A DNA stretch of 64,000 nt from Chloroflexota bacterium (GTDB taxonomy: Bacteria > Chloroflexota > UBA11872 > VXOZ01): assembly GCA_963662335.2 (NCBI GenBank), contig CAXXVD010000001.1, positions 128,001 to 192,000 of the forward strand. Direction: 5' to 3'. Positions 1-64,000 of this stretch are shown piece after piece. Under the pieces are notes generated by a model, which ran no database searches, had not been told where the DNA came from, and was given only the letters and a program-made list of their open reading frames with translations. Within the stretch, counting starts at the first letter, position 1; each line of letters opens with the position of its first letter. Made by a program: the position numbers and the translations under genes.

Positions 1-327
1 CGTTGCGGGTGTCGCCCCGGGCGTGGGAGACACCGAGGGTGAAGACGTCGGAGTCGGCTCGGGCCGCGGCATTGGCGTCGGCGTCCGTACCGGCATGGCG
101 GCGGGACTCGGCGTCGGCTCAGGCGTAGGCGTGACCGCTGGCGCGGTAGGCGCCGCCGTGGCCGCGGCCGTTGGCGTCGGCGCAATCGCGGTAGCAGTTT
201 GCGTCACTTGCGGGGAAGGCGACGGCGCCGCGCGCGTTGCCTCCGGCCGGGATTCCGGCTCATCGTCACCACAAGCGGCCAGCAGCAAGCAGAGACAGCC
301 GAGCAAAGCGGCGATGACGCAGCGCAT
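1..327 (-). CDS. Lipoprotein with Pro/Thr/Ala-rich linker, N-terminal part (runs off window start)
   Basis: Minus-strand translation from ATG 327 (or in-frame ATG 348): MRCVIAALLGCLCLLLAACGDDEPESRPE then a PT-rich tract; lipobox LAAC. Not in the ORF track; the + strand ORF 23..511 is its shadow. Confidence 0.8.
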   Translation of the reverse strand, partial: MRCVIAALLGCLCLLLAACGDDEPESRPEATRAAPSPSPQVTQTATAIAPTPTAAATAAPTAPAVTPTPEPTPSPAAMPVRTPTPMPRPEPTPTSSPSVSPTPGATPAT

Positions 328-453
328 AGTCTTTACAGTAAGTGCCATCCCGCCTAAGCCCATCGTCCACGCCGTCACATGCTGTTGGCGTATAATGAAG
401 CAACGCAATCGCCGTACGCCGAGGGTTCTGCACACAGTATTTGCCGATCGTCC

Positions 454-1677
454 ATGTTTCGTCAAACCCGACACTCCCCGAGGAACACCGCGCTTTGGCT
501 GCGCGCGCTGAGCACCGTCTTCTGTTCCGCGCTCGCGCTGCTCACGCTCGCTCTCCCCGCAGTGAAAGCGGCCGCCGCGCCGCAAGCGCAGAGCGCTGCT
601 GAAGTCACGCGCGCGAGCATCATCACCACGCTTGCGGGCAACGGCATCGCCAGCGGCGGCGCCTTCGACGAAGTCGGCGGCGATGGCGGGCCGGCTGCGC
701 AGGCCACGCTCAACCTGCCGGCCAGCGTTGCCGTCGACGCCGCCGGCAACGTGTACGTCGCGGATTCGGCCAACCACCGGATTCGCCGGGTCGCGCCGGA
801 CGGCGTCATCACCACGGTTGCTGGCACCGGCGAGGCCGGAGACGACGGGGACGGCGGTCCGGCCCGTGACGCCCGCCTGCGCCGGCCGTTGGGCGTAGCC
901 GTGGGCGCGGACGGCACGCTGTTCGTGGCCGATACCTATAACCACCGCATACGCATGGTGACCGCCGACAGCACAATCACCACGATAGCAGGCACGGGGG
1001 AGCCCGGTTTCGGCGGTGACGGCGGCCCCGGCGCGGCGGCTATGCTCGCCTATCCCACCGGCATTGCGTTAGCAGCCGACGGCGCGCTCTACATCGCCGA
1101 CACGGGCAACCACCGGGTGCGCAGGCTGGCAACCGACGGCGCCATTACGACCGTTGCGGGCACGGGCGCGGCCGGCTTCAACGGCGACGGCGGGCCGGCG
1201 GCGCTCGCTCGCCTGAACAGTCCCCGCGGCGTGGCCGTCGCGACCGACGGCACACTGTACATTGTCGATCGGGAGAATAGGCGTGTACGCATGGTGGACA
1301 CGGACGGCCTCATCACGACGGTCGCGGGCAACGGCAGTTCCGGCTTCAACGGCGATCGCGGCGATGCCACCCAAGCCACGCTCCGCGCCCCCTACGGCGT
1401 TGCCGTAGATAGCCAGGGCAACCTCTACGTTGCCGACACGTTCAACCACCGCGTCCGCAAAGTTACGCCCGACGGCGGCATCCGCACGGTGGCCGGCAGC
1501 GAGCGGTTCGGCTTCAGCGGCGACGGCTGGCCCGCGGGCCAAGCCGCCCTCCACTATCCCCTCGGCGTAGCGGTGGACATCGCCGGCAATCTCTACATTG
1601 CCGATGCCTTCAACCACCGCATCCGCAAGGTCTGGGCCAGCGCGGATACCGAACCGACGCCTAATCTCTTCTTCTAA
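454..1677 (+). CDS. Secreted NHL-repeat beta-propeller protein
   Basis: Hydrophobic signal-like segment, then six repeats of ITTxAGxG..GDGGPA..A.L..P.GVAV..G.LYxADxxNHRIR; start uncertain (379 or 454). Confidence 0.9.
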   Translation: MFRQTRHSPRNTALWLRALSTVFCSALALLTLALPAVKAAAAPQAQSAAEVTRASIITTLAGNGIASGGAFDEVGGDGGPAAQATLNLPASVAVDAAGNVYVADSANHRIRRVAPDGVITTVAGTGEAGDDGDGGPARDARLRRPLGVAVGADGTLFVADTYNHRIRMVTADSTITTIAGTGEPGFGGDGGPGAAAMLAYPTGIALAADGALYIADTGNHRVRRLATDGAITTVAGTGAAGFNGDGGPAALARLNSPRGVAVATDGTLYIVDRENRRVRMVDTDGLITTVAGNGSSGFNGDRGDATQATLRAPYGVAVDSQGNLYVADTFNHRVRKVTPDGGIRTVAGSERFGFSGDGWPAGQAALHYPLGVAVDIAGNLYIADAFNHRIRKVWASADTEPTPNLFF

Positions 1678-1831
1678 CTGCGCCGCGCCCTCGACATGCT
1701 CTCAATGCGATTACCGACGGCACGGCGGGCCGCCGCATTACGGCCTTACTCGCTCTTCATTGCTGCGTCAAGCAGCAGGGTTGCGGTTCTTGATAAAATG
1801 AATGAACAGAAAATAGGTGAGGGAGGGTGCG

Positions 1832-2212
1832 ATGGCAATCAACGGGCGAGAAGCAGCCGTTGAGCGGTACCTGCAAACCAGCCGCCGCTTCATCGAACAA
1901 GCGGAGACTGAATTCGCAAAAGGCGACATGCGGCAGGCATCCGAAAAGGCCTGGGGCGCCGCCGCGCAAGCCGTGAAAGCCGCGGCCGAGCACAGGGGTT
2001 GGCAGCACAGCACACACGCGCGGCTCTTTGAGAACGTAAAGCTGTTCTCCCAGGAAACCGGCGACGCCGAGTTACACGACCTCTTCCACGTAGCGAATTC
2101 CCTGCGCCAAAACTTCTACGAGGGCTGGCAACCAGACACGTTCGTGCAAACGGGTATCAGTCGGGTGAAGATTCTCGTTGACAGACTCGCCGCGCTGGTC
2201 ATCCGAGAATAA
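1832..2212 (+). CDS. PaREP1-family (HEPN-like) protein, copy 1
   Basis: QASEKAWGAAAQAVKA and NFYE motifs; RBS GGGAGG upstream. Confidence 0.85.
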   Translation: MAINGREAAVERYLQTSRRFIEQAETEFAKGDMRQASEKAWGAAAQAVKAAAEHRGWQHSTHARLFENVKLFSQETGDAELHDLFHVANSLRQNFYEGWQPDTFVQTGISRVKILVDRLAALVIRE

Positions 2213-2453
2213 TGACACCTTGCTTCCAGCGAACGTAGCGGCCCGGTGTCATTGCAGTGACCGGCAATGGTCCGTGGCGTTGCCGCTCATCAACGTGTGA
2301 AGCCAGCGCAGGGTTCGCGCGGGACGTGCGCGCAACCTGTGTTTGCGGTAGGGAGTCAGTCCCCTGCACACCCGTTTCTCTTAGCGCCGGTTCTGCGGCA
2401 CACACCGGATTTCCGGCTGCGCTCGCAGTGACAGAGCTTGGTAGTGCCGGCCT

Positions 2454-2493
2454 GGACGCTCGCGCTTGGAGCGAGCGTCCGGTTCTTCATTTT
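2454..2493 (+). terminator. Rho-independent terminator-like hairpin
   Basis: Perfect 10-bp stem GGACGCTCGC/GCGAGCGTCC followed by TTCTTCATTTT, between convergent genes. Confidence 0.6.
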
Positions 2494-2511
2494 GCGCTTA
2501 CGGCGTTACGC

Positions 2512-3429
2512 CTATGCGCCGACCAATTCCCGCAGGCCGATCTTGGCCACTGCCGCGTGCACGGCGGCTTTGTCGTCCGGCGTTAGCTCGGCCAGCGGCG
2601 GGCGCACCGGGCCGCCGGCCAGGCCGATGGCCATCATCACCTCTTTCATCACCGTGACCTCGTAGCCGCGCACCTTGTAGCGGATGTCGTAGATCGGCAG
2701 GGTCTCGCGTTCGATCTTGGCCTGGAGTTCGCTGAAGCGTCCCGCTTGCGCCAGTTCCAAAGCCTCGATCGCCGACCTGGGGTTGTAGTTGGCGTTGCTG
2801 GAGGTATAGCCCTCGGCGCCGGCCGCAAAATAGGCGTGCACCATGTCGTCGCCCACGCCCGCCAGCCAGAGCAGCTTATCGCCCACGTAGGAGCGGATGC
2901 GCTGGAACATGCGCACGTCGCCCTGGCCGTCTTTGAAGGCCACGAGGTTGGGAATATCCGCCAGGCGGTCGACCAATTCCGGGCTGAGCTTGGCGTGGTC
3001 GCGGGCGTAGGGGAAGACGCCGAGATTGGTGGAGTCGGCAATGGACTGGTAGTAGCGGTAGAAGCCCTCGTCGCTGGCTTCGCCGTAGTGCGGCGGCATG
3101 ATCAACAAGCCGTCCACGCCGGCGCTTTCGGCAAACGCCGCCATTTCCCCGGCCACGGCCGGATTGACGCCCACGCCCGCCAGCATCAGGCAGCGGCCGT
3201 CCGCCGCCTCGGCCGTGGCGGCAACGACCGCCTGCCACTCGGTGAACGTCAACGAAAAGAATTCGCCCGTGCCGCCGGCCGCCAGCACGGCCGGGGAACC
3301 CTCGCGCGCCAGGAAATCGACGTTGCGGCGCAGGCCGTCCAGGTCGAGCGAATAGTCATCGTGGAACGGGGTTACGGGAAAGGGGATTACGGTGCGCAGT
3401 TGTTCGCGCAGTTCCGCCGGACTCATCAC
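2512..3429 (-). CDS. kdgD: DapA-family lyase, 5-dehydro-4-deoxyglucarate dehydratase-like
   Basis: FPVTPF, AAGGTGEFFSL, FKDGQGD (Schiff-base Lys) and GPVRPPL motifs. Confidence 0.75.
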   Translation of the reverse strand: MMSPAELREQLRTVIPFPVTPFHDDYSLDLDGLRRNVDFLAREGSPAVLAAGGTGEFFSLTFTEWQAVVAATAEAADGRCLMLAGVGVNPAVAGEMAAFAESAGVDGLLIMPPHYGEASDEGFYRYYQSIADSTNLGVFPYARDHAKLSPELVDRLADIPNLVAFKDGQGDVRMFQRIRSYVGDKLLWLAGVGDDMVHAYFAAGAEGYTSSNANYNPRSAIEALELAQAGRFSELQAKIERETLPIYDIRYKVRGYEVTVMKEVMMAIGLAGGPVRPPLAELTPDDKAAVHAAVAKIGLRELVGA

Positions 3430-3734
3430 GGGTTCAAGTCTCCTTGCTCATGCGTAGCGAGCGTTTCAATGCCGCCGCCGTCGTAAAGTACACCAAGACC
3501 TATCGTACCAATGCGCGCGGGCAAATTCCACCAACGCCGGCCCCCGGGAGGGGCTGACATGTCGTGCCCCTACCGGGGACGCGGGGAGACGTGTCGCGTC
3601 CCTAGGCCGGTGGCGTGTTCGGTTACCACGGGAACGGCGCGGCGGCGTTGCTCTCTGACAGACTCGCGGCTCAGCGCATATAATGGGGAGAAGGCACTAA
3701 TTCAGGAATTCCGCAGGAAAGAGAGGGTCTAGGC

Positions 3735-4457
3735 ATGAAGAAATTACTTGCGCTCGCGCTCATACTCGCCCTAATGCTCGGCCTCGCGGCGTGCGGCGGC
3801 GACGAACCGGCGGAGGCGGAACCGACGGCGGCGCCGGCGGCAACGGCAGCGCCCGCGGCGACGGCGGAACCGGCGCCAACCGCGGCCCCGGCCCAAGAGG
3901 GCAGCGACACCGCCGCCAAGACGGTCTTCAACATCGATGCGTCGCGCTCCACCGCCCGCTATCTGATCAACGAGCGGCTCGCCAACGTGGCCTCGCCCGT
4001 TGACGCCATCGGCGAGACGTCGGACGTCTCCGGCGCGATCGTGCTGGACGCCGACGGCAAGGTGGTGAGCGGGGAATCGCAGATCGTGGTCGGCTTGGCC
4101 GGTCTCAAGAGCGATTCCGACCGGCGCGACGGCTACGTGCGCCGCAACACCCTGCAAACCGACCAGTATCCCACCGCCACGTTCGCGGTGAAGGCGATCG
4201 AGGGCCTGCCCTGGCCGCTGCCGGCGTCGGGCGAGGTGACGGTGCAAATGGTGGGCGACCTGACGGTCAAGGACCAGACGCGGGAGGTGACGTGGGAAAC
4301 CGTCATCCAGGCCGGCGCGGACGAGGCGGCGGGCAGCGCCAAGACGGTGATTACCTTTGAGCAGTTTGCCCTGGAGAAACCGCGCGTGGCGATTGTGCTC
4401 AGCGTGGTGGACGAAATCCGGCTGGAGCTTGACTTTACCGTCGTGCGGGAGGAATAA
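3735..4457 (+). CDS. YceI-family lipoprotein
   Basis: Lipobox LAAC, Ala/Pro linker, L.SD..RRD, L.TDQYPTATF and GDLTVK motifs. Confidence 0.85.
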   Translation: MKKLLALALILALMLGLAACGGDEPAEAEPTAAPAATAAPAATAEPAPTAAPAQEGSDTAAKTVFNIDASRSTARYLINERLANVASPVDAIGETSDVSGAIVLDADGKVVSGESQIVVGLAGLKSDSDRRDGYVRRNTLQTDQYPTATFAVKAIEGLPWPLPASGEVTVQMVGDLTVKDQTREVTWETVIQAGADEAAGSAKTVITFEQFALEKPRVAIVLSVVDEIRLELDFTVVREE

Positions 4458-4818
4458 CAGCCTGCAAAAGACCGAACTGAACGATCACGATCTGACTTCA
4501 GATTCTTTTGCGGTTCACTTCAGTTGCCTTAGAAGTGGCTGCTCAATTCCTGAAGAACCGGCCGGACGATGCCCTGTGGGGCCAACCGCCCAATGAAGAA
4601 ACGGCCCTGTTCGGGCTACCTGGGCATGGGAAAGTCGTGGTCGACGTGCGAGCGGAACAAGCCCACTTGCGTAAAAGGCACCCCTTTACCGTCAGTGAGC
4701 GGTAGAGTCTTGGCCTTCTTCCAATAGCCTATACCCATGCTAACCAACAGGGTTGACACTACTGCTTACCCTGAGGGAGTATGGTACCTATGAGGACTCT
4801 ATAGAGAAGGAGACTATC

Positions 4819-5091
4819 GTGAACGAAGTGATGGCGAAACTGCATCCGCCTGAAGTCATTGATGAACTGAGGAAGAACGCGGCGGCATACCGTGCCGTCA
4901 TGACTGAGATGGAGGCGGAGCACTGGGGAAAGATTATCCTACTCCATGACGGTGAGGTCAGTGCCATCTATAACAATATGGAGGATGCCTACTCAATTGG
5001 CTGCGAGAAGTACGGTGAGGGCCATTTTAGTCTGTATCAAGTCGGGCAACAACCAGTAGGCTTCGGGTTCCAGGCATATGCCCTCCTTTGA
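4819..5091 (+). CDS. Small hypothetical protein (DUF5678-like)
   Basis: RBS AAGGAG before GTG 4819; HWGKIILLHDGEV..IY...DAY..G pattern; overlaps the start of a retropepsin-like gene. Confidence 0.6.
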   Translation: MNEVMAKLHPPEVIDELRKNAAAYRAVMTEMEAEHWGKIILLHDGEVSAIYNNMEDAYSIGCEKYGEGHFSLYQVGQQPVGFGFQAYALL

Positions 5092-5503
5092 ACAGGCGAT
5101 CACTGACAACCGCATCATTGTCATCGTTGATGTGAGCCGCGCCGCGGGCGAACAGGGCTTTTCCTTCAAGGCGTTACTGGATACCGGCGCAACGATTACT
5201 GGAATCTCACCCAAAGTCGTAGAGGCATTGCAACTCACCCCACTGGGTACCATCAGTCTTTCGGTTGCATCAGGAGAAACTATTGAATCAGCACGCTACC
5301 ACGCAAGGGTTGATATCCCCATAGGGGTTGCTGTTGCTTCGCAACCTGATGAACAGTGACAGGAGCGATTCCTAATGGGTAGAGACCTCTTTGTTACAGG
5401 ACTGCCCTATCAACCAGATGAATACGATGTAATTCTCGGCATGGACTTCATCGATGCATTCCACATTACCATCTATAGAAACCGAATCATCCTGAGCAAC
5501 TAA
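5078..5503 (+). pseudogene. Retropepsin-like aspartic protease interrupted by in-frame TGA (5357-5359)
   Basis: ALLDTGAT catalytic motif before the stop; the same frame continues QERFLMGRDLFVTGLPYQPDEYDVILGMDF..TAA 5503 and supplies the conserved ILGMDF motif. Confidence 0.75.
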
Positions 5504-5506
5504 GGT

Positions 5507-5749
5507 ATGCTCTTCATCTATCTTGAGCTTCTACGGCGTGTAAGTGACATCAAGGTCGTTGTCTTCACTCATGATGTACCCGAGTGCCTTACAGCCGGAG
5601 AAAACGAAGCCGTTGTTCTTGTTGAGGCCCAGGACCCGCTTGCGGAGGCAATTGAGGGACGGATCGATGACAATGAGCCGATTTTGAAGCCGAGTGCCCG
5701 GCGCAATGGCGATTTGCTTGTTCCGGTACCTACCGAAGTGGCCCCATGA
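5507..5749 (+). pseudogene. HicB-like antitoxin, probably degenerate, no hicA partner
   Basis: DVPECLTAGENE..VEAQDPLAEAIEGRIDDNEPILKPS resembles the HicB N-terminal domain; truncated after VPVPTEVAP. Confidence 0.55.
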
Positions 5750-6000
5750 GCTGCGCCTGCTATTGAGTGCCGTCGGAGTGAGTCGTTTCTGACCAGGCGC
5801 GCGAAAATCCCAGATGTAGATCAAGAAACGGTCAGCCAAATGCTCAATACACGACACGCCAAGGAATCAGCGAATATTGACCGACCGTTCATTCTTGGTA
5901 GCGAACTCGTTCTCAAGGCACCCTCGCTCGCCCCTGTCAACGCGGATTGAGAGCGTAGATCTCGATTTTCACGAATAGGACTTGCTAGGGAACACTATTC

Positions 6001-6897
6001 CTACAGTCCCAGCACCCGCTCGGCGTTGCCCTGCGTGATCGCGTGGTATTTCTCGTCCGAGTCGCAGTATTCCTTGAGCAGGGGCAGACTCTGCGAGGCG
6101 AAACACGGGCGCGGGCCCATGCCTTCCCAGTTGCCCTTGCCGTCCAGGCAGTGGCAGTCGGTGGCCCAGAGCAGTTGCTTCCAGTGGCGGTTGACGAATT
6201 CCGCGCCGAATTCCGGGTCGCGGGAAATGGCGTTGAGGCCCGAACCGGCGGAGAGGTCGCCGTAGAGGTTCGGGTACTTGGAGAGCCATTGGTCGCTCAG
6301 GCCGCCGCGCACTACCGGCCCCGGCGGATAGCTGGTGTAGTCCGCGGCCTTCCAGTCCCGGGGCACCTCGGCGCTCACGTTCGCCCACCACGCCTGGGCG
6401 TGCGCCACGAAGATCGTATCGGGAAAGGCCTCCAGCACCTGGTCGAACTGCTCGAAGTTGTAGTTGTAGTTGCGGTACTCGAAGTGCAGCAGCACCACCC
6501 AACCCAGCTTGCCGCAGAGTTCGTAGATGTCCATGCTGTCCGGGTGGTCAACCGGCAGCCGCACCTTGTGCTCGCCAAAGCCCATGCAGCCCGCTTCGTG
6601 GTAGCGGCGGATTTCGTTGAGCACGTCCGGGTGCAGGGGGTCAACGTGGCAGAAGGGAATCACCACGTCGGGAAAGCGGTCGTAGGCTTGCAGCGCCAGG
6701 TCGGTGCGCATGGCCGACTGGCGCTGGCCCCACTTTTCTTTCGCCATGGCCGTGCTGTTGCCCTGGTCGATGGGCAGCACCACCGCCTTGCCTCCGCCGT
6801 GGGCATCGATGTGCGCCACGATGTGCTCGCCAATGCGGGGATTGCCGCAGTCGTATTCAGTGGGCACCATCACGTGCTGATGAAAGTCAATCGGCAT
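6001..6897 (-). CDS. Amidohydrolase family protein (Amidohydro_2)
   Basis: IDFHQH, GFGEHK, LLH, AHA and LWATD metal-binding motifs. Confidence 0.85.
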   Translation of the reverse strand: MPIDFHQHVMVPTEYDCGNPRIGEHIVAHIDAHGGGKAVVLPIDQGNSTAMAKEKWGQRQSAMRTDLALQAYDRFPDVVIPFCHVDPLHPDVLNEIRRYHEAGCMGFGEHKVRLPVDHPDSMDIYELCGKLGWVVLLHFEYRNYNYNFEQFDQVLEAFPDTIFVAHAQAWWANVSAEVPRDWKAADYTSYPPGPVVRGGLSDQWLSKYPNLYGDLSAGSGLNAISRDPEFGAEFVNRHWKQLLWATDCHCLDGKGNWEGMGPRPCFASQSLPLLKEYCDSDEKYHAITQGNAERVLGL

Positions 6898-7162
6898 AGC
6901 TTTCTCATCCCTCTCTTACTGCAACAAATCAGCCTCGCGCGTAGAACGAGCGTGTGTCTCGACGAAGCGGCATACTGCAGTATAGTATCGGCATTCTGGA
7001 GTTCACACAAGCGCGGCACGAGCACATCGCGCATCTTCTGCCAGCGCCGCGAGGCAATGTCAGAGCATCCAACGTGCAGGCGCTCGATAGAGATTGTAAC
7101 CAGGCTCCAAGACCAAGAAATCCACGCTCTCCAAGTTTATTAAAGAATATCTTTTAAATCCC

Positions 7163-7192
7163 TTGCCCTTTTCTAGAACGTATTGGTATACT
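7163..7192 (+). promoter_or_regulatory. Sigma70-type promoter
   Basis: TTGCCC-N18-TATACT with extended -10 TG; AT-rich imperfect palindrome TTAAAGAATATCTTTTAA just upstream. Confidence 0.5.
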
Positions 7193-7305
7193 TAAACTCA
7201 GATATTCGATAAACAGCAGCTACCGTGTGCGGAGGCGTCGGCGGCGAGGTTCTTGCGGCGCTGAGCCGTTCGCAGCGCAACCGGTAGCGCCCACAGGAAG
7301 GAGTT

Positions 7306-7527
7306 ATGGGAATGGAGAACACACACGAGAAAGGCAACGGCAACGGCCAGCAGAACCAGGCGCAGCAGCCGTTTTGCCGCATCACGATCGAGGTGCGCGG
7401 TTCGCCGGGCGAGGCGGTCGGCGGCCTGCAGGAAAAACTGCGCCAAGGGGCGAACGACGCCCTGGACTTCATCCGCCGTTACGTGGACATTCGCATCGAG
7501 GCCCGCGCGAAGGACAGTCCCGGCTAG
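7306..7527 (+). CDS. Small hypothetical protein
   Basis: Strong RBS AGGAAGGAG, high-GC codon usage, promoter upstream. Confidence 0.65.
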   Translation: MGMENTHEKGNGNGQQNQAQQPFCRITIEVRGSPGEAVGGLQEKLRQGANDALDFIRRYVDIRIEARAKDSPG

Positions 7528-7640
7528 GCCGAGCGCATTGCTATTGAGTAGTCGCGCGCTCTAAGCAAACCGCGCGGCCTTGGGACCATCTCTGACATGC
7601 GTGGGAGCGCGGCGCGCCTGCGCAGCCTTCCTCAAAAGGT

Positions 7641-7668
7641 GTAGGGGCACGGCATGCCGTGCCCCTAC
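7641..7668. repeat. GTAG-type REP palindrome (family C); related copies at 22596-22623, about 3546-3605 and split at 33272-33470
   Basis: GTAGGGGCACGGCATGCCGTGCCCCTAC perfect palindrome. Confidence 0.75.
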
Positions 7669-7706
7669 ACCTTTTCAATAGGCGCAATCCGCACCTCGCC
7701 GCACGC

Positions 7707-9587
7707 TCACGGCGCGCGAATCCGGCCCGCGCCCCCCACCGGATAACGGTCCGCCGTAATCACCCCGCCGAGTTCCTCCCCGATGTAGTTCACGATCGCT
7801 TGGCGGTACGTCACGCCCAGGGAAACGAACGGCGCGCCGCGATAGGGGTACTCGTCGCCGCCCCGCGCGATGAAGTCGAGCGTAGCGATATGCACCGGGC
7901 CCGCGCCGGCCACCGCCGCGCCATCCCGCACCAGCCACGTGCCGTCGGCCAGTTGCGCGCTGCGCACCCGCGTGCCGGGGGTCACCACCCGGCCGTCCTC
8001 ATCCAGCGCCTGGGACGTCCCATTCGCGTCCCACACGAACGTAAACCCGGCAATCTGGGGGAAGCGGCCGTCCCGGTGTTCGGCCTGGGAAACGGCGTTT
8101 TCCAGAATCTCCTTGAACTGTGCCGCCCCGATGTCCGGCACGATCGTAATGAAATTCGGGAAAGGCGCCATGCCGTAGACGTCCAGCGCGTACACGGGAC
8201 CGGCCGCGATCATGCCGTCGTTGCGAATACCGCCGCCGTTTTGGATTGCGACGTGCGGCGCGGGCGCGCCAAAGTCCGCGGCTAACGCCCGCGCTTGCCA
8301 GAGCACGGCGTCGGCCATCAGGTTGCCCTGGTTGGTCTCCCGCGTCCGCACCGCCTCGCGCCGTCCGTCTAGCGGCGCCTCGGTTACGGCCACGACCTGC
8401 CGCGCCAGAGCACTGACGTGCGCGGCCACCGGCGCTACCACGCGCTCCTGCACCTCGGGGTGCGACGCCACGGCGTCAGGCTGCGCGCCGCCGGCCACGC
8501 GCACCGGGCCGCTGGCGGGATCAATCGCCGTCACGTTGCCATTGGCGTCGAACTCCACCGTTAACCGGCCCACGTACAGATACCGGCCGGGCACGCTCAC
8601 CACCGGCACGGCGCTGCCGCCGGCGCTCTCCGCCAGCAGCGGGTACGGGCCATAGCGCGAATCCTCATCGCCGGGCACGAGCAGGTCGCCCTCGTTCGCC
8701 AGCAACTCGCTGCCGCCGCCCGCTACCACTATGTCAACGCCCCGTAATTGGGCAACGAGCGCAAGGTCGCCCGCAATGCCGTGAAGATGGCTAAGCAGGA
8801 TAATCTTGTTCACGCCCGCGGCTGCCAGCGCGTCGATCTCCTGCTGCACCCGCCCGGCAACGTCGTCGTCCACGCGCACGTTGCGGGGACTGGAAATATA
8901 GGGCAGGCCGGGAGTGGTGGCGCCGACCACGCCGACGCGCTCACCGCCGACGGTGAGAATCACGCTGGCGGCAATGCGCCCGTCCGCCGCCAACGCGGCC
9001 AGGCGCGGCTCCCCGCTGAAGTCGAGATTCGCGCTGAGAAAGGGAACCGGCGTGGAGAACGCGCCGATCGCGTCCGCCAGCACTTCCGGCCCAAAGTCGA
9101 ATTCGTGGTTGCCCAACGCAATCGCGTCGTAGCCGATCAACTCCAAAGCCATGACGTCGTAGAAGGGCGTGTCAGGCGATTCCAGGCTTGCGCTAATCTC
9201 CGGTCCGGCAAGGTAACTGTCTCCCGCGGACAGCGCTACAACGCCGCCGCCGCCGTCGCGCGCTTCCTCCCGCAGCTTGGCCACCAGCGCCGCGAAGCGG
9301 GCCGCGCCGCCAAAGTCCTCGCGCCCCCGGCCGGCGTGCAGCAACTGGGACTCGGCGTCGTTGTTGTGCAGAATCGTCAGCCGGAACGACTCCGGCGCGG
9401 GGACCGGCGTCTCCTGGATGGTTTCCGGAGCGGCGGTTGCGGTTGGTTCCGGTGACGGCCTTGACGTCGGTTCGCCAGGCTCCACGACCGCGCAGGCGGC
9501 ACACGTGAGCGCAAACGCAAGAGCAAGCGCACATGCCAGCGCCTGTCGCGTATGGCGCAGTGTCCTGAGTCTATGCATGTCAGTCAC
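7707..9587 (-). CDS. Bifunctional metallophosphatase / 5'-nucleotidase lipoprotein
   Basis: LHNNDAES, AGD, LGNHEFD, LSHL, NGGGIR, GRFPQI motifs; RBS GAGGA before GTG 9587. Confidence 0.9.
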   Translation of the reverse strand: MTDMHRLRTLRHTRQALACALALAFALTCAACAVVEPGEPTSRPSPEPTATAAPETIQETPVPAPESFRLTILHNNDAESQLLHAGRGREDFGGAARFAALVAKLREEARDGGGGVVALSAGDSYLAGPEISASLESPDTPFYDVMALELIGYDAIALGNHEFDFGPEVLADAIGAFSTPVPFLSANLDFSGEPRLAALAADGRIAASVILTVGGERVGVVGATTPGLPYISSPRNVRVDDDVAGRVQQEIDALAAAGVNKIILLSHLHGIAGDLALVAQLRGVDIVVAGGGSELLANEGDLLVPGDEDSRYGPYPLLAESAGGSAVPVVSVPGRYLYVGRLTVEFDANGNVTAIDPASGPVRVAGGAQPDAVASHPEVQERVVAPVAAHVSALARQVVAVTEAPLDGRREAVRTRETNQGNLMADAVLWQARALAADFGAPAPHVAIQNGGGIRNDGMIAAGPVYALDVYGMAPFPNFITIVPDIGAAQFKEILENAVSQAEHRDGRFPQIAGFTFVWDANGTSQALDEDGRVVTPGTRVRSAQLADGTWLVRDGAAVAGAGPVHIATLDFIARGGDEYPYRGAPFVSLGVTYRQAIVNYIGEELGGVITADRYPVGGAGRIRAP

Positions 9588-9633
9588 AGCTATTTCCTCG
9601 CGGCAGCGTCTCCCGTGCGCGGGCCGATTCGCC

Positions 9634-10392
9634 TTATGCCGTCCGCCGCGCGGTGAGGATGAGCCGGCCGCTGTCGGGCGCGAGCGCTTCCCCGGCCAGG
9701 CCGCCAAAGAAGTCGAGCCGCTCCATGCCGGCGAGAGTTAACATGCGCTCCAACTCGTGCGGCAGGTAGACCCGCACGCGCAAGTCGCGTTCGATGCGCT
9801 CGCCGTCCGGCGTGATGATGACGCGGCGCGTGTGCTGGCAGCCGGTCTCATAGTCCATGCGGTTCCGGTTCACCATGGCGTAGCCGGTGGATGCCATTTC
9901 CGAGTCTTCCCACACGTGCTTCTGGTAAGTCTGGATTGGGTTCGGCATCTCCATCACGAAACGGCCGCCGGGGCGCAGCGCCGCCGCCACGTCGTTCAGC
10001 ACCTTCTGGTCTTCCTCATCGCTCTCCAGGTAGCCCAGCGCCGTAAACCAATTGACCACGCCGTCGAACGCCCGCTCGAACGGCAGCGCGCGCATGTCAC
10101 CCTGCACCAAGTTGACGTCCAGCCCGCGCACCTGCCCGTCCTTGTACGCCTGGCGCATGAGCACGGCCGAGCGGTCCAGGCCGATGACGGAATAGCCGTG
10201 GATTGCCAGTTGAATGAGGTGGCGTCCCTGGCCGCAGGCAAGGTCCAGCAACGTCGAGCCCGGCCGCAACTCCAGCAAGCGCTCGATCGCCTCCACCTCC
10301 GGCACGGTGTAGCGGTCGCCGGTCAGGTCGGCGTAGGTTGCCAGATAGAGTTCGTCGAAACGGTCGCGGGACGACGGGCCTTGCGGGGGCAT
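9634..10392 (-). CDS. Class I SAM-dependent methyltransferase
   Basis: LLDLACGQGRH, GDMRALPF, LRPGGRF. Confidence 0.9.
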   Translation of the reverse strand: MPPQGPSSRDRFDELYLATYADLTGDRYTVPEVEAIERLLELRPGSTLLDLACGQGRHLIQLAIHGYSVIGLDRSAVLMRQAYKDGQVRGLDVNLVQGDMRALPFERAFDGVVNWFTALGYLESDEEDQKVLNDVAAALRPGGRFVMEMPNPIQTYQKHVWEDSEMASTGYAMVNRNRMDYETGCQHTRRVIITPDGERIERDLRVRVYLPHELERMLTLAGMERLDFFGGLAGEALAPDSGRLILTARRTA

Positions 10393-10686
10393 GAGTCTCT
10401 TCCTCTCGCTCGTGCGGTCTTAATGCCTCTTGACCGCCGGGAGCGCTCTCTACTAAGGATACTATGCCGCCGCCATGCGCGTCTCCCATACGGCATCGTT
10501 TGGAAGTACGGCAGCGTACCGCAAGTAATGGTGGGCTCCCACGTTCTAGACGCCCCCTTAGCGCTTTCGCAAGGAATGGGTCAGCAAGCTAAGATAGGTA
10601 GAGTACTTACTTGGCTACTTTTCGGCGCGCGCTTCGCGGGAAGCAGTGATGTAAGCTGGACGCGGCACAGTAGAGGGAAGAGATTC

Positions 10687-12252
10687 TTGAGAACACCGTC
10701 AGCGAACCTTGGTAAACTCGGCATTCTCGCCGGCGCCGCTGCCTCCGCGCTCCTGCTCGTGCTGGCCTCGCCGCCGTACGACTACTGGTTCCTGGCGTGG
10801 GTGGCGCTGGTACCGATGTTCGGGGTGATGGCGCTGCCCGCGCCGCGGCCGCGCGCCGCCCGGGCCGCGTGCGCCTTGACCTACGTGCTCTACGTGGGCG
10901 TGCTCTTGTGGCAGGCCTTTCCGCCCGGCCTAACCTCCCGCGCGTGGCGGGGCAGCGACTTTCCGCCGATTCTGTTTCTCGACTCGCCGGCGCTCTTCGT
11001 GAGCGTCGTCCTGCTGCCGGCGCTCTTCGCGCTCTTCTATTTTGGCCGCGTGCCGTGCGGGCCGCCGCTGGCGCTGGCGCGGGCGCGGCCGCATCTCTGG
11101 CTGCTGCCGCCGGCGGTCTGGACGCTGACGGAATACGTCCGTTACCGCTTGCAACTCGGCCACATCTGGGGCAATCTCTTCACCACCCAGCACACGGTAC
11201 CAGGGGCGATGGCGCTCTCCCACGTGGGCGGGCCGTGGCTAATCACGTTCTGCATCGTCCTGATCAACGTGCTCATTGCGGTCGCGCTTGCGCTGATAGT
11301 AGCGCGCCGCGCCGTTAACGCTACCGGCGCGGTTGCGCTGGCGGTACCGCTTCTTGCCGTCGGTTTGCTGCTGGGCGCGGCGGGACGCGCCTCTGCCGTG
11401 CCACCGGCCCAGGACGGCCCGCAAACGATTGACGTGGCGCTCGTGCAGACCGGCCTCGACATGGCCGACTATTTCGACAAGGCGTATGCGCAGGGCGTGC
11501 AAGACTACTACGGCTTCGCCTGGAACGACGTGGAGGCGCTCACCCGCGAGCAGGCCCAGGGCGCGGACCTCATCGTCTGGCCTGAGGCCACGGTCTGGCA
11601 CGACCTGCAAGTCGACGACGAGGCGCGCGAACGGCTGGCGGAATTCGCCCGCGAAATGAACGCCTACCTCTTCGTGCCCTATTTCGTGGATACCGATCCG
11701 CGCGGCTACCGCAACGAGGCCATGCTGATTGCGCCCAGCGGCGAGTTTCTCGGCATGTACGCCAAGAACTACCCCATCATCTTCGTGGGCGAACAGAGCG
11801 TCACCGGCGGCGGCCATCCGGTTTTCTCTACCCCGCTGGGCACGTTCGCGACCATGATGGCGTACGATTCCGACTTTCCCGACGTGGCGCGCAAACTCAC
11901 CGCCAACGGCGCGCAACTGATTGCGGTCACCAGCCACGATTGGCTGGAGATGAGCCCGTACCAGGTGGCCGCCAGCGCCCAACGCGCCGCCGAGAACAAC
12001 GTGACGGTAGTGAAAGTGGACTGGCGCTACGGCAGCGCGGTAATCCGGCCCAACGGCGAGATCATCGCCGCCACGTCGGCTTCGGAACCGGCGCGCACGG
12101 TGCTCCGCGCCGCCGTGCCCCTGCCGGAGTCGTCGGGCACCCTCTACACCCGCACCGGCGATTGGTTTCCGGTGCTCTGCGCGCTCTACCTTTTGGCTGT
12201 GAGCGCCCGCGCCCTCTGGACGCGGCGGCAAGCCAAGCGAGCGCAAAGCTGA
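10687..12252 (+). CDS. lnt: Apolipoprotein N-acyltransferase-like membrane protein (nitrilase superfamily); catalytic Cys replaced by Ala
   Basis: LAWVALVP, multiple TM helices, VALVQ, IVWPE, YRN, YAK, TLYTRTGDW; probable TTG start after AGAGGG. Confidence 0.8.
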   Translation: MRTPSANLGKLGILAGAAASALLLVLASPPYDYWFLAWVALVPMFGVMALPAPRPRAARAACALTYVLYVGVLLWQAFPPGLTSRAWRGSDFPPILFLDSPALFVSVVLLPALFALFYFGRVPCGPPLALARARPHLWLLPPAVWTLTEYVRYRLQLGHIWGNLFTTQHTVPGAMALSHVGGPWLITFCIVLINVLIAVALALIVARRAVNATGAVALAVPLLAVGLLLGAAGRASAVPPAQDGPQTIDVALVQTGLDMADYFDKAYAQGVQDYYGFAWNDVEALTREQAQGADLIVWPEATVWHDLQVDDEARERLAEFAREMNAYLFVPYFVDTDPRGYRNEAMLIAPSGEFLGMYAKNYPIIFVGEQSVTGGGHPVFSTPLGTFATMMAYDSDFPDVARKLTANGAQLIAVTSHDWLEMSPYQVAASAQRAAENNVTVVKVDWRYGSAVIRPNGEIIAATSASEPARTVLRAAVPLPESSGTLYTRTGDWFPVLCALYLLAVSARALWTRRQAKRAQS

Positions 12253-12272
12253 TCTTCCGGTTCCCTCTCCCA

Positions 12273-12422
12273 GGCTAACAGGGGCATGTACGTGTCATTC
12301 CGAGCGCAGCGAGGAATCTAAGGTGCAGACATTGCGGGGCAGCGCCTTAGATTCCTCACTCCGCTGCGCTCCGTTCGGAATGACACGCGAAGTCGATAGT
12401 TGATATCACATCGCTGTCAGTT
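12273..12422. mobile_element. MITE-like element family 2, copy 1 (contains inverted GTCATTCCGAGCGCAGCGAGGAATCT pair)
   Basis: Degenerate TIRs GGCTAACAGGGG / CGCTGTCAGTT; internal similarity to 17307-17466 and 26527-26686. Confidence 0.6.
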
Positions 12423-12482
12423 GGGGAGAGGGAAAAGGCGAGGGGCTCGCCAGCCTGCGCAGCGGCGCGAAGGAACTCAACC

Positions 12483-13646
12483 ATGAAAAAGGCAACGCTC
12501 ACCGGCAAGCAGAGCGACTTTCTCAAAATCGTCGTGGCCGCCGCGGGCCGCGGCGACCTGGAAGTGGTGCAGGCGCTGGTGGAAGACAATCCCCGTTGGC
12601 TGCACACCGTCGGCTCTCACGGGCGCACCATGCTGTGGGAAGCGGCGTACCGGGGCAAGCTGGCGGTGGCGCGGTATCTCGTGGAGCGCGGCGCGGACAT
12701 CGACGCCAGCGCCTGCCACTACAGCGAGCACTACGTGGAAATAAGCTGCTACTGCGTCGCGCGGGTCAAGCAACGGCACGCGCTGGCCGACTATCTCCTG
12801 GCTCAGGGCGCGGTCGTCGGCATACACACGGTCGCCTATCTGGGCGATACCGCGGCGGTCTGCGCATTCCTGGATGCCGACCCGGCGCTGTTGGAACAGA
12901 CCCACGCGCAACACGACGTGCAGCGCAGTGAGGGTAAGCGGCTGGCGTTCGATCCCACGCCCCACTCGTGGTCTACGCCGCTTGCCTACGCAGTCAGCGG
13001 CGGCTGCGCCGAAACCGTGGCGTTGCTACTGGCGCGCGGCGCGGCGGTGGCGGCCCACAGCGCGCGCCTGCTGGCGATTGCGGTCGGCCGCGGCCGGCTC
13101 GACTTGACGCGGATGCTGCTGGGACACGGGGCCGAAGCCGCCCAACTGCCATTGGCAGATCCCTCCCAGAATCGAGAACTGGCGAAACTGGCAATTGCCC
13201 ACGGCTACGACATCGATACCGGACGCCCCGGCTGGCCGCCGCTGGTGGTTGCCAGCCGCGGCGACAAAGGCGAGCATCCCGAGCGCATTCAGGCGCTGCT
13301 GGAACTGGGCGCGGACGTAAACGTGCGCGACTACAAGGGCAAGACCGCGCTCCACCGCGCCGCCACTGCCGGCTTTCTGTATAGCATGGAAGTTCTCCTG
13401 GCCCACGGCGCGGACATCGAGGCGGCAGACAAGCAGGGAGAGACGCCAGTCTTCGACGCGGTGCGCGCAGACCGGGTTGAGTCTGTGGCGCTGCTGCTCG
13501 AAAAGGGCGCCAATCCAGCGGTCAGAAACACCAAAGGCGTCTCTATAGTCTCTATGTCGCTTAGGATGAGGAAGAAGGGCGCAGCCGAAATAGCCGCAAT
13601 ATTGGAAGAGGCTTTTCGGTCCCTAGGCAAGAGTCGCAAGCATTGA
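12483..13646 (+). CDS. Ankyrin-repeat protein
   Basis: Repeated G.TxLH.AA..G..VLL..GADVN/IE motifs. Confidence 0.92.
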   Translation: MKKATLTGKQSDFLKIVVAAAGRGDLEVVQALVEDNPRWLHTVGSHGRTMLWEAAYRGKLAVARYLVERGADIDASACHYSEHYVEISCYCVARVKQRHALADYLLAQGAVVGIHTVAYLGDTAAVCAFLDADPALLEQTHAQHDVQRSEGKRLAFDPTPHSWSTPLAYAVSGGCAETVALLLARGAAVAAHSARLLAIAVGRGRLDLTRMLLGHGAEAAQLPLADPSQNRELAKLAIAHGYDIDTGRPGWPPLVVASRGDKGEHPERIQALLELGADVNVRDYKGKTALHRAATAGFLYSMEVLLAHGADIEAADKQGETPVFDAVRADRVESVALLLEKGANPAVRNTKGVSIVSMSLRMRKKGAAEIAAILEEAFRSLGKSRKH

Positions 13647-13767
13647 TGGAATTTCGTGCCCTCGCTCTGCTGGTGACTTTCTGGGATGCTTGCTCTTCGC
13701 CTATTCACTATGAGACTGCCCTTGGGACTTAGGCTCCAATGCTGGAACTCCTAGCAGATGAAGATCT

Positions 13768-13926
13768 CTAGGAGTCATCTTCTCGACTGGCGTGAAAGCT
13801 CTCCCAAAAGACGTCTACCACGCGCTTTGCAATTGACTCCGGATCATTCTTGTCTTCCTTGGGGGCATCAATAGCCTTGAGACTTTCTCCGTCTTCAAGC
13901 GGTTGGTCGGTGCGAGGTACTTCCAT
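13768..13926 (-). CDS. Small acidic hypothetical protein (52 aa)
   Basis: RBS AGGAGG before ATG 13926, overlapping the 3' end of the upstream gene. Confidence 0.45.
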   Translation of the reverse strand: MEVPRTDQPLEDGESLKAIDAPKEDKNDPESIAKRVVDVFWESFHASREDDS

Positions 13927-14857
13927 CTTGGCCTCCTTTGAACTTTTGAAAATACTGTGGATTGATCTCTGGGTCAAAATATCGTTTCCGTTTTATCCAA
14001 ATGAATCCATCTCCTTTCGAGATTAAAGCCACGTCAATCGGTCCACCGACGGTTTCATGATCTTCAGAAACCTTCCGCTTGAGCGATTGCAACCCTACTA
14101 AGGCCTCCGCTACTGTTGGCAATTCACTCTTGGGCATTTCGGCGATAGTTCGAAGCACAGGTAGCGCGTATTCGTCACGCTCCATTCGCCTAACTTCCCG
14201 ATAAAGACTTTGCAATGCATCTTCCACTCCCCGGGATATCTTTTCATCGGACCCTTCAATTGTATCGGCCAAGAGCTTTGTGAGCATAATCTCAAATACG
14301 TTCAACAGCTTGCCTCTATATGATGGCTCGACTCCGTTCATGAAGCCCTGTACTACTTCCTTTTGCGCATATGGGAGAATTAAGGCCTCAATCCCTTGAA
14401 TGGCTATGCTCGGTTTTTCTAAACGATACGAGAGTTGTCCCCGAAAGCCCAAAACCTCCAAAGATACAATGGCAGGATACACTTCGCTTCCGCCAAATCC
14501 GGCTACCACAATGCCAGAGCGCGGCCACTTTACGTTGCTTCCGTCTATCCGAAACTTGCTAGCTTGCTCATTGATGAAGCGGATGAAATCCAATGTAAAG
14601 TCTTCGACAGTTTCCTTTTCCTCCGCCCCCAAGCGGTCTCTGTACAGCTTGATAACAGTTTCCCACGGCACTTCTCCCAGACGTGTATTCCCATAGATCA
14701 TTATCCCCACTGGATGCCACTGTGAAAGCGCAAAGAGCTTGTCTGCCGACGTAAATATCTTGGTGATTTCCTCATCTTCACCTTCCACGATTGTAACTGC
14801 ACTGTCAGCGGCTAGAGCTACTGCCTCTTGGTTCATCACTGCGATTTCGGCAGTCAC
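13895..14857 (-). CDS. Ntn-hydrolase (proteasome beta-subunit-like) hypothetical protein
   Basis: RBS GGGAGGG then GTG giving M-TAEIAVMNQEAVALAADSAVT; DKLF; C-terminal TVGGPIDVALISKGDGF; lower GC than flanks. Confidence 0.7.
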   Translation of the reverse strand: MTAEIAVMNQEAVALAADSAVTIVEGEDEEITKIFTSADKLFALSQWHPVGIMIYGNTRLGEVPWETVIKLYRDRLGAEEKETVEDFTLDFIRFINEQASKFRIDGSNVKWPRSGIVVAGFGGSEVYPAIVSLEVLGFRGQLSYRLEKPSIAIQGIEALILPYAQKEVVQGFMNGVEPSYRGKLLNVFEIMLTKLLADTIEGSDEKISRGVEDALQSLYREVRRMERDEYALPVLRTIAEMPKSELPTVAEALVGLQSLKRKVSEDHETVGGPIDVALISKGDGFIWIKRKRYFDPEINPQYFQKFKGGQDGSTSHRPTA

Positions 14858-15017
14858 CAAACCCTCCCTCAGGCGCTCTTACCCTATTGGCTCGCCACCC
14901 TCACGGCCATACAATCTAAACAGCATACCGTCACCTAAACCCATAGTACACCCTAGTGGGCTCTATTCAAAGTGCAGTGCAGAAACAAGACCGGGAAGAG
15001 TGCTACACGCCTTGCGT

Positions 15018-15803
15018 TCATCCGTTGGTGTTACCGCTAGAGCTTTGACCCAATTGTGCCCGGAAGCGTTCCAGCGCCGCCAGTATGCCGTCTTCCTCGA
15101 CGTCCGGCGCGATCCAGTGGGCTATGGCCTTCAGGTCCGGGTGCGCGTTGCCCATGGCGATGCGCAGGCCGCACTCCTGGAGGAACTCCACGTCGTTGGG
15201 CCCGTCGCCGATGCCCATGATGTGGGCAGGGGTAGTGTCGAGCAGGCGCGCGTAGCGATGGACGGCCGTGGCCTTGGTGCCGCGCTTGTGTGTGACGTCC
15301 ACGCCCCACGTCCGGCCGGGCTCGTACGGGAAGCGCGTCACGTGCACCGGGCATTCCGGGCCAAAGAGTTGCCCAAAGCGTGAAAGTTCGGCGGTTGGCA
15401 CCGGCAGCACCGTGACGCGCGTGATGCGCCAGTGACGCACGTCGCCAATCGTATCCACCACCGTCGTATCGTCCACGGCCGAGAACGTGTAGCCGCCCTG
15501 CACCGCAGCCTCCAGTACGGCGCGCGCGTCCTCAGGTTCCAGATAGAGGCAGTCCAGCGTCTCCATCGTTTCCACGTGGAAGATGCGCGCGCCGCCGTCG
15601 GACACGTGCGGGCCTTTGAGGTCGAACCGCGCCGCCATGGCGGCCACGTAGTGGAGATCCCGGCTGGAGATGAGGCTCACCTGACACCGTTGGGCCGCGG
15701 CGGTAAGTCCCGCAACTACGGCCGGCGAGGGCGGCACGCCATAGGGCGCCAGCGTGCCGTCGATGTCGCTGAGCACGGCAGTGTAAAAGGGTTGAGACGG
15801 CAT
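15018..15803 (-). CDS. Cof-type HAD-IIB hydrolase
   Basis: SDIDGTL, SSR, TK and GDGPND motifs. Confidence 0.9.
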   Translation of the reverse strand: MPSQPFYTAVLSDIDGTLAPYGVPPSPAVVAGLTAAAQRCQVSLISSRDLHYVAAMAARFDLKGPHVSDGGARIFHVETMETLDCLYLEPEDARAVLEAAVQGGYTFSAVDDTTVVDTIGDVRHWRITRVTVLPVPTAELSRFGQLFGPECPVHVTRFPYEPGRTWGVDVTHKRGTKATAVHRYARLLDTTPAHIMGIGDGPNDVEFLQECGLRIAMGNAHPDLKAIAHWIAPDVEEDGILAALERFRAQLGQSSSGNTNG

Positions 15804-15824
15804 GGGAGGCTCTCGCGAAGCGGC

Positions 15825-17189
15825 CTATGCCGCAGCAACGCGCCGCGCCGCCTGTGCCGCGCCTTCAACGAAGCGGTTAATCTCAGCCGGCCCCATCGGC
15901 GTGGAGAGCGCGCCCAGTCCCTCCTTGGAAACGATGATTCCCGCATCCATGAGGCCGCGATGCAAGCCGCGCATGAGCGCCTCCGCCGCCGGCCCCTTGG
16001 GGATGCTGCGATAATTGACGATGGGCGCGTCCGTCGGCGTAACCAGAATCAGCGAACCGGCGCCGGAAACCTGCCCCGCCACGCCCGCGTCCGCAAAGGC
16101 CGCGTTGGCGCGGGCGCGCAGGTCGTCGCCCAGTGTCTCCAGGCGCGTGTACGCTTCCGGCGTGAGTTGGGTAAGCGCCGCGTAGCCGGCCGTAGCCGAG
16201 AGCGGATTGCCGCTGTACGTGCCGCCGGAGGCCAGGGCGGGCGGCCCCTCGGTCGGATCCAGCAGGGCCATGACTTCGGCGCGCCCGCCTACCGCGCCAA
16301 TCGGCAATCCGCCGCCGATGATCTTGCCAAAGACCGTCAGGTCCGGCTCGCCGCCAAAGCGCGCCGCCCCGCCCGCGTAACTCACGCGAAAGCTGATCAC
16401 CTCATCTGAAATCAGCACGATGCCGTAGTCGCGGGTGATCTCGCGCAGGAATTCCAGAAAGCCGTCCTGCGGCAGCGGAAAGCCGGCGCGGTTGCAAAGC
16501 GGATCGTAGAGCACCGCCGCCAGGTCTCGTCCGTGTTGGTCGAGCAGGCGGGCCACGGCTTCGGGGTCGTTGTAGGGCAGCGTGAGCACGTCGGACTCCA
16601 CCGCATCCGCCAGGCCGCCGCTGCTGGCCACGCTGTGCGGCGCGTCCGCCGGGCCCCACGTGTTGGGCTGCGAGGAGTAGCTCACCTGCACGTAGTCGTA
16701 GTAGCCGTGGTAGAAGCCCTCGAATTTGGCGATGCGGCTGCGACCGGTGTAGGCCCGCGCCAGCTTGACCGCCAGCATCACGGCCTCGGTGCCGGAATTC
16801 GCAAAACGAATCTTCTCCAAAGACGGCACCCGCTCCACCAGCAACCGGGCCAGCCGCAGTTCCGGCTCAGCCGGTTCCGAGAAGGCCGTGCCGCGTTGCA
16901 GTTGGTCGCTGATGGCCGCGTTGATGGCCGGGTTGGCGTGGCCGTGAATCAGCGCGGTCATGTTGTTGAGATAGTCGACGCGCTCGACGCCCTCGACGTC
17001 GGTCAGGTAGCAGCCGCGCCCTGACTGCGCGTAGATCGGATACGGCTGGTAGTAGTAGTGCAGCCGCGACGTGCCGCCCGGCATGTACCGGCTGGATTCC
17101 GCGAATAGCTTGGCGGTTTCATCCGTGGGGGCCGCAACTGCCGCGCCCGGCCCTGTCGCAACCGCTCCCGGGCTCTGCCCCTGGCTCAT
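15825..17189 (-). CDS. Class III PLP aminotransferase (GSA-aminomutase-like)
   Basis: NSGTEA, FEGFYHG, DEVISFR, FGKIIGGG, GTYSGNP; RBS GAGGAGG. Confidence 0.9.
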   Translation of the reverse strand: MSQGQSPGAVATGPGAAVAAPTDETAKLFAESSRYMPGGTSRLHYYYQPYPIYAQSGRGCYLTDVEGVERVDYLNNMTALIHGHANPAINAAISDQLQRGTAFSEPAEPELRLARLLVERVPSLEKIRFANSGTEAVMLAVKLARAYTGRSRIAKFEGFYHGYYDYVQVSYSSQPNTWGPADAPHSVASSGGLADAVESDVLTLPYNDPEAVARLLDQHGRDLAAVLYDPLCNRAGFPLPQDGFLEFLREITRDYGIVLISDEVISFRVSYAGGAARFGGEPDLTVFGKIIGGGLPIGAVGGRAEVMALLDPTEGPPALASGGTYSGNPLSATAGYAALTQLTPEAYTRLETLGDDLRARANAAFADAGVAGQVSGAGSLILVTPTDAPIVNYRSIPKGPAAEALMRGLHRGLMDAGIIVSKEGLGALSTPMGPAEINRFVEGAAQAARRVAAA

Positions 17190-17239
17190 AGCCACCTCCT
17201 CGTGCGTGTCATGTCTATGGAGACATTCGAGTAATTCCG

Positions 17240-17265
17240 TCATTCCGGCGGAAGCCGGAATCCAG
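17240..17265. repeat. Short palindromic repeat GTCATTCCGGCGGAAGCCGGAATCCA
   Basis: ATTCCGGC/GCCGGAAT inverted arms; single copy in the window. Confidence 0.5.
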
Positions 17266-17306
17266 AGGCGCACCTCCACCCCCATCCGAACCTTTCCTCA
17301 TCAAAG

Positions 17307-17466
17307 GGCTGGCAGGGGCAGGTATTCCACAATCGACCTCACCTGTCATTCCGAACGGAGCGCAGCGGAGTGAGGAATCTAAGGTACAGCCAAGCAAAAT
17401 CAGCATCTTTGGATTCCTTAGATTCCTCGCTGCGCTCGGAATGACACTTACCTACCCCTGTCAGCC
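17307..17466. mobile_element. MITE-like element family 2, copy 2
   Basis: TIRs GGCTGGCAGGGGCAGGTA / TACCTACCCCTGTCAGCC around an inverted GTCATTCCGA..GAGGAATCT pair. Confidence 0.7.
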
Positions 17467-17616
17467 CTTCGAAGGGTTAGGGGTTATGCTATGGCCCCTT
17501 AGGCCGATAGTATACCCAATGGCGCGCCCGCATAGTGACGCGGCCGGGAGACTAACCCGCTTGTGCTAGAATCTCTGTACCGAAACCCGATGCAAGAACG
17601 AGACTGCGCGGCAACC

Positions 17617-19128
17617 ATGCTCACATCACAAGTGCCTCGCTATGCGGACACAGTCGTCATTGGCGGCGGCACGGCCGGCGCCGCCGTGGCCGGTCTATTG
17701 GCCGAACGCGGCGACCAATCGGTGCTGTTGCTGGAAGCCGGGCCCGACTACGGCCCGCTCGCGGCGGGAAACTGGCCCCGCGAACTGCGGGACGGGCGGG
17801 TTCTCGCCAGCACCCATGATTGGTCTTTCACGAGCGCGGCGGCGCACGGCCAACCGGACCACGCGCTGCAGCGGGCCAAGGTCATCGGCGGCTGCTCGGC
17901 ACACAACGGCTGCATTGCGATCTGGGGCCACCGCGCCGACTACGACGGTTGGGCCGCCGCGGGCAACGACGGCTGGGCGGTGGCCGACGTGCTGCCCTAT
18001 TTCCAGCGCGCGGCGGCCCGGCTGCGCGTGCGCGAGTTTGCGCCGGAAGAAACAACCCCGTTCCACGGCGCGTGCCTGAAGGCGATGAACGGCGTAGGCA
18101 TTCCCCGCTCGGCCAATCTCAACGACCTGGACGAAGACGCGGGCGCGGCGCTCGCGCCCGTCAATATCCGTAACGGCGTCCGCTGGAGCACGGCCCTCGC
18201 CTATCTCGACCCGGCGCGGGAACAGAGCAATGTGACTATCGTGGGCGACGCCCCGGTGGACAAGATCAACCTGCGCGGCCCGCGCGCGGTCGCGGTCGAT
18301 GTGGTTGTCCAAGGCGTAAAGGCAACGATCGCGGCGGAGCGAATCTTCCTGTGCGCGGGCGCATACGGCTCTCCCGCCGTTCTGCTGCGCTCGGGCATCG
18401 GCCCGGCGGCGGAACTCGCCGCGCTCGGCATACCGCCCTTAGCCGATCTACCCGGCGTGGGCCGCAATTTGCACGACCATCCGGGCGTTACGCTGACCCA
18501 CCACGCTACGCCGCTGTTCAACAACGCAATGCGGGACCACATTGCCGGCGGCAAAACCGTCTTCACGGAGCAGAGCCTGGCCAAGGCGCGGAGCAGCCAC
18601 TGCACCGGGGCGTTCGATCTTCACGTCGCTCCCCTCACCGCCGCCGCGCCGGATGCGGCAGGCCGCTGGGAGTGCTCCATGTACGTAGCTAACATGGCGC
18701 CGCGGTCCCGCGGCCGGCTCACGCTGCGCGACGGCGACCCTGCGAGCAACCCGGTGATCGACACCGGCTACTTCACCGACCCCGGCGACCGCGACCTGGC
18801 GGCGCTGCTGGACGGCGTTGCGCTGACCCGGGAGATTGCCCGCCGGCCGCAACTCGCCGCGCTGATCGGCGCTGAACTGGAGGAGACGGCCGGCATGGTC
18901 ACCGCCGAGGACCTACGCCGCAACAGCCTGCACTACTTCCATCCCGTGGGAACCTGCAAAATGGGTCCAGCCTCCGACCCAGCGGCTGTGGCGGATTCAA
19001 CAGGCAGAGTCCACGGCATCAAGGGTCTCCACGTTGTCGACGCCTCCCTTATGCCCACCGTGCCCCGCGCCAACACGAACCTGCCCACGCTCATGCTCGC
19101 CGAACGCATCGTGGCTGGGCTCGACTAG
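17617..19128 (+). CDS. GMC-family FAD oxidoreductase
   Basis: IGGGTAG, LLLEAG, KVIGGCSAHN, LLRSGIG, VGRNLHDH, HPVGTCKMG, NTN. Confidence 0.92.
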   Translation: MLTSQVPRYADTVVIGGGTAGAAVAGLLAERGDQSVLLLEAGPDYGPLAAGNWPRELRDGRVLASTHDWSFTSAAAHGQPDHALQRAKVIGGCSAHNGCIAIWGHRADYDGWAAAGNDGWAVADVLPYFQRAAARLRVREFAPEETTPFHGACLKAMNGVGIPRSANLNDLDEDAGAALAPVNIRNGVRWSTALAYLDPAREQSNVTIVGDAPVDKINLRGPRAVAVDVVVQGVKATIAAERIFLCAGAYGSPAVLLRSGIGPAAELAALGIPPLADLPGVGRNLHDHPGVTLTHHATPLFNNAMRDHIAGGKTVFTEQSLAKARSSHCTGAFDLHVAPLTAAAPDAAGRWECSMYVANMAPRSRGRLTLRDGDPASNPVIDTGYFTDPGDRDLAALLDGVALTREIARRPQLAALIGAELEETAGMVTAEDLRRNSLHYFHPVGTCKMGPASDPAAVADSTGRVHGIKGLHVVDASLMPTVPRANTNLPTLMLAERIVAGLD

Positions 19129-19177
19129 AATGAGCTTATATCTCTTAATCGCAGTTGACTAACCTAAGGAGCGAATC

Positions 19178-20386
19178 GTGAAGGTTGACAGAGACCAATT
19201 CATGGACCAGGGCTATCTCATCTTTCGCAACCTCATTCCGCCGGACAAGCTAGACTCCATGCGCGCCGGTTGCGAGACCATGCTGGAGCGGCAGAAGGCA
19301 ATTTGGGCGCGGGAGCGCGGGCCGGACGACCCGCCCGGCGGCGAGTATGAGACGTCGCGCCAACCCCGCGTCATGATGATGCGCCCGGGCCTCATCGACG
19401 CGGAGACCGCCCACGTCGTGGAAGATTTCTGGGTCGCCGACCGGACCCTGGAGATCGCCAGCCAACTGTTGTGCAATCCCGAACCCTGCATCACCGAAAT
19501 GATGATGATGTGCAATCCCGTTCGCGATTGGCCGGGCGGCACCGGCTGGCACCGGGACGTGCATCCGGTGGACATGGCGCCGCTCGATGCGCTGCAGGCG
19601 GACGTGGTAGAGAACGGCCCCCGCTACACGCAGTGGAACGTGCCCCTGTATGACGATAACGTGCTGTGGGTCATTCCCGGCAGCCACCGCCGGCGCAGCA
19701 CTGCCCAGGAGCGCGCCGAATTGCTCGGGGACCGCGCCGGGCCGGTCACCGGCGGCGTGCCGGTGGAATTGAACGCCGGCGACGGCGTGGTCTATATCAA
19801 CTATCTCAACCACACCGGCAGCAACTACACCACCAAGACACGGCGCACGCTCCACGGCGGCCACGCGGTCTACGGTACGTATCCCGAACTTGGCTTTACT
19901 GAGAGCCTCGCGCCCTGGGCGCGGGAGCGTTTTGCGTCCTTTGCGGCGCGCGGCGAGCGCATGAAGGACGCCACCGAGGCCGCGCTCCGCGCCGTCATCG
20001 CAAGAGACGAGGTCGGCTACCGCGCCGCTTTGGATACTTTGCAACCGAATGTCGGCCCTCACGGCCGGACCACGCTCACGCTCTACCTGTCAAAAGTCGC
20101 GTTGCAGATGCGCTTGTTGAGAAGACCTGAGCAGCGAGAGCCGGACGACCTCCACCGCTGGGTCGAATCGTCGCACCCGATTACGCTGAATTGGGGCCCG
20201 GACTTCACCGCGCGCTTTACGGATGAAGAAGCGGCAACCCTGTGGCGCCGCTTCAGAGGCATCGACGCCGCGCTGCAAAGCGATGAAGAGATGTTCGAGC
20301 CGGCCTTTCAGGGACGGCCCATGCGCTACTTCTTCAATGAGTTGCCGGCGGGCGTGGACTGCGAGTCGTTCATCGCCGGCTGGTAG
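19178..20386 (+). CDS. Phytanoyl-CoA dioxygenase (PhyH) family protein with C-terminal extension
   Basis: F.DQGY, WHRD, VIPGSH, L.AGD, H.G.N; RBS AAGGAG. Confidence 0.85.
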   Translation: MKVDRDQFMDQGYLIFRNLIPPDKLDSMRAGCETMLERQKAIWARERGPDDPPGGEYETSRQPRVMMMRPGLIDAETAHVVEDFWVADRTLEIASQLLCNPEPCITEMMMMCNPVRDWPGGTGWHRDVHPVDMAPLDALQADVVENGPRYTQWNVPLYDDNVLWVIPGSHRRRSTAQERAELLGDRAGPVTGGVPVELNAGDGVVYINYLNHTGSNYTTKTRRTLHGGHAVYGTYPELGFTESLAPWARERFASFAARGERMKDATEAALRAVIARDEVGYRAALDTLQPNVGPHGRTTLTLYLSKVALQMRLLRRPEQREPDDLHRWVESSHPITLNWGPDFTARFTDEEAATLWRRFRGIDAALQSDEEMFEPAFQGRPMRYFFNELPAGVDCESFIAGW

Positions 20387-20542
20387 CGCGCGGACTCTAG
20401 ACGGCAGAAAGCGCCCGATGCCGCCGCCCACGCGGGGAGTGCGCGCCTTGCGCCAAAGGGCGTTTCTCCATACACTGGAATCATAGGCGCGGCGCAGCCT
20501 CTCGCGGCCGCGACAGCCAACATTTCAGTAAGGAGACTTCTC

Positions 20543-22279
20543 GTGAACGACGTGCAAAGACGCATGCGTGGCGGTATTGCAATTCTTCTGGCAGCGGCGG
20601 CGCTTGTGCTCGCGGCTGCTTGCGGCGTGCAGATGGAGCCGCCCCCTCCTGATCCTGACGCCGATCCCGCCGCCTTCACCCAGGCTTACGTGGCCGAGGC
20701 CATCGCCATGTACGAGGAGCAAGGCCGCGAGGCGATGTTCGCCCACTACAGCACGCCGGAAAGCGCCGTGGGTGTCTGGTATCTCTTCGTCATCGACCCG
20801 GCAGTGGACGAACTCGTCGTCCATCCCAACCAGGCGCTACTGGGCGCAAAATCCGTGCAGCGGCGCGACGTGCGCGGCTACCTCTACGGGCCGGAATTGC
20901 TCACAGCGACCGCGGACGGCCTCTGGGTGAGCTACTACTACCGCACGTATGAAGGCGACCAAACCCTGGCGGAAGGCCAGAAGCACGCCTGGATCGTGCG
21001 CCACGACGGGCTGCTCTTCGCTTCCGGCTGGTATGGCGACTTGGTTCCCGTCCCCACCAAAGCGGACGATCCGGCGGGCTACACCGAGTGGTTCGTCTAT
21101 GAAGCCGTGAACACCCACGACGTGGGTGGAGTCGAGGCTCTGGTTGAAAAGTACAATGACCCCGCGAGCGTGGACGGCGCGTGGCTCGTCACCGTGTACA
21201 ACGCGGAAGGCACGATCATTGCGCATCCCACGCTGCCGGAACTCGTGGGGCAGAACATCCTCGGCCCCCTGGGCACTGACGTGGCGGGCGTGCGCTTTGG
21301 GCCGCAGTTCTTGCAAGTGGACGAGGGCGGCGGCTGGATAACGCACCACGTCCGCGTTCCCGATGGCCCCGCCTGTTCGTTGCAGCACTCCTGGGCGGTC
21401 CGCCGGGGCGACGTGATCATGGCTTCCGCTTGGTTTGAGAGCGCGGTCGCGCACCCGCTCCTGCCCACTAAGTGCGATCCGATCTACTACACGGTGGCGA
21501 CCGTTGAGCGCGCCGTGGCCCGCTACCGCGCCGAGGGCCGCGCGGCCGCGTTTAGCTTCCACAACTCATTGGCCAGCAAGGACGACCGCTGGTACGTATT
21601 CATTCTGGGAACGGAGAGCAATGACATTCTTGCGCACCCGGCCCCGGTCTTTATCGGCCAGGACATATTAACCAGCGAAGCGTCCTACGACGACGCGCGC
21701 TACTTCTACGCGCGAGACTTAGTCGAGGCGACGGAGGAAGGACTCTTCGTCCATGATGTAATCGGCGTTCCGACGATAGATGAAGAGAACCCTTTTCACA
21801 CGTTTGAGGAAGTAAAGCACTACTACGCCGTGCGGGTGGATGACCTCATCTTCGTCAGCGGCTGGTACACGCCGGCCCCCACGAAAGATGACCCGGCCGA
21901 GTTCGCGCGGCTGCTGGTAGGGCGCGCCTTGACGCGCTACGACGACCAGGGTCTGGAGGCCACGCTCGCCCACTACAACGATCCGTCCAGCCTGGACGGC
22001 CCGTGGTACGTCTGGATCCTGGAAGACCGTGACGGCGATCTCTATACGATCGCGAACGCCAGCCTTCCCGAACTGGTGGGCACGACGCGCGAGCGCATCG
22101 ACGCCAACGGCTTCAACTACGGCGAGGCCTTTGCGGCGGTCAGCGAAGCCGGCGGCGGCGAGTGGGTAAGCTACCTCTTAACCCATCCCGAGACGCGCGA
22201 GGACGCGCCCAAGCATAGCTGGGTTGTGCGGCGCGGCAATCTGGTCTTTGGCGCGGGCTGGTACGAGGGCATCGAGTAG
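20543..22279 (+). CDS. Lipoprotein with four tandem single-Cache-like domains
   Basis: Lipobox AAAC; four units of about 130 aa containing WYxF..HP and ending SGWY/SAWF/SGWY/AGWY; RBS AAGGAG. Confidence 0.8.
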   Translation: MNDVQRRMRGGIAILLAAAALVLAAACGVQMEPPPPDPDADPAAFTQAYVAEAIAMYEEQGREAMFAHYSTPESAVGVWYLFVIDPAVDELVVHPNQALLGAKSVQRRDVRGYLYGPELLTATADGLWVSYYYRTYEGDQTLAEGQKHAWIVRHDGLLFASGWYGDLVPVPTKADDPAGYTEWFVYEAVNTHDVGGVEALVEKYNDPASVDGAWLVTVYNAEGTIIAHPTLPELVGQNILGPLGTDVAGVRFGPQFLQVDEGGGWITHHVRVPDGPACSLQHSWAVRRGDVIMASAWFESAVAHPLLPTKCDPIYYTVATVERAVARYRAEGRAAAFSFHNSLASKDDRWYVFILGTESNDILAHPAPVFIGQDILTSEASYDDARYFYARDLVEATEEGLFVHDVIGVPTIDEENPFHTFEEVKHYYAVRVDDLIFVSGWYTPAPTKDDPAEFARLLVGRALTRYDDQGLEATLAHYNDPSSLDGPWYVWILEDRDGDLYTIANASLPELVGTTRERIDANGFNYGEAFAAVSEAGGGEWVSYLLTHPETREDAPKHSWVVRRGNLVFGAGWYEGIE

Positions 22280-22402
22280 ACGCGTTTTTCTTGCTGGGCC
22301 GCTGCCCTCAGGCCCGCTCTTCGACAGGCTCTGAGCGAACGGAGAGGAAGCCACGCTCAGAGCGAACGGAAGGGCGCCGCAGCCGCTCGATGCCGCCCTC
22401 AC

Positions 22403-22506
22403 GTAGCGCGGGGGCTTGTCCCCCGCCTCTGCAATCAACCATGTAGCGCGGGGGCTTGTCCCCCGCCTCTGCAATCAACCACGTAGCGCGGGGGCTTGTC
22501 CCCCGC
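22403..22506. repeat. Three tandem REP copies (family A), 40-bp period
   Basis: GTAGCGCGGGGGCTTGTCCCCCGC at 22403, 22443 and 22483 with near-identical linkers. Confidence 0.9.
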
Positions 22507-22805
22507 TTCTGCGCTCGCATTGGGAGCGCGAGGGCTTGCGGGTAATGGCTGTCGCAAAAGCCCCTTTAGCGGCGAAGAGGCACGACTATTCAGGCGTAGG
22601 GGCACGACGTGTCGTGCCCCTACGCCATTTGCAGACCAATTGGCTGCATTTTCGTGACACCTCGAGCCGCAAGTGCGACCTCATTGGTTCTTGCGCCCCC
22701 CTTCGCAATGTTCACGCAGGCGCGCCGCTGCGCTATACTTGAGGAGAGTAGCGCAGCGCGTCACCGCGCCCGTTCCACTACAGATTCTCAAGGAGGAGAT
22801 TCTTC

Positions 22806-24062
22806 GTGCATAGCCGGATACACAAGAGCATAGGAGCAATTCTGGCGGCGGCGCTTTTGCTGGCCGTCTCCTGCAGCGTGCAGGTAATTCAACCTCCGCC
22901 CGATCCTGAAACCGAGCCCGCCGCGTATACGCAACATTTCGTGAACCAAGCGATAGCCCGTTACAAGGCGAACGGGTTGGCGCCAACCATTGCGTTCTAC
23001 AACACGGCTGAGAGCATGAACGGCCAATGGTACGTCTTCATCGGCGACGAGAACGACATCATGCTCGCCCACGCCTCCGTGCCGGAGAACGTGGGCATGC
23101 GGTTCGACGACATCCTGGGGCCGGGCGGCTATCCGGCCGGCGCGCAGGTGGCGGCCGCGGCCACGGCGGAGGGCGCGTGGACGACCTACACCTATTACAA
23201 CTCGGCGACTGATTCTTTCCAGTCGAAGCACTCGTGGGTGGTGCGCTACGACGGCAGGATCTTTGGTTCCGGTTGGTATGAAGATGGGGTATCCAAGTCC
23301 GATCCGGCAGCGTACACCCAGGAGTTCGTGCAGCAAGCCATCCGCCTCTATGACGCGGTCGGCCGGGACGCCGCGTTCGCCTACTACAACACGCCGGCGA
23401 GCGTGGACGAGGACTGGTACATCTTCATCATCGACGAGAATGAGAACACCATCATCCATCCCACCCGGCCCGAAATCCGGGGCACCTCGTCCAAGACGCG
23501 GCTCGACATCACCGGCTACGCCTATGGCTACGACCTGGTCAACGCCGATGAAGCCGGCAAGTGGGTAAGCTATTTCTTCACGAACCCGCAGACCGGCTAC
23601 GAGGACCAGAAGCACACCTGGGCCATCGAGCACGACGGCTACATCTTCGCTTCCGGCTGGTACGAGCGCGACGTGGACGTGGACGACGCGACGTATACCC
23701 AGTTCATGGTGCACCGCGCCATCCAGCGGTACGACGCTCAGGGGCTGGAAGCGACCATCGCGTACTTCAACTCTGAGGAGAGCGTGGAAGGCCAGTGGTA
23801 CGTCTTCGTGCTGGATGAAAACCAGGTCACGATCTCGCACTACAATCCGGAGCACATCGGCCGCACCCGCGAGATGCGCATCGACGCCCGCGGCTACGAC
23901 TACGGCGCCGACTTCCTGAAGGCCACCGAGGCAGGGGCGTGGATCGACTACGTCTTCCTGAATCCGGAAACTAACAAGGAGATGCTGAAGCACACCTGGC
24001 TGCGCAAGCACGACGGCATCTACTTCGGTTCCGGCTGGTACGAGGAAGTGAAGAAGGAATAG
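22806..24062 (+). CDS. Lipoprotein with three tandem single-Cache-like domains
   Basis: Lipobox AVSC; three units with WYxFI..H, Y...NP.T....KHxW and SGWYE; RBS AAGGAGG. Confidence 0.8.
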   Translation: MHSRIHKSIGAILAAALLLAVSCSVQVIQPPPDPETEPAAYTQHFVNQAIARYKANGLAPTIAFYNTAESMNGQWYVFIGDENDIMLAHASVPENVGMRFDDILGPGGYPAGAQVAAAATAEGAWTTYTYYNSATDSFQSKHSWVVRYDGRIFGSGWYEDGVSKSDPAAYTQEFVQQAIRLYDAVGRDAAFAYYNTPASVDEDWYIFIIDENENTIIHPTRPEIRGTSSKTRLDITGYAYGYDLVNADEAGKWVSYFFTNPQTGYEDQKHTWAIEHDGYIFASGWYERDVDVDDATYTQFMVHRAIQRYDAQGLEATIAYFNSEESVEGQWYVFVLDENQVTISHYNPEHIGRTREMRIDARGYDYGADFLKATEAGAWIDYVFLNPETNKEMLKHTWLRKHDGIYFGSGWYEEVKKE

Positions 24063-24339
24063 GGGGCAATTTGGTCTTAGGCCAAGTTGCGTGATGGGTT
24101 TGGATTCGGACAGAGAGACGCGGCGGGTGCTCCTGCACCCGGCGCGTCTCGCCTTAACCTTGCACAGCGGTGTCGCTCCAGTCACGCCGTTGCAAGGGGG
24201 CGTGGCCCTCACACTTTCGCTATAATGAGCCTTAACCTGTGCCGTGCTGCCATGGGACGGGGCTTATTGTGCAGAACGTGAACCGGCTCTGTACTGAGGC
24301 GATTGAAATGGCCGCGTGGGCGGAGAAAGGGGCGCCGTG

Positions 24340-25614
24340 ATGGCTGACGTATTGCAGGCCGGTGTCGGGCGCGCGACGATTACGCCGCCGCTGGGAACGT
24401 GGTTGTGCGGCTATGCCGGACGCGAGCGCGGTTGCGATTCGGTTCTCGACGATCTCTTTGCCACCACGCTCGTGCTCGCCAATGATGAGACGACCCTGGC
24501 GATCGTTACCTGCGACGTGTGCGGCCTGCCCACGCAGCAAGTGGCCGCGCTGCGCGCCTTGATTGCCGAACGCACCGGCATCCCGGGCGCAAACGTCCTC
24601 ATCAACACCTCCCACACCCATTCCGGGCCGATTACGAGCATCCGGGACGACATGCTGGCCCACGAGCGGGCCTATTGCGAGACGCTGATTCAGGTTATTG
24701 CGGGTTCCGTGGAAATGGCGCGCCACGACGTGGAGCCATGCCGCATCACCCACGGCGCGGGCAGCGCGCCCGTCAACGTCAATCGCCGCCTGCTGCGCGA
24801 GTCCGGCTGGGCGGGGATGGGCGAAAACCTTGGCGGCGCGATCGACAGGACCGTGCAGGTGCTGCGCGTGGATACCGTGGAGGGCGAGCCGCTCGCCGCG
24901 TTGGTGCACTACGCCTGCCATCCGGTGGTGTTGCAGCCGCCCAGCCTGGCGGTCTCCGCCGACTTTGTGGGCGTGGCGCGCGGGCTGTTCGAAGCCGCGA
25001 CCGGCGCGACCATGCTCTTCCTCCAAGGCGCGTGCGGCAACATCAACCCCATCGGCCAGCGCGGCGACATCGACATGCGGGAGCGCCTCTGGAACGTCGG
25101 CAGCGCGCTCGGCGCGGCGGCGTTGCAGGTCTACGCGCTGAACGGCCTGCACGCCACGCTTGGGGACACCGAGACCCTTGAGCCCGCGCTTGGGGCGGCG
25201 CAAGAGACCCTCGCTTTGGCCCTGCATACACCCAACGAACCGCCGGACTCCCATGGCGCGCGCACGCCGGCCCTCCGCTACTGGACGCCGCCGCTCCGCG
25301 ACGACGGCCGGGTCGCGTTCGAGGCGCAGGCCCTCCGTATCGGCAACGTGGCCCTGGTCGGCGGCGGCGGCGAGGTCTTCATCGAACTCGCCCAGGCGGT
25401 GCAGGAACGCTCGCCCTTCGCCCACACCATGTACCTGGGCTACACCAACGGCGACGTGGGCTACGTCCCCACCGCCAGCGCCTACCCGGAAGGCGGCTAC
25501 GAGGTCGATAGCGCCCACTTCCACTACAACCTCCCCGCCGCCGTCGCGCCGGACAGCGCCGGGCGGGTAGTTGACACCAGCGTGGCGCTCCTGGAGTCGC
25601 TACATCAAGAGTAG
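24340..25614 (+). CDS. Neutral/alkaline ceramidase-like hydrolase
   Basis: ITPP, SHTHSGP, VNRR, YACHP, SADFVG, QGACGNINP, GYVP, EGGYE. Confidence 0.8.
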   Translation: MADVLQAGVGRATITPPLGTWLCGYAGRERGCDSVLDDLFATTLVLANDETTLAIVTCDVCGLPTQQVAALRALIAERTGIPGANVLINTSHTHSGPITSIRDDMLAHERAYCETLIQVIAGSVEMARHDVEPCRITHGAGSAPVNVNRRLLRESGWAGMGENLGGAIDRTVQVLRVDTVEGEPLAALVHYACHPVVLQPPSLAVSADFVGVARGLFEAATGATMLFLQGACGNINPIGQRGDIDMRERLWNVGSALGAAALQVYALNGLHATLGDTETLEPALGAAQETLALALHTPNEPPDSHGARTPALRYWTPPLRDDGRVAFEAQALRIGNVALVGGGGEVFIELAQAVQERSPFAHTMYLGYTNGDVGYVPTASAYPEGGYEVDSAHFHYNLPAAVAPDSAGRVVDTSVALLESLHQE

Positions 25615-25667
25615 AGGTGGTACTGCGCACTGGGACTCGCAGTGATAGCAGTCGCACGAGGAAGGCT

Positions 25668-26495
25668 ATGTTCACACTTGGCGTAATGACCGACGAAATC
25701 TCGCAGGACCTCGCCCACGCCTTGGACGTGATCGAGGAGTTCGGCGTGCGTACCGTGGAATTGCACGAAATGTGGGACAAGAACATCTGCGACCTGGACA
25801 GCCATGAATTGACCCAGGTGCTGCGCATGGTGCGGCAGCGGGGGTTAGCGGTCTGTGAAATTGCTTCGCAATTCCTGCGGTGCCCCATCGACGACCTGGA
25901 CGCCTACAACGACCACGTCGCTATTCTGGAGCGCTCGATACAGATTGCGCCGCTCTTCGACTGCCAACTGGTGCGCTGCTTCTCCTTCTGGCGGGAGGAT
26001 GACCTCGAGACCCACTGGCACACCATTCTGGAGCGCCTGGAGTTGCCGGTGCGCATGGCGGAGTCCGCCGGCGTCACGCTGGCGTTCGAGAACGTGCGTT
26101 CGTGCAACATCGGCACCGGCGCGGAAACCGCGCGCCTGATGGAGACGATCAATTCGCCGAACCTGCGGGTGATCTGGGACCCGGGCAACGCCTATGTATC
26201 CGGCGAGGCGCGGCCGTATCCCGACGGCTACGAGGCGGTGAAGCCCTGGATCGTGCACGTGCACGTCAAGGACGCGGTGCTCAGCCCCGCAGGCGAATCT
26301 GTGTGGAAGCCCATCGGCGCGGGCAAGGTGGACTACGCGGGACAGTTCAAGGCGCTGGCGGACGACGGCTACGACGGCGTGGTCTCGCTGGAGACCCACT
26401 ACCAACCTGAGAACGGCACCCGCGAGCAGGGCAGCCGAGAGTCGTTCGCCGGGTTGCAAGCAATCTTGGCCGCGCAGGGAATCGTGCCCGACTAG
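25668..26495 (+). CDS. Sugar phosphate isomerase/epimerase (AP endonuclease 2 TIM barrel)
   Basis: TDEIS, FEN, WDPGN, HVHVKD, SLETH. Confidence 0.88.
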   Translation: MFTLGVMTDEISQDLAHALDVIEEFGVRTVELHEMWDKNICDLDSHELTQVLRMVRQRGLAVCEIASQFLRCPIDDLDAYNDHVAILERSIQIAPLFDCQLVRCFSFWREDDLETHWHTILERLELPVRMAESAGVTLAFENVRSCNIGTGAETARLMETINSPNLRVIWDPGNAYVSGEARPYPDGYEAVKPWIVHVHVKDAVLSPAGESVWKPIGAGKVDYAGQFKALADDGYDGVVSLETHYQPENGTREQGSRESFAGLQAILAAQGIVPD

Positions 26496-26526
26496 CGGAG
26501 TTTCCCCTCACCCTAACCCTCTCCCC

Positions 26527-26686
26527 GGCTGACAGGGGTAGGTATTCTACAATCGACTTCACCTGTCTTTTCGAACGGAGCGTAGCGGAGTGAGGAATCT
26601 GGAGCGCTGTGGCCATAGGAATGCGTGGAGCATTGGCCCTAGATTCCTCGCTGCGCTCGGAATGACATTTACCTAGCTTGTCAGCA
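26527..26686. mobile_element. MITE-like element family 2, copy 3
   Basis: TIRs GGCTGACAGGGGTAGGTA / TACCTAGCTTGTCAGCA; flanked by direct repeat TCTCCCC inside a CCCTCTCCC..GGGAGAGGG palindrome. Confidence 0.7.
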
Positions 26687-26745
26687 TCTCCCCAGGGAGA
26701 GGGAACCGGAGAAGACAACCGCTCGGTCGCCCTTGAACAATGGCC

Positions 26746-26925
26746 GTAGCACGGGGGCTTGTCCCCCGTCTCCGTCGGCTCCCCGTAGCGTGGGGGCTTG
26801 TCCCCCGCCTCCGTTTGCTCCCTGTAGCGCGGGGGCTTGTCCCCCGTCTCCGTCGGCTCCCCGTAGCGCGGGGGCTTGTCCCCCGCTTCCGTCCGCTCCC
26901 TGTAGCGCGGGAGCTTGTCCCCCGC
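26746..26925. repeat. Five tandem REP copies (family A), 39-bp period
   Basis: GTAGCRYGGG(G/A)GCTTGTCCCCCG at 26746, 26785, 26824, 26863 and 26902; linkers alternate between two similar types. Confidence 0.9.
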
Positions 26926-27046
26926 CGCATGGCGAGCAGAGGCAACGTCACGCAAGACCAGGCGGTAAGGCGCGGCCGCGCGCACGTCAGCGGCGCGTTT
27001 TCGCTACAATAAGAGCACGTAGCTTCTGTATCCCAGGGAGAGCGCG

Positions 27047-28441
27047 ATGAGCACCACCGTCGAGACTTCCAACCGTACGCTTGACGAACTCTTTGTCCGG
27101 CAGTTTGCCGGCTCCGCCGCGCGCTTCCAGGAAGCCGTCGGCATCTTTCCCAATGGCGCGACCCACGATAGCCGCGCGCAGAAACCCTTTCCGCTCTACA
27201 TCGAGCGGGCGCAGGGTGCGCACAAGTGGGACGTGGACGGCAATCGCATCATCGACTTTCTCGTCGGCCACGGCGCGTTGCTGCTCGGCCACGGCCACCC
27301 CGACGTTGTCGCGGCCGTAAACGACCAGATGCAGCGCGGCACGCACTACGGCGCGGCGCACGAGCGCGAAATCGAATGGGGCCGCTGGGTGCAGCGGCTC
27401 GTGCCCGCCGCCGAGCGCGTGCGCTTTACCGGCACCGGCACTGAGGCCACTCTCATGTGCCTGCGGCTGGCGCGCGCGTATACCGGCAAAAGCAAAGTTA
27501 TCAAATTCGAGCATCACTTCCACGGTTGGCACGACTACGTGGTGGTGGAAGAACCGCCCGCGCCGCCGCCCGCCGGTGTCCCCGCGGGCACGGCCGGCTC
27601 AATGCTCGTGCTGCCGGTGCATGATCCGGAGCGGCTGGAGTCCGTCTTGCGCAGCGACCCCGACATTGCCGCCGTCATCCTGGAACCCACCGGCGCGGGG
27701 TACTCTTCGCATCCGCTCGATCCCGACTTCCTGGCAGCCGTGCGCAAACTCACGCTGGACTACGGCGTGCTGCTCATCATGGACGAGGTGATAACCGGCT
27801 TTCGCTGCTCACCGGGCGGCGCGCAGGCGGCCACCGGCGTCATTCCCGACCTCACGAGCCTGGCGAAGATTCTGGCCGGCGGTTTGCCCGGCGGCGCGGT
27901 AGCCGGGCGCGCCGACATCCTCGCCCACCTGGAATACCGCGCTGAACCGGGGTGGAACGCCCGCAAGAAAATTCGCCACCAGGGCACGTTCAACGCTAAC
28001 CCGTTGTCGGCTGCGGCCGGCACTACTGCCCTGTCAATCGTGGCCGAAGGCTGGCCGGCCCGCCACGTCAACGACCTGGCGGCCATGCTGCGCACTGAAC
28101 TCAACCAGGTCATGGACGCCCACGGCCTTACCGGCTGCGTCTACGGCACGTACTCCATGTTCCACATCCTGCTCTACAATCCCCACAATCCCCACGAGAA
28201 GATCAACCTGGCGGATTTCGATTCCGCCGATGCCCAGCCGTTCCTCACCATGCGGGACGCGGATGCGGCGCTCTACGGCAAGCTGAAACGCGGCTTGCAG
28301 GTCAACGGCGTGGACCTCATGGGCGACGGCGGCATGCTCTCCACCGCGCACACCGAGGAAGACGTGCGCGAAGCGGCTGCGGCTTTCGACCGCACGGTGG
28401 ACCTCTTGAAGCGGGAAGGCGCGATTCCCGGCGTCCGGTAG
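27047..28441 (+). CDS. Class III PLP aminotransferase (GSA-aminomutase-like)
   Basis: GTEAT, FHGWHD, DEVITGFR, LAKILAGG, HQGTFNANP. Confidence 0.9.
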   Translation: MSTTVETSNRTLDELFVRQFAGSAARFQEAVGIFPNGATHDSRAQKPFPLYIERAQGAHKWDVDGNRIIDFLVGHGALLLGHGHPDVVAAVNDQMQRGTHYGAAHEREIEWGRWVQRLVPAAERVRFTGTGTEATLMCLRLARAYTGKSKVIKFEHHFHGWHDYVVVEEPPAPPPAGVPAGTAGSMLVLPVHDPERLESVLRSDPDIAAVILEPTGAGYSSHPLDPDFLAAVRKLTLDYGVLLIMDEVITGFRCSPGGAQAATGVIPDLTSLAKILAGGLPGGAVAGRADILAHLEYRAEPGWNARKKIRHQGTFNANPLSAAAGTTALSIVAEGWPARHVNDLAAMLRTELNQVMDAHGLTGCVYGTYSMFHILLYNPHNPHEKINLADFDSADAQPFLTMRDADAALYGKLKRGLQVNGVDLMGDGGMLSTAHTEEDVREAAAAFDRTVDLLKREGAIPGVR

Positions 28442-28519
28442 CACAGGCGGCTACGTCCTGGTAGTACTCGATGCGCCGGCGCTTCATCGCTTGCGGCTGC
28501 CACGCGGGGTGGGCAGAGA

Positions 28520-28594
28520 GGGCGCAGGTTGCAAACCTACGCTACCGCTATTGCCGCCAGTACATTCGGGCGCAGGTTGCAAACCTACGCTACC
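28520..28594. repeat. Two tandem REP copies (family D)
   Basis: GGGCGCAGGTTGCAAACCTACGCTACC twice, 48-bp period; the same palindrome occurs inside MITE family 1. Confidence 0.75.
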
Positions 28595-28656
28595 GCTGTC
28601 ACGGCCTATCGATTTGAGCGCGTTGGACCACGGTCCGGCAGCGCGTGGCGCGCTGG

Positions 28657-29229
28657 CTAGGCGTCTTGCTCTTTGAGGTATTCGATAGCGCCGCGCACCA
28701 CGTCGAAGCGGCCCTCGCCGACCTTGGCCAAGCGCACGTCGCCCCGGCGGTCGATGAGGTAGAGGGTCGGCCAGGCGCGGTTGCCAAACGCCCGCCAAAT
28801 CTTGAAGTCGTTGTCGATGGCGACGGGATAGGGCACGCCGAGCCGATCAACGGCCTTGCGCACGTTTTCCACGACCTTCTCGTGGACGAACTCAGGCGTG
28901 TGGATGCTGAGCAGCGTGAAGCGGTCATCCGCGTAGGTGTTGTGAATATCCACCAGACCGGGGATGTCGTTGAGGCAGTTAATTCAGCCGTAGGTCCAGA
29001 AGCCGATCCCAACTGCCGACTTTCCCCGAAAACCCGCCAGCGTAAGCGGCTCCGAGTTGATCCACGTGGCCGAACTAATCTCCGGCGCTTTGCCGAGCCT
29101 CGGTAGACCGTCAAAGTGCCGTACTTCGCCGCCGCCGCTTTCCGTAAGCGACGACCCGCCGCACGCGCTCAGCCCAATTGCCGCTGCGCCGCCGGCCAGT
29201 CCGTAGAGCAGGTTTCGCCTTCGCATCAC
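28657..29229 (-). CDS. Thioredoxin-fold redoxin (DipZ C-terminal/TlpA-like) Tat lipoprotein, predicted selenoprotein (UxxC)
   Basis: ORFs 28984..29229 and 28657..28953 share a frame: GFWTYG-TGA-INCLNDIP..IHTPEF..AWPTLYLID..GEG; RR signal and lipobox LSAC. Confidence 0.85.
28948..28986 (-). promoter_or_regulatory. Candidate bacterial SECIS element
   Basis: After the UGA: ..GAC AUCC-CC-GGUCU-GG-U-GGAU hairpin with a GGUCU apical sequence starting 24 nt downstream. Confidence 0.6.
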
Positions 29230-29241
29230 CGGCCTCCTCTA

Positions 29242-31842
29242 TCAGCCCACCACCACGTTTATCAAGCGGCCCGGCACGTATTTGACCAGTCTGACGTCCC
29301 GGCCGTCCAAGAACTGCTGTACGCGCGCGCTCGCCAGCGCCAATTCGCGGGCGCCGTCCTCGTCCAGCGAGACGCTGGCCTCGATCGTATCGCGCACGCG
29401 GCCGTTCACCTGGACGACCAGCGTAAACGTCTCCTCCTGGATGAGCGCCTCGTCGAATTCCGGCCACTCCTGCTGGTGGACGGAGAATTCATGCCCCCAG
29501 CGTTCCCACACTTCCTCGGCCAGGTGGGGCGCGACCGGCGCGAGCACCAGCAGGAACTGTTCCATCGCCGTGCGCCACGTCTCGGTGGCCGCCAACTCCG
29601 GCGAGTAGACTTTGTAGAGCCAGTTGGTAAACTCCATGAAATACGCGACCATGGTGTTGAACTTCATGGCGTCGATGTCCTCGCCGGCGCGCTTGATCAC
29701 GCGGTTGATCCAGCGCGTCAACTCGGCCTCGGCCTTCTCCACCGGCAGCGGCTCGCTGCCCTGCTCCACCCGGCCCAGCAGCATGTTCCACACGCGCACC
29801 AGCCAGCGGCGCGCGCCGGGAATGCCCTCCGTGCTCCACTCGATGTTCTGGTCGAATGGGCCCATGAAGAGTTCATACACGCGCAGCGCGTCAACGCCGA
29901 ACTTCTCTACCATTTCATCCGGGCCAATGACGTTGCCGCGGCTCTTGGACATCCTGCTGCCGTCCGGCGCCAACACCACGCCCTGGTGCCGCAGTTTGGT
30001 AAACGGCTCGTTGAAGTCGATGAGCATGGCGTCTTTGATGACTTTCGTCCAGAAACGCGCGTAGATCAGGTGCATGGTGGCGTGCTCGGCGCCGCCGACG
30101 TAGAGGTCAACCGGCAGCCAGTGGCGCGCTTTGTCCAGGCCGAACGGCAGTTCGTCGTTCTGCGGATCGGCAAAGCGCAGGAAGTACCACGATGAGCACG
30201 CGAACGTATCCATGGTGTCCGTCTCGCGCTCGGCGGGACCGCCGCAGTCCGGGCACGTGGTGGCAACGAACGACCCCGCCTTGGCGAGCGGCGAGCGACC
30301 GTCGCCGGTGGGTTGGAAGTCTTCAATTTCCGGCAGCAGCACCGGCAGTTGCGGCGTGGGCATCTCGACCCAACCGCACTTCGGGCACTTGACCATGGGA
30401 ATTGGCGCGCCCCAGTAGCGCTGGCGCGAAATCAGCCAGTCCCTCATGCGGTATTGCACCTTGGCGCCGCCCAGGTCGCGCTCCTTCAGCCACCCGGTTA
30501 TTCTTTCCCCACCTTCAGTGGACGTTTCGCCGTCGAACGCGCCGGAATTCACCAGCGTGCCTTCGCCCTCGTAGGCGTCGGCAACGGCCCAGTCGACGTC
30601 GTCCGGCGGTTGCACCACCACGCGCACGTCCAGGCCGAACTTCTGAGCGAACTCGAAGTCCCGCTGGTCGTGGGCGGGCACCGCCATGATCGCGCCGGTG
30701 CCGTAGGTCACCAGTACGTAATCGGCGATCCAGATTGGGATGTGTTCGTCGTTCACGGGATTGACGGCGTAGGAGCCGGTGAAGACGCCGGTCTTCTCGC
30801 GCTCGGCGGACTGGCGCTCGGTTTCTTCCGTACGCTCCGCGGCGGCCACGTAGCGCGCCACGGCCTCCTTCTGTTCCGGCTTCGTGAGCTTGTCCACCAG
30901 GTCGTGTTCCGGCGCCAGCACCATGAAAGTCGCGCCGAACAACGTATCCGCGCGCGTGGTAAAGACCCGCAGTTCGTCACCGAATTCCGTCAGAAAGACG
31001 GCTTCCGTGCCCTCGCTGCGGCCAATCCAATTGCGCTGCATCTCCTTGGTGGATTCCGGCCAGTCCAGTTTCTCCAGGTCGTTCAGCAGGCGGTCGGCGT
31101 ACTTGGTAATCGCGAAGTACCACTGCTCCAGGCTCTTCTTCTCCACCAGCGAATCGCAACGCCAGCAGCGGCCGTCGTGCACCTGCTCGTTGGCCAGGAT
31201 GGTCTGGCAGGAAGGACACCACCACTGCTGGCCCTTGGCCTTGTACGCCAAGCCGCGGCGGTGAATCAGCAAGAACAGCCACTGCGTAAACTTGTAGTAT
31301 TCCGGCGCGCTGGAGTCGATCTCGCGCTCCCAATCGAACGAGCACCCAATCAGGTCGAGTTGGCGTTTGTAGTTGGCGGTGTTCTGGTCCACGGTCAGCC
31401 GGGGCGCGATGCCCGTATCGCGGGCGCGGTTCTCGGCGGGCAAGCCAAAGGCGTCCCAACCCATAGGGTGCAGCACGTTATAGCCGCGCATGCGCATCTG
31501 GCGGGAGATGACGTCCGTGGGGATATAGTTGTGGCAGTGACCGACGGAGATGCCGTCCCCCGACGGATACGGGAAGAAGTCAAGACAGTAGAACGTCTTG
31601 CGGCTGTCCTCGCTGTCTGCGGTCTTGTAGAGGCTGGTATCGCGCCAGCGCGCCTGCCAGGCCTGCTCGAAATCCTGCGGCTGGTATTCCTCTGAGACTT
31701 CCTTTGCCGACGCCTGGGTTTCGTCGGCCGGCGCTTCCGCCGGGACGGTCTCCGCTGGGGATTCCTCTGGGTTGGCTTCCGCCGGCGCCGCCACGGGAGT
31801 TTCTACTTCGCCCGCCGCTGCCGGCTCATCCGCTTGGCTCAT
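29242..31842 (-). CDS. leuS: Leucine--tRNA ligase
   Basis: FPYPSG, HPMGWDAFGLPAEN, FTTRADT, GTGAIMAVPAHDQRD, DWLISRQRYWG, RETDTMDTF, RMSKS; HIGH motif reads SVGH. Confidence 0.97.
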   Translation of the reverse strand: MSQADEPAAAGEVETPVAAPAEANPEESPAETVPAEAPADETQASAKEVSEEYQPQDFEQAWQARWRDTSLYKTADSEDSRKTFYCLDFFPYPSGDGISVGHCHNYIPTDVISRQMRMRGYNVLHPMGWDAFGLPAENRARDTGIAPRLTVDQNTANYKRQLDLIGCSFDWEREIDSSAPEYYKFTQWLFLLIHRRGLAYKAKGQQWWCPSCQTILANEQVHDGRCWRCDSLVEKKSLEQWYFAITKYADRLLNDLEKLDWPESTKEMQRNWIGRSEGTEAVFLTEFGDELRVFTTRADTLFGATFMVLAPEHDLVDKLTKPEQKEAVARYVAAAERTEETERQSAEREKTGVFTGSYAVNPVNDEHIPIWIADYVLVTYGTGAIMAVPAHDQRDFEFAQKFGLDVRVVVQPPDDVDWAVADAYEGEGTLVNSGAFDGETSTEGGERITGWLKERDLGGAKVQYRMRDWLISRQRYWGAPIPMVKCPKCGWVEMPTPQLPVLLPEIEDFQPTGDGRSPLAKAGSFVATTCPDCGGPAERETDTMDTFACSSWYFLRFADPQNDELPFGLDKARHWLPVDLYVGGAEHATMHLIYARFWTKVIKDAMLIDFNEPFTKLRHQGVVLAPDGSRMSKSRGNVIGPDEMVEKFGVDALRVYELFMGPFDQNIEWSTEGIPGARRWLVRVWNMLLGRVEQGSEPLPVEKAEAELTRWINRVIKRAGEDIDAMKFNTMVAYFMEFTNWLYKVYSPELAATETWRTAMEQFLLVLAPVAPHLAEEVWERWGHEFSVHQQEWPEFDEALIQEETFTLVVQVNGRVRDTIEASVSLDEDGARELALASARVQQFLDGRDVRLVKYVPGRLINVVVG

Positions 31843-32106
31843 GTTCTCCAACGCCTCCGCGTACGTTTTGCGTCCAAATCTACGTCTAGTGATGTAATTC
31901 CGAAGCACTGTACGCCCATTGTAGCATAGAAGGAAGCCTCTCCCCGCTGTAGATTGCAATCTTTCTGTAGCTGTAGCATTTGATGGTGAGATTACGCGAG
32001 AGTGAGGAAAGTACACCGAAGCGGCCGGCGGTGTAAGCGGACGGCCAAGATGGTACCCTGCTATAGAATCATTACCACGTATCTAAGCGGCAAGGAGTAG
32101 GACGGA

Positions 32107-33264
32107 ATGTCAGCAGCGCCAAAGATTACGCGCATCACGGTCACGCACTACGCGCACGAGATTCAGAACCTGACGCTGGAAGACACGTACGGCTTCGACA
32201 TGGTCTACCAGGAGGGCGCGCGCCTGGGCGGCGGCGGCGGCATCTTGACCATCGAGACCGACGCCGGTGTGAACGGCGTCGTGCCCGGCGGCATCGACGC
32301 CCGCACCGCCCACTACCTGCTGGGCCGCAACCCGCTGGAACGGGAAATCATCTGGCAAGACCTCAAGCGGCTCAATCGCGGCAACACCTCCACGCCCCCC
32401 GGCGACCATGACGTGGCGCTGTGGGACATTGCCGGCAAGATGGCCGGTGTGCCGATCGCGGCGTTGCTCGGCGGCTGGCGCGCGCGCCTGCCTTGCTACG
32501 CCAGCACCTACCACGGCGACGAAAACGGCGGCCTGAGCACGCCGGAAGATTATGGCGAGTTCGCCTTGCGCTGCAAGGAGGAGTACGGCTATCCGGCTTT
32601 CAAGATCCACGGCTGGATTGGCGCACCGATCGCGCGGGAGGTGGCGGCGGTGCTGGCTATCCGCGACGCCGTGGGCGACGAGATGGACATCATGCTCGAC
32701 CCGGCCGGCGCGTTCGGCACGTTCGACGACGTGTTGAAAGTGGGGCGCGCCTGCGACGAGGCAAGATACTTCTGGTATGAGGATGCCTTCCGCGGCGGCG
32801 GGGTCTCGCAGTTCGTGCACGCCAAGCTGCGCCAGTTCATCAAGACGCCGCTGCTCATGGGCGAGCACATTCGCGGCCTGGAGACCAAGGCCGACGCCAT
32901 CCACGCCGGGGCCGTGGACTACCTGCGCGCCGGCAGCGGGCGCGACGGCGGCATCACCGGCGTGATGAAACTGGCGGTGCTGGCGGAAGCCTACGGCCTG
33001 GACGTGGAACTGCACGGCGGCGGCCTGGCGCACCGCCACTGCATGGCCGCCATCCGCAATACCAACTACTACGAACTCGGCCTGGTGCACCCCAACGTGC
33101 CCCATACCAAAGCGCCCATCTACGCCGATCCGAAGTGGCGCGACGAACTGTATTCAGTTGATTCCGAGGGCTGCGTGGCCGTGCCGGAAGGTCCCGGCCT
33201 GGGCGTGGAGCTTGATTGGGGCTTCATCGAGGCCAATAAGACCGGCGAAACGGTGTACGAATAG
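32107..33264 (+). CDS. Mandelate racemase/muconate lactonizing enzyme (enolase superfamily)
   Basis: DVALWDIAGK, FKIH, MLD, WYED, GE, ELH, P.GPGLGVE. Confidence 0.9.
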   Translation: MSAAPKITRITVTHYAHEIQNLTLEDTYGFDMVYQEGARLGGGGGILTIETDAGVNGVVPGGIDARTAHYLLGRNPLEREIIWQDLKRLNRGNTSTPPGDHDVALWDIAGKMAGVPIAALLGGWRARLPCYASTYHGDENGGLSTPEDYGEFALRCKEEYGYPAFKIHGWIGAPIAREVAAVLAIRDAVGDEMDIMLDPAGAFGTFDDVLKVGRACDEARYFWYEDAFRGGGVSQFVHAKLRQFIKTPLLMGEHIRGLETKADAIHAGAVDYLRAGSGRDGGITGVMKLAVLAEAYGLDVELHGGGLAHRHCMAAIRNTNYYELGLVHPNVPHTKAPIYADPKWRDELYSVDSEGCVAVPEGPGLGVELDWGFIEANKTGETVYE

Positions 33265-33290
33265 GTTGCTCGTAGGGGCGATTCGCGAAA

Positions 33291-33451
33291 GAACACTGCC
33301 GCACAAAGTAGCGCGGGGGCTTGTCCCCCGCCGGAGCTTTTGAAACTGGCACGTAATAGATTGACCCAACAGCTTCGCAGGTTGCAAACCTGCGCTACCG
33401 GGGATTTCGGACGCAAGTCTTGCTGTCGCTTTGCTTAGTGAGACAGCATTG
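33291..33451. mobile_element. MITE-like element family 1, copy 1
   Basis: Degenerate TIRs GAACACTGCCGCACAAA / TTAGTGAGACAGCATTG; carries REP A and REP D; splits a GTAGGGGCG..CGCCCCTAC palindrome. Confidence 0.65.
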
Positions 33452-33557
33452 GTTTGCGAACCGCCCCTACACGTCCGCCCGCAGACCGCCCCGCTCTATA
33501 CGGCGCGATTGCACGGTGTACGCAGCACAAGCGTTACGATTCCCAAAGGGTACAGGC

Positions 33558-34094
33558 ATGACAGACACGCTTGCCGGTGGCGCTCCCCAAGGCGCTCTGG
33601 GAGAAGCGCGCGGCAGATCCTCCCAAGACGCGGCGGAAGGCACGGCGGCAAACGCTTCCCCGGACGCGCTCGAAGTCTCGCTGCGCATCGCCGCGCCGCC
33701 GGAGCGCGTCTTTCAGCTTCTCACCGATCCGGAGCAAATCGGCCTCTGGTTCGCGCAGGTTGCCGGCATTGAGCCGCGCGCGGGCGGCGCGGTGGAATTC
33801 GTCTTCTTCAATGACAACGGCAGCGTCAGCGTGTTTTCCGGTGAAGTTTCCGAGTTTGTCCCCAATGCCGGCTTCGGCTTCACGTGGCATCACCAGGACT
33901 GGTCTTTCCCGCCGCTCCACGTGCTCTTCAATCTGGAAAGGGCGGGAAACGAGACCGCGCTATGCCTGCGGCAGACCGGCTTTGCCGCCGCGCCTCCTAT
34001 GGAGTACGAGGTACATGAAGAGGGCTGGCGGCGTTACCTGGAGCGCCTGGCGGCGGTCGCCGACGGCACGCGCCCGGCGGGCTGGAACGCCTGA
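33558..34094 (+). CDS. SRPBCC/AHSA1 domain protein
   Basis: IAAPPERVFQLLTDPEQIGLWF and GW..YLERL. Confidence 0.85.
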   Translation: MTDTLAGGAPQGALGEARGRSSQDAAEGTAANASPDALEVSLRIAAPPERVFQLLTDPEQIGLWFAQVAGIEPRAGGAVEFVFFNDNGSVSVFSGEVSEFVPNAGFGFTWHHQDWSFPPLHVLFNLERAGNETALCLRQTGFAAAPPMEYEVHEEGWRRYLERLAAVADGTRPAGWNA

Positions 34095-34555
34095 TGGACA
34101 AATGGGGGAAACTGGTCGAGGAGCGGCTGCAAGCGGCCTTTGACGCGGGCGCGTTCGCAAACCTGCCCGGCAAGGGCAAGCCGCTCGACTTAGACGAGGA
34201 TCCGTTGGCAGACCCGGCCCACTGGCTGGCGCGCCATATCCTCCGCAATAGCGGCATGAGCCTGCCGTGGGTGGAAGAACGCCGCCGCATCGAGGAGGCC
34301 CTATCCCAGGCCCGCAACCAGTTGGTGCGCTCGTGGTCGGCGCATTCCGCTAACCGCAGTAGCGGGCAGCCGAGCACAGCCAATGAAGCGCACTGGCAGC
34401 GGGCGCTGGCGGACTTTGAAGAAGAGATTGCCGCGCTCAACCGGCGCATCCGGGTCTACAACCTGGCCGTTCCGCACGTGCGCTTCCAGCTTTGCCCCAT
34501 CGAGGTGGGACGTGAGATTTCGCGGCTGCGTCGGGGAAGTGCAAGCCTGCGGTAG
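34094..34555 (+). CDS. DUF1992 (DNAJC28 conserved domain) protein
   Basis: GAFANLPGKGKPL, ILRNSG..PWVE, LN.RI..YNL..P; TGATG coupling to the upstream gene. Confidence 0.85.
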   Translation: MDKWGKLVEERLQAAFDAGAFANLPGKGKPLDLDEDPLADPAHWLARHILRNSGMSLPWVEERRRIEEALSQARNQLVRSWSAHSANRSSGQPSTANEAHWQRALADFEEEIAALNRRIRVYNLAVPHVRFQLCPIEVGREISRLRRGSASLR

Positions 34556-34639
34556 TATCGTCGAACGGCCACCCAAGATGTGCTAAGGTGTGAAGTGCGG
34601 GGATAGCGCACCGATTAATCGTGGATCGCGAGGCGCGAC

Positions 34640-35035
34640 ATGGCTACGCGCGTAAACAACAGAGACCCAAAGGTTGAAGAGCACCTGCGCATCAGCCGCC
34701 AATTCCTGCGCCAGTCTCAGGAAGAACTCAATAGAGGCGACCGTCTCCAAGCGTCAGAAAAAGCCTGGGGTTCCGCCGCGCACGCGGTGAAGGCAGTCGC
34801 ACAGCACAGAGGGTGGCAGCACAACGGGCATCGGTATCTTTTCGAGGCGATAGATAAAATCCGTCTCGAAACTGAAGACCGGGAGTTCCACATCCTCTTC
34901 AAGGCGGCGAACTCGCTACACATGAATTTCTACGAGAATTGGCAGTCCGACTTTTCTATACAAGATGGCATCCAGCAAGTTGAGAAACTGCTGAATAAGC
35001 TGGAATCTCTGGTAGGGGGAGCACCCGGCAAATAG
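34640..35035 (+). CDS. PaREP1-family protein, copy 2
   Basis: QASEKAWG, LHMNFYE. Confidence 0.85.
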   Translation: MATRVNNRDPKVEEHLRISRQFLRQSQEELNRGDRLQASEKAWGSAAHAVKAVAQHRGWQHNGHRYLFEAIDKIRLETEDREFHILFKAANSLHMNFYENWQSDFSIQDGIQQVEKLLNKLESLVGGAPGK

Positions 35036-35133
35036 ACTGCATCCAGGTGCGTGCACGCGGCGGCGACGGCCGTCTAAGAGTAAAGATTCGCAGCGCGAGC
35101 AAACCCAAACAAGAGCAGAAGGCGAGGCGCATA

Positions 35134-35514
35134 GTGGCTACGCAAGTGGGCGGCAGAGATCGCAAAGTCGAAGAACACCTGCGCATCAGCCGCCAACTCC
35201 TGCGCCAGGCGCAAGCAGAGTTTGATAGCGGCGATCGGCTCCAAGCATCGGAAAAGGCCTGGGGCGCGGCCGCGCACGCCGTGAAGGCCGTTGCGCAGCA
35301 CAGAGGATGGCAGCACAACGGGCATCGGTTCCTCTTCGAGGCAATAGACAAGATCTATCGCGAAACACGCGACCCGGAGTTGCACGACCTGTTCGGGAGA
35401 GCCAATTCCTTGCATATGAACTTCTACGAGAATTGGCAAACCGATTACTTTGTCCAAGAGGGCATAGAGAGGGTTGGGAAGTTGGTAGACAAGCTGGAAC
35501 CGCTAGTGGAATGA
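35134..35514 (+). CDS. PaREP1-family protein, copy 3
   Basis: QASEKAWG, LHMNFYE; tandem duplicate of copy 2 including upstream GCGAGGCGC. Confidence 0.85.
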   Translation: MATQVGGRDRKVEEHLRISRQLLRQAQAEFDSGDRLQASEKAWGAAAHAVKAVAQHRGWQHNGHRFLFEAIDKIYRETRDPELHDLFGRANSLHMNFYENWQTDYFVQEGIERVGKLVDKLEPLVE

Positions 35515-35532
35515 CCGACCGCGCGTGAGCGC

Positions 35533-36903
35533 CTAGACCAGCACCCCCGGCAGGGCGTTTGCCACCGCCCGCGTCCCGCGCTCGGTTGCCGCGGCCACGT
35601 CCAGTTCACCGGTATAGAGCGGCTCGATCATGTTTCGCGTCAACAGCGCGCCGATTTCCGTCCAGGGCAGCGTCATCGTGCCCCGCCCGTTGCGCAGCGC
35701 CGCCATCACCACCGGCACGCGCTCTTCCACCTGCGCCAGTTCCGGCCTTTCGCCGGAAGGTTCCTCCACGTGCTTCAGGGCCGGGATCCAGGCCGGCGCC
35801 ATGGAGCGCAGCGCCACGAATGGGGCGAGTGCCTTGAGCGCCTCGTAGGCCAACTCGGTCTGCACCGACTTGCCGTGAATGCCCAGCACGTCCATCACGT
35901 AGAGCGAACTATCGGCGTTTCCGGCGAAGGACGGCGAGTGCTGTATCTTCCAGCCGCGGCCGATGTTCTCGCCGGAGTAAACCATGGCGTGGTGAAAGGC
36001 GGCCTCGCTGCGCGGCGCCAGGCGCGTCATATCGAAGTACGACATTTCCGCGCCGGTCGGCATGATGCCGTGCGTGTGGCCCAGGTCGCGCCAAGATTGC
36101 AACGCGGCGCGCGTTGCATCCGCGGTCAGGTTCAGCCGGCCTTCATCCATGTCCAGCACGCCGCCGCCGGATTGCGCCATCAGGTGCGCCCAGAGCGCGG
36201 CGTGCAGGCCCTCGCCCAGCGCCCACCAGTCGTTCTTGTTGCGCGCGCGCGCCGCCGCCATGAACTGCCGGCCCAGCGCGACCAAGTCGTCCCACGACCA
36301 CCGCTCCGGCGGGGGCGGCAAGTCCGTATCGTCGAAGCGATCGGGGCTCCAGGCCATCACGCCCGCGCCCAGCACCACCGGTACCGCTTGCGTGCGACCG
36401 CCGAAGGTCGTTGCCGCCACCGCTTGCGGCAGAAACTCGTTGAGGAATCCCGGATCGCGCTGCGTAAACTCGTTGAGCGGCCCGAAGAACGGGCTGGCGA
36501 TGCCCGGCAGCGTAAAGATACCGCCGGTGAGCATGGCTATGTCCGCCGGACGACCGGCCGCGGTTTCGGCGTCGATGCCCCGGCGAAAGTACGTCCACGT
36601 CGGCGGAGCGCCGCCGGCCGGCCGGCCGCCGTCTTCGCGCGCCTTGATAATTTGCAGCGAGATGCGGAAGCGCTCACGCGGCCCGGCCGGGTCGATGCCG
36701 CCGTCGTTCCAGGCCTCAATGGCGCGGATCAGGTTGGTGGCGGAGACCAGCGAGATGTTCGGCGCGACCACGTGGACTGTGGGCACGTTGGAGTCGCCGC
36801 CGGGGCGGATTGAGTCTGGCATACTGCTGCCGCAGGCCGCCAGCAACGGCAGCGCGGACAACGAACTCGCCGTATGTAGCAGTCTCCGCCGTGTAATTCG
36901 CAT
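35533..36903 (-). CDS. Extracellular solute-binding lipoprotein (family 1-like), Tat signal
   Basis: MRITRRRLL..LAAC; G..QAVP, PP..WSWDDL; no adjacent permease. Confidence 0.7.
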   Translation of the reverse strand: MRITRRRLLHTASSLSALPLLAACGSSMPDSIRPGGDSNVPTVHVVAPNISLVSATNLIRAIEAWNDGGIDPAGPRERFRISLQIIKAREDGGRPAGGAPPTWTYFRRGIDAETAAGRPADIAMLTGGIFTLPGIASPFFGPLNEFTQRDPGFLNEFLPQAVAATTFGGRTQAVPVVLGAGVMAWSPDRFDDTDLPPPPERWSWDDLVALGRQFMAAARARNKNDWWALGEGLHAALWAHLMAQSGGGVLDMDEGRLNLTADATRAALQSWRDLGHTHGIMPTGAEMSYFDMTRLAPRSEAAFHHAMVYSGENIGRGWKIQHSPSFAGNADSSLYVMDVLGIHGKSVQTELAYEALKALAPFVALRSMAPAWIPALKHVEEPSGERPELAQVEERVPVVMAALRNGRGTMTLPWTEIGALLTRNMIEPLYTGELDVAAATERGTRAVANALPGVLV

Positions 36904-37047
36904 GACAATTTCCCGTCTAGATGAGGGAATTCTACGCGCGGCGATCGCTGTGGTCGCTAGGAACTGCCGCACACCGGCTTGGAATTGATAAGCTGCGACA
37001 AGTGCATAAAGGGTTCTTTGCCGCAGCCAAGAGCGGGGGACAAGCCC

Positions 37048-37191
37048 TAATGCTTTCGCATTAAACAGAAAGACAGCAAAACTCGTGTCCGAAATCTCTG
37101 GTAGCGCAGGTTTGTAACCTGCGAAGCTATTAGGTCAATCCTTTGCATGCCACTTTCAATGGCTACGGCGGGGGACAAGCCCCCGCGCTAC
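37048..37191 (-). mobile_element. MITE-like element family 1, copy 2 (reverse orientation, one TIR)
   Basis: TAATGCTTTCGCATTAA end, REP D and REP A in the same order as other copies; followed by GAGGAATCT-family half-sites at 37197-37239. Confidence 0.6.
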
Positions 37192-37256
37192 ACAATAGAT
37201 TCCTCGCGCCACAGATTCCTCGCTGCGCTCGGAATGACATGCACTTTCGGCGCCGC

Positions 37257-38081
37257 CTAGAACTGCACGACCAAGCCGTCGTACGCCGGTTCGATGCCGT
37301 GGGGCGCAAAGAAATCCACGCATTCCAGGTACGGCGGCGTGCGGTTGTGGGAGAAGTGGGTCGCAAAGCGCCGCGCGCCGGGTTGCAGCAGACCATCGCT
37401 CTCGAGCCGCTGGTGGTGTTCCACGCACTGGTCCATTGAGAGATGCTGCTCCCCCGGCGGGCCGATGCCCATCGTGGACTCGATGATCGCGCAATCGAAG
37501 CGGAAGTTCTGGAGCAGGCGCCACGTTTCATCGGGAAACGGTCCGGTGTCGGAAGCGTACAGCAGCGTCCGCCCGCCCTCTTCCAGCGCGAAGAACACCG
37601 GCGTCAACTCTACCGCGTGATTTGCTTGGAAAGCGGTGACCCGATAGCGCCCGGCCTGCCACGAATCACCGGGCCGCACCGTGTTCAGGCGCAGACGAAA
37701 GTCATCCGCCGCCAGTTCGCGCGCGTTGGCCGCCGCCTCGATTGCCTCTATCGTGGGCGGGGAGCCAAAGATGTCCATCTGTGCCGGCGTGGTCGCGCAA
37801 AAGCTCCCCCGCCGCATGTAGAGATTGGCCAGGTGGAAGTGGTCGGCGTGCGCGTGGGTAATGAGCAAGGTGGAAACCGGCCCGAAGTTCGCGCCCGTGC
37901 CGTGCATGCTCGCCGCGAAATCGGGGCCAATGTCTATCAAGAGGTCTTGGTTGACCATCAGCGCCGAACGGCGGCGCAGGTTGCGGCCGCCCCGGGCGCG
38001 TGCCGTCGTGCAGTGCGCGCACTCGCAAAATACCGCAGGATAGCCTTCGGCCGCCGCCGTTCCCAGAAAGAGCGCTCGCAT
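37257..38081 (-). CDS. MBL-fold metallo-hydrolase (PhnP-like)
   Basis: FLGTAAAEG.P..FCEC..C, THAHADH, YASDTG, THFSH. Confidence 0.88.
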   Translation of the reverse strand: MRALFLGTAAAEGYPAVFCECAHCTTARARGGRNLRRRSALMVNQDLLIDIGPDFAASMHGTGANFGPVSTLLITHAHADHFHLANLYMRRGSFCATTPAQMDIFGSPPTIEAIEAAANARELAADDFRLRLNTVRPGDSWQAGRYRVTAFQANHAVELTPVFFALEEGGRTLLYASDTGPFPDETWRLLQNFRFDCAIIESTMGIGPPGEQHLSMDQCVEHHQRLESDGLLQPGARRFATHFSHNRTPPYLECVDFFAPHGIEPAYDGLVVQF

Positions 38082-38090
38082 AGGTTCACC

Positions 38091-38879
38091 TCACCGGTTC
38101 ATTTCGCGCAGGATGTGCGCCAGTTCGGGTATGAGAATTTCGCTCAGCGCCAGCCGCACCGCGCCGGACGAGCCGGGACAGCAGACTACGAATTTGTTGC
38201 CAATGCGGCCGGCGGTGGCGCGGCTGAGAATGGTGGCGGCGCCGATCTCCTCATAGCTCAGAATGCGGAAGAGTTCGCCAAAGCCCGACAACTCTTTTTC
38301 CAGCAGCGACTGCACGGTCTCCACCGTGATGTCCCGCGTGCCGGGGCCGGTGCCGCCGGTGAGCATCACGAAGCGCGCCCGGCCCGCCAGCATGTGCGTG
38401 AGCGCCTGCGTGATCTGCTGCGCGTCGTTCTTCACCAGCCGGTAGCCCGCAATCTCGTGCCCGGCCTCCCGCAGCATCGACTGGATGAGCGCGCCGGACT
38501 TGTCGTCAAGCTCCGTGCGGGTGTCGCTCACCGTAATTACCGCGCACTCGATGGAGGGAAACTGCCGCGCGCCGGCCTGGCGGTGCTCGTCGGGAGATGA
38601 CGCCGGTGCAGCCTCCCCGTGCCGGTGTTCGTCATGGCCATGCGCGTCGGTCCCGGCCCCATGCTCATGCTCGCCGTGGCCGTGCGCCTCATGCTCTCGC
38701 GCGTGGCCGTGCGCATCGCCGCCCTGCGATGCTGCGTCCTGCGCTCCTGCCCCGTCCGCCTCCGCTTCGTCCGCATCCGCTTCGCACGGCGGCGGCCGGT
38801 GCGGCTGCCGGGCGATTATGGAGCGCCCCTGGTGGTGCTCGTGGTCATGGCCGTGCTCGTGTTTCTGCTCACCGCTCAT
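38091..38879 (-). CDS. moaB: MoaB/MogA molybdenum cofactor biosynthesis protein with His-rich N-terminal extension
   Basis: ITVSDTR, DKSG, TGGTGPGTRDIT.E, GFGELFR, SRATAG, PGS. Confidence 0.88.
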   Translation of the reverse strand: MSGEQKHEHGHDHEHHQGRSIIARQPHRPPPCEADADEAEADGAGAQDAASQGGDAHGHAREHEAHGHGEHEHGAGTDAHGHDEHRHGEAAPASSPDEHRQAGARQFPSIECAVITVSDTRTELDDKSGALIQSMLREAGHEIAGYRLVKNDAQQITQALTHMLAGRARFVMLTGGTGPGTRDITVETVQSLLEKELSGFGELFRILSYEEIGAATILSRATAGRIGNKFVVCCPGSSGAVRLALSEILIPELAHILREMNR

Positions 38880-39021
38880 CTCGCATGTCCTTCCACACAT
38901 TTGGATTTACGTGTCTGGCTTCGTTGTACTAATCGCTGGAGCGCACCACCTATTGTACCGCGTATCACGACCTAAGGGGCTGAAGTGCGGTGCCTTCATC
39001 ACCCTGGCTCCCTCCGTTCCC

Positions 39022-39051
39022 TTGACAGTCCTAAGCGCTTGTGCGTACAAT
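39022..39051 (+). promoter_or_regulatory. Sigma70-type promoter
   Basis: TTGACA-N18-TACAAT. Confidence 0.6.
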
Positions 39052-39106
39052 CAGGGCGTAGCTAGTGTTGTATCAGCACGTCAACAGCGAACTTGGGATA
39101 TTCGTC

Positions 39107-39301
39107 ATGTCTCGCACGGAAGAGCGACTGGCTCGCGTTGAAGCTGGTTTCGAGCACTTGGCAACGAAAGCCGATATTCAGGCCGTGCTTATTCAGATGG
39201 CAGAAATACGTGGCGAGTTTCGCGGAATCAAGTGGACGCTCATAGCGGCTATTGCGCTCGCCGGCCTCGCAGTCGGCATCTTGGCATTCAGCGCCCGGTA
39301 A
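39107..39301 (+). CDS. Small coiled-coil plus C-terminal TM protein (CCDC90/DUF1640-like)
   Basis: HLATKADI motif, IKW followed by a hydrophobic helix. Confidence 0.65.
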   Translation: MSRTEERLARVEAGFEHLATKADIQAVLIQMAEIRGEFRGIKWTLIAAIALAGLAVGILAFSAR

Positions 39302-39330
39302 CGCCAATGAGTCGGTGTGCGCCCGTGCTC

Positions 39331-39927
39331 CTACCCACCTAGCCCCTGCAGAAACGGATTGCCTGCGCGCTCCGCGCCGATTGTGGTTGCTTCGCCGTGG
39401 CCCGGCAGCACGCGGGTGGCATCGGGCAGCGGCAGAATCTTTGCGGCGACAGCCTTCAAGAGCGCCTCGCCGTCGCTGTCGGGAAAGTCGCTTCTGCCGA
39501 CCGAACCGGCAAAGAGCGTATCGCCCGCAAAGAGCACGTCCTCCACGAGGAAACACATCCCGCCCGCCGAATGCCCCGGTGTGTGCAGCGTGCGGATCGT
39601 GAGACTGCCCAACGCCAACTCCTCACCGCCGCCCAGGAGCATGTCCGGCACGATTCCCAACTGTTCCTCCAGCAGCGCCGCGTCGTCCTGGTGCAGCACG
39701 AGGGGCGCGCCGAACCGTTCGCGAAAGAGTTCAGCGCAATCCACGTGGTCGTAATGGCGGTGGGTGAGCAGGACGTAGCGCAACCGCAATTGCCGTTCTT
39801 CTACGCGCGCGAGCAAATCGTCGCTGCCAATGCCGGGATCGATGATGGCCGCGTCGTTCCCGTCCACGTCCCACAGCAGGTAGACGTTGTTGAGCAGCGG
39901 CCCCCGCACGAAGGTCTCCACCTTCAT
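39331..39927 (-). CDS. MBL-fold hydrolase (glyoxalase II-like)
   Basis: THRHYDH, HTPGHS, FAGDTLF, GRSD, PGHG. Confidence 0.92.
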   Translation of the reverse strand: MKVETFVRGPLLNNVYLLWDVDGNDAAIIDPGIGSDDLLARVEERQLRLRYVLLTHRHYDHVDCAELFRERFGAPLVLHQDDAALLEEQLGIVPDMLLGGGEELALGSLTIRTLHTPGHSAGGMCFLVEDVLFAGDTLFAGSVGRSDFPDSDGEALLKAVAAKILPLPDATRVLPGHGEATTIGAERAGNPFLQGLGG

Positions 39928-41078
39928 GAGGCCGGCTCTTTCCCAGCGGCTTCGGCCTTCCCGGCCGGTTCGCCGTCCGCTGACGCAGCCTGCTCCGGCG
40001 CGGACTTGCCGTACGCCTCCGCCAACTGGCCAAACTCGGAACCTGCGGCGGCGCGGCTTGCGCCCACTGGAGCTGCCGGCGGCTCCGGCGACTCAGCCGC
40101 AACTTCAGGCGTCGCCGCTTCTGCGGCAGTCGCCGCGCCATTGCCGTCGCCAGCGCCGGCGGCCTCTGCCGCGCCGTCAGTTGCGGGCGCCGGCTCGGGC
40201 GGCGGTTTGGCAAAGACCAACTCGCACCACGGGTCGCCGGCCGTCAGGTGCGATTCCCACTTCACCTCGGCGGCGCGCTCTTCCAGAAATGCCAGGTCGT
40301 ACGCGCCGCAGGACTGGCAGAGCGCCACGTCGTCGCTCTCGGCAAAGCTGAACGGGCATTGCCGCATCCGCACCCGGTAGTCGCGACCGGTCTCGATGAT
40401 CTGCAGGCTGCCGTTGGGCAGCGCGTTGCGGTGCATGTCCGCCCAGGAGCGCACCAGCGCGGCAATGTCCCCGTCCTGCGCGGCGTTCCGTTCGGCGGCG
40501 CGCGCGCCCAGGTCGCGGTAGATTGCCGCCTGTTCGTTCAGCCATTCGTCGCCCAGCCGCGCCTGCAGGCCGCGCATGAGCCCGGCAAAGAGGTCTTGCT
40601 GCACCGGCGAACCGCCGCCGCCTTGAGCGCCCTGCGGCGTCCACGCCGCGCCGGGTTCACGCGGGCTAGGCCGCGCGGGCGTGGCGGCGGCAACGGCCGG
40701 CGGCGCGGCGGCTTCCGCGCCAATCTGGTCCGGCCGCGTGGCGGCGGCCTCTTTGGCCGTCTGATCGAGGCCCTTCTGTATATCCGCCCCGGCGGTCTTT
40801 ACCTCGCCTTCCACCTCCTCCACGTCCTTCTGCACGTCCTCGGCGGTAGAGCGCACTTCTCCCTGGATTGTGGAGATCTCATTGCGAATGGCGTCGATGT
40901 CGCCCTGCACGTCGCCAAGCTGGTCCTTGAAGGTAGCGATGGCGTCGCGATAGCCGGAACGGAGTTGGCGGATAACCCGGGTGAACTGGCGGATGACGCC
41001 CGGCAGGCGCTCCGGCCCCAGCAGGACCAGGCCCAGCACCAAGATGATCATAAGTTCCGGCAGGCCGATGTCGAACAT
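39924..41078 (-). CDS. tatB: TatB-like protein fused to a Cys-containing C-terminal domain
   Basis: MFDIGLPELMIILVLGLVLLGPERLP; coiled coil; then QCPF..LCQSC..AGDPWCELVF. Confidence 0.75.
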   Translation of the reverse strand: MFDIGLPELMIILVLGLVLLGPERLPGVIRQFTRVIRQLRSGYRDAIATFKDQLGDVQGDIDAIRNEISTIQGEVRSTAEDVQKDVEEVEGEVKTAGADIQKGLDQTAKEAAATRPDQIGAEAAAPPAVAAATPARPSPREPGAAWTPQGAQGGGGSPVQQDLFAGLMRGLQARLGDEWLNEQAAIYRDLGARAAERNAAQDGDIAALVRSWADMHRNALPNGSLQIIETGRDYRVRMRQCPFSFAESDDVALCQSCGAYDLAFLEERAAEVKWESHLTAGDPWCELVFAKPPPEPAPATDGAAEAAGAGDGNGAATAAEAATPEVAAESPEPPAAPVGASRAAAGSEFGQLAEAYGKSAPEQAASADGEPAGKAEAAGKEPAS

Positions 41079-41238
41079 ATCCGCTCTTTCCCTACGGAAG
41101 GCGCGCAAGATTGTTGCGCGGCCCGGTCGACGCCACTTTGCTCTATTCTATCCCGCGCGGCGTGTGGGGGCAAAACTGTACGCCGTTCGCGCCGCACAGT
41201 ATCATGTGCTGAGAGCAAACGAGGAGGGAGTTTGACCG

Positions 41239-41532
41239 ATGGCAGTGCGACAGAGAACGTGGCAACCCGACCTCCGGTGGCGCGCCTTCCGCAAGGAGTT
41301 GCCCAACGATTGGTGCCTGCGCATCAACGAACGCTACACGGTGCCTTTCGCGAACGGCTACGTGCTGCAGATTACCCGCGCCGAACACAATGACGACGGC
41401 TATGAGTGCGCGCTTGAACGCGGCGGGCGCGTGGCCAAGCACCCCGACTTTCCCCATGGGCCGCAGTTGCTCATGGAAGAAGCGGCGGTGGACGCCCTCG
41501 TCGCGAAAGTTGCCGCCTATCCCAGTCGCTAG
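41239..41532 (+). CDS. Hypothetical protein
   Basis: RBS GGAGGGAG, high-GC codon usage. Confidence 0.6.
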   Translation: MAVRQRTWQPDLRWRAFRKELPNDWCLRINERYTVPFANGYVLQITRAEHNDDGYECALERGGRVAKHPDFPHGPQLLMEEAAVDALVAKVAAYPSR

Positions 41533-41622
41533 CGGCCCCGGCGCGCGCGAGCGTGTGCCCACGGTCATGAGATCATCGTAGCCGCTCAGCCGCTGCTTCT
41601 GCGATGCCGAAAGGAACCGTTT

Positions 41623-42687
41623 GTGCCCATCGTCACCGCCGACGCCCTGCGCCGCATTGGCTACGATTTCTTTGCCGCTTTGGGCTGCAATCAAGCAGAC
41701 TCCCGGATCATCACCGACCACCTGGTGCAGTCCAATCTCTACGGCCATGATTCCCACGGCGTGACGCACATGGAACGGTATGCGCGCGCCGTGCGGGAAG
41801 AGCGGCGTGTTGACCCGCGGGCGGCGCCGGAAATCGTGCGTGAACATCCTTGCACGGCGGTGGTGGACGCGCATCACGGCTTCGGCCAGGTGGGCGCGAC
41901 CTTCGCGACCGAACTCTTGCTGCAAAAGGCGCGCCGCTACGGCGTGGCCAGTGTCTCGCTGCGCAATACGAGCCACATTGGCAGGGCGAGCGCCTACCCT
42001 CTCTTGGTAGCGCAGGCCGGCATGATTGGCTTGACGTTCGTCAACGCCGGCCGCATGGGCTTTCAGGTCGCGCCATTCGGCGGCATCGACGGTCGCCTGG
42101 GCACTAATCCGCTGGCCTTTGCCGCGCCCCGCCGCGCCGAAGCGCCCCTCTTCGTGGACATGAGCACTTCCACGGTCGCCGATGGCAAGATCTACCTCGC
42201 CGCCAACCAGGGCAAGCCGGTACCTGAGGGGTGGTTCGTCAATGCGGAGGGCAATCCCAGCACGAACCCGCACGACTACTTTGGCGAACCGCGCGGGGCC
42301 GTGCTCCCGCTGGGCGGCCCCCTGGGACACAAGGGCTTTGCCCTCAGTATCATGATGGAAGTCTGCGGCGGCGGCCTGAGCGGGCAGGGCATGTCCCAGG
42401 GCGACATGCGCGTGAGCAGCAACGGCGTGCTCATGACCGTCTACGCCATCGACCGGTTCACGACGCCGGATGCCTTCTATGACGAGGTTGAAGCCCTGGT
42501 GCGGCACGTCAAGTCGAGCCGCACCGCGCCCGGCGTGGACGAAGTCCTGGCGCCCGGCGAACCGGAATACCGCGCCGAGCGCGAGCGCGCGCAAACGGGC
42601 ATCCCAATCGACAATACCACTTGGGAAAAGCTCTGCGAGGCGGCGGCAAACATGGGCCTGGAGCCAGGGGCTTGGGAATTGTCCTAG
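41623..42687 (+). CDS. Ldh_2 (malate/L-lactate/ureidoglycolate dehydrogenase) family oxidoreductase, copy 1
   Basis: GHDSHGV, GFGQ, HIGR, GTNP, DMST, GHKG, PGE. Confidence 0.92.
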   Translation: MPIVTADALRRIGYDFFAALGCNQADSRIITDHLVQSNLYGHDSHGVTHMERYARAVREERRVDPRAAPEIVREHPCTAVVDAHHGFGQVGATFATELLLQKARRYGVASVSLRNTSHIGRASAYPLLVAQAGMIGLTFVNAGRMGFQVAPFGGIDGRLGTNPLAFAAPRRAEAPLFVDMSTSTVADGKIYLAANQGKPVPEGWFVNAEGNPSTNPHDYFGEPRGAVLPLGGPLGHKGFALSIMMEVCGGGLSGQGMSQGDMRVSSNGVLMTVYAIDRFTTPDAFYDEVEALVRHVKSSRTAPGVDEVLAPGEPEYRAERERAQTGIPIDNTTWEKLCEAAANMGLEPGAWELS

Positions 42688-42788
42688 CGTGTCGTCTTGC
42701 GCCCACGCGCGCTACCCCGCAACCAATAGAAGTCAAGACCGATTCCCTTGCTCAGATTTAGCTTGAGCAACGCCGAAAGGAGCCGTTC

Positions 42789-43853
42789 GTGCCTACCGTT
42801 ACCGCCGGCGCGCTGCGCCGCATTGGCTGCGCCTTCTTCACCGCTCTGGGTTGCCGCCCCGGCGACGCGGAAATCATCACCGACCACCTGGTGCAGTCCA
42901 ACCTCTACGGCCACGACTCACACGGCGTGGTGCGCATGGAGCAGTATTGGCGCGCCGCGCGGGAGGAGCGCGTCGTCGATCCGCAGGCGCAACCGGAAGT
43001 CGTGCGCGAGCATCCCGGCACGGCGGTGGTGGACGCGCACCACGGCTTCGGCCAGGTGGGGGCCGTTTTCGCGACGCAACTCCTGATCGAGAAGGCGCGC
43101 AAGCACGGCATCGCCAGCGTCTCGCTGCGCAACACCAGCCACGTCGGCAGGGTGGGGGAATACCCGCGCCTGGCGGCGGAGGCCGGGCTGATTGGACTGA
43201 TCTTCGTCAATGCCGGACGGCTGGGCTTTCAGGTGGCCCCCTTTGGCGGCATCGACGGCCGCCTGGGCACAAATCCTCTCGCCTTTGCCGCGCCCCGCCG
43301 GGACGCGCCGCCTTTCTTCGTGGACATGACCACCTCAACCGTCGCCGACGGCAAGATCAAGGTGGCCGCCAATCAGGGCAAGCCGCTGCCGGCAGGGTGG
43401 ATCGTCGATTCCGAAGGCAATCCCAGCACCGATCCCAGCGACTACTGGGACGAGCCGCGCGGCGCGGTGCTGCCGCTGGGCGGCCCGCTGGGGCACAAAG
43501 GCACCGCGCTGAGCATGATGAGCGAGATCTGCGGCGGCGGCCTGAGCGGGCAGGGCATGTCCCAAGGCGACATGCGCGTGGATAGCAACGGCGTGCACAT
43601 GACGGCCTACGACATTGCGCAATTCGTGGAGCCGGAGTTCTTCTATGATGAGATTGATACGCTCATCAGCCACGTGAAGACCAGCCGCCCCCGGCCCGGT
43701 GTGGAAGAGGTGCTGGTTGCCAGCGAGCCGGAATACCGCGCGGAACGGGAGCGCGCGCGCACGGGCATTCCCATCGACGAAACCACGTGGGAGAAGCTTT
43801 GCGCCGCGGCCCGCGATCTGGGCCTGGAACCAAACACCTGGAGTCTCGACTAA
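42789..43853 (+). CDS. Ldh_2 family oxidoreductase, copy 2
   Basis: Same motifs as copy 1. Confidence 0.92.
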   Translation: MPTVTAGALRRIGCAFFTALGCRPGDAEIITDHLVQSNLYGHDSHGVVRMEQYWRAAREERVVDPQAQPEVVREHPGTAVVDAHHGFGQVGAVFATQLLIEKARKHGIASVSLRNTSHVGRVGEYPRLAAEAGLIGLIFVNAGRLGFQVAPFGGIDGRLGTNPLAFAAPRRDAPPFFVDMTTSTVADGKIKVAANQGKPLPAGWIVDSEGNPSTDPSDYWDEPRGAVLPLGGPLGHKGTALSMMSEICGGGLSGQGMSQGDMRVDSNGVHMTAYDIAQFVEPEFFYDEIDTLISHVKTSRPRPGVEEVLVASEPEYRAERERARTGIPIDETTWEKLCAAARDLGLEPNTWSLD

Positions 43854-43876
43854 CCTGTTGACGAAGGGATTGCGCC

Positions 43877-44938
43877 GTGCCTACGCTCACCGCCGACGCC
43901 TTGCGCCGCATCGGCCGCGAATTCTTCACCGCTCTCGGTTGTCGCCCGCAGGACGCCGCGACCGTGGCCGACCACCTGGTCCAATCCAACCTCTTCGGCC
44001 ATGAATCCCACGGCGCGCTGCGCATGTATGAGTATGCGCGCGCCGTGAGCGAAGGGCGCATCATTCCCGGCAGCACGCCCGCCATCGTGAGCGAACACGA
44101 TTGCGCCGCGGTGATTGACGCCAACGACGGCTTTGGCCACGTGGGCGCGACCCTGGCCGCGCAGATGGCGATCGAAAAGGCCTGGCGGCATGGCGTGGCC
44201 AGCGTTGCCCTGCGGCGGGCCAGCCACATCGGCCGCGCCGGGGCCTATCCCACCATGATTGCCGAAGCCGGCCTGATTGGCGTGGCGTTCGTAAATTTCG
44301 GTCGCCTGGGCATCCAGGTAGCGCCGTTTGGCGGCATCGACGGCCGCCTGGCCACGAATCCGCTGGCGTTCGCCGCGCCCCGCCGGGCCGACCGGCCCAT
44401 CATGGTGGACATGACCACGAGCACCGTCGCCGACGGCAAGATTCGCGTTGCCACCAATCTCGGCCAGCCGCTGCCGGAAGGCTGGATCATCGACGCGGCG
44501 GGCAATCCCAGCACGAACCCGCAAGACTACTGGGACGAGCCGCGCGGCGCGATTCTGCCGCTGGGCGGCCCGCTCGGCCACAAAGGCTACGCGCTGAGCA
44601 TGATGGTCGAACTCCTGGCCGGGGGCCTCAGCGGCCAGGGCATGGCCGCCGGCGATCCGCGTTCACCCGCCAATGCCGCGCTTTTCACCGCTTACGACAT
44701 TGGGCACTTCGGCGACTTGGAGGAATACTACGACGAGGTGGAAGCCCTGGTGCGCCACGTCAAGAGCAGCCGCACCGCGCCCGGCGTCGCGGAGATACTC
44801 GCGCCCGGCGAACCGGAATTCCGCACTGAGCGGGCGCGCTTGAGGACGGGCATCCACATCGACGAGACGACGTGGGAGAAGATCTGCGCCGCGGCCCGGG
44901 AACTGGGACTGGCGCCAGAGGGTTGGCAATTCTCCTAG
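43877..44938 (+). CDS. Ldh_2 family oxidoreductase, copy 3
   Basis: Same motifs as copy 1. Confidence 0.92.
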   Translation: MPTLTADALRRIGREFFTALGCRPQDAATVADHLVQSNLFGHESHGALRMYEYARAVSEGRIIPGSTPAIVSEHDCAAVIDANDGFGHVGATLAAQMAIEKAWRHGVASVALRRASHIGRAGAYPTMIAEAGLIGVAFVNFGRLGIQVAPFGGIDGRLATNPLAFAAPRRADRPIMVDMTTSTVADGKIRVATNLGQPLPEGWIIDAAGNPSTNPQDYWDEPRGAILPLGGPLGHKGYALSMMVELLAGGLSGQGMAAGDPRSPANAALFTAYDIGHFGDLEEYYDEVEALVRHVKSSRTAPGVAEILAPGEPEFRTERARLRTGIHIDETTWEKICAAARELGLAPEGWQFS

Positions 44939-44972
44939 CGTGACACCGGCTTAAGACCGGCGGTGCGCGCCT

Positions 44973-45884
44973 TCACGGCGTGGCCTCGGCGGCAATCGCA
45001 TTGATCTCCCGCATTTGGTCGGGGGTCAGTTCCCAATCGCCCGCGCCCAGCCAGCCGTCCACCTGGGCGGGACTCTTGGCGCCGACGAGCGCCGTCGTCA
45101 TGGCCGGATGCGCCAGCACCCAGGCCACGTCGAGTTCGATGAGCGTGTGGCCGTGATCGGCGGCGTAGGCGGCGAGTTTCTTGGCCATGCGAATCGTGCG
45201 CCGGAATTGCGCGCCGGTGAACCGCTCGTTCCGGCTGCGGATGTCGTCCGCGCCAAAGACGTGGTCTTCCGCGTAACTGCCGGTGAGCAGCCCTTGGCCC
45301 AGCGGCGCGTAGGCCAGCACGCCGATGCCCTGCGCCTGGCAGAACGGCAGGACGTCCGCCTCGATTTCGCGGTCGAGCAGATTGTAACGCGGCTGCTGTG
45401 AGTCCACGTGCCGCACCTCCAAGCACGCCTGCATCTGCGCTACGGAGAAGTTGGAGACGCCCGCGTAACGCACCTTGCCCTGCGCGATCAAATCATCGAT
45501 GGCCGTCATGCTCTCGCCGAAGTCCATCTCATCGCTCGGCCAGTGGATCTGGTAGAGGTCGATGTAGTCGGTGTGTAGATGCCGCAGGCTGCGCTCGGCG
45601 GCGGCCAGCAGGTCGGCGCGGCGCCAGTTGTCGGGCAAGACCTTGGTGGCGATGAATACCTCGCCGCGCCGGTCGCCAACCGCCTTGGCGACAAGCTCCT
45701 CGGAGAGGCCGAAACCGTACGCCTCCGCCGTATCGATCAGGGTCACGCCGCCGTCCACCGCCCGCCGGATTGCCGTAACCGCGTCCCGCTCCGCCACCGG
45801 CCCCAGCTTGCCCGCAATCGGCCACGCCCCAAAGCCCAGCACCGAAACCGCCGGGCCGTTCTTGCCTAGTTTTCGTGTGCGCAC
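44973..45884 (-). CDS. Aldo/keto reductase
   Basis: IDTAEAYG, IATK, IDLYQIHWP, GVSNF, YNLL, YAPL; RBS AGGAGG before GTG 45884. Confidence 0.93.
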   Translation of the reverse strand: MRTRKLGKNGPAVSVLGFGAWPIAGKLGPVAERDAVTAIRRAVDGGVTLIDTAEAYGFGLSEELVAKAVGDRRGEVFIATKVLPDNWRRADLLAAAERSLRHLHTDYIDLYQIHWPSDEMDFGESMTAIDDLIAQGKVRYAGVSNFSVAQMQACLEVRHVDSQQPRYNLLDREIEADVLPFCQAQGIGVLAYAPLGQGLLTGSYAEDHVFGADDIRSRNERFTGAQFRRTIRMAKKLAAYAADHGHTLIELDVAWVLAHPAMTTALVGAKSPAQVDGWLGAGDWELTPDQMREINAIAAEATP

Positions 45885-46128
45885 GCTGTTTCCTCCTGCC
45901 AATATGTGTTTCTGTTAGCTTACCGCAAATTGGACGAAAGCATAGAGCGTCCAACTGGAATGATGTCCAAGCGTTTCATGTCTGTCGCATTCCAGATTTT
46001 CCTAATTCGCAGCGAGCCGGTCCAGAGCGCAAAGCAAAATACAGGATGATGTGCGCGCCCATGGGAAGCGAAGAACAAGATGCTACCGTCAGCCGGTTAA
46101 GTGCGGAACTTCCGGCTTGCAGGCTATC

Positions 46129-46437
46129 CTATTGGGAAGGGGCTAACCGTGGTTCCGCTAGGCCAAGACGCCGTATGATAGGCGCAGCCTCCTCGAACTT
46201 GCGCAGCAGCAAGCGGTACTGGGATTGCTGCAATTGGCTCAATTCATGGGCGCGAAACGCGCGCTCCAAGCTCTCCATCCGCGCCAGCGCCTCGTCCCAT
46301 TCGAGGAGAAACGCAGCCTGATGATCATCGAGCATCTGCGGCCACTCGCCTTTGACATCGGGCAGACCGTCAATCTCGGCCGCAATGGCGCTCAATTTGA
46401 GGTCCATCCGCTCGCTTTCTGTGGCCTGCACAGCCAT
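46129..46437 (-). CDS. Hypothetical helical protein
   Basis: 102-aa ORF with GGAGAG upstream, in a lower-GC gap. Confidence 0.55.
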   Translation of the reverse strand: MAVQATESERMDLKLSAIAAEIDGLPDVKGEWPQMLDDHQAAFLLEWDEALARMESLERAFRAHELSQLQQSQYRLLLRKFEEAAPIIRRLGLAEPRLAPSQ

Positions 46438-46615
46438 CGTTGCTCTCTCCGACCGGACCGATCCAAGTAGTCAAGACCTGCTTCAAGCTGAAACGCGGTA
46501 GCAAAGCCGAACAAAAAGGGAAACCTATAAACGGAAACTAGCCATGACGAGTAGTGGGCGGCCGAAACCGTGGGTCACAGCCGCCCACCATCTGTTGGCC
46601 CAAATTCCAGGCGCT

Positions 46616-47836
46616 CTACAACTGCCGCAGCGCGATGCCGTGGTAGTCCACCTTTGGCGGCTCTTCGCCCTCCATCGCCTCCGGTTCGAGTAGAATTTGC
46701 ACGATTTCCCGGGTCTCGACGGCTACGACGACGACTCCCGGCGATTCCCCTTCCGCGGGCATTACTCCCGAGCCGCCCGCGCCGCGCAGGAGAATGAACG
46801 CAAAGACGCCGTCCGGCGAGATAGCCAGCAAGTCCGGGGCCTCACCCACGAAGGGTATCCGCTCCTTGAACTCGTCGGTCGCCGTGTCGAAGATCGCCAC
46901 GTTGCCGGTCCAGCGGTTGGTGACCCACAACTCGGAGCCGTCCGGGGTCAGCGCCATGCCGTGGGAGTCCGCTCCCCGCGTCGAGTCCTGGGAGAGGAGC
47001 TCGTGGGTTGCCGTGTCGAACACGTAGACGAAACTCGTCGAGTCCTTGGCGCCGCCGTTGATGTACATCTTGCTGCCGTCGGGGGAGAGCACACCCATCA
47101 GATTCGCCCGCACCTCGCTCGGCGGGTACGCCTTGACCACCGTGTATGACTCCATGTCTACGATGACAAGACCGCCGTCCTTGAGCGCCGGGCCAAGCGT
47201 CACATAGGCGTAGCGCCCGTCCCGCGTAAAGGCGGCCGAGATCGGATTGGCCTTCGGCGGCGCATCGTCGGTCGCGCCAAACTCGGCGGCGCGGGCCTGC
47301 ACGGCCGGATCGTCGGCGATTTTCAGCGTCCGGCCAATCGAAAACGTCTCCGCGGCGTGGTCCGCCAGGATTTCTACCAACTCCCCGGTACCGATTGCCG
47401 ACGTGAGAATGCGGCCGTCGTCCGGCGAAATGTCCGCGGCGTGGCTCTTGGCGCCGGTGTCGAACGTGGCGATTACCTTGCGGTCCTCGGCGCGAACCAC
47501 TGCCGTGTTGCCGGAACCAGTGCTCGCGATCCAGGCGTACTTGTAATCGCTGGTGAAGTTGATCCAGTGTGTGGTCTTAAGGCCCGCGGGCGAGAAGTCA
47601 ATCGACTCGACCGGTTCGAGCTGCGGGTTGATCACGTGCAGCATGTTATTTCTCTGGTCCATAGCCCACACTTCGTAATTGGCCGTGGATACGGGCAGCG
47701 CCTGTTCGGCCTCCTCCGCTACCTGGCTTGGCACGCTGACCGTGCCGCAGGCGGCCGCAAGGGCGGCCAGCACGGGAATGCTGCCCGCCGCGCCTATGAA
47801 TCTTCGCCGGCTTAGCGTTCTCGACTGCTTGGACAT
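46616..47836 (-). CDS. YncE/YVTN-like beta-propeller Tat lipoprotein
   Basis: SRRRFI twin-arginine signal, LAAAC, repeated SPDG/TPDG blades. Confidence 0.82.
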   Translation of the reverse strand: MSKQSRTLSRRRFIGAAGSIPVLAALAAACGTVSVPSQVAEEAEQALPVSTANYEVWAMDQRNNMLHVINPQLEPVESIDFSPAGLKTTHWINFTSDYKYAWIASTGSGNTAVVRAEDRKVIATFDTGAKSHAADISPDDGRILTSAIGTGELVEILADHAAETFSIGRTLKIADDPAVQARAAEFGATDDAPPKANPISAAFTRDGRYAYVTLGPALKDGGLVIVDMESYTVVKAYPPSEVRANLMGVLSPDGSKMYINGGAKDSTSFVYVFDTATHELLSQDSTRGADSHGMALTPDGSELWVTNRWTGNVAIFDTATDEFKERIPFVGEAPDLLAISPDGVFAFILLRGAGGSGVMPAEGESPGVVVVAVETREIVQILLEPEAMEGEEPPKVDYHGIALRQL

Positions 47837-48050
47837 GAGATTCTCCTCTCACCCTGAAGCGATTGAACTGTAGACCTGAGGCGCGCGACTTTGCTCCCGA
47901 CTTGGCAAACGCCACTACCCCTTGCTTCATTCTCCACTATGTACATTGAGAATGTAAACAATGTAGCGACTATAGCCTATTCTGCGGTGGTGTGCAAGTC
48001 GCCAAGCGGCGAGGGGCAGGCTCAACAACCGGAAGAGTTGGGAAGCCCAA

Positions 48051-49097
48051 TCAAACCGTTGTCCAGGCGAGACAGTCCTCACGGCTGGCGCCGGCGATCC
48101 GCTCACAGAGCAGAATGTCGGCCAGGCCCTCCGCCGCGTCGGGCCTGGGGGTGGCGCCCTCTTGTACACAGCGCAGGAAGTAGCGGATTTCCTCCGTGAA
48201 AGCCTCGCGCGCGGGCACGTCCAGGCGGGTGGAACCGGCCGGCGCGTGCAGGATGACGGCGGAAGGTTGGCGGAAGAGCAGCGGCGGCGCGTGCACGATT
48301 TCGATGCGCCCTGCCGTGCCGTAGATCGTGGCCGCCTGGTCCCAGGGAGCATTGGCATATGACAACGAACCGACTTCGAGCACGGTCTCATGCGCGCCGT
48401 AGCCGAGCACGGCCAGGCGCGGCGGCCCCAGGCTCGCGTATCGCACCTCGCCAGGATCGCCCAGCAAGTGGCGCATCAGGTTGACGTCGTGCACCCACAC
48501 TTCGATCCACTCGGCCAGGGCGCGCCCGCGCGATGCCGACGGCGGAGGCGCGGTTACAGCCGTGGGCGGGGCAGACTCTCCCAACTTGAGAGGCAGCGAG
48601 TGCAGCGCCGCCGCGCCCATCTGCCAGTTGCCGCCAAAGTCGCGGAACTGGGCAAAGCGCACCGCGCCAATTTCGCCCTGCGCCAGCAGTTGCTTGGCGC
48701 GTTGCACGGCGGGATCGAACTGGCGCATGTAGCCGACCATCACCGGAGCGCCGGTTCTTGCGCTCGCCTCGCAGATGCGCTCGGCGTCATCCCGCGTGGC
48801 GGCCAGCGGCTTTTCCGTAAAGACCGGCACGCCGGCTTCCAGCAACGGGATGATGGCGGCGGCGTGATCTTCCTTGAGCGTCACCACCACCGCGCAGTCG
48901 ATTTCGTGCGCGTGGGCGGCCAATTCCCCGGCTCTGCCAAAGATGCGCGGAATGCCGTACGCCGCGGCCACCTGCTCGGCGCGGGCGCGGTCCAATTCCG
49001 CCACGCCTACCAGCGTCACCCCGGCAATCTGCCTGAGGGACGGCAAGTGCGTAATCTGCATCATGTGTCCCGCGCCCACCAGACCGACTCGCATCAT
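48051..49097 (-). CDS. Gfo/Idh/MocA family oxidoreductase
   Basis: VGLVGAG, EKP, VGYMRQFDP, HDVN. Confidence 0.9.
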   Translation of the reverse strand: MMRVGLVGAGHMMQITHLPSLRQIAGVTLVGVAELDRARAEQVAAAYGIPRIFGRAGELAAHAHEIDCAVVVTLKEDHAAAIIPLLEAGVPVFTEKPLAATRDDAERICEASARTGAPVMVGYMRQFDPAVQRAKQLLAQGEIGAVRFAQFRDFGGNWQMGAAALHSLPLKLGESAPPTAVTAPPPSASRGRALAEWIEVWVHDVNLMRHLLGDPGEVRYASLGPPRLAVLGYGAHETVLEVGSLSYANAPWDQAATIYGTAGRIEIVHAPPLLFRQPSAVILHAPAGSTRLDVPAREAFTEEIRYFLRCVQEGATPRPDAAEGLADILLCERIAGASREDCLAWTTV

Positions 49098-49150
49098 TCG
49101 CTCCTATAGGTTTGCACTCTCGGTTCGACGCGCGGACGTTTCCGCATTCC

Positions 49151-50269
49151 CTAGCCCGCGCGAAACGCGTCTATGCCCGCCAGTAAGCGGTCTATGTCCG
49201 CGCGGTTATTGAAGACGTGCGGGTCCACGCGGAAGAGGTTGCGCAGGAAATAGGTATCCACGCCGCGCGCCGTGAGAAAGGCTTGCAATGCGCCCGCGTC
49301 ATCGCTCTCGGCGGCGATCACGCCCGCGCGCCGGGCAGGGTCGCGCGGCGTGCGCACCGTGATGCCGCGCTCCCGCAATCCGTCAATACAATACGCGGTC
49401 AGGTCGAGCACGTGGGCTTCCACGACCGCCATGCCGGTCTCCAAGAGCACGTCGATGCCCGGCAGCGCCGCCGCGACACCCATCAAATTCGGCATACCAA
49501 GCTGGAAGCGCTCGGCGCTGGGCAGCAGTCTGAGTTGTTCCATGTCCGTGCGCTCGGTGCTCACCCACCCGGCGGTGGGTGGCCTGCGCTCGAGATGGCG
49601 CGCGGCGACGTACAGAAAGCCCACGCCGGCCGGCCCCAGCAGCCACTTCATGGCGGTGGTGGCAAAGAAATCGACGCCGGTGGCGTGGAGATCGATATTC
49701 AGCGCGCCCGCCGACTGCGCCCCGTCCACGATGAGCAACGCCCCGCGCGCGTGCGCCAGCCGCGCCAACGCGCCAATGTCGTGGCGAAAGCCCTGCGCGG
49801 GCGTAACGTGGGAGACGCTCACGGCAACGGTTTTGTCGTCGATGGCGCGCTCCATGTCCTCCAGGTGAATGAGACCGCCGCGCGGCTGTACGAAACGGCG
49901 TTCCAGCCCGTCGCGCGGCGGCAGCATCCAGGGATAGACGCTGGAGGGATACGGGTAGCCGTCGAACACGACGTTGCCGCCCGGCTTCGGCGCAACCAGG
50001 CTAACGGCCAGACTCGAGCCCGCGGACGTGCTGTCGTTGACGACGATCTCCGCTTCATCCGCCCCCATGAGCGCCGCAAAGCGCTTGCGCAATACGCGCG
50101 ATTCGTCCATGAAGCGCGGATAGAGGTCGCCGGTGTCGTGCGTCAGCGCGTCCAGATGGCGCTCCACCGCCGCCAGCATGGGCGTGGACGCCGGCGCGAT
50201 GCCGCCGCTGAAGAGATACGCCCGCTCGCTGAGTATGGGAAAGAGTTCGCGCACGTTTGCCGGCGTCAT
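49151..50269 (-). CDS. Class V PLP aminotransferase / SufS-like enzyme
   Basis: VDGAQSAG, KWLLGPAGVGFLYV, PHVFN. Confidence 0.9.
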   Translation of the reverse strand: MTPANVRELFPILSERAYLFSGGIAPASTPMLAAVERHLDALTHDTGDLYPRFMDESRVLRKRFAALMGADEAEIVVNDSTSAGSSLAVSLVAPKPGGNVVFDGYPYPSSVYPWMLPPRDGLERRFVQPRGGLIHLEDMERAIDDKTVAVSVSHVTPAQGFRHDIGALARLAHARGALLIVDGAQSAGALNIDLHATGVDFFATTAMKWLLGPAGVGFLYVAARHLERRPPTAGWVSTERTDMEQLRLLPSAERFQLGMPNLMGVAAALPGIDVLLETGMAVVEAHVLDLTAYCIDGLRERGITVRTPRDPARRAGVIAAESDDAGALQAFLTARGVDTYFLRNLFRVDPHVFNNRADIDRLLAGIDAFRAG

Positions 50270-50279
50270 GCGCTGCTCC

Positions 50280-50723
50280 TCATTCGCTAACCCCGGCGTC
50301 ACCCTGCGGGGCCGGGAATACGATGCCCGCTTCCTGCACTTCCTGGTACGGCAGCAGCCACACCAGCGACTCGTCGTGCAGGTCTACCACCTGGATGCGG
50401 TTGCCCCACGGATCGCGGAAGTCGCAGCGAATGTAGTCGTTGCTGACCACGTCGAGCTTGTACTTGGCGCGCAACTTTTCGCGCACGCTCGCCAACTGCT
50501 CTTCATCGCGCACCATGATGCCAAAGTGGCGCGACCGCTCCGGCTGCAACTCGTCAACCTCGAAGATCGCCAGAAACTGGTGGTTGCCCAACTGGCACCA
50601 CGCCGCGCCTTCGCCCCCGCGCAGCATCTCGAGATTGAAAACGTCCTCATAGAAGGCCACCGCCTTCTCCACGTCGTCAACTTCGATGCCGACGTGATTG
50701 ACACCGTATACCTGAACATCCAT
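50280..50723 (-). CDS. VOC (glyoxalase) family protein
   Basis: NHVGIEV..FY, HFGI, DPWGN. Confidence 0.88.
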   Translation of the reverse strand: MDVQVYGVNHVGIEVDDVEKAVAFYEDVFNLEMLRGGEGAAWCQLGNHQFLAIFEVDELQPERSRHFGIMVRDEEQLASVREKLRAKYKLDVVSNDYIRCDFRDPWGNRIQVVDLHDESLVWLLPYQEVQEAGIVFPAPQGDAGVSE

Positions 50724-50804
50724 GTTTACGTACCCCCAAGCGGCGCATGGCCAAATTCTTCCTGCTCACCACTATATCCCAATGCCGCGCAAAACGTCTG
50801 TCCG

Positions 50805-50892
50805 CACGGCCCAACAAACTATGTCACTCCGAGCGGAGCGTCTGCCACCACGGCCCACAACCTTATGTCACTCCGAGCGGAGCGAGGAGTCT
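50805..50892. repeat. Tandem duplication of a TGTCACTCCGAGCGGAGCG(AGGAGTCT) repeat
   Basis: Two units of about 44 bp CACGGCCC..TATGTCACTCCGAGCGGAGCG; variant of the GTCATTCCGAGCG family. Confidence 0.65.
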
Positions 50893-51017
50893 AGCGCATG
50901 ACCCCGGACGCTGCCCAATGCGAAAAGCACGCCCTGCGCCGCTTGACATACCACGGCAAGACACGTGCCGGCGAAACGGGCCGCTATCGTGTGCGCCGAA
51001 CAACCGTGTGCGCCGGA

Positions 51018-52169
51018 CTAGAGAAGCCCCAGTTCGTCCGCAAGCCCGGCTGCCTGCGCCAAGACAGTATCCCGGTCGCCGCCCCGCAGGGTAACGTGCC
51101 CCACCTTGCGGCCGGGGCGCGGCGCTTTGGCGTAGAGGTGCACGTGGGCGTTGGAGGCAGCGAGCATGGCGGCGCGCTCGGGTATGTTGCCGATGAGATT
51201 GAGCATCACCGCGTGGCCGCGCGGCGCGGTCGCGCCCAGGGGCAGGCCGAGCACGGCGCGGAGATGGTTCTCGAACTGGCTGGTTTCCGCTCCCTCTATC
51301 GTCCAATGGCCGGAGTTGTGCACCCGGGGCGCCATCTCGTTGGCGAGCAAGCCGTCCCCCACTTGGAAGAGCTCGATCGCCAGCACGCCCACGTAGTCCA
51401 GCGCCGCCAGCGCGCGCCGGCCGTACGCTTCCGCTTGCGCCTGCAGGGCGGCCGGGGACTGCGTCAAAGACGACGTTGCCGGCGCGGGCGCGATAGACCG
51501 GCGCAGGATGCCGTCGTGATGGTAGTTTTCAATCAGAGGATAGAACGCCGCGCTGCCGTCTCTGCCGCGCGCGGAGATTAGCGAGACCTCTCGCTCGAAC
51601 GGCACGAACGCCTCCAGGATGAGCGGCGCCGGTTTGCCGCCTGCGCCCGCCGGCCCGCCTTGCAGCGCGTCCCAGGCCGCCTCAGCCTCGGATGGCTGGC
51701 GAATGACGCGCTGCCCCTTGCCGTCGTAGCCCAGCCGCCGTGTCTTGAGCACGGCCGGCGTCCCCAGCGCGCGCAGCGCGGTTGCCAGCGTCTCGCGGCT
51801 GTCTACGGCCTGGAAGCCGGGCGTGGGAATGCCGAGACTTTGGAAGAAGGTCTTCTCGGTCAGGCGGTCCTGGGAAGCCTCCAGGGCCGCGGGCGGCGGG
51901 TAGACCGGCACACGCTCCGCCAGAAAGCGCGCGGCGTCTACGGGCACGTTCTCAAACTCATAGGTGGCGACCGCTATCCCATCCGCAAATCGCGCCAGCG
52001 CCGCGCGTTCGTCGAAACTCGCGCCGACCACGAGTTCCGCCATCTCGCCGGCCGGCGCGGCGTCGTACGTGTCCAGCACGCGAAACCGCAGTCCCAGCGG
52101 ATACCCCGCCAGCGCCAACATGCGGCCAAGCTGCCCGCCGCCGAGGATGCCGACCGTCACGCTATTCAC
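51018..52169 (-). CDS. purK: N5-carboxyaminoimidazole ribonucleotide synthase
   Basis: [48 protein letters not shown]. Confidence 0.96.
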
Positions 52170-52710
52170 CGCCGTTCCCACGCGAAGGGGATTCCGTCTG
52201 CGCGCTCTGCGGCTCGGGATTGGCCAGCACCTCGGCGGTGCGCCGGCGGCGGAAATCTGCATAGGCCGCGCGAAACTCTGGGTGCTTAGCGCCAAGTATG
52301 GCCGCGGCCAGCAACGCCGCATTTACCGCGCCGGCCCGGCCAATCGCCAACGTGCCCACCGGCACGCCCGCCGGCATCTGCGCGATGGAGAGAAGCGAGT
52401 CCATGCCGTTCAGCGCCCGCGACTGCACCGGCACGCCCAGCACCGGCAGGCAGGTCTTGGCCGCCGTCATGCCGGGCAGATGCGCCGCGCCGCCGGCCCC
52501 GGCAATGATCACCTCGATGCCCCGCTCCGCCGCCGTCTCGGCGTACGCGAACATCTGGTCCGGCGTCCGGTGCGCCGACACCACCCGCGCCTCATGCGGC
52601 ACCCCCAACTCTGCCAAAGTCTCAACCGCGTGGCGCATGGTCTCCCAATCGGACTGGGAGCCCATGACTATGCCGACCAGCGGCAGTGAATCGTCTCTCG
52701 ATTCTCCCAC
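52162..52710 (-). CDS. purE: N5-CAIR mutase
   Basis: [35 protein letters not shown]. Confidence 0.97.
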
Positions 52711-53113
52711 GAGTCTTCCTGCCCTTCTGCCCGTTCTTCCTAGAGTTGCATCCCTGGGTTTTCTACGACAGGAATGCCGTCGTGACAGCGAAACCAGTCA
52801 CACATCGGCCATCCGCACCGCAAAGTCCGCACTACTCCATTGTAGCGAAAACTCGTACAGCGATTTTCACCCTGGACGCCGACGCGTCTCGCTTGCAAGC
52901 AACGTTGCGCGGGATTCGCGCCGGTTTCCGCCGCAAGCCGACTCTCACGTATGCGGGGCACTTGGCGCGCGCCTGCCAAGCGTGTAAAGTAAGTACATGG
53001 CACGCCGGCAGCCCTTTGGCGAAATGTGACGTGGAGCGTGCCATTCTTTGTGGAAAATAGTCGAATGCGAACAAGCGGCACGCCGCAAGGCAACCCAGGA
53101 GATTGACGGGCGC

Positions 53114-53776
53114 ATGGCCAGACAACACGAACAGCTACAGGCGGATAGGCGCAAGACCTTTGGCAAGAAACTGCGGCGGCTGCGCCGCGACGGCATGGTG
53201 CCGGGCAACGTCTACGGCCTGGACATGAAACCGATTCCCCTCACGCTCGAAGGACGCGGTTTCATCGCCGTGCATCAGCGGGTAGGCAGCACCGGCGTCA
53301 TCGACCTGGCGGTAGACGGTGCGGATTCCCTGCCGGTGCTCGTGCAAGAGGTGCAGCACGACCCGCCCACCAGCCGCGTGCTGCACGTCAGCTTCTTGCA
53401 AGTAGACCTGACGAAGTCCATCAACGCCATGGTGCCGGTGACGGTGTTTGGCGAGTCCCCGGCGCTGGAACAGGGCGCCATCATCATCCAACACGTCAAC
53501 GAGGTGGAAGTGGCGGCGCTGCCGGACGACATCCCCGAGAGCTTTACCGTCGACGTCTCCGTATTGACGGAAATCGATCATGGCTTGGTGGTCGGCGACC
53601 TGACCGCGCCGGAGGGCGTCGCGATTCAATCCGACGCGGAAGATTTGGTCGTGCGCGCCGAACGGCCGCGCGTGGTGGAAGAAGAGACGCCTGAAGAGGA
53701 CGAAGAACTCGAAGGCGAAGAAGGCGCCGGCGAGGAAGGCGAAGAGGGCGCGGCGGAAGAGGCAAGCGAAGAGTAG
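53114..53776 (+). CDS. rplY: 50S ribosomal protein L25 / Ctc
   Basis: LRRDGMVPGNVYG, VQHDP, HVSF, ALPDDIPE, acidic tail. Confidence 0.93.
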   Translation: MARQHEQLQADRRKTFGKKLRRLRRDGMVPGNVYGLDMKPIPLTLEGRGFIAVHQRVGSTGVIDLAVDGADSLPVLVQEVQHDPPTSRVLHVSFLQVDLTKSINAMVPVTVFGESPALEQGAIIIQHVNEVEVAALPDDIPESFTVDVSVLTEIDHGLVVGDLTAPEGVAIQSDAEDLVVRAERPRVVEEETPEEDEELEGEEGAGEEGEEGAAEEASEE

Positions 53777-53840
53777 GCGTTGCCCCGGCCCCGCCGCCGC
53801 GTCGCAGCCGCACGCATAACCGTACCGGGGAGCACTGCCC

Positions 53841-54744
53841 GTGGCGAGCGCCCTCAGCGTTGACCGCGTCAAGAAAGTCTACGGCCGCGCCACCGTGGTC
53901 GATGACGTCTCGTTCTCCCTGGAGCCGCAAGAGATTCTGGGTCTCGTCGGCCCCAACGGCGCCGGCAAGACTACCACCATTCGCATGGCGCTGGACATCA
54001 TCCGGCCCGATTCGGGTGCGGTGGCGCTATTTCGGCGGCCCGCCCACGCGGCAAGCGCTGCGACGGGTCGGCTATCTGCCCGAGGAGCGCGGCCTCTACC
54101 AGAAGTCGGGCTTGACCGACGTCCTTCGCTACCTGGGGCGGCTCAAGGGACTCAGCGCCAAGGCCGCCCAAGCCCGCACCGACGCCATGCTGCAACGGGT
54201 CGGCCTCTACGAGCACCGCGCCAAGAAGGTGCAGGCGCTCTCACGCGGCATGAACCAGCTTGCCCAGTTCGCCAGCGCGCTCCTGCATCAGCCGGACCTC
54301 GTGATTCTCGATGAGCCGTTCTCCGGCCTCGACCCCATCAACGTGCAGGTGATGAAGGAGATCATCCACGAGCAACAGCAGCGCGGCGCGGCCATCATCT
54401 TCAGTTCCCACAACATGGAAGACGTGGAGGAGATGTGCGAGCGGGTCGTGCTCGTCAGCGGCGGGGCCGTGCTGCTCTACGGCGCGCTCGACGAACTGAA
54501 GCGGGCGCGCGGCGTCCAGACCATCCGCGTCAGCGCGCCGCGCCAACCGGCGGACGTCCCCGGCGCCAGCCAATCCACGGTCAAGGAAGGCCGGTTCGAG
54601 TATCTCTTGACAGACGGTTCGGACCCAAACGCCGTGCTCCGCGCCTTCCTGGAGGGCGGCATTCCGGTGGAGCGGTTCGAGGTCGCGTTGCCCTCGTTGC
54701 GCGACATGTTCATCGAAGAGGTGAGCCGTGCCCGCAACGCTTGA
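53841..54744 (+). CDS. ABC transporter ATP-binding protein, one frameshift near 54030
   Basis: Walker A GPNGAGKTT in ORF 53841; GYLPEERGLY, LSRGM, ILDEPFSGLDP and SSH in the next frame (ORF 53860); one extra T in CTATTTCGGC. Confidence 0.85.
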
Positions 54745-56002
54745 CGGCGTCCGCATCGTCTTCGGCCACGAGTTTCGCAAGCAGATCGGCGGCAAGGGCT
54801 TTCTCATCGCCACGCTGGCGATTCCGGTACTGCTCGTCCTCATTTGGATCGCCATTCCGGTGATTAGAGGGTTTGCGGACGGCGACGACGCGGATGCCGC
54901 GGGCAGCGCCGCCGGTACCCCGGCAAACGAGGCCGGCCAAGACGCTGCCAGCGCCCCCGCCGGCATCGTCATGCAGGCGCGCGGCCTCGCCGTAGACTTT
55001 TCCCCGTATCCGGAGTTTCGGGTCTACGCCGAGACGGCGGCGGGCTTGGCAGACGTGAAAGCCGGAGAGATCAACGAACTCTTCGTACTCTTGCCCGATT
55101 ACGTGGCAAACGGCCGCGTGGAGCACTACTACACGGAAGACGCGGGTGACGGTGCGCAGCGCCTGCGCCTCATCTTGCGCGACGCGCTCTTGGGCGAGAC
55201 GCAGTCGCCCGCGCACCGGCAGCGGGCGCTTGACCGTCCGCAATTCCAGCGCTTTACGGTAACGGCAGACGGGGAAGTCTCTGCGGAGAGCGGCCTCGCC
55301 GTCGCCGTCTCCTTCTTGATCGGGCAAGGATTCGCCATCGCGCTGATCTTCAGCCTCATTGCCTACGGCACCATTCTGCTCCAGACCGTTTCCGAAGAGA
55401 AAGAGAACCGCATGGTGGAGGTGCTGCTCACCTCCGCCACGCCGCTGGCCGTCATGACGGGCAAGGTGCTGGCGCTGGGCCTGGCCGGCCTCATGCAGAT
55501 GTCGGTGTGGATCGCCGCAGTCGTGCTCATCGTGCCCCGGTTCGCGGGCGTGCTGCCGGACATGGACGGCATACCCATCGACGTGGGCTTGCTGCTGCTC
55601 GTGCTGGCGTTCTTCTTGGCCGGGTACGCGATTGCGGCGGCGCTCCTGGCCGGCATTGGCGCCGCTACCACCTCGGCCACGGAAGCGGGGCCGCTTTCCG
55701 CCCTTGTCATCATTCCGTTGGCCGCGCCCTTCTACGCGATGCCGCTCTTTCTCAGTTCCCCGGACCACTGGCTGCCGCGTTTGCTCTCGTTCCTGCCCGT
55801 CACGGCCGCCACGTCGATGCTGTTGCGCCTGGCGACGAGCCGCGTGGCGCCAGGTGAAGTCGCGCTCAGCCTCGGCCTGATGCTGGTCACGGCGGCGCTC
55901 CTGCTCTGGCTGGCGAGCCGCATCTTCCGCGCCGGCCTGCTGCTCTACGGCCAGCGCATGAGCCTGCGGGCGGCCTGGGCCGCGCTGCGTTACGGCGGCT
56001 AG
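54728..56002 (+). CDS. ABC-2 type permease (NatB/YhaP-like)
   Basis: EEKENRMVEVLLTS, GKVL, IFRAGLLLYG. Confidence 0.9.
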   Translation: MPATLDGVRIVFGHEFRKQIGGKGFLIATLAIPVLLVLIWIAIPVIRGFADGDDADAAGSAAGTPANEAGQDAASAPAGIVMQARGLAVDFSPYPEFRVYAETAAGLADVKAGEINELFVLLPDYVANGRVEHYYTEDAGDGAQRLRLILRDALLGETQSPAHRQRALDRPQFQRFTVTADGEVSAESGLAVAVSFLIGQGFAIALIFSLIAYGTILLQTVSEEKENRMVEVLLTSATPLAVMTGKVLALGLAGLMQMSVWIAAVVLIVPRFAGVLPDMDGIPIDVGLLLLVLAFFLAGYAIAAALLAGIGAATTSATEAGPLSALVIIPLAAPFYAMPLFLSSPDHWLPRLLSFLPVTAATSMLLRLATSRVAPGEVALSLGLMLVTAALLLWLASRIFRAGLLLYGQRMSLRAAWAALRYGG

Positions 56003-56070
56003 AATGCGCCAGATTCACAGAAAATGGCCGTACCGGCACAACGCGCCAGGTAGGCGGAGGGCCTAGGAAC

Positions 56071-57330
56071 ATGCGGCAACTCTGGGCCGAAATGAGGATC
56101 GTCCTTGCGGAAGAAGTGCGCCGGCAGATCCGCCGCAAGCAGTTTCTCCTCGTCACCTTTGCGCCGGTGGCTATCCTGCTTGTGCTCGCACTGGCCGTGC
56201 CGCTCATTCGCGGCTTCTCCGGCGGCGACGGCGCAAGCACAGCCGCCGCGGACGGCGGCAGAGTAATCGCCGTCGTCAACCTCGCATCAGACCTCACGTT
56301 CGCGCCGCCGGAATCCGCCGCCATAGAGACATTTGCCGACCGCCAGGCCGGTATTGCCGCGTTGCAGGCAGGCGAGGTTGACGATCTCTTCATCATTCCC
56401 GCGGACTTCCTGCAAACCGGCCGCATCGAGTGGTTGCACGCGGACGAGGGCTTGAGCAGCCTCATCGCCGGGGACGAGAGCGAAGACCGCATGAGAGCGC
56501 TCGTGCTGCAAGCGCTAACGTCGGACGAACTCTCCGCAGGCCGCCTCGCGCGCCTGCGAAACCCCCTGAACCTGTCCGCCTACAAGGTGCTGCCGGACGG
56601 AAGCGTAGCGGCAGAAGAGGACGGCGACTTCATCACGTTCTTCTCCGTGCCGTTCCTGTTGTCGTGGCTCATGATCATGGCGATCTACATGGTGAGTGGC
56701 ACGCTGTTGCAAAGCGTTTCCGAAGAGAAAGAGAATCGCGTCGTGGAGGTGCTCATCACGTCGGTGTCGCCGCTGGCCTTGATGACCGGCAAGGTGCTCG
56801 GCCTGGGGGCAACGGGCCTGCTGCAAGTGGGCATTTGGCTAGCCGCCGCGGCCGTACTTGTGCCCCGGATCGTTTCCGCCTTTCCCAACTTGGGCGACCT
56901 GACGGTGGCGCCGGCGTTGGCAGCCGCGCTCGTGCTCTTCTTCCTGGCCGGGTACTTCGTCTTTGCCGTGGTGATGGCAGCCATCAGCGCGGCTACGGTT
57001 TCGGCCCGCGAGGCGTCGTCGCTCTCGAGCGTCGTCCTCCTGCCGGCCCTCGCGCCGCTCATCCTCGCCTCGTTGATCTCGCTGACGCCCAACGGCGCGC
57101 TCGCGCGCATCTTAACCTTCATCCCCTTTACCGCTCCCGCCACGATGATGATTCGCCTCGGCGTGACCGACGTGGGGCTTTGGGAGATCGCGCTCAGCCT
57201 GGGCGTCACCATCGCGAGCGGGCTGGCGTTTCTGTGGCTCGCGGCGCGGGTCTTCCGCGCGGGCATCCTGACGTACGGCCAGCGTATGACCCTGCGCCGC
57301 CTGTGGCTGGCCGTGCGCTACGCGGACTAG
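56071..57330 (+). CDS. ABC-2 type permease (NatB/YhaP-like), paralogue
   Basis: EEKENRVVEVLITS, GKVLG, VFRAGILTYG. Confidence 0.9.
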   Translation: MRQLWAEMRIVLAEEVRRQIRRKQFLLVTFAPVAILLVLALAVPLIRGFSGGDGASTAAADGGRVIAVVNLASDLTFAPPESAAIETFADRQAGIAALQAGEVDDLFIIPADFLQTGRIEWLHADEGLSSLIAGDESEDRMRALVLQALTSDELSAGRLARLRNPLNLSAYKVLPDGSVAAEEDGDFITFFSVPFLLSWLMIMAIYMVSGTLLQSVSEEKENRVVEVLITSVSPLALMTGKVLGLGATGLLQVGIWLAAAAVLVPRIVSAFPNLGDLTVAPALAAALVLFFLAGYFVFAVVMAAISAATVSAREASSLSSVVLLPALAPLILASLISLTPNGALARILTFIPFTAPATMMIRLGVTDVGLWEIALSLGVTIASGLAFLWLAARVFRAGILTYGQRMTLRRLWLAVRYAD

Positions 57331-57353
57331 CTTGACCTGCCACCCGTTCGTCC

Positions 57354-57649
57354 CAATACTGTCGCATTAACGTAGCGCGGGGGCTTGTCCCCCGCCTGGG
57401 CCATTGAAACTGACACACAAAAGAATGACCTGACAGCTTCGCAGGTTACAAACCTGCGCTACCGGGGATTTAGGAGGCGAGTTTTGCCGCCGTTCTGTTT
57501 AGTGCGACAGCATTGGGCCTTGTCCCCCGCCTGAGCAAGAGAAAAGGACACACAAAGGATTGACCCTACAGATCGCAGGTTGCAAACCTGCGTTACCTGA
57601 GATGTGAGACGTGATTCTCATTGCCATTACGTTTAATGCGACAGCATTG
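57354..57649. mobile_element. MITE-like element family 1, nested or tandem double copy
   Basis: Left TIR CAATACTGTCGCATTAA; right TIRs TTAGTGCGACAGCATTG (ends 57515) and TTAATGCGACAGCATTG (ends 57649); outer flanks CCCGTTCGTCC / CCCGCTTGTCC. Confidence 0.7.
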
Positions 57650-57751
57650 CCCGCTTGTCCTGACCCTACCGCCGCTTGTCCTGACCCTGTCGCCCGTTCG
57701 TCCTGAGCCTGTCGAAGGGCAAACGGAGCGACGGCGCCGCCGAGCCGCGGG

Positions 57752-57781
57752 TTGACAGGTGAAGCGCGCGTGTGGTTAATT
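57752..57781 (+). promoter_or_regulatory. Sigma70-type promoter P1
   Basis: TTGACA-N18-TTAATT preceded by GTGTGG. Confidence 0.5.
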
Positions 57782-57915
57782 GAATGCCGTGCGCAAAGCC
57801 CTTGCGCGCAGACCGGCGCTCCCCAACCATTTTCGTCCGCAGTTTTCGCGGCGCATCAGGCGCTTTTGCGTTCAAGTCAGGGTGGCGGGCCAAGAGAGCG
57901 CTCCGCGCCGAACGG

Positions 57916-57945
57916 TTGACACGTGTAGCGGTAGTGTGGTTAACT
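57916..57945 (+). promoter_or_regulatory. Sigma70-type promoter P2
   Basis: TTGACA-N18-TTAACT preceded by GTGTGG. Confidence 0.5.
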
Positions 57946-57949
57946 GGAA

Positions 57950-58084
57950 TTCGCGGCCTGCATACTTGACCTTTGTGGTACGGTCATTGCCCCAAAGGTA
58001 CCCCACGTAGCATGAGGAGATATGTACAGGCGCCTAGCAGTTTTCCCGGTCCTGCGGCCTAGACCCGTGAGGTAAGTCTGGGCC
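57950..58084 (+). ncRNA. Candidate structured small RNA
   Basis: Downstream of P2; helices GCCTGCATA/TATGTACAGGC and ACCTTTG/CAAAGGT, terminal hairpin GGCCTAGAC/GTCTGGGCC; family not recognised. Confidence 0.35.
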
Positions 58085-60133
58085 TTAGCACTTTTCCCCG
58101 CGCCGAATTCCGGCGCTGGCGCCGCGTCTACGGCCCGCAGCCGTGCCGGCGCCTTGCGGCCTCGTTTCCGGCGCGCGCCGGTGCACGTGCACCATCAACA
58201 CCGCCACGTCCGCCGGTGTCACGCCCGCGATGCGCGCCGCCTGTCCCAACGTGCGCGGTTGGAATTGCGCCAGTTTCTGCCGCGCCTCCACACGGAGGGA
58301 GGGCAAACGGTCGTAGTCCACGTCTACCGGCAAGGGGGTGGATTCCATGCGCGCCAGTTTGCGCACCTGGGCCTGCTGGCGTTCCACGTAGCCCGCGTAG
58401 CGCGCCTCAAGTTCGACCTGCGCCACAACCTCCGGTTCCAGCGCCGCCACCTGTTCATCCATGAGTCCCGCCACCACCGCGTAGCGTGCGTGGGGCCGCT
58501 GCAGCAGGCTCAGCGCCTGCGTCCGGCCGCGGATTGGCTGCACGCCGGCCTCCGCCAAGACACGGTTCGTGCGCGGCGATGGGGTAAGCCAAAGGCTGCG
58601 CAGACGCTCCAACGTGCGCTCTATCTGCTCGCCCTTCGCCATCACGCGCGCATATCGCTCCCGGCTGATCAGGCCGACCTCGTAGCCCAAGGGCGTTAGG
58701 CGCAGGTCGGCGTTGTCGTGCCGCAGCAGCAGCCGGTACTCCGCGCGGGACGTGAACAGGCGGTAGGGTTCCCGGTGCTCCTGGCTCACCAGATCGTCCA
58801 GCATGACGCCGATGTAGGCTTGGTCGCGCCTGAGCACGAGGGGCGGCTTCTCCCGCGCGCGCCGCGCGGCGTTGATGCCGGCGATGAGGCCCTGCGCCGC
58901 CGCTTCCTCATAGCCCGAGGTGCCGTTGATCTGTCCGGCAAAGTAGAGGCCGGCCACCGCTTTCGCCTCCAGTGTCACCGCGGTCTGGTCGGTGATCACG
59001 TGGTCGTACTCCACGGCGTAGCCGTGGCGCGCGATCTCGGCGCGGCGCAGCGCGGGGATGGTGCGCAGCATTGCCGCCTGCACGTCTTCCGGCAGGCTGG
59101 TATTCGCGCCCTGCACGTACACCTCATGCGTGGTGAAGCCCTCCGGCTCCAGGAAGAGTTGGTGGGAATCCTTGTGGCCGAAGCGCACGACCTTGTCCTC
59201 GATGGAGGGACAGTAGCGCGGCCCGGCGCCCGTGATGGCGCCGTTGAACATAGGCGCGCGGTGGAGATTCTCGCGTATGACGGCGTGGGTAGCCGGGTTG
59301 GTATGCGTCAAGTAGCAGACCATCTGCCGCCGCCAGGGTGTTTCGGTCTGAAACGGGTAGACCGGGTCCGGCTCATCACGCCAGATTTCTTCTTCATCGA
59401 TGGGAAGGAAAGAAAAACGCAGCGGCTGCGGTGAACCGGGTTGCGGCGTGGTGAGCGCAAAGTCGATGCTCTCGGCCAGGACGCGCGGCGGCGTGCCGGT
59501 CTTCAGGCGGCGCAAGCGAAATCCCAGTCGCCGCAATGCACGCGAGAGGCCCTGCGCCGGCGCTTCGCCCGCGCGCCCGCCACCGACGCGCTTCTCGCCC
59601 GTGATCAGGATGCCCTGCAAGAAGGTGCCGGTGGTGAGCACGACGGTCTGGGCGCGGAACGTGTCCCCGGCTTGGGTTCGCACCCCGGTGATTTGTCGGC
59701 GGCCGCCGGACGTCTCGCGCGTGGCCAGGTCGTCAACCAAACCGTCGTGGATGGTCAGGTTTGCTTGGTTCTCCAGCGCCTGGCGCATGGAGCGCGCGTA
59801 GAGATGCTTGTCGCACTGGGCGCGCAGCGCCTGTACCGCCGGCCCCTTGCTGCTGTTCAGCAGGCGGATCTGAATCAAAGTGCGGTCGGTATTGCGGCCC
59901 ATCTCGCCGCCCAGGGCGTCGATCTCCCGCACCAGGTGACCCTTGGCCGGGCCGCCAATCGAGGGATTGCAGGGCATGAAGGCGATGCGGTCCCGGTCGC
60001 CGGTCACGACCAACGTCGCACACCCCATGCGCGCCGCCGCCAAGGCCGCCTCGCAGCCGGCGTGGCCCGCGCCCACCACAATCACGTCGTAGCGCGTTTG
60101 CGTGTGCCCTCCCGGGCGCGCATGTTCGTCCAT
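58085..60133 (-). CDS. mnmG: tRNA uridine 5-carboxymethylaminomethyl modification enzyme MnmG (GidA)
   Basis: [65 protein letters not shown]. Confidence 0.97.
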
Positions 60134-60193
60134 AGATTTTTTCCGTAAGCCCGCTTCGCGCGCGGCGCAAGGAGTGCGAAACCGGTTCCCGCG

Positions 60194-60823
60194 CTAGAGG
60201 GCGCGCAACGCGCGCGCGGCGGCTTCCACGTCCGCAGCCCCCACAACCGCAGAGACCACCGCAATGCCGTCCGCCCCCGCGGCCAACACGGCCGCCGCGT
60301 TCTCCGCCGTAATGCCGCCAATGCCCACCAGCGGAATGCCGGGCGCGGCCTGCCGCAGCGCGCCGAGAATCGCCGGCCCTACGGCCGCGCCCGCGTCGCG
60401 CTTCGTGCGCGTGGCATACATCGGCCCCACGCCCACGTAGTCCGGCTGCCCGGGCACGACGTCCCGCAACTCCTGGAGATTGCCTGCCGACGCGCCGATG
60501 ATGGCGCTCTCGCCCAGCAGTTTGCGGGCCGCCGGAAGCGGCAGGTCGTCCTGGCCCAGATGTACGCCGTCCGCGCCGCACGCCCAGGCAATGTCCACCC
60601 GGTCGTTGACGATGAAAGGCACGCGGGCCGCGCGGCAAAGCGCCGCCAGCGCCTCCGCCGCGGCCAGCAGGGCCCGGTCCGGCGAGCGCTTGTCACGCAA
60701 TTGCAGCATGGTCGCGCCGCCGGCGAGCGCCTGGCGCGCAACTTCCAGCAGAGGGCGCTCGCCCGCGACTGCCGGATCGAGCACCACGTAGAGGCGAAGG
60801 TCGAATGGGCGCTTACTGCTCAT
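60194..60823 (-). CDS. thiE: Thiamine-phosphate synthase
   Basis: LQLRDK, IVNDRVD, GVHLGQDD, T.TK, IGGI, AVVSA. Confidence 0.95.
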   Translation of the reverse strand: MSSKRPFDLRLYVVLDPAVAGERPLLEVARQALAGGATMLQLRDKRSPDRALLAAAEALAALCRAARVPFIVNDRVDIAWACGADGVHLGQDDLPLPAARKLLGESAIIGASAGNLQELRDVVPGQPDYVGVGPMYATRTKRDAGAAVGPAILGALRQAAPGIPLVGIGGITAENAAAVLAAGADGIAVVSAVVGAADVEAAARALRAL

Positions 60824-61047
60824 GGGTGGCGGAGCCGGCGCGCGGGCATCTCTCGTTGCACTACGTTGCGCCGCGCCGTGCCCGTAGCTTGCAGTATAGC
60901 ACTCTCGGCGGGGCGGGAGCGCCGCGCCGCTCACATACGAAAAGACGGCGCATTCGTCAATCGTTTCGTTGTGGACGCGTAGTCGATGTGCTACACTAAT
61001 GTGAACGCGGCGGGATGCCTGGTTGCGGAAAGCGGCAAAGCAAGCGT

Positions 61048-61824
61048 ATGGCTCTCACAATCGCCTGTGCCAACCAGAAGGGCGGGGTTGGCAAGACGAC
61101 GACGACTGCCAACCTGAGCGCGACACTCGCACGGATGGGTAAGCGCGTACTGGCGGTTGACATGGACGCCCAGGCCAATCTAACCGCCCACTTCGGCATG
61201 GAGCGCGAATTGCAAGCATCCGTCGCAAGCGCTCTGCGCGAGCGCCAGGCGGACCTCGCCATCTACCGCGTCGAGGATGATAGAGGCGCGTCGGTAGACG
61301 TCGTGCCCGCGTCATTAGAGCTTGCCAGCGTGGAGTTTCAACTGACGGCCGTCATTGGCCGCGAACTGCGCTTGCGCGAACACCTGGCCCGCGTCCAGGA
61401 TCACTATGACTTCATCTTCGTCGATACGCCTCCCTCGCTCGGTCTGCTCACCGTGAACGCGCTGGTGGCGGCAGACCGCGTGATCATTCCCACCGAAGCC
61501 CGCTTCTTCTCCCTCCAGGGTTTGTACATGCTGGAGGAGACTATCGCGGAGGTGACGTCGCTGAACCCGAAGCTCGAGATACTCGGCGTGCTGCTGAGCA
61601 AGTACGATCGCCGGCTCCGCGAAGAACAGGCGGTGTGGCAGTACCTTCACGAGCGGTGGGGCGACCGCGTCTTTACCACGGAGATCGGCATAAACAGCAA
61701 GATCCTGGAAGCCGCGTCGGCCGGCGTCTCGGTGGTTTCCTACAGCGGCGCCAGAAAAGCGGTGGATACGTATCAACTGCTAGCCAGAGAGGTGTTGGAC
61801 CGTGTCGAAGAGGCCCGGCTTTGA
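61048..61824 (+). CDS. ParA/Soj-family ATPase (orphan, no parB in window)
   Basis: Deviant Walker A NQKGGVGKTT, DMDAQAN, DTPPSLG, NAL. Confidence 0.93.
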   Translation: MALTIACANQKGGVGKTTTTANLSATLARMGKRVLAVDMDAQANLTAHFGMERELQASVASALRERQADLAIYRVEDDRGASVDVVPASLELASVEFQLTAVIGRELRLREHLARVQDHYDFIFVDTPPSLGLLTVNALVAADRVIIPTEARFFSLQGLYMLEETIAEVTSLNPKLEILGVLLSKYDRRLREEQAVWQYLHERWGDRVFTTEIGINSKILEAASAGVSVVSYSGARKAVDTYQLLAREVLDRVEEARL

Positions 61825-62977
61825 TCCGGAACGGTTGGATAATATGGAAGGCGCCAACCGGCCGCGGCCGGTAGTGCCGGAGATGGTCGCGGCCGGCTCG
61901 CGGTCCCGCGAAACGCGCGGTCTGATACAGATTCGCATCATTGGCGTTGGCGGCGGCGGCAGCAACGCCGTGGACTGCATGATCGAAGCCGAGGTAGCCG
62001 GCGCCGCCTATGCCGCCGTCAATACGGACGCCCAGGCGCTGGAGTTCTCCAGCGCGCCGGAGAAACTCGCCATCGGCAAACGCCTCACCGGCCTGCGCGG
62101 CACCGGCGGCGACCCTGAGCTTGGCCGCCGCGCCGCGGAAGAAAGCGTGCAGGACATCGAGCGCCTGGTGGAAGGCGCCGACATGGTCTTCGTCACCGCC
62201 GGCATGGGCGGCGGCACCGGCACCGGCGCCGCTCCCGTCGTGGCCGAAACCGCGAAGCGCTACGGCGCCCTGACGGTAGGCGTCGTCACGCTGCCGTTCA
62301 TCTTCGAAGGCCGCCCGCGCCAACGGAGCGCAGCCGCCGGCATGGAAGAACTCCAGCGCAGCGTGGACACGCTCATCGTCATCCATAACGACCGCCTGCT
62401 CGCTGCCGTGCCCGCCTCAGCGCCCATCAAGGAAGCCTTCACGCTGGCAAATGAGATGCTGCTGAACGGCGTGCGCTCCATCGCCGAACTCGTCACCACC
62501 ACCGGCATCATCAACGTGGACTTTGCCGACGTGCGGTCGGTCATGAAAGACGCCGGCACGGCCATGATGGGCGTGGGCATCGGCTCCGGCGAAAACCGCA
62601 TGTTGCTGGCCGTGGAAGAAGCCATGCAAGACCCGCTCTCCGACATGCCCATGCGCGGCGCCCGCGGCGTGCTGATGAACTTCCGCGGCGGCCCCGACAT
62701 GACCATCCAGGAGATCAACGCCGCCGCGGAAGTGGTCAGCGCCACGGTGGACGAAGAAGCCAACATCATCTTTGGCGCGGCGGTCGACCCGGCGAATCAA
62801 GAAGAGGTGCAGGTGACGCTGATTGCAACCGGCCTCACCGCCGAACGCTCCCAGCGCGCCAGCCCCCGGCGCCAGTTGCAAGACGATGAACCCTCCGTCG
62901 AGCCGGTAGGCAAGCAGCCGGACGACCTGGACCTGCCGGCGTTCCTGCGCCGCCGCCAACGCAATCAACCCCAGTAA
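61802..62977 (+). CDS. ftsZ: Cell division protein FtsZ
   Basis: [28 protein letters not shown]7 loop NVDFADV, C-terminal [10 protein letters not shown]; start uncertain (61802, 61844 or 61883). Confidence 0.95.
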
Positions 62978-63154
62978 CGCAACCGCCACGCCTCCGGCAA
63001 GACCCCTACACGAACGCCCCGCCCGCTTCGCGCAGGTTGTTGCGCGAACTTTGCGGTTTCCTTCCCCGGCGGCGGACGCGGCAAAACCCCGGCCGGCAGG
63101 CGCAATGGCCCCCCCCTCTACCCGGGCAATGCCGACCCCATCTCCAGAATCGGG

Positions 63155-63961
63155 TCAATCATCCGGCTTCGCCGCCCGTATAGAGAACATCTGCGGGATT
63201 GAGTCATTCTTCTCCGGGAACCGCCACCAGCCGTCCTCGCCTTGCGCCATCATGGGCAGCGCCTGATAGTGGCAGAAGGGAAACTCGTGGAGGAACTCGA
63301 TTCTCAATCCGGAGCCGGCTAAGGCCGTGACGATCTCACCCAGGCTGTGCTGCCACTCATAGTTGGGACTCGCGATGTGCTCGTTACCGGCATAGGACGG
63401 CTCATCGCCCGCAAGGTACAACTCTTCGCGAAAGTAACTGTAGTGTGGGCGGGCTTCGCCACTGGCGGAGGGCTCCAACGTTGCCAGCGCCGGGTGGAAT
63501 TCCACCATGTAAAACGTGCCGCCCGGTTTGAGAAAACGGCAAACCACCTCGGCCCAGCGGTCGAGGTCCGGCAACCAGCACAAGACGCCGTACGACGTGA
63601 ACACGATGTCGAATTCTTCAGCGAGGACGTGCGGCAGGTCGTACACGTTGGAACGGATGAAGCGCGCGTCCGTGCCGGCTTCGGAATTCAGCGCCCGCGC
63701 AAGCGCTATTGCTTCATCGGAGAAAGTCCACGCCGGTCGCCCGCGCGCCCAGCCGCGCCCACGACATGGTGTCCAGCCCAAAGTGGCATTGCAGAGTGGA
63801 GCAGCGTCTTGCCGGAAACGTCGCCAACCTCTTCCCGCTCAATGGCTTTGAGAGTGTATCCGGCCCGCCTTGAAGCCCGCCACGTCGTAGAAGTCGGAAG
63901 CAGCGTGGACGGGCGTGCGCTCATTCCAGTTGACGCGGTTCGTTTCGAGTCGTTTATCCAT
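63155..63961 (-). CDS. Class I SAM-dependent methyltransferase with three apparent frameshifts
   Basis: Pieces MDKRLETNRVNWNER..FYDV, TLKAIEREEVGDVSGKTLLH, LQCHFGLDTMSWARLGA and FSDEAI..FDIVFTSYGVLCWLPDL..LKPGG require three frame changes between consecutive pieces. Confidence 0.8.
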
Positions 63962-64000
63962 TGTACGACTCCAAGACGTAGATTCCCACGCAAGCGGGAA

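Follow-up and report, generated by a model that had tools for sequence, protein, structure and literature searches.

Reading frame and gene context

The window, a 64,000-nucleotide stretch of DNA, carries on its minus strand a redoxin gene directly downstream of leuS. The gene occupies a single frame, 29229..28657, whose sole break is a TGA at 28986-28984. As the original prediction had it, translation with genetic code table 11 gives two open reading frames (ORFs) in one frame that are split by this codon as FWTYG-*-INC; the strand is minus. When the TGA is read as U, 29229..28657 yields an uninterrupted 190-residue protein containing FWTYG-U-INC. The features of the locus are as follows:

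29242..32016, minus strand: leuS, longest ORF 924 aa, with the Pfam LeuS editing, catalytic and anticodon-binding domains; directly upstream of the redoxin gene
29234..29238, minus strand: ribosome-binding site GGAGG, 7 nt (29233-29227) before ATG 29226, read directly from the sequence
29229, minus strand: alternative start codon GTG, read from the sequence
28657..29226, minus strand: predicted Sec-containing redoxin coding sequence, 189 codons from ATG 29226, with stop codon TAG at 28659-28657
28984..29229, minus strand: table-11 ORF for the N-terminal half, 81 aa
28657..28953, minus strand: table-11 ORF for the C-terminal half, 98 aa
29161..29226, minus strand: predicted signal peptide MRRRNLLYGLAGGAAAIGLSAC, with a twin-arginine-like RR-N-L-L motif and a lipobox L-S-A-C (Cys22)
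28984..28986, minus strand: predicted Sec codon UGA, residue 81 counted from the ATG and first position of the UxxC motif U-I-N-C
28975..28977, minus strand: codon UGC of the predicted resolving Cys, residue 84 of the UxxC motif, TGC in 17 of 17 orthologues
28948..28965, minus strand: bSECIS-type hairpin AUCCCC-GGUCU-GG-U-GGAU, 18 nt, with a 6-bp stem, a bulged U and a 5-nt loop

Orthologues were sought by a six-frame search of 40 relatives, 16 of them genomes of the same genus. All 16 congeners possess one, at 76–81% identity, giving 17 genus orthologues together with the present genome. Read from ATG 29226, the N-terminus M-[RKQ]-[RS]-R is common to all 17, and the residue that precedes it varies. 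leuS lies upstream of the redoxin gene in every one of the 17 genomes. Its own frame ends in an in-frame TGA (29244-29242) followed by TAG, from where it is 12 nt to GTG 29229 and 15 nt to ATG 29226, correcting the 13 nt given originally. A promoter and terminator scan of the locus returned no promoter-like site and a single terminator-like site, on the plus strand, no more than the 1.0 that chance predicts. Co-transcription of the redoxin with leuS, which had been judged probable, is plausible in this genome given the gap of 12 to 15 nt and the lack of a promoter-like site; in the 16 congeners the gap is about 80 to 670 nt, as roughly estimated from tblastn end points.

Because the catalytic selenocysteine would be encoded by an in-frame TGA, gene finders cut the redoxin gene in two. 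A length-matched database search retrieved no full-length orthologue, the best match being 52% identical. A search with the C-terminal 108 residues retrieved 16 clusters at 84–98% identity, one of which is the window's own; all 16 are exactly 98 aa long, and two of them carry the name 'alkyl hydroperoxide reductase subunit AhpC'. The public protein sets thus hold only 98-aa C-terminal fragments, just as had been foreseen for a gene that gene callers would split. Since the public copies found are such fragments, the half with the active site and the export signal is invisible to genome miners.

Three Pfam families match the redoxin protein over their cut-offs: AhpC-TSA (38.7 against 26 bits), Redoxin (31.9 against 26.6) and Thioredoxin_8 (31.7 against 27). 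No NCBIfam family does so. Among solved structures the best match is to a fragment of DipZ from Mycobacterium tuberculosis (PDB 2hyx and 5cyy; E 7.7e-33), with query residues 42-184 matched to residues 51-196 of 2hyx_A, followed by the thioredoxin-like domains of SOQ1 and NHLRC2. The DipZ counterpart of FWTYG-U-INC is FWAYSCINC, matched in every column. Conservation extends to the W-P loop, with ..AWPT.. here aligned to ..YWPA.. of DipZ, and by homology its proline would adopt the cis conformation of a cis-Pro loop. We take the fold as settled because of this match to DipZ (in round figures, E 8e-33). The alignments support assigning the protein to the same type as the DipZ thioredoxin-like domain, within the TlpA/redoxin group.

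The hairpin downstream of the TGA

The hairpin originally described downstream of the TGA was found at 28965-28948 on the minus strand. It starts 18 nt after the UGA, and its loop begins 24 nt after the UGA, i.e., after the 18-nt spacer and the 6-nt 5' arm. Sixteen of the 17 orthologues share an identical hairpin; the seventeenth differs in the loop only (AGUUU). Synonymous diversity over the six hairpin codons is 0.118, the lowest of 116 six-codon windows, and the next-lowest window (0.575) overlaps that of the hairpin. Among 100000 random sets of six degenerate codons, 12 were as low as the hairpin codons.

Because an invariant stem cannot show covariation, TGA-bearing homologues beyond the orthologues were gathered. 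The resulting covariation set comprises 62 TGA-bearing homologues in groups A (17), B (16), C (13) and D (16). Groups B and C are paralogues within the genus and read FWTYT-U-PVC; group D comes from other families of the class and reads DFWTFC-U-INC. The covariation comes from these paralogues and distant homologues, since the stem never varies within the 17 orthologues. A hairpin at the same offset was detected in all 62 rows, with a closing pair that is AU in 38 rows, CG in 12, GC in 8, UA in 3 and mismatched in one. Across groups B and C, the form AUC...GAU occurs 21 times and GUC...GAC 8 times, and none of the 29 rows has a mixed form; the base that opens an Ile/Val codon thus changes together with the one that closes an Asp codon.

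In alignment A1, 99.5% of 220 cells are paired over the outer four pairs; in controls with the 3' partner slid by 1–3 columns, pairing was 58.6% or less. Shuffled alignments gave a mean covariation score of 0.135, and 0 of 500 reached the observed 0.397, a figure that is not a probability because the rows are related rather than independent. RNAalifold, unprompted, returned the same helix plus one inner pair, which is C-G in groups A–C and G-C in group D. Of the 62 rows, 61 have AGUUU, AGUUG, AGUU or GGUCU(G) as their loop, and a G falls within the first two loop positions in 61 rows likewise; the exception is one row of group D (L157).

The bSECIS model, as described in PMC13188914, has an apical loop of 3–9 nt on an upper stem of 4–16 bp (Fig. 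2A legend), a G as first or second base of the loop with G or U next to it, 16–37 nt from the UGA to the apical loop, and a minimum free energy (MFE) of -7.5 kcal/mol or lower. In these terms the hairpin agrees with the model in its 5-nt loop and 6-bp stem, in the G at loop position 1 and in the 24 nt between UGA and loop. Its energy falls short of the -7.5 kcal/mol needed: -4.9 kcal/mol for the isolated hairpin and -6.3 when it is enforced in its 63-nt context. The MFE structure predicted from the mRNA of this genome as a single sequence does not contain it, and its pair probabilities there are about zero. An Rfam search of the locus gave four matches, all far below gathering scores, with no SECIS family among them.

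Two better-scoring folds were considered as alternatives. One pairs AUCCC with a downstream GGAUG and scores better in this genome; it is broken in the other 16 orthologues, which have GGACG or GGACA. The other combines UGAAU/AUUCA with CUGCC/GGUGG and is broken in group D by G-G and C-C oppositions (alignment A1, judged by eye). Both were rejected because they are not conserved.

The hairpin might not be a SECIS element at all. It could be conserved because its codons or amino acids are constrained, or for a different RNA function, for instance in pausing or stability, with recoding dependent on something else. The energy of only -4.9 kcal/mol and the absence from the single-sequence MFE fold fit such an account, as does the conservation in the orthologues of the peptide encoded at the hairpin, IPGLVD. 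Against it, the freezing of synonymous positions is confined to the hairpin, and in groups B and C all 29 rows couple the first base of Ile/Val to the third base of Asp. In group D the peptide is a different one, LPQLRE, yet the same-offset hairpin is kept with compensatory changes, and the early loop G required by the bSECIS model recurs throughout the set apart from L157. We consider it quite unlikely that the hairpin serves some other purpose, and a role as SECIS element is preferred. As an 18-nt hairpin of -4.9 kcal/mol with strong comparative support, it offers a test case for SECIS models that apply an energy cut-off.

Decoding of the TGA

To place the TGA within the protein family, the best 120 database homologues were aligned with MAFFT. 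All 120 have Cys in the column under U, in the motif W-T-x-x-C-I-N-C, and because of this the TGA lies exactly on the first, nucleophilic Cys of CxxC. The column of residue 84 is Cys in 117 of the 121 rows of the same alignment. A motif scan of 80 genome-contig loci gave 71 with Cys, three with TGA (all from members of the genus), one spurious, and five left unresolved by the motif filter. The genes for selenocysteine incorporation were searched for in this genome, and all four were detected:

selC, this genome: tRNA-Sec, 67.8 bits, over the family cut-off; anticodon tca according to ARAGORN
selA, this genome: 562 bits, over the family cut-off
selB, this genome: 381 bits, over the family cut-off
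selD, this genome: 380 bits, over the family cut-off; carries an in-frame TGA itself

Read-through of the UGA could in principle occur without selenocysteine, either under an alternative code in which TGA stands for Trp or Gly, or by near-cognate suppression inserting Cys or Trp, and comparative data alone do not decide which residue is inserted. An alternative genetic code was rejected: the TGA is not a general sense codon here, because leuS ends at a TGA and internal TGA is absent from the selA and selB matches and from the 924-aa leuS frame. Against either form of non-Sec read-through stand the complete Sec machinery, the conserved hairpin at the position of a SECIS element, and the nature of the site, a redox Cys, where exchange of Sec for Cys is described as the rule (PMC1088965). 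Taken together, these observations make insertion of an ordinary amino acid very unlikely, and selenocysteine is the favoured reading of the codon.

Still less support was found for the TGA as a true stop, with the locus a decaying pseudogene or two unrelated short ORFs. Such a view agrees with the two ORFs called under table 11 and with the 98-aa fragment that alone stands for the gene in public protein sets. It is contradicted by the relatives: all 17 genus orthologues (16 congeners and this genome) contain exactly one TGA, always at redoxin codon 81, and no other stop or frameshift at the 76–81% identity that separates these species. Pairwise Nei-Gojobori estimates over 136 pairs gave a dN/dS of 0.145 for the 40 codons upstream of the TGA and 0.127 for the 109 codons downstream, and both halves of the gene are under purifying selection as protein. 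Moreover, neither half by itself makes up a complete thioredoxin fold, and the TGA falls inside the catalytic motif. A true stop is highly improbable, and a gene continuing through the codon remains our reading.

The chance that a TGC or TGT was turned into TGA by faulty assembly or sequencing is close to negligible: nothing in favour of it was found, the codon is present in 17 independent genome assemblies and the contigs of four public runs from two studies show no difference at 28984-28986. This variant check used contigs, not raw reads. Six public runs were listed as containing this DNA, none of them from RNA. The same contigs show no difference within the hairpin either; those of three of the four runs carry a synonymous A>T at 28981, within the codon that follows the TGA. 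A run labelled as a sponge metagenome contributed a relative with 87 differences over 967 covered bases (about 91% identity) that keeps both the TGA and the hairpin.

We conclude with high confidence that 29226..28657 on the minus strand is a single gene for a UxxC thioredoxin-fold selenoprotein of about 189 residues, exported and probably lipid-anchored. The core of the original prediction, selenocysteine at the first CxxC Cys of a DipZ/TlpA-type redoxin, is borne out by the homologue column, by conservation and by the machinery. The checks proposed with it gave selA, selB, selC and selD in the genome, the TGA and the hairpin in all 17 genomes of the genus, and the TGA in independent assemblies. 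From these comparative data we infer actual insertion of Sec at residue 81, where the tryptic peptide would read SAVGIGFWTYG-U-INCLNDIPGLVDIHNTYADDR. In the mechanism proposed, SelB and tRNA-Sec would decode UGA codon 81 as selenocysteine under the direction of the 18-nt hairpin 18 nt downstream, placing Sec at the position of the nucleophilic first Cys of CxxC to give U-I-N-C.

Export, evolution and relation to known systems

The lipobox, a motif of the form L-[AS]-[GA]-C, is present as GLSAC in all 17 orthologues, and 16 of them have an RR-x-hydrophobic-hydrophobic motif, the remaining one reading R-S-R. Both tatC and lspA are present in this genome. Two models did not find lgt in this 96%-complete assembly, an absence read as an assembly gap because 16 of 16 congeners have the gene. 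The conserved signal peptide and lipobox point to a protein that is exported and probably a lipoprotein, a part of the original prediction that is less firm than its core. Tat signals carry a twin-arginine motif of the type S/T-R-R-x-F-L-K. The Tat route is less firmly placed: the RR motif and tatC point to it, but profile searches of the redoxin protein matched no Tat-signal profile at E <= 0.01 and one orthologue has R-S-R; Tat would be a possible route of export.

The history of the Sec forms was traced in a maximum-likelihood tree of 100 rows, composed of the 62 Sec rows, 10 Cys forms from the class and 28 database hits; for the last, every fourth of the 120 homologues was taken (30), and two that lacked the exact motif pattern were dropped. 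In this unrooted tree, one clade with support of 100/99 unites groups A, B and C and lies within Cys homologues, and group D is a separate clade (100/100) among other Cys homologues. The simplest reading would be one Cys-to-Sec change followed by duplication in the genus, with a second Sec lineage in group D. The present genome has groups A and B, and group C is absent from it.

Judged by its homology to DipZ and to the ResA/CcsX/TlpA group, the protein is likely an extracytoplasmic thiol-disulfide reductant. ResA/CcsX/TlpA-type proteins obtain electrons from a membrane carrier of CcdA/DipZ type, as outlined in PMC3781833. Two DsbD_TM/CcdA homologues are encoded in this genome, at G000:C1:106641-107324 and C5:474387-474971. 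The first, a ccdA-like gene, is the immediate upstream neighbour of the Sec-containing paralogue B and shares its strand, an arrangement that amounts to a DipZ split into two genes; the N-terminus of paralogue B has an RR motif and a lipobox as well. No ccdA lies next to the redoxin gene at 29226..28657. One cluster of Cys homologues (58 members) is fused to MsrB, a hint that methionine sulfoxide repair may be among the clients.

We hypothesize that, after export and lipidation at Cys22, the domain would serve as a reductant on the outer side of the cytoplasmic membrane and could be recharged by a membrane electron carrier of CcdA type. Its possible envelope targets, in which it may reduce disulfides or selenenylsulfides, include peroxidases, apocytochrome c and methionine sulfoxide reductases. 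Thiol-disulfide chemistry in the envelope of this lineage would then depend on selenium supply, as the findings suggest.

A joint reading of these observations can be offered tentatively, as a possible account that falls just short of a probable one. A genus of uncultured Chloroflexota may have turned a DipZ-type thioredoxin-like module to Sec and then duplicated it, so that each genome would encode two or three UxxC selenoproteins with a lipid anchor. The set would make up a reducing pathway that depends on selenium and operates outside the cytoplasmic membrane, with one member standing directly behind ccdA as a 'split DipZ'. A single inherited SECIS hairpin would be common to the three paralogue groups, and a second, apparently separate Sec lineage of the domain, fused to NHL repeats, would occur in other families of the class.

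Among solved proteins, the closest system is DipZ, a thioredoxin-like domain fused to a CcdA-like membrane domain. The two have in common the active site FW-x-Y-x-C-I-N-C, an HTPE-F/Y motif and the W-P loop, and differ in that DipZ has Cys at the position of Sec here. The solved DipZ chains, of 352 and 360 residues, hold sequence absent from the 190-residue protein, whose domain stands alone behind a lipoprotein signal peptide with no fused CcdA-like membrane domain. The thioredoxin-like domain of DipZ works outside the membrane in the CcdA/DipZ reducing pathway, and ResA, CcsX, TlpA and StoA are membrane-tethered thioredoxin-fold reductants fed by CcdA or DsbD, as both are presented in PMC3781833. 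Likeness to ResA, TlpA and StoA appears as weak NCBIfam and PDB matches, with NCBIfam scores that fall far under the respective cut-offs (ResA 46.8 vs 170, TlpA 18.7 vs 230, StoA 25.9 vs 210), and the CxxC of the ResA/CcsX/TlpA/StoA proteins contains Cys rather than Sec. The NCBI-curated family NF041054, 'ResA-like WAxxUGC motif-containing protein', likewise comprises a ResA-like redoxin selenoprotein; the protein described here is no member, scoring 15.8 bits against a cut-off of 300 and having a UxxC motif instead of UGC.

At the RNA level, the nearest comparison is the SECIS element of Escherichia coli fdhF, whose GGUCU had been pointed out in the original prediction and is indeed present there. 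Both are hairpins inside the coding sequence just downstream of the UGA, with an apical GGUCU and a bulged U in the 3' arm. They differ in the place of GGUCU, at +19..+23 after the UGA in fdhF and at +25..+29 here, and in their stems, which are unrelated in sequence, the one described here being shorter and weaker.

UxxC redoxin and TlpA-like selenoproteins are already catalogued (as described in PMC13188914), and genomes of Chloroflexota/Dehalococcoidia with 46–49 selenoproteins are recorded in BSepDB (as reported in PMC13326102). The main texts of the selenoprotein catalogues cited contain neither 'DipZ' nor 'NHL'. With the catalogued UxxC redoxin and TlpA-like families, as they are described in PMC13188914 and PMC1088965, the redoxin shares the fold superfamily, the UxxC motif and Pfam families. 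This DipZ-like lipoprotein subgroup may be one of those families or a further one. The redoxin is a new and well-supported case of a selenoprotein type that was already known. Current understanding is not overturned by it; with it, the UxxC redoxin selenoproteins gain a member that is extracytoplasmic and probably lipid-anchored.

Neighbourhood of the redoxin gene

The leuS gene was found upstream of the redoxin gene in all 17 genomes compared, i.e., the genome of the window (G000) and its 16 congeners (loci L027-L042). The spacer between the two genes is 12-15 nt in G000 (window 29227-29244) and roughly 80-670 nt in the congeners, the latter being an estimate from tblastn end points. The 3' end of leuS carries tandem in-frame stops, TGA followed by TAG. 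The longest leuS ORF (window 29242-32016) encodes 924 aa; because its first Pfam domain begins only at residue 120, translation may actually initiate at a later codon.

On the other side, the redoxin gene converges with an aminotransferase gene, and the sequence separating the two holds a repeat:

Window 28521-28550 and 28568-28597: an element of ~30 nt, present twice as direct repeats

The element includes the palindrome AGGTT-GCA-AACCT, and the depth of public contigs peaks at the pair (window 28521-28597). About 30 copies are dispersed across G000, with up to 4 mismatches allowed, and on this account the element looks REP-like.

Further Sec-related genes and lipoprotein processing in G000

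Additional loci of interest were located on two contigs, C1 and C5, of the same genome:

G000:C1:106641-108131, both on one strand: ccdA-like gene, then a Sec-containing redoxin paralogue, ~20 kb before the window
G000:C1:382996-383925: selD with one in-frame TGA, context ..ACAG-U-AGK..
G000:C5:322231-322620: third redoxin-like frame with an in-frame TGA, motif MWASW-U-RC

The ccdA-like gene matches the DsbD_TM profile with 69.6 bits. The paralogue directly after it (active site FWTYT-U-PVC, 48% identity) has an RR motif and a lipobox, LAAC, at its N-terminus. Together, the two adjoining genes effectively amount to a split DipZ with Sec. The in-frame TGA within selD indicates that SelD itself is a predicted Sec-containing protein. 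In the third redoxin-like frame, a strong hairpin, GUUGCC-AGGUU-GGCAAC, lies 14 nt 3' of the UGA, and the C-terminal tail looks TPR-like by eye.

Models TIGR00544 and PF01790 gave no lgt match anywhere in the G000 assembly; lspA is present, and lgt was detected in 16/16 congeners. The missing lgt probably reflects an assembly gap. At 3.23 Mb, G000 stands at the low end of the near-complete congeners (3.2-3.7 Mb).

Predicted Sec-containing redoxins in other families of the class

TGA-bearing redoxin frames were also collected from other families of the same class (group D):

L053 1459-3165; loci L054, L055 and L151-L163: frames with the motif DFWTFC-U-INC

These frames span ~520-830 aa, and a SECIS-type hairpin occurs at a constant offset in 16/16 rows, most commonly in the form CUUCCGC-AGUU-GCGGGAG. 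In L053, the single group D example translated, the redoxin part is followed by NHL-type repeats, as judged by eye, an architecture like that of NHLRC2 and SOQ1.
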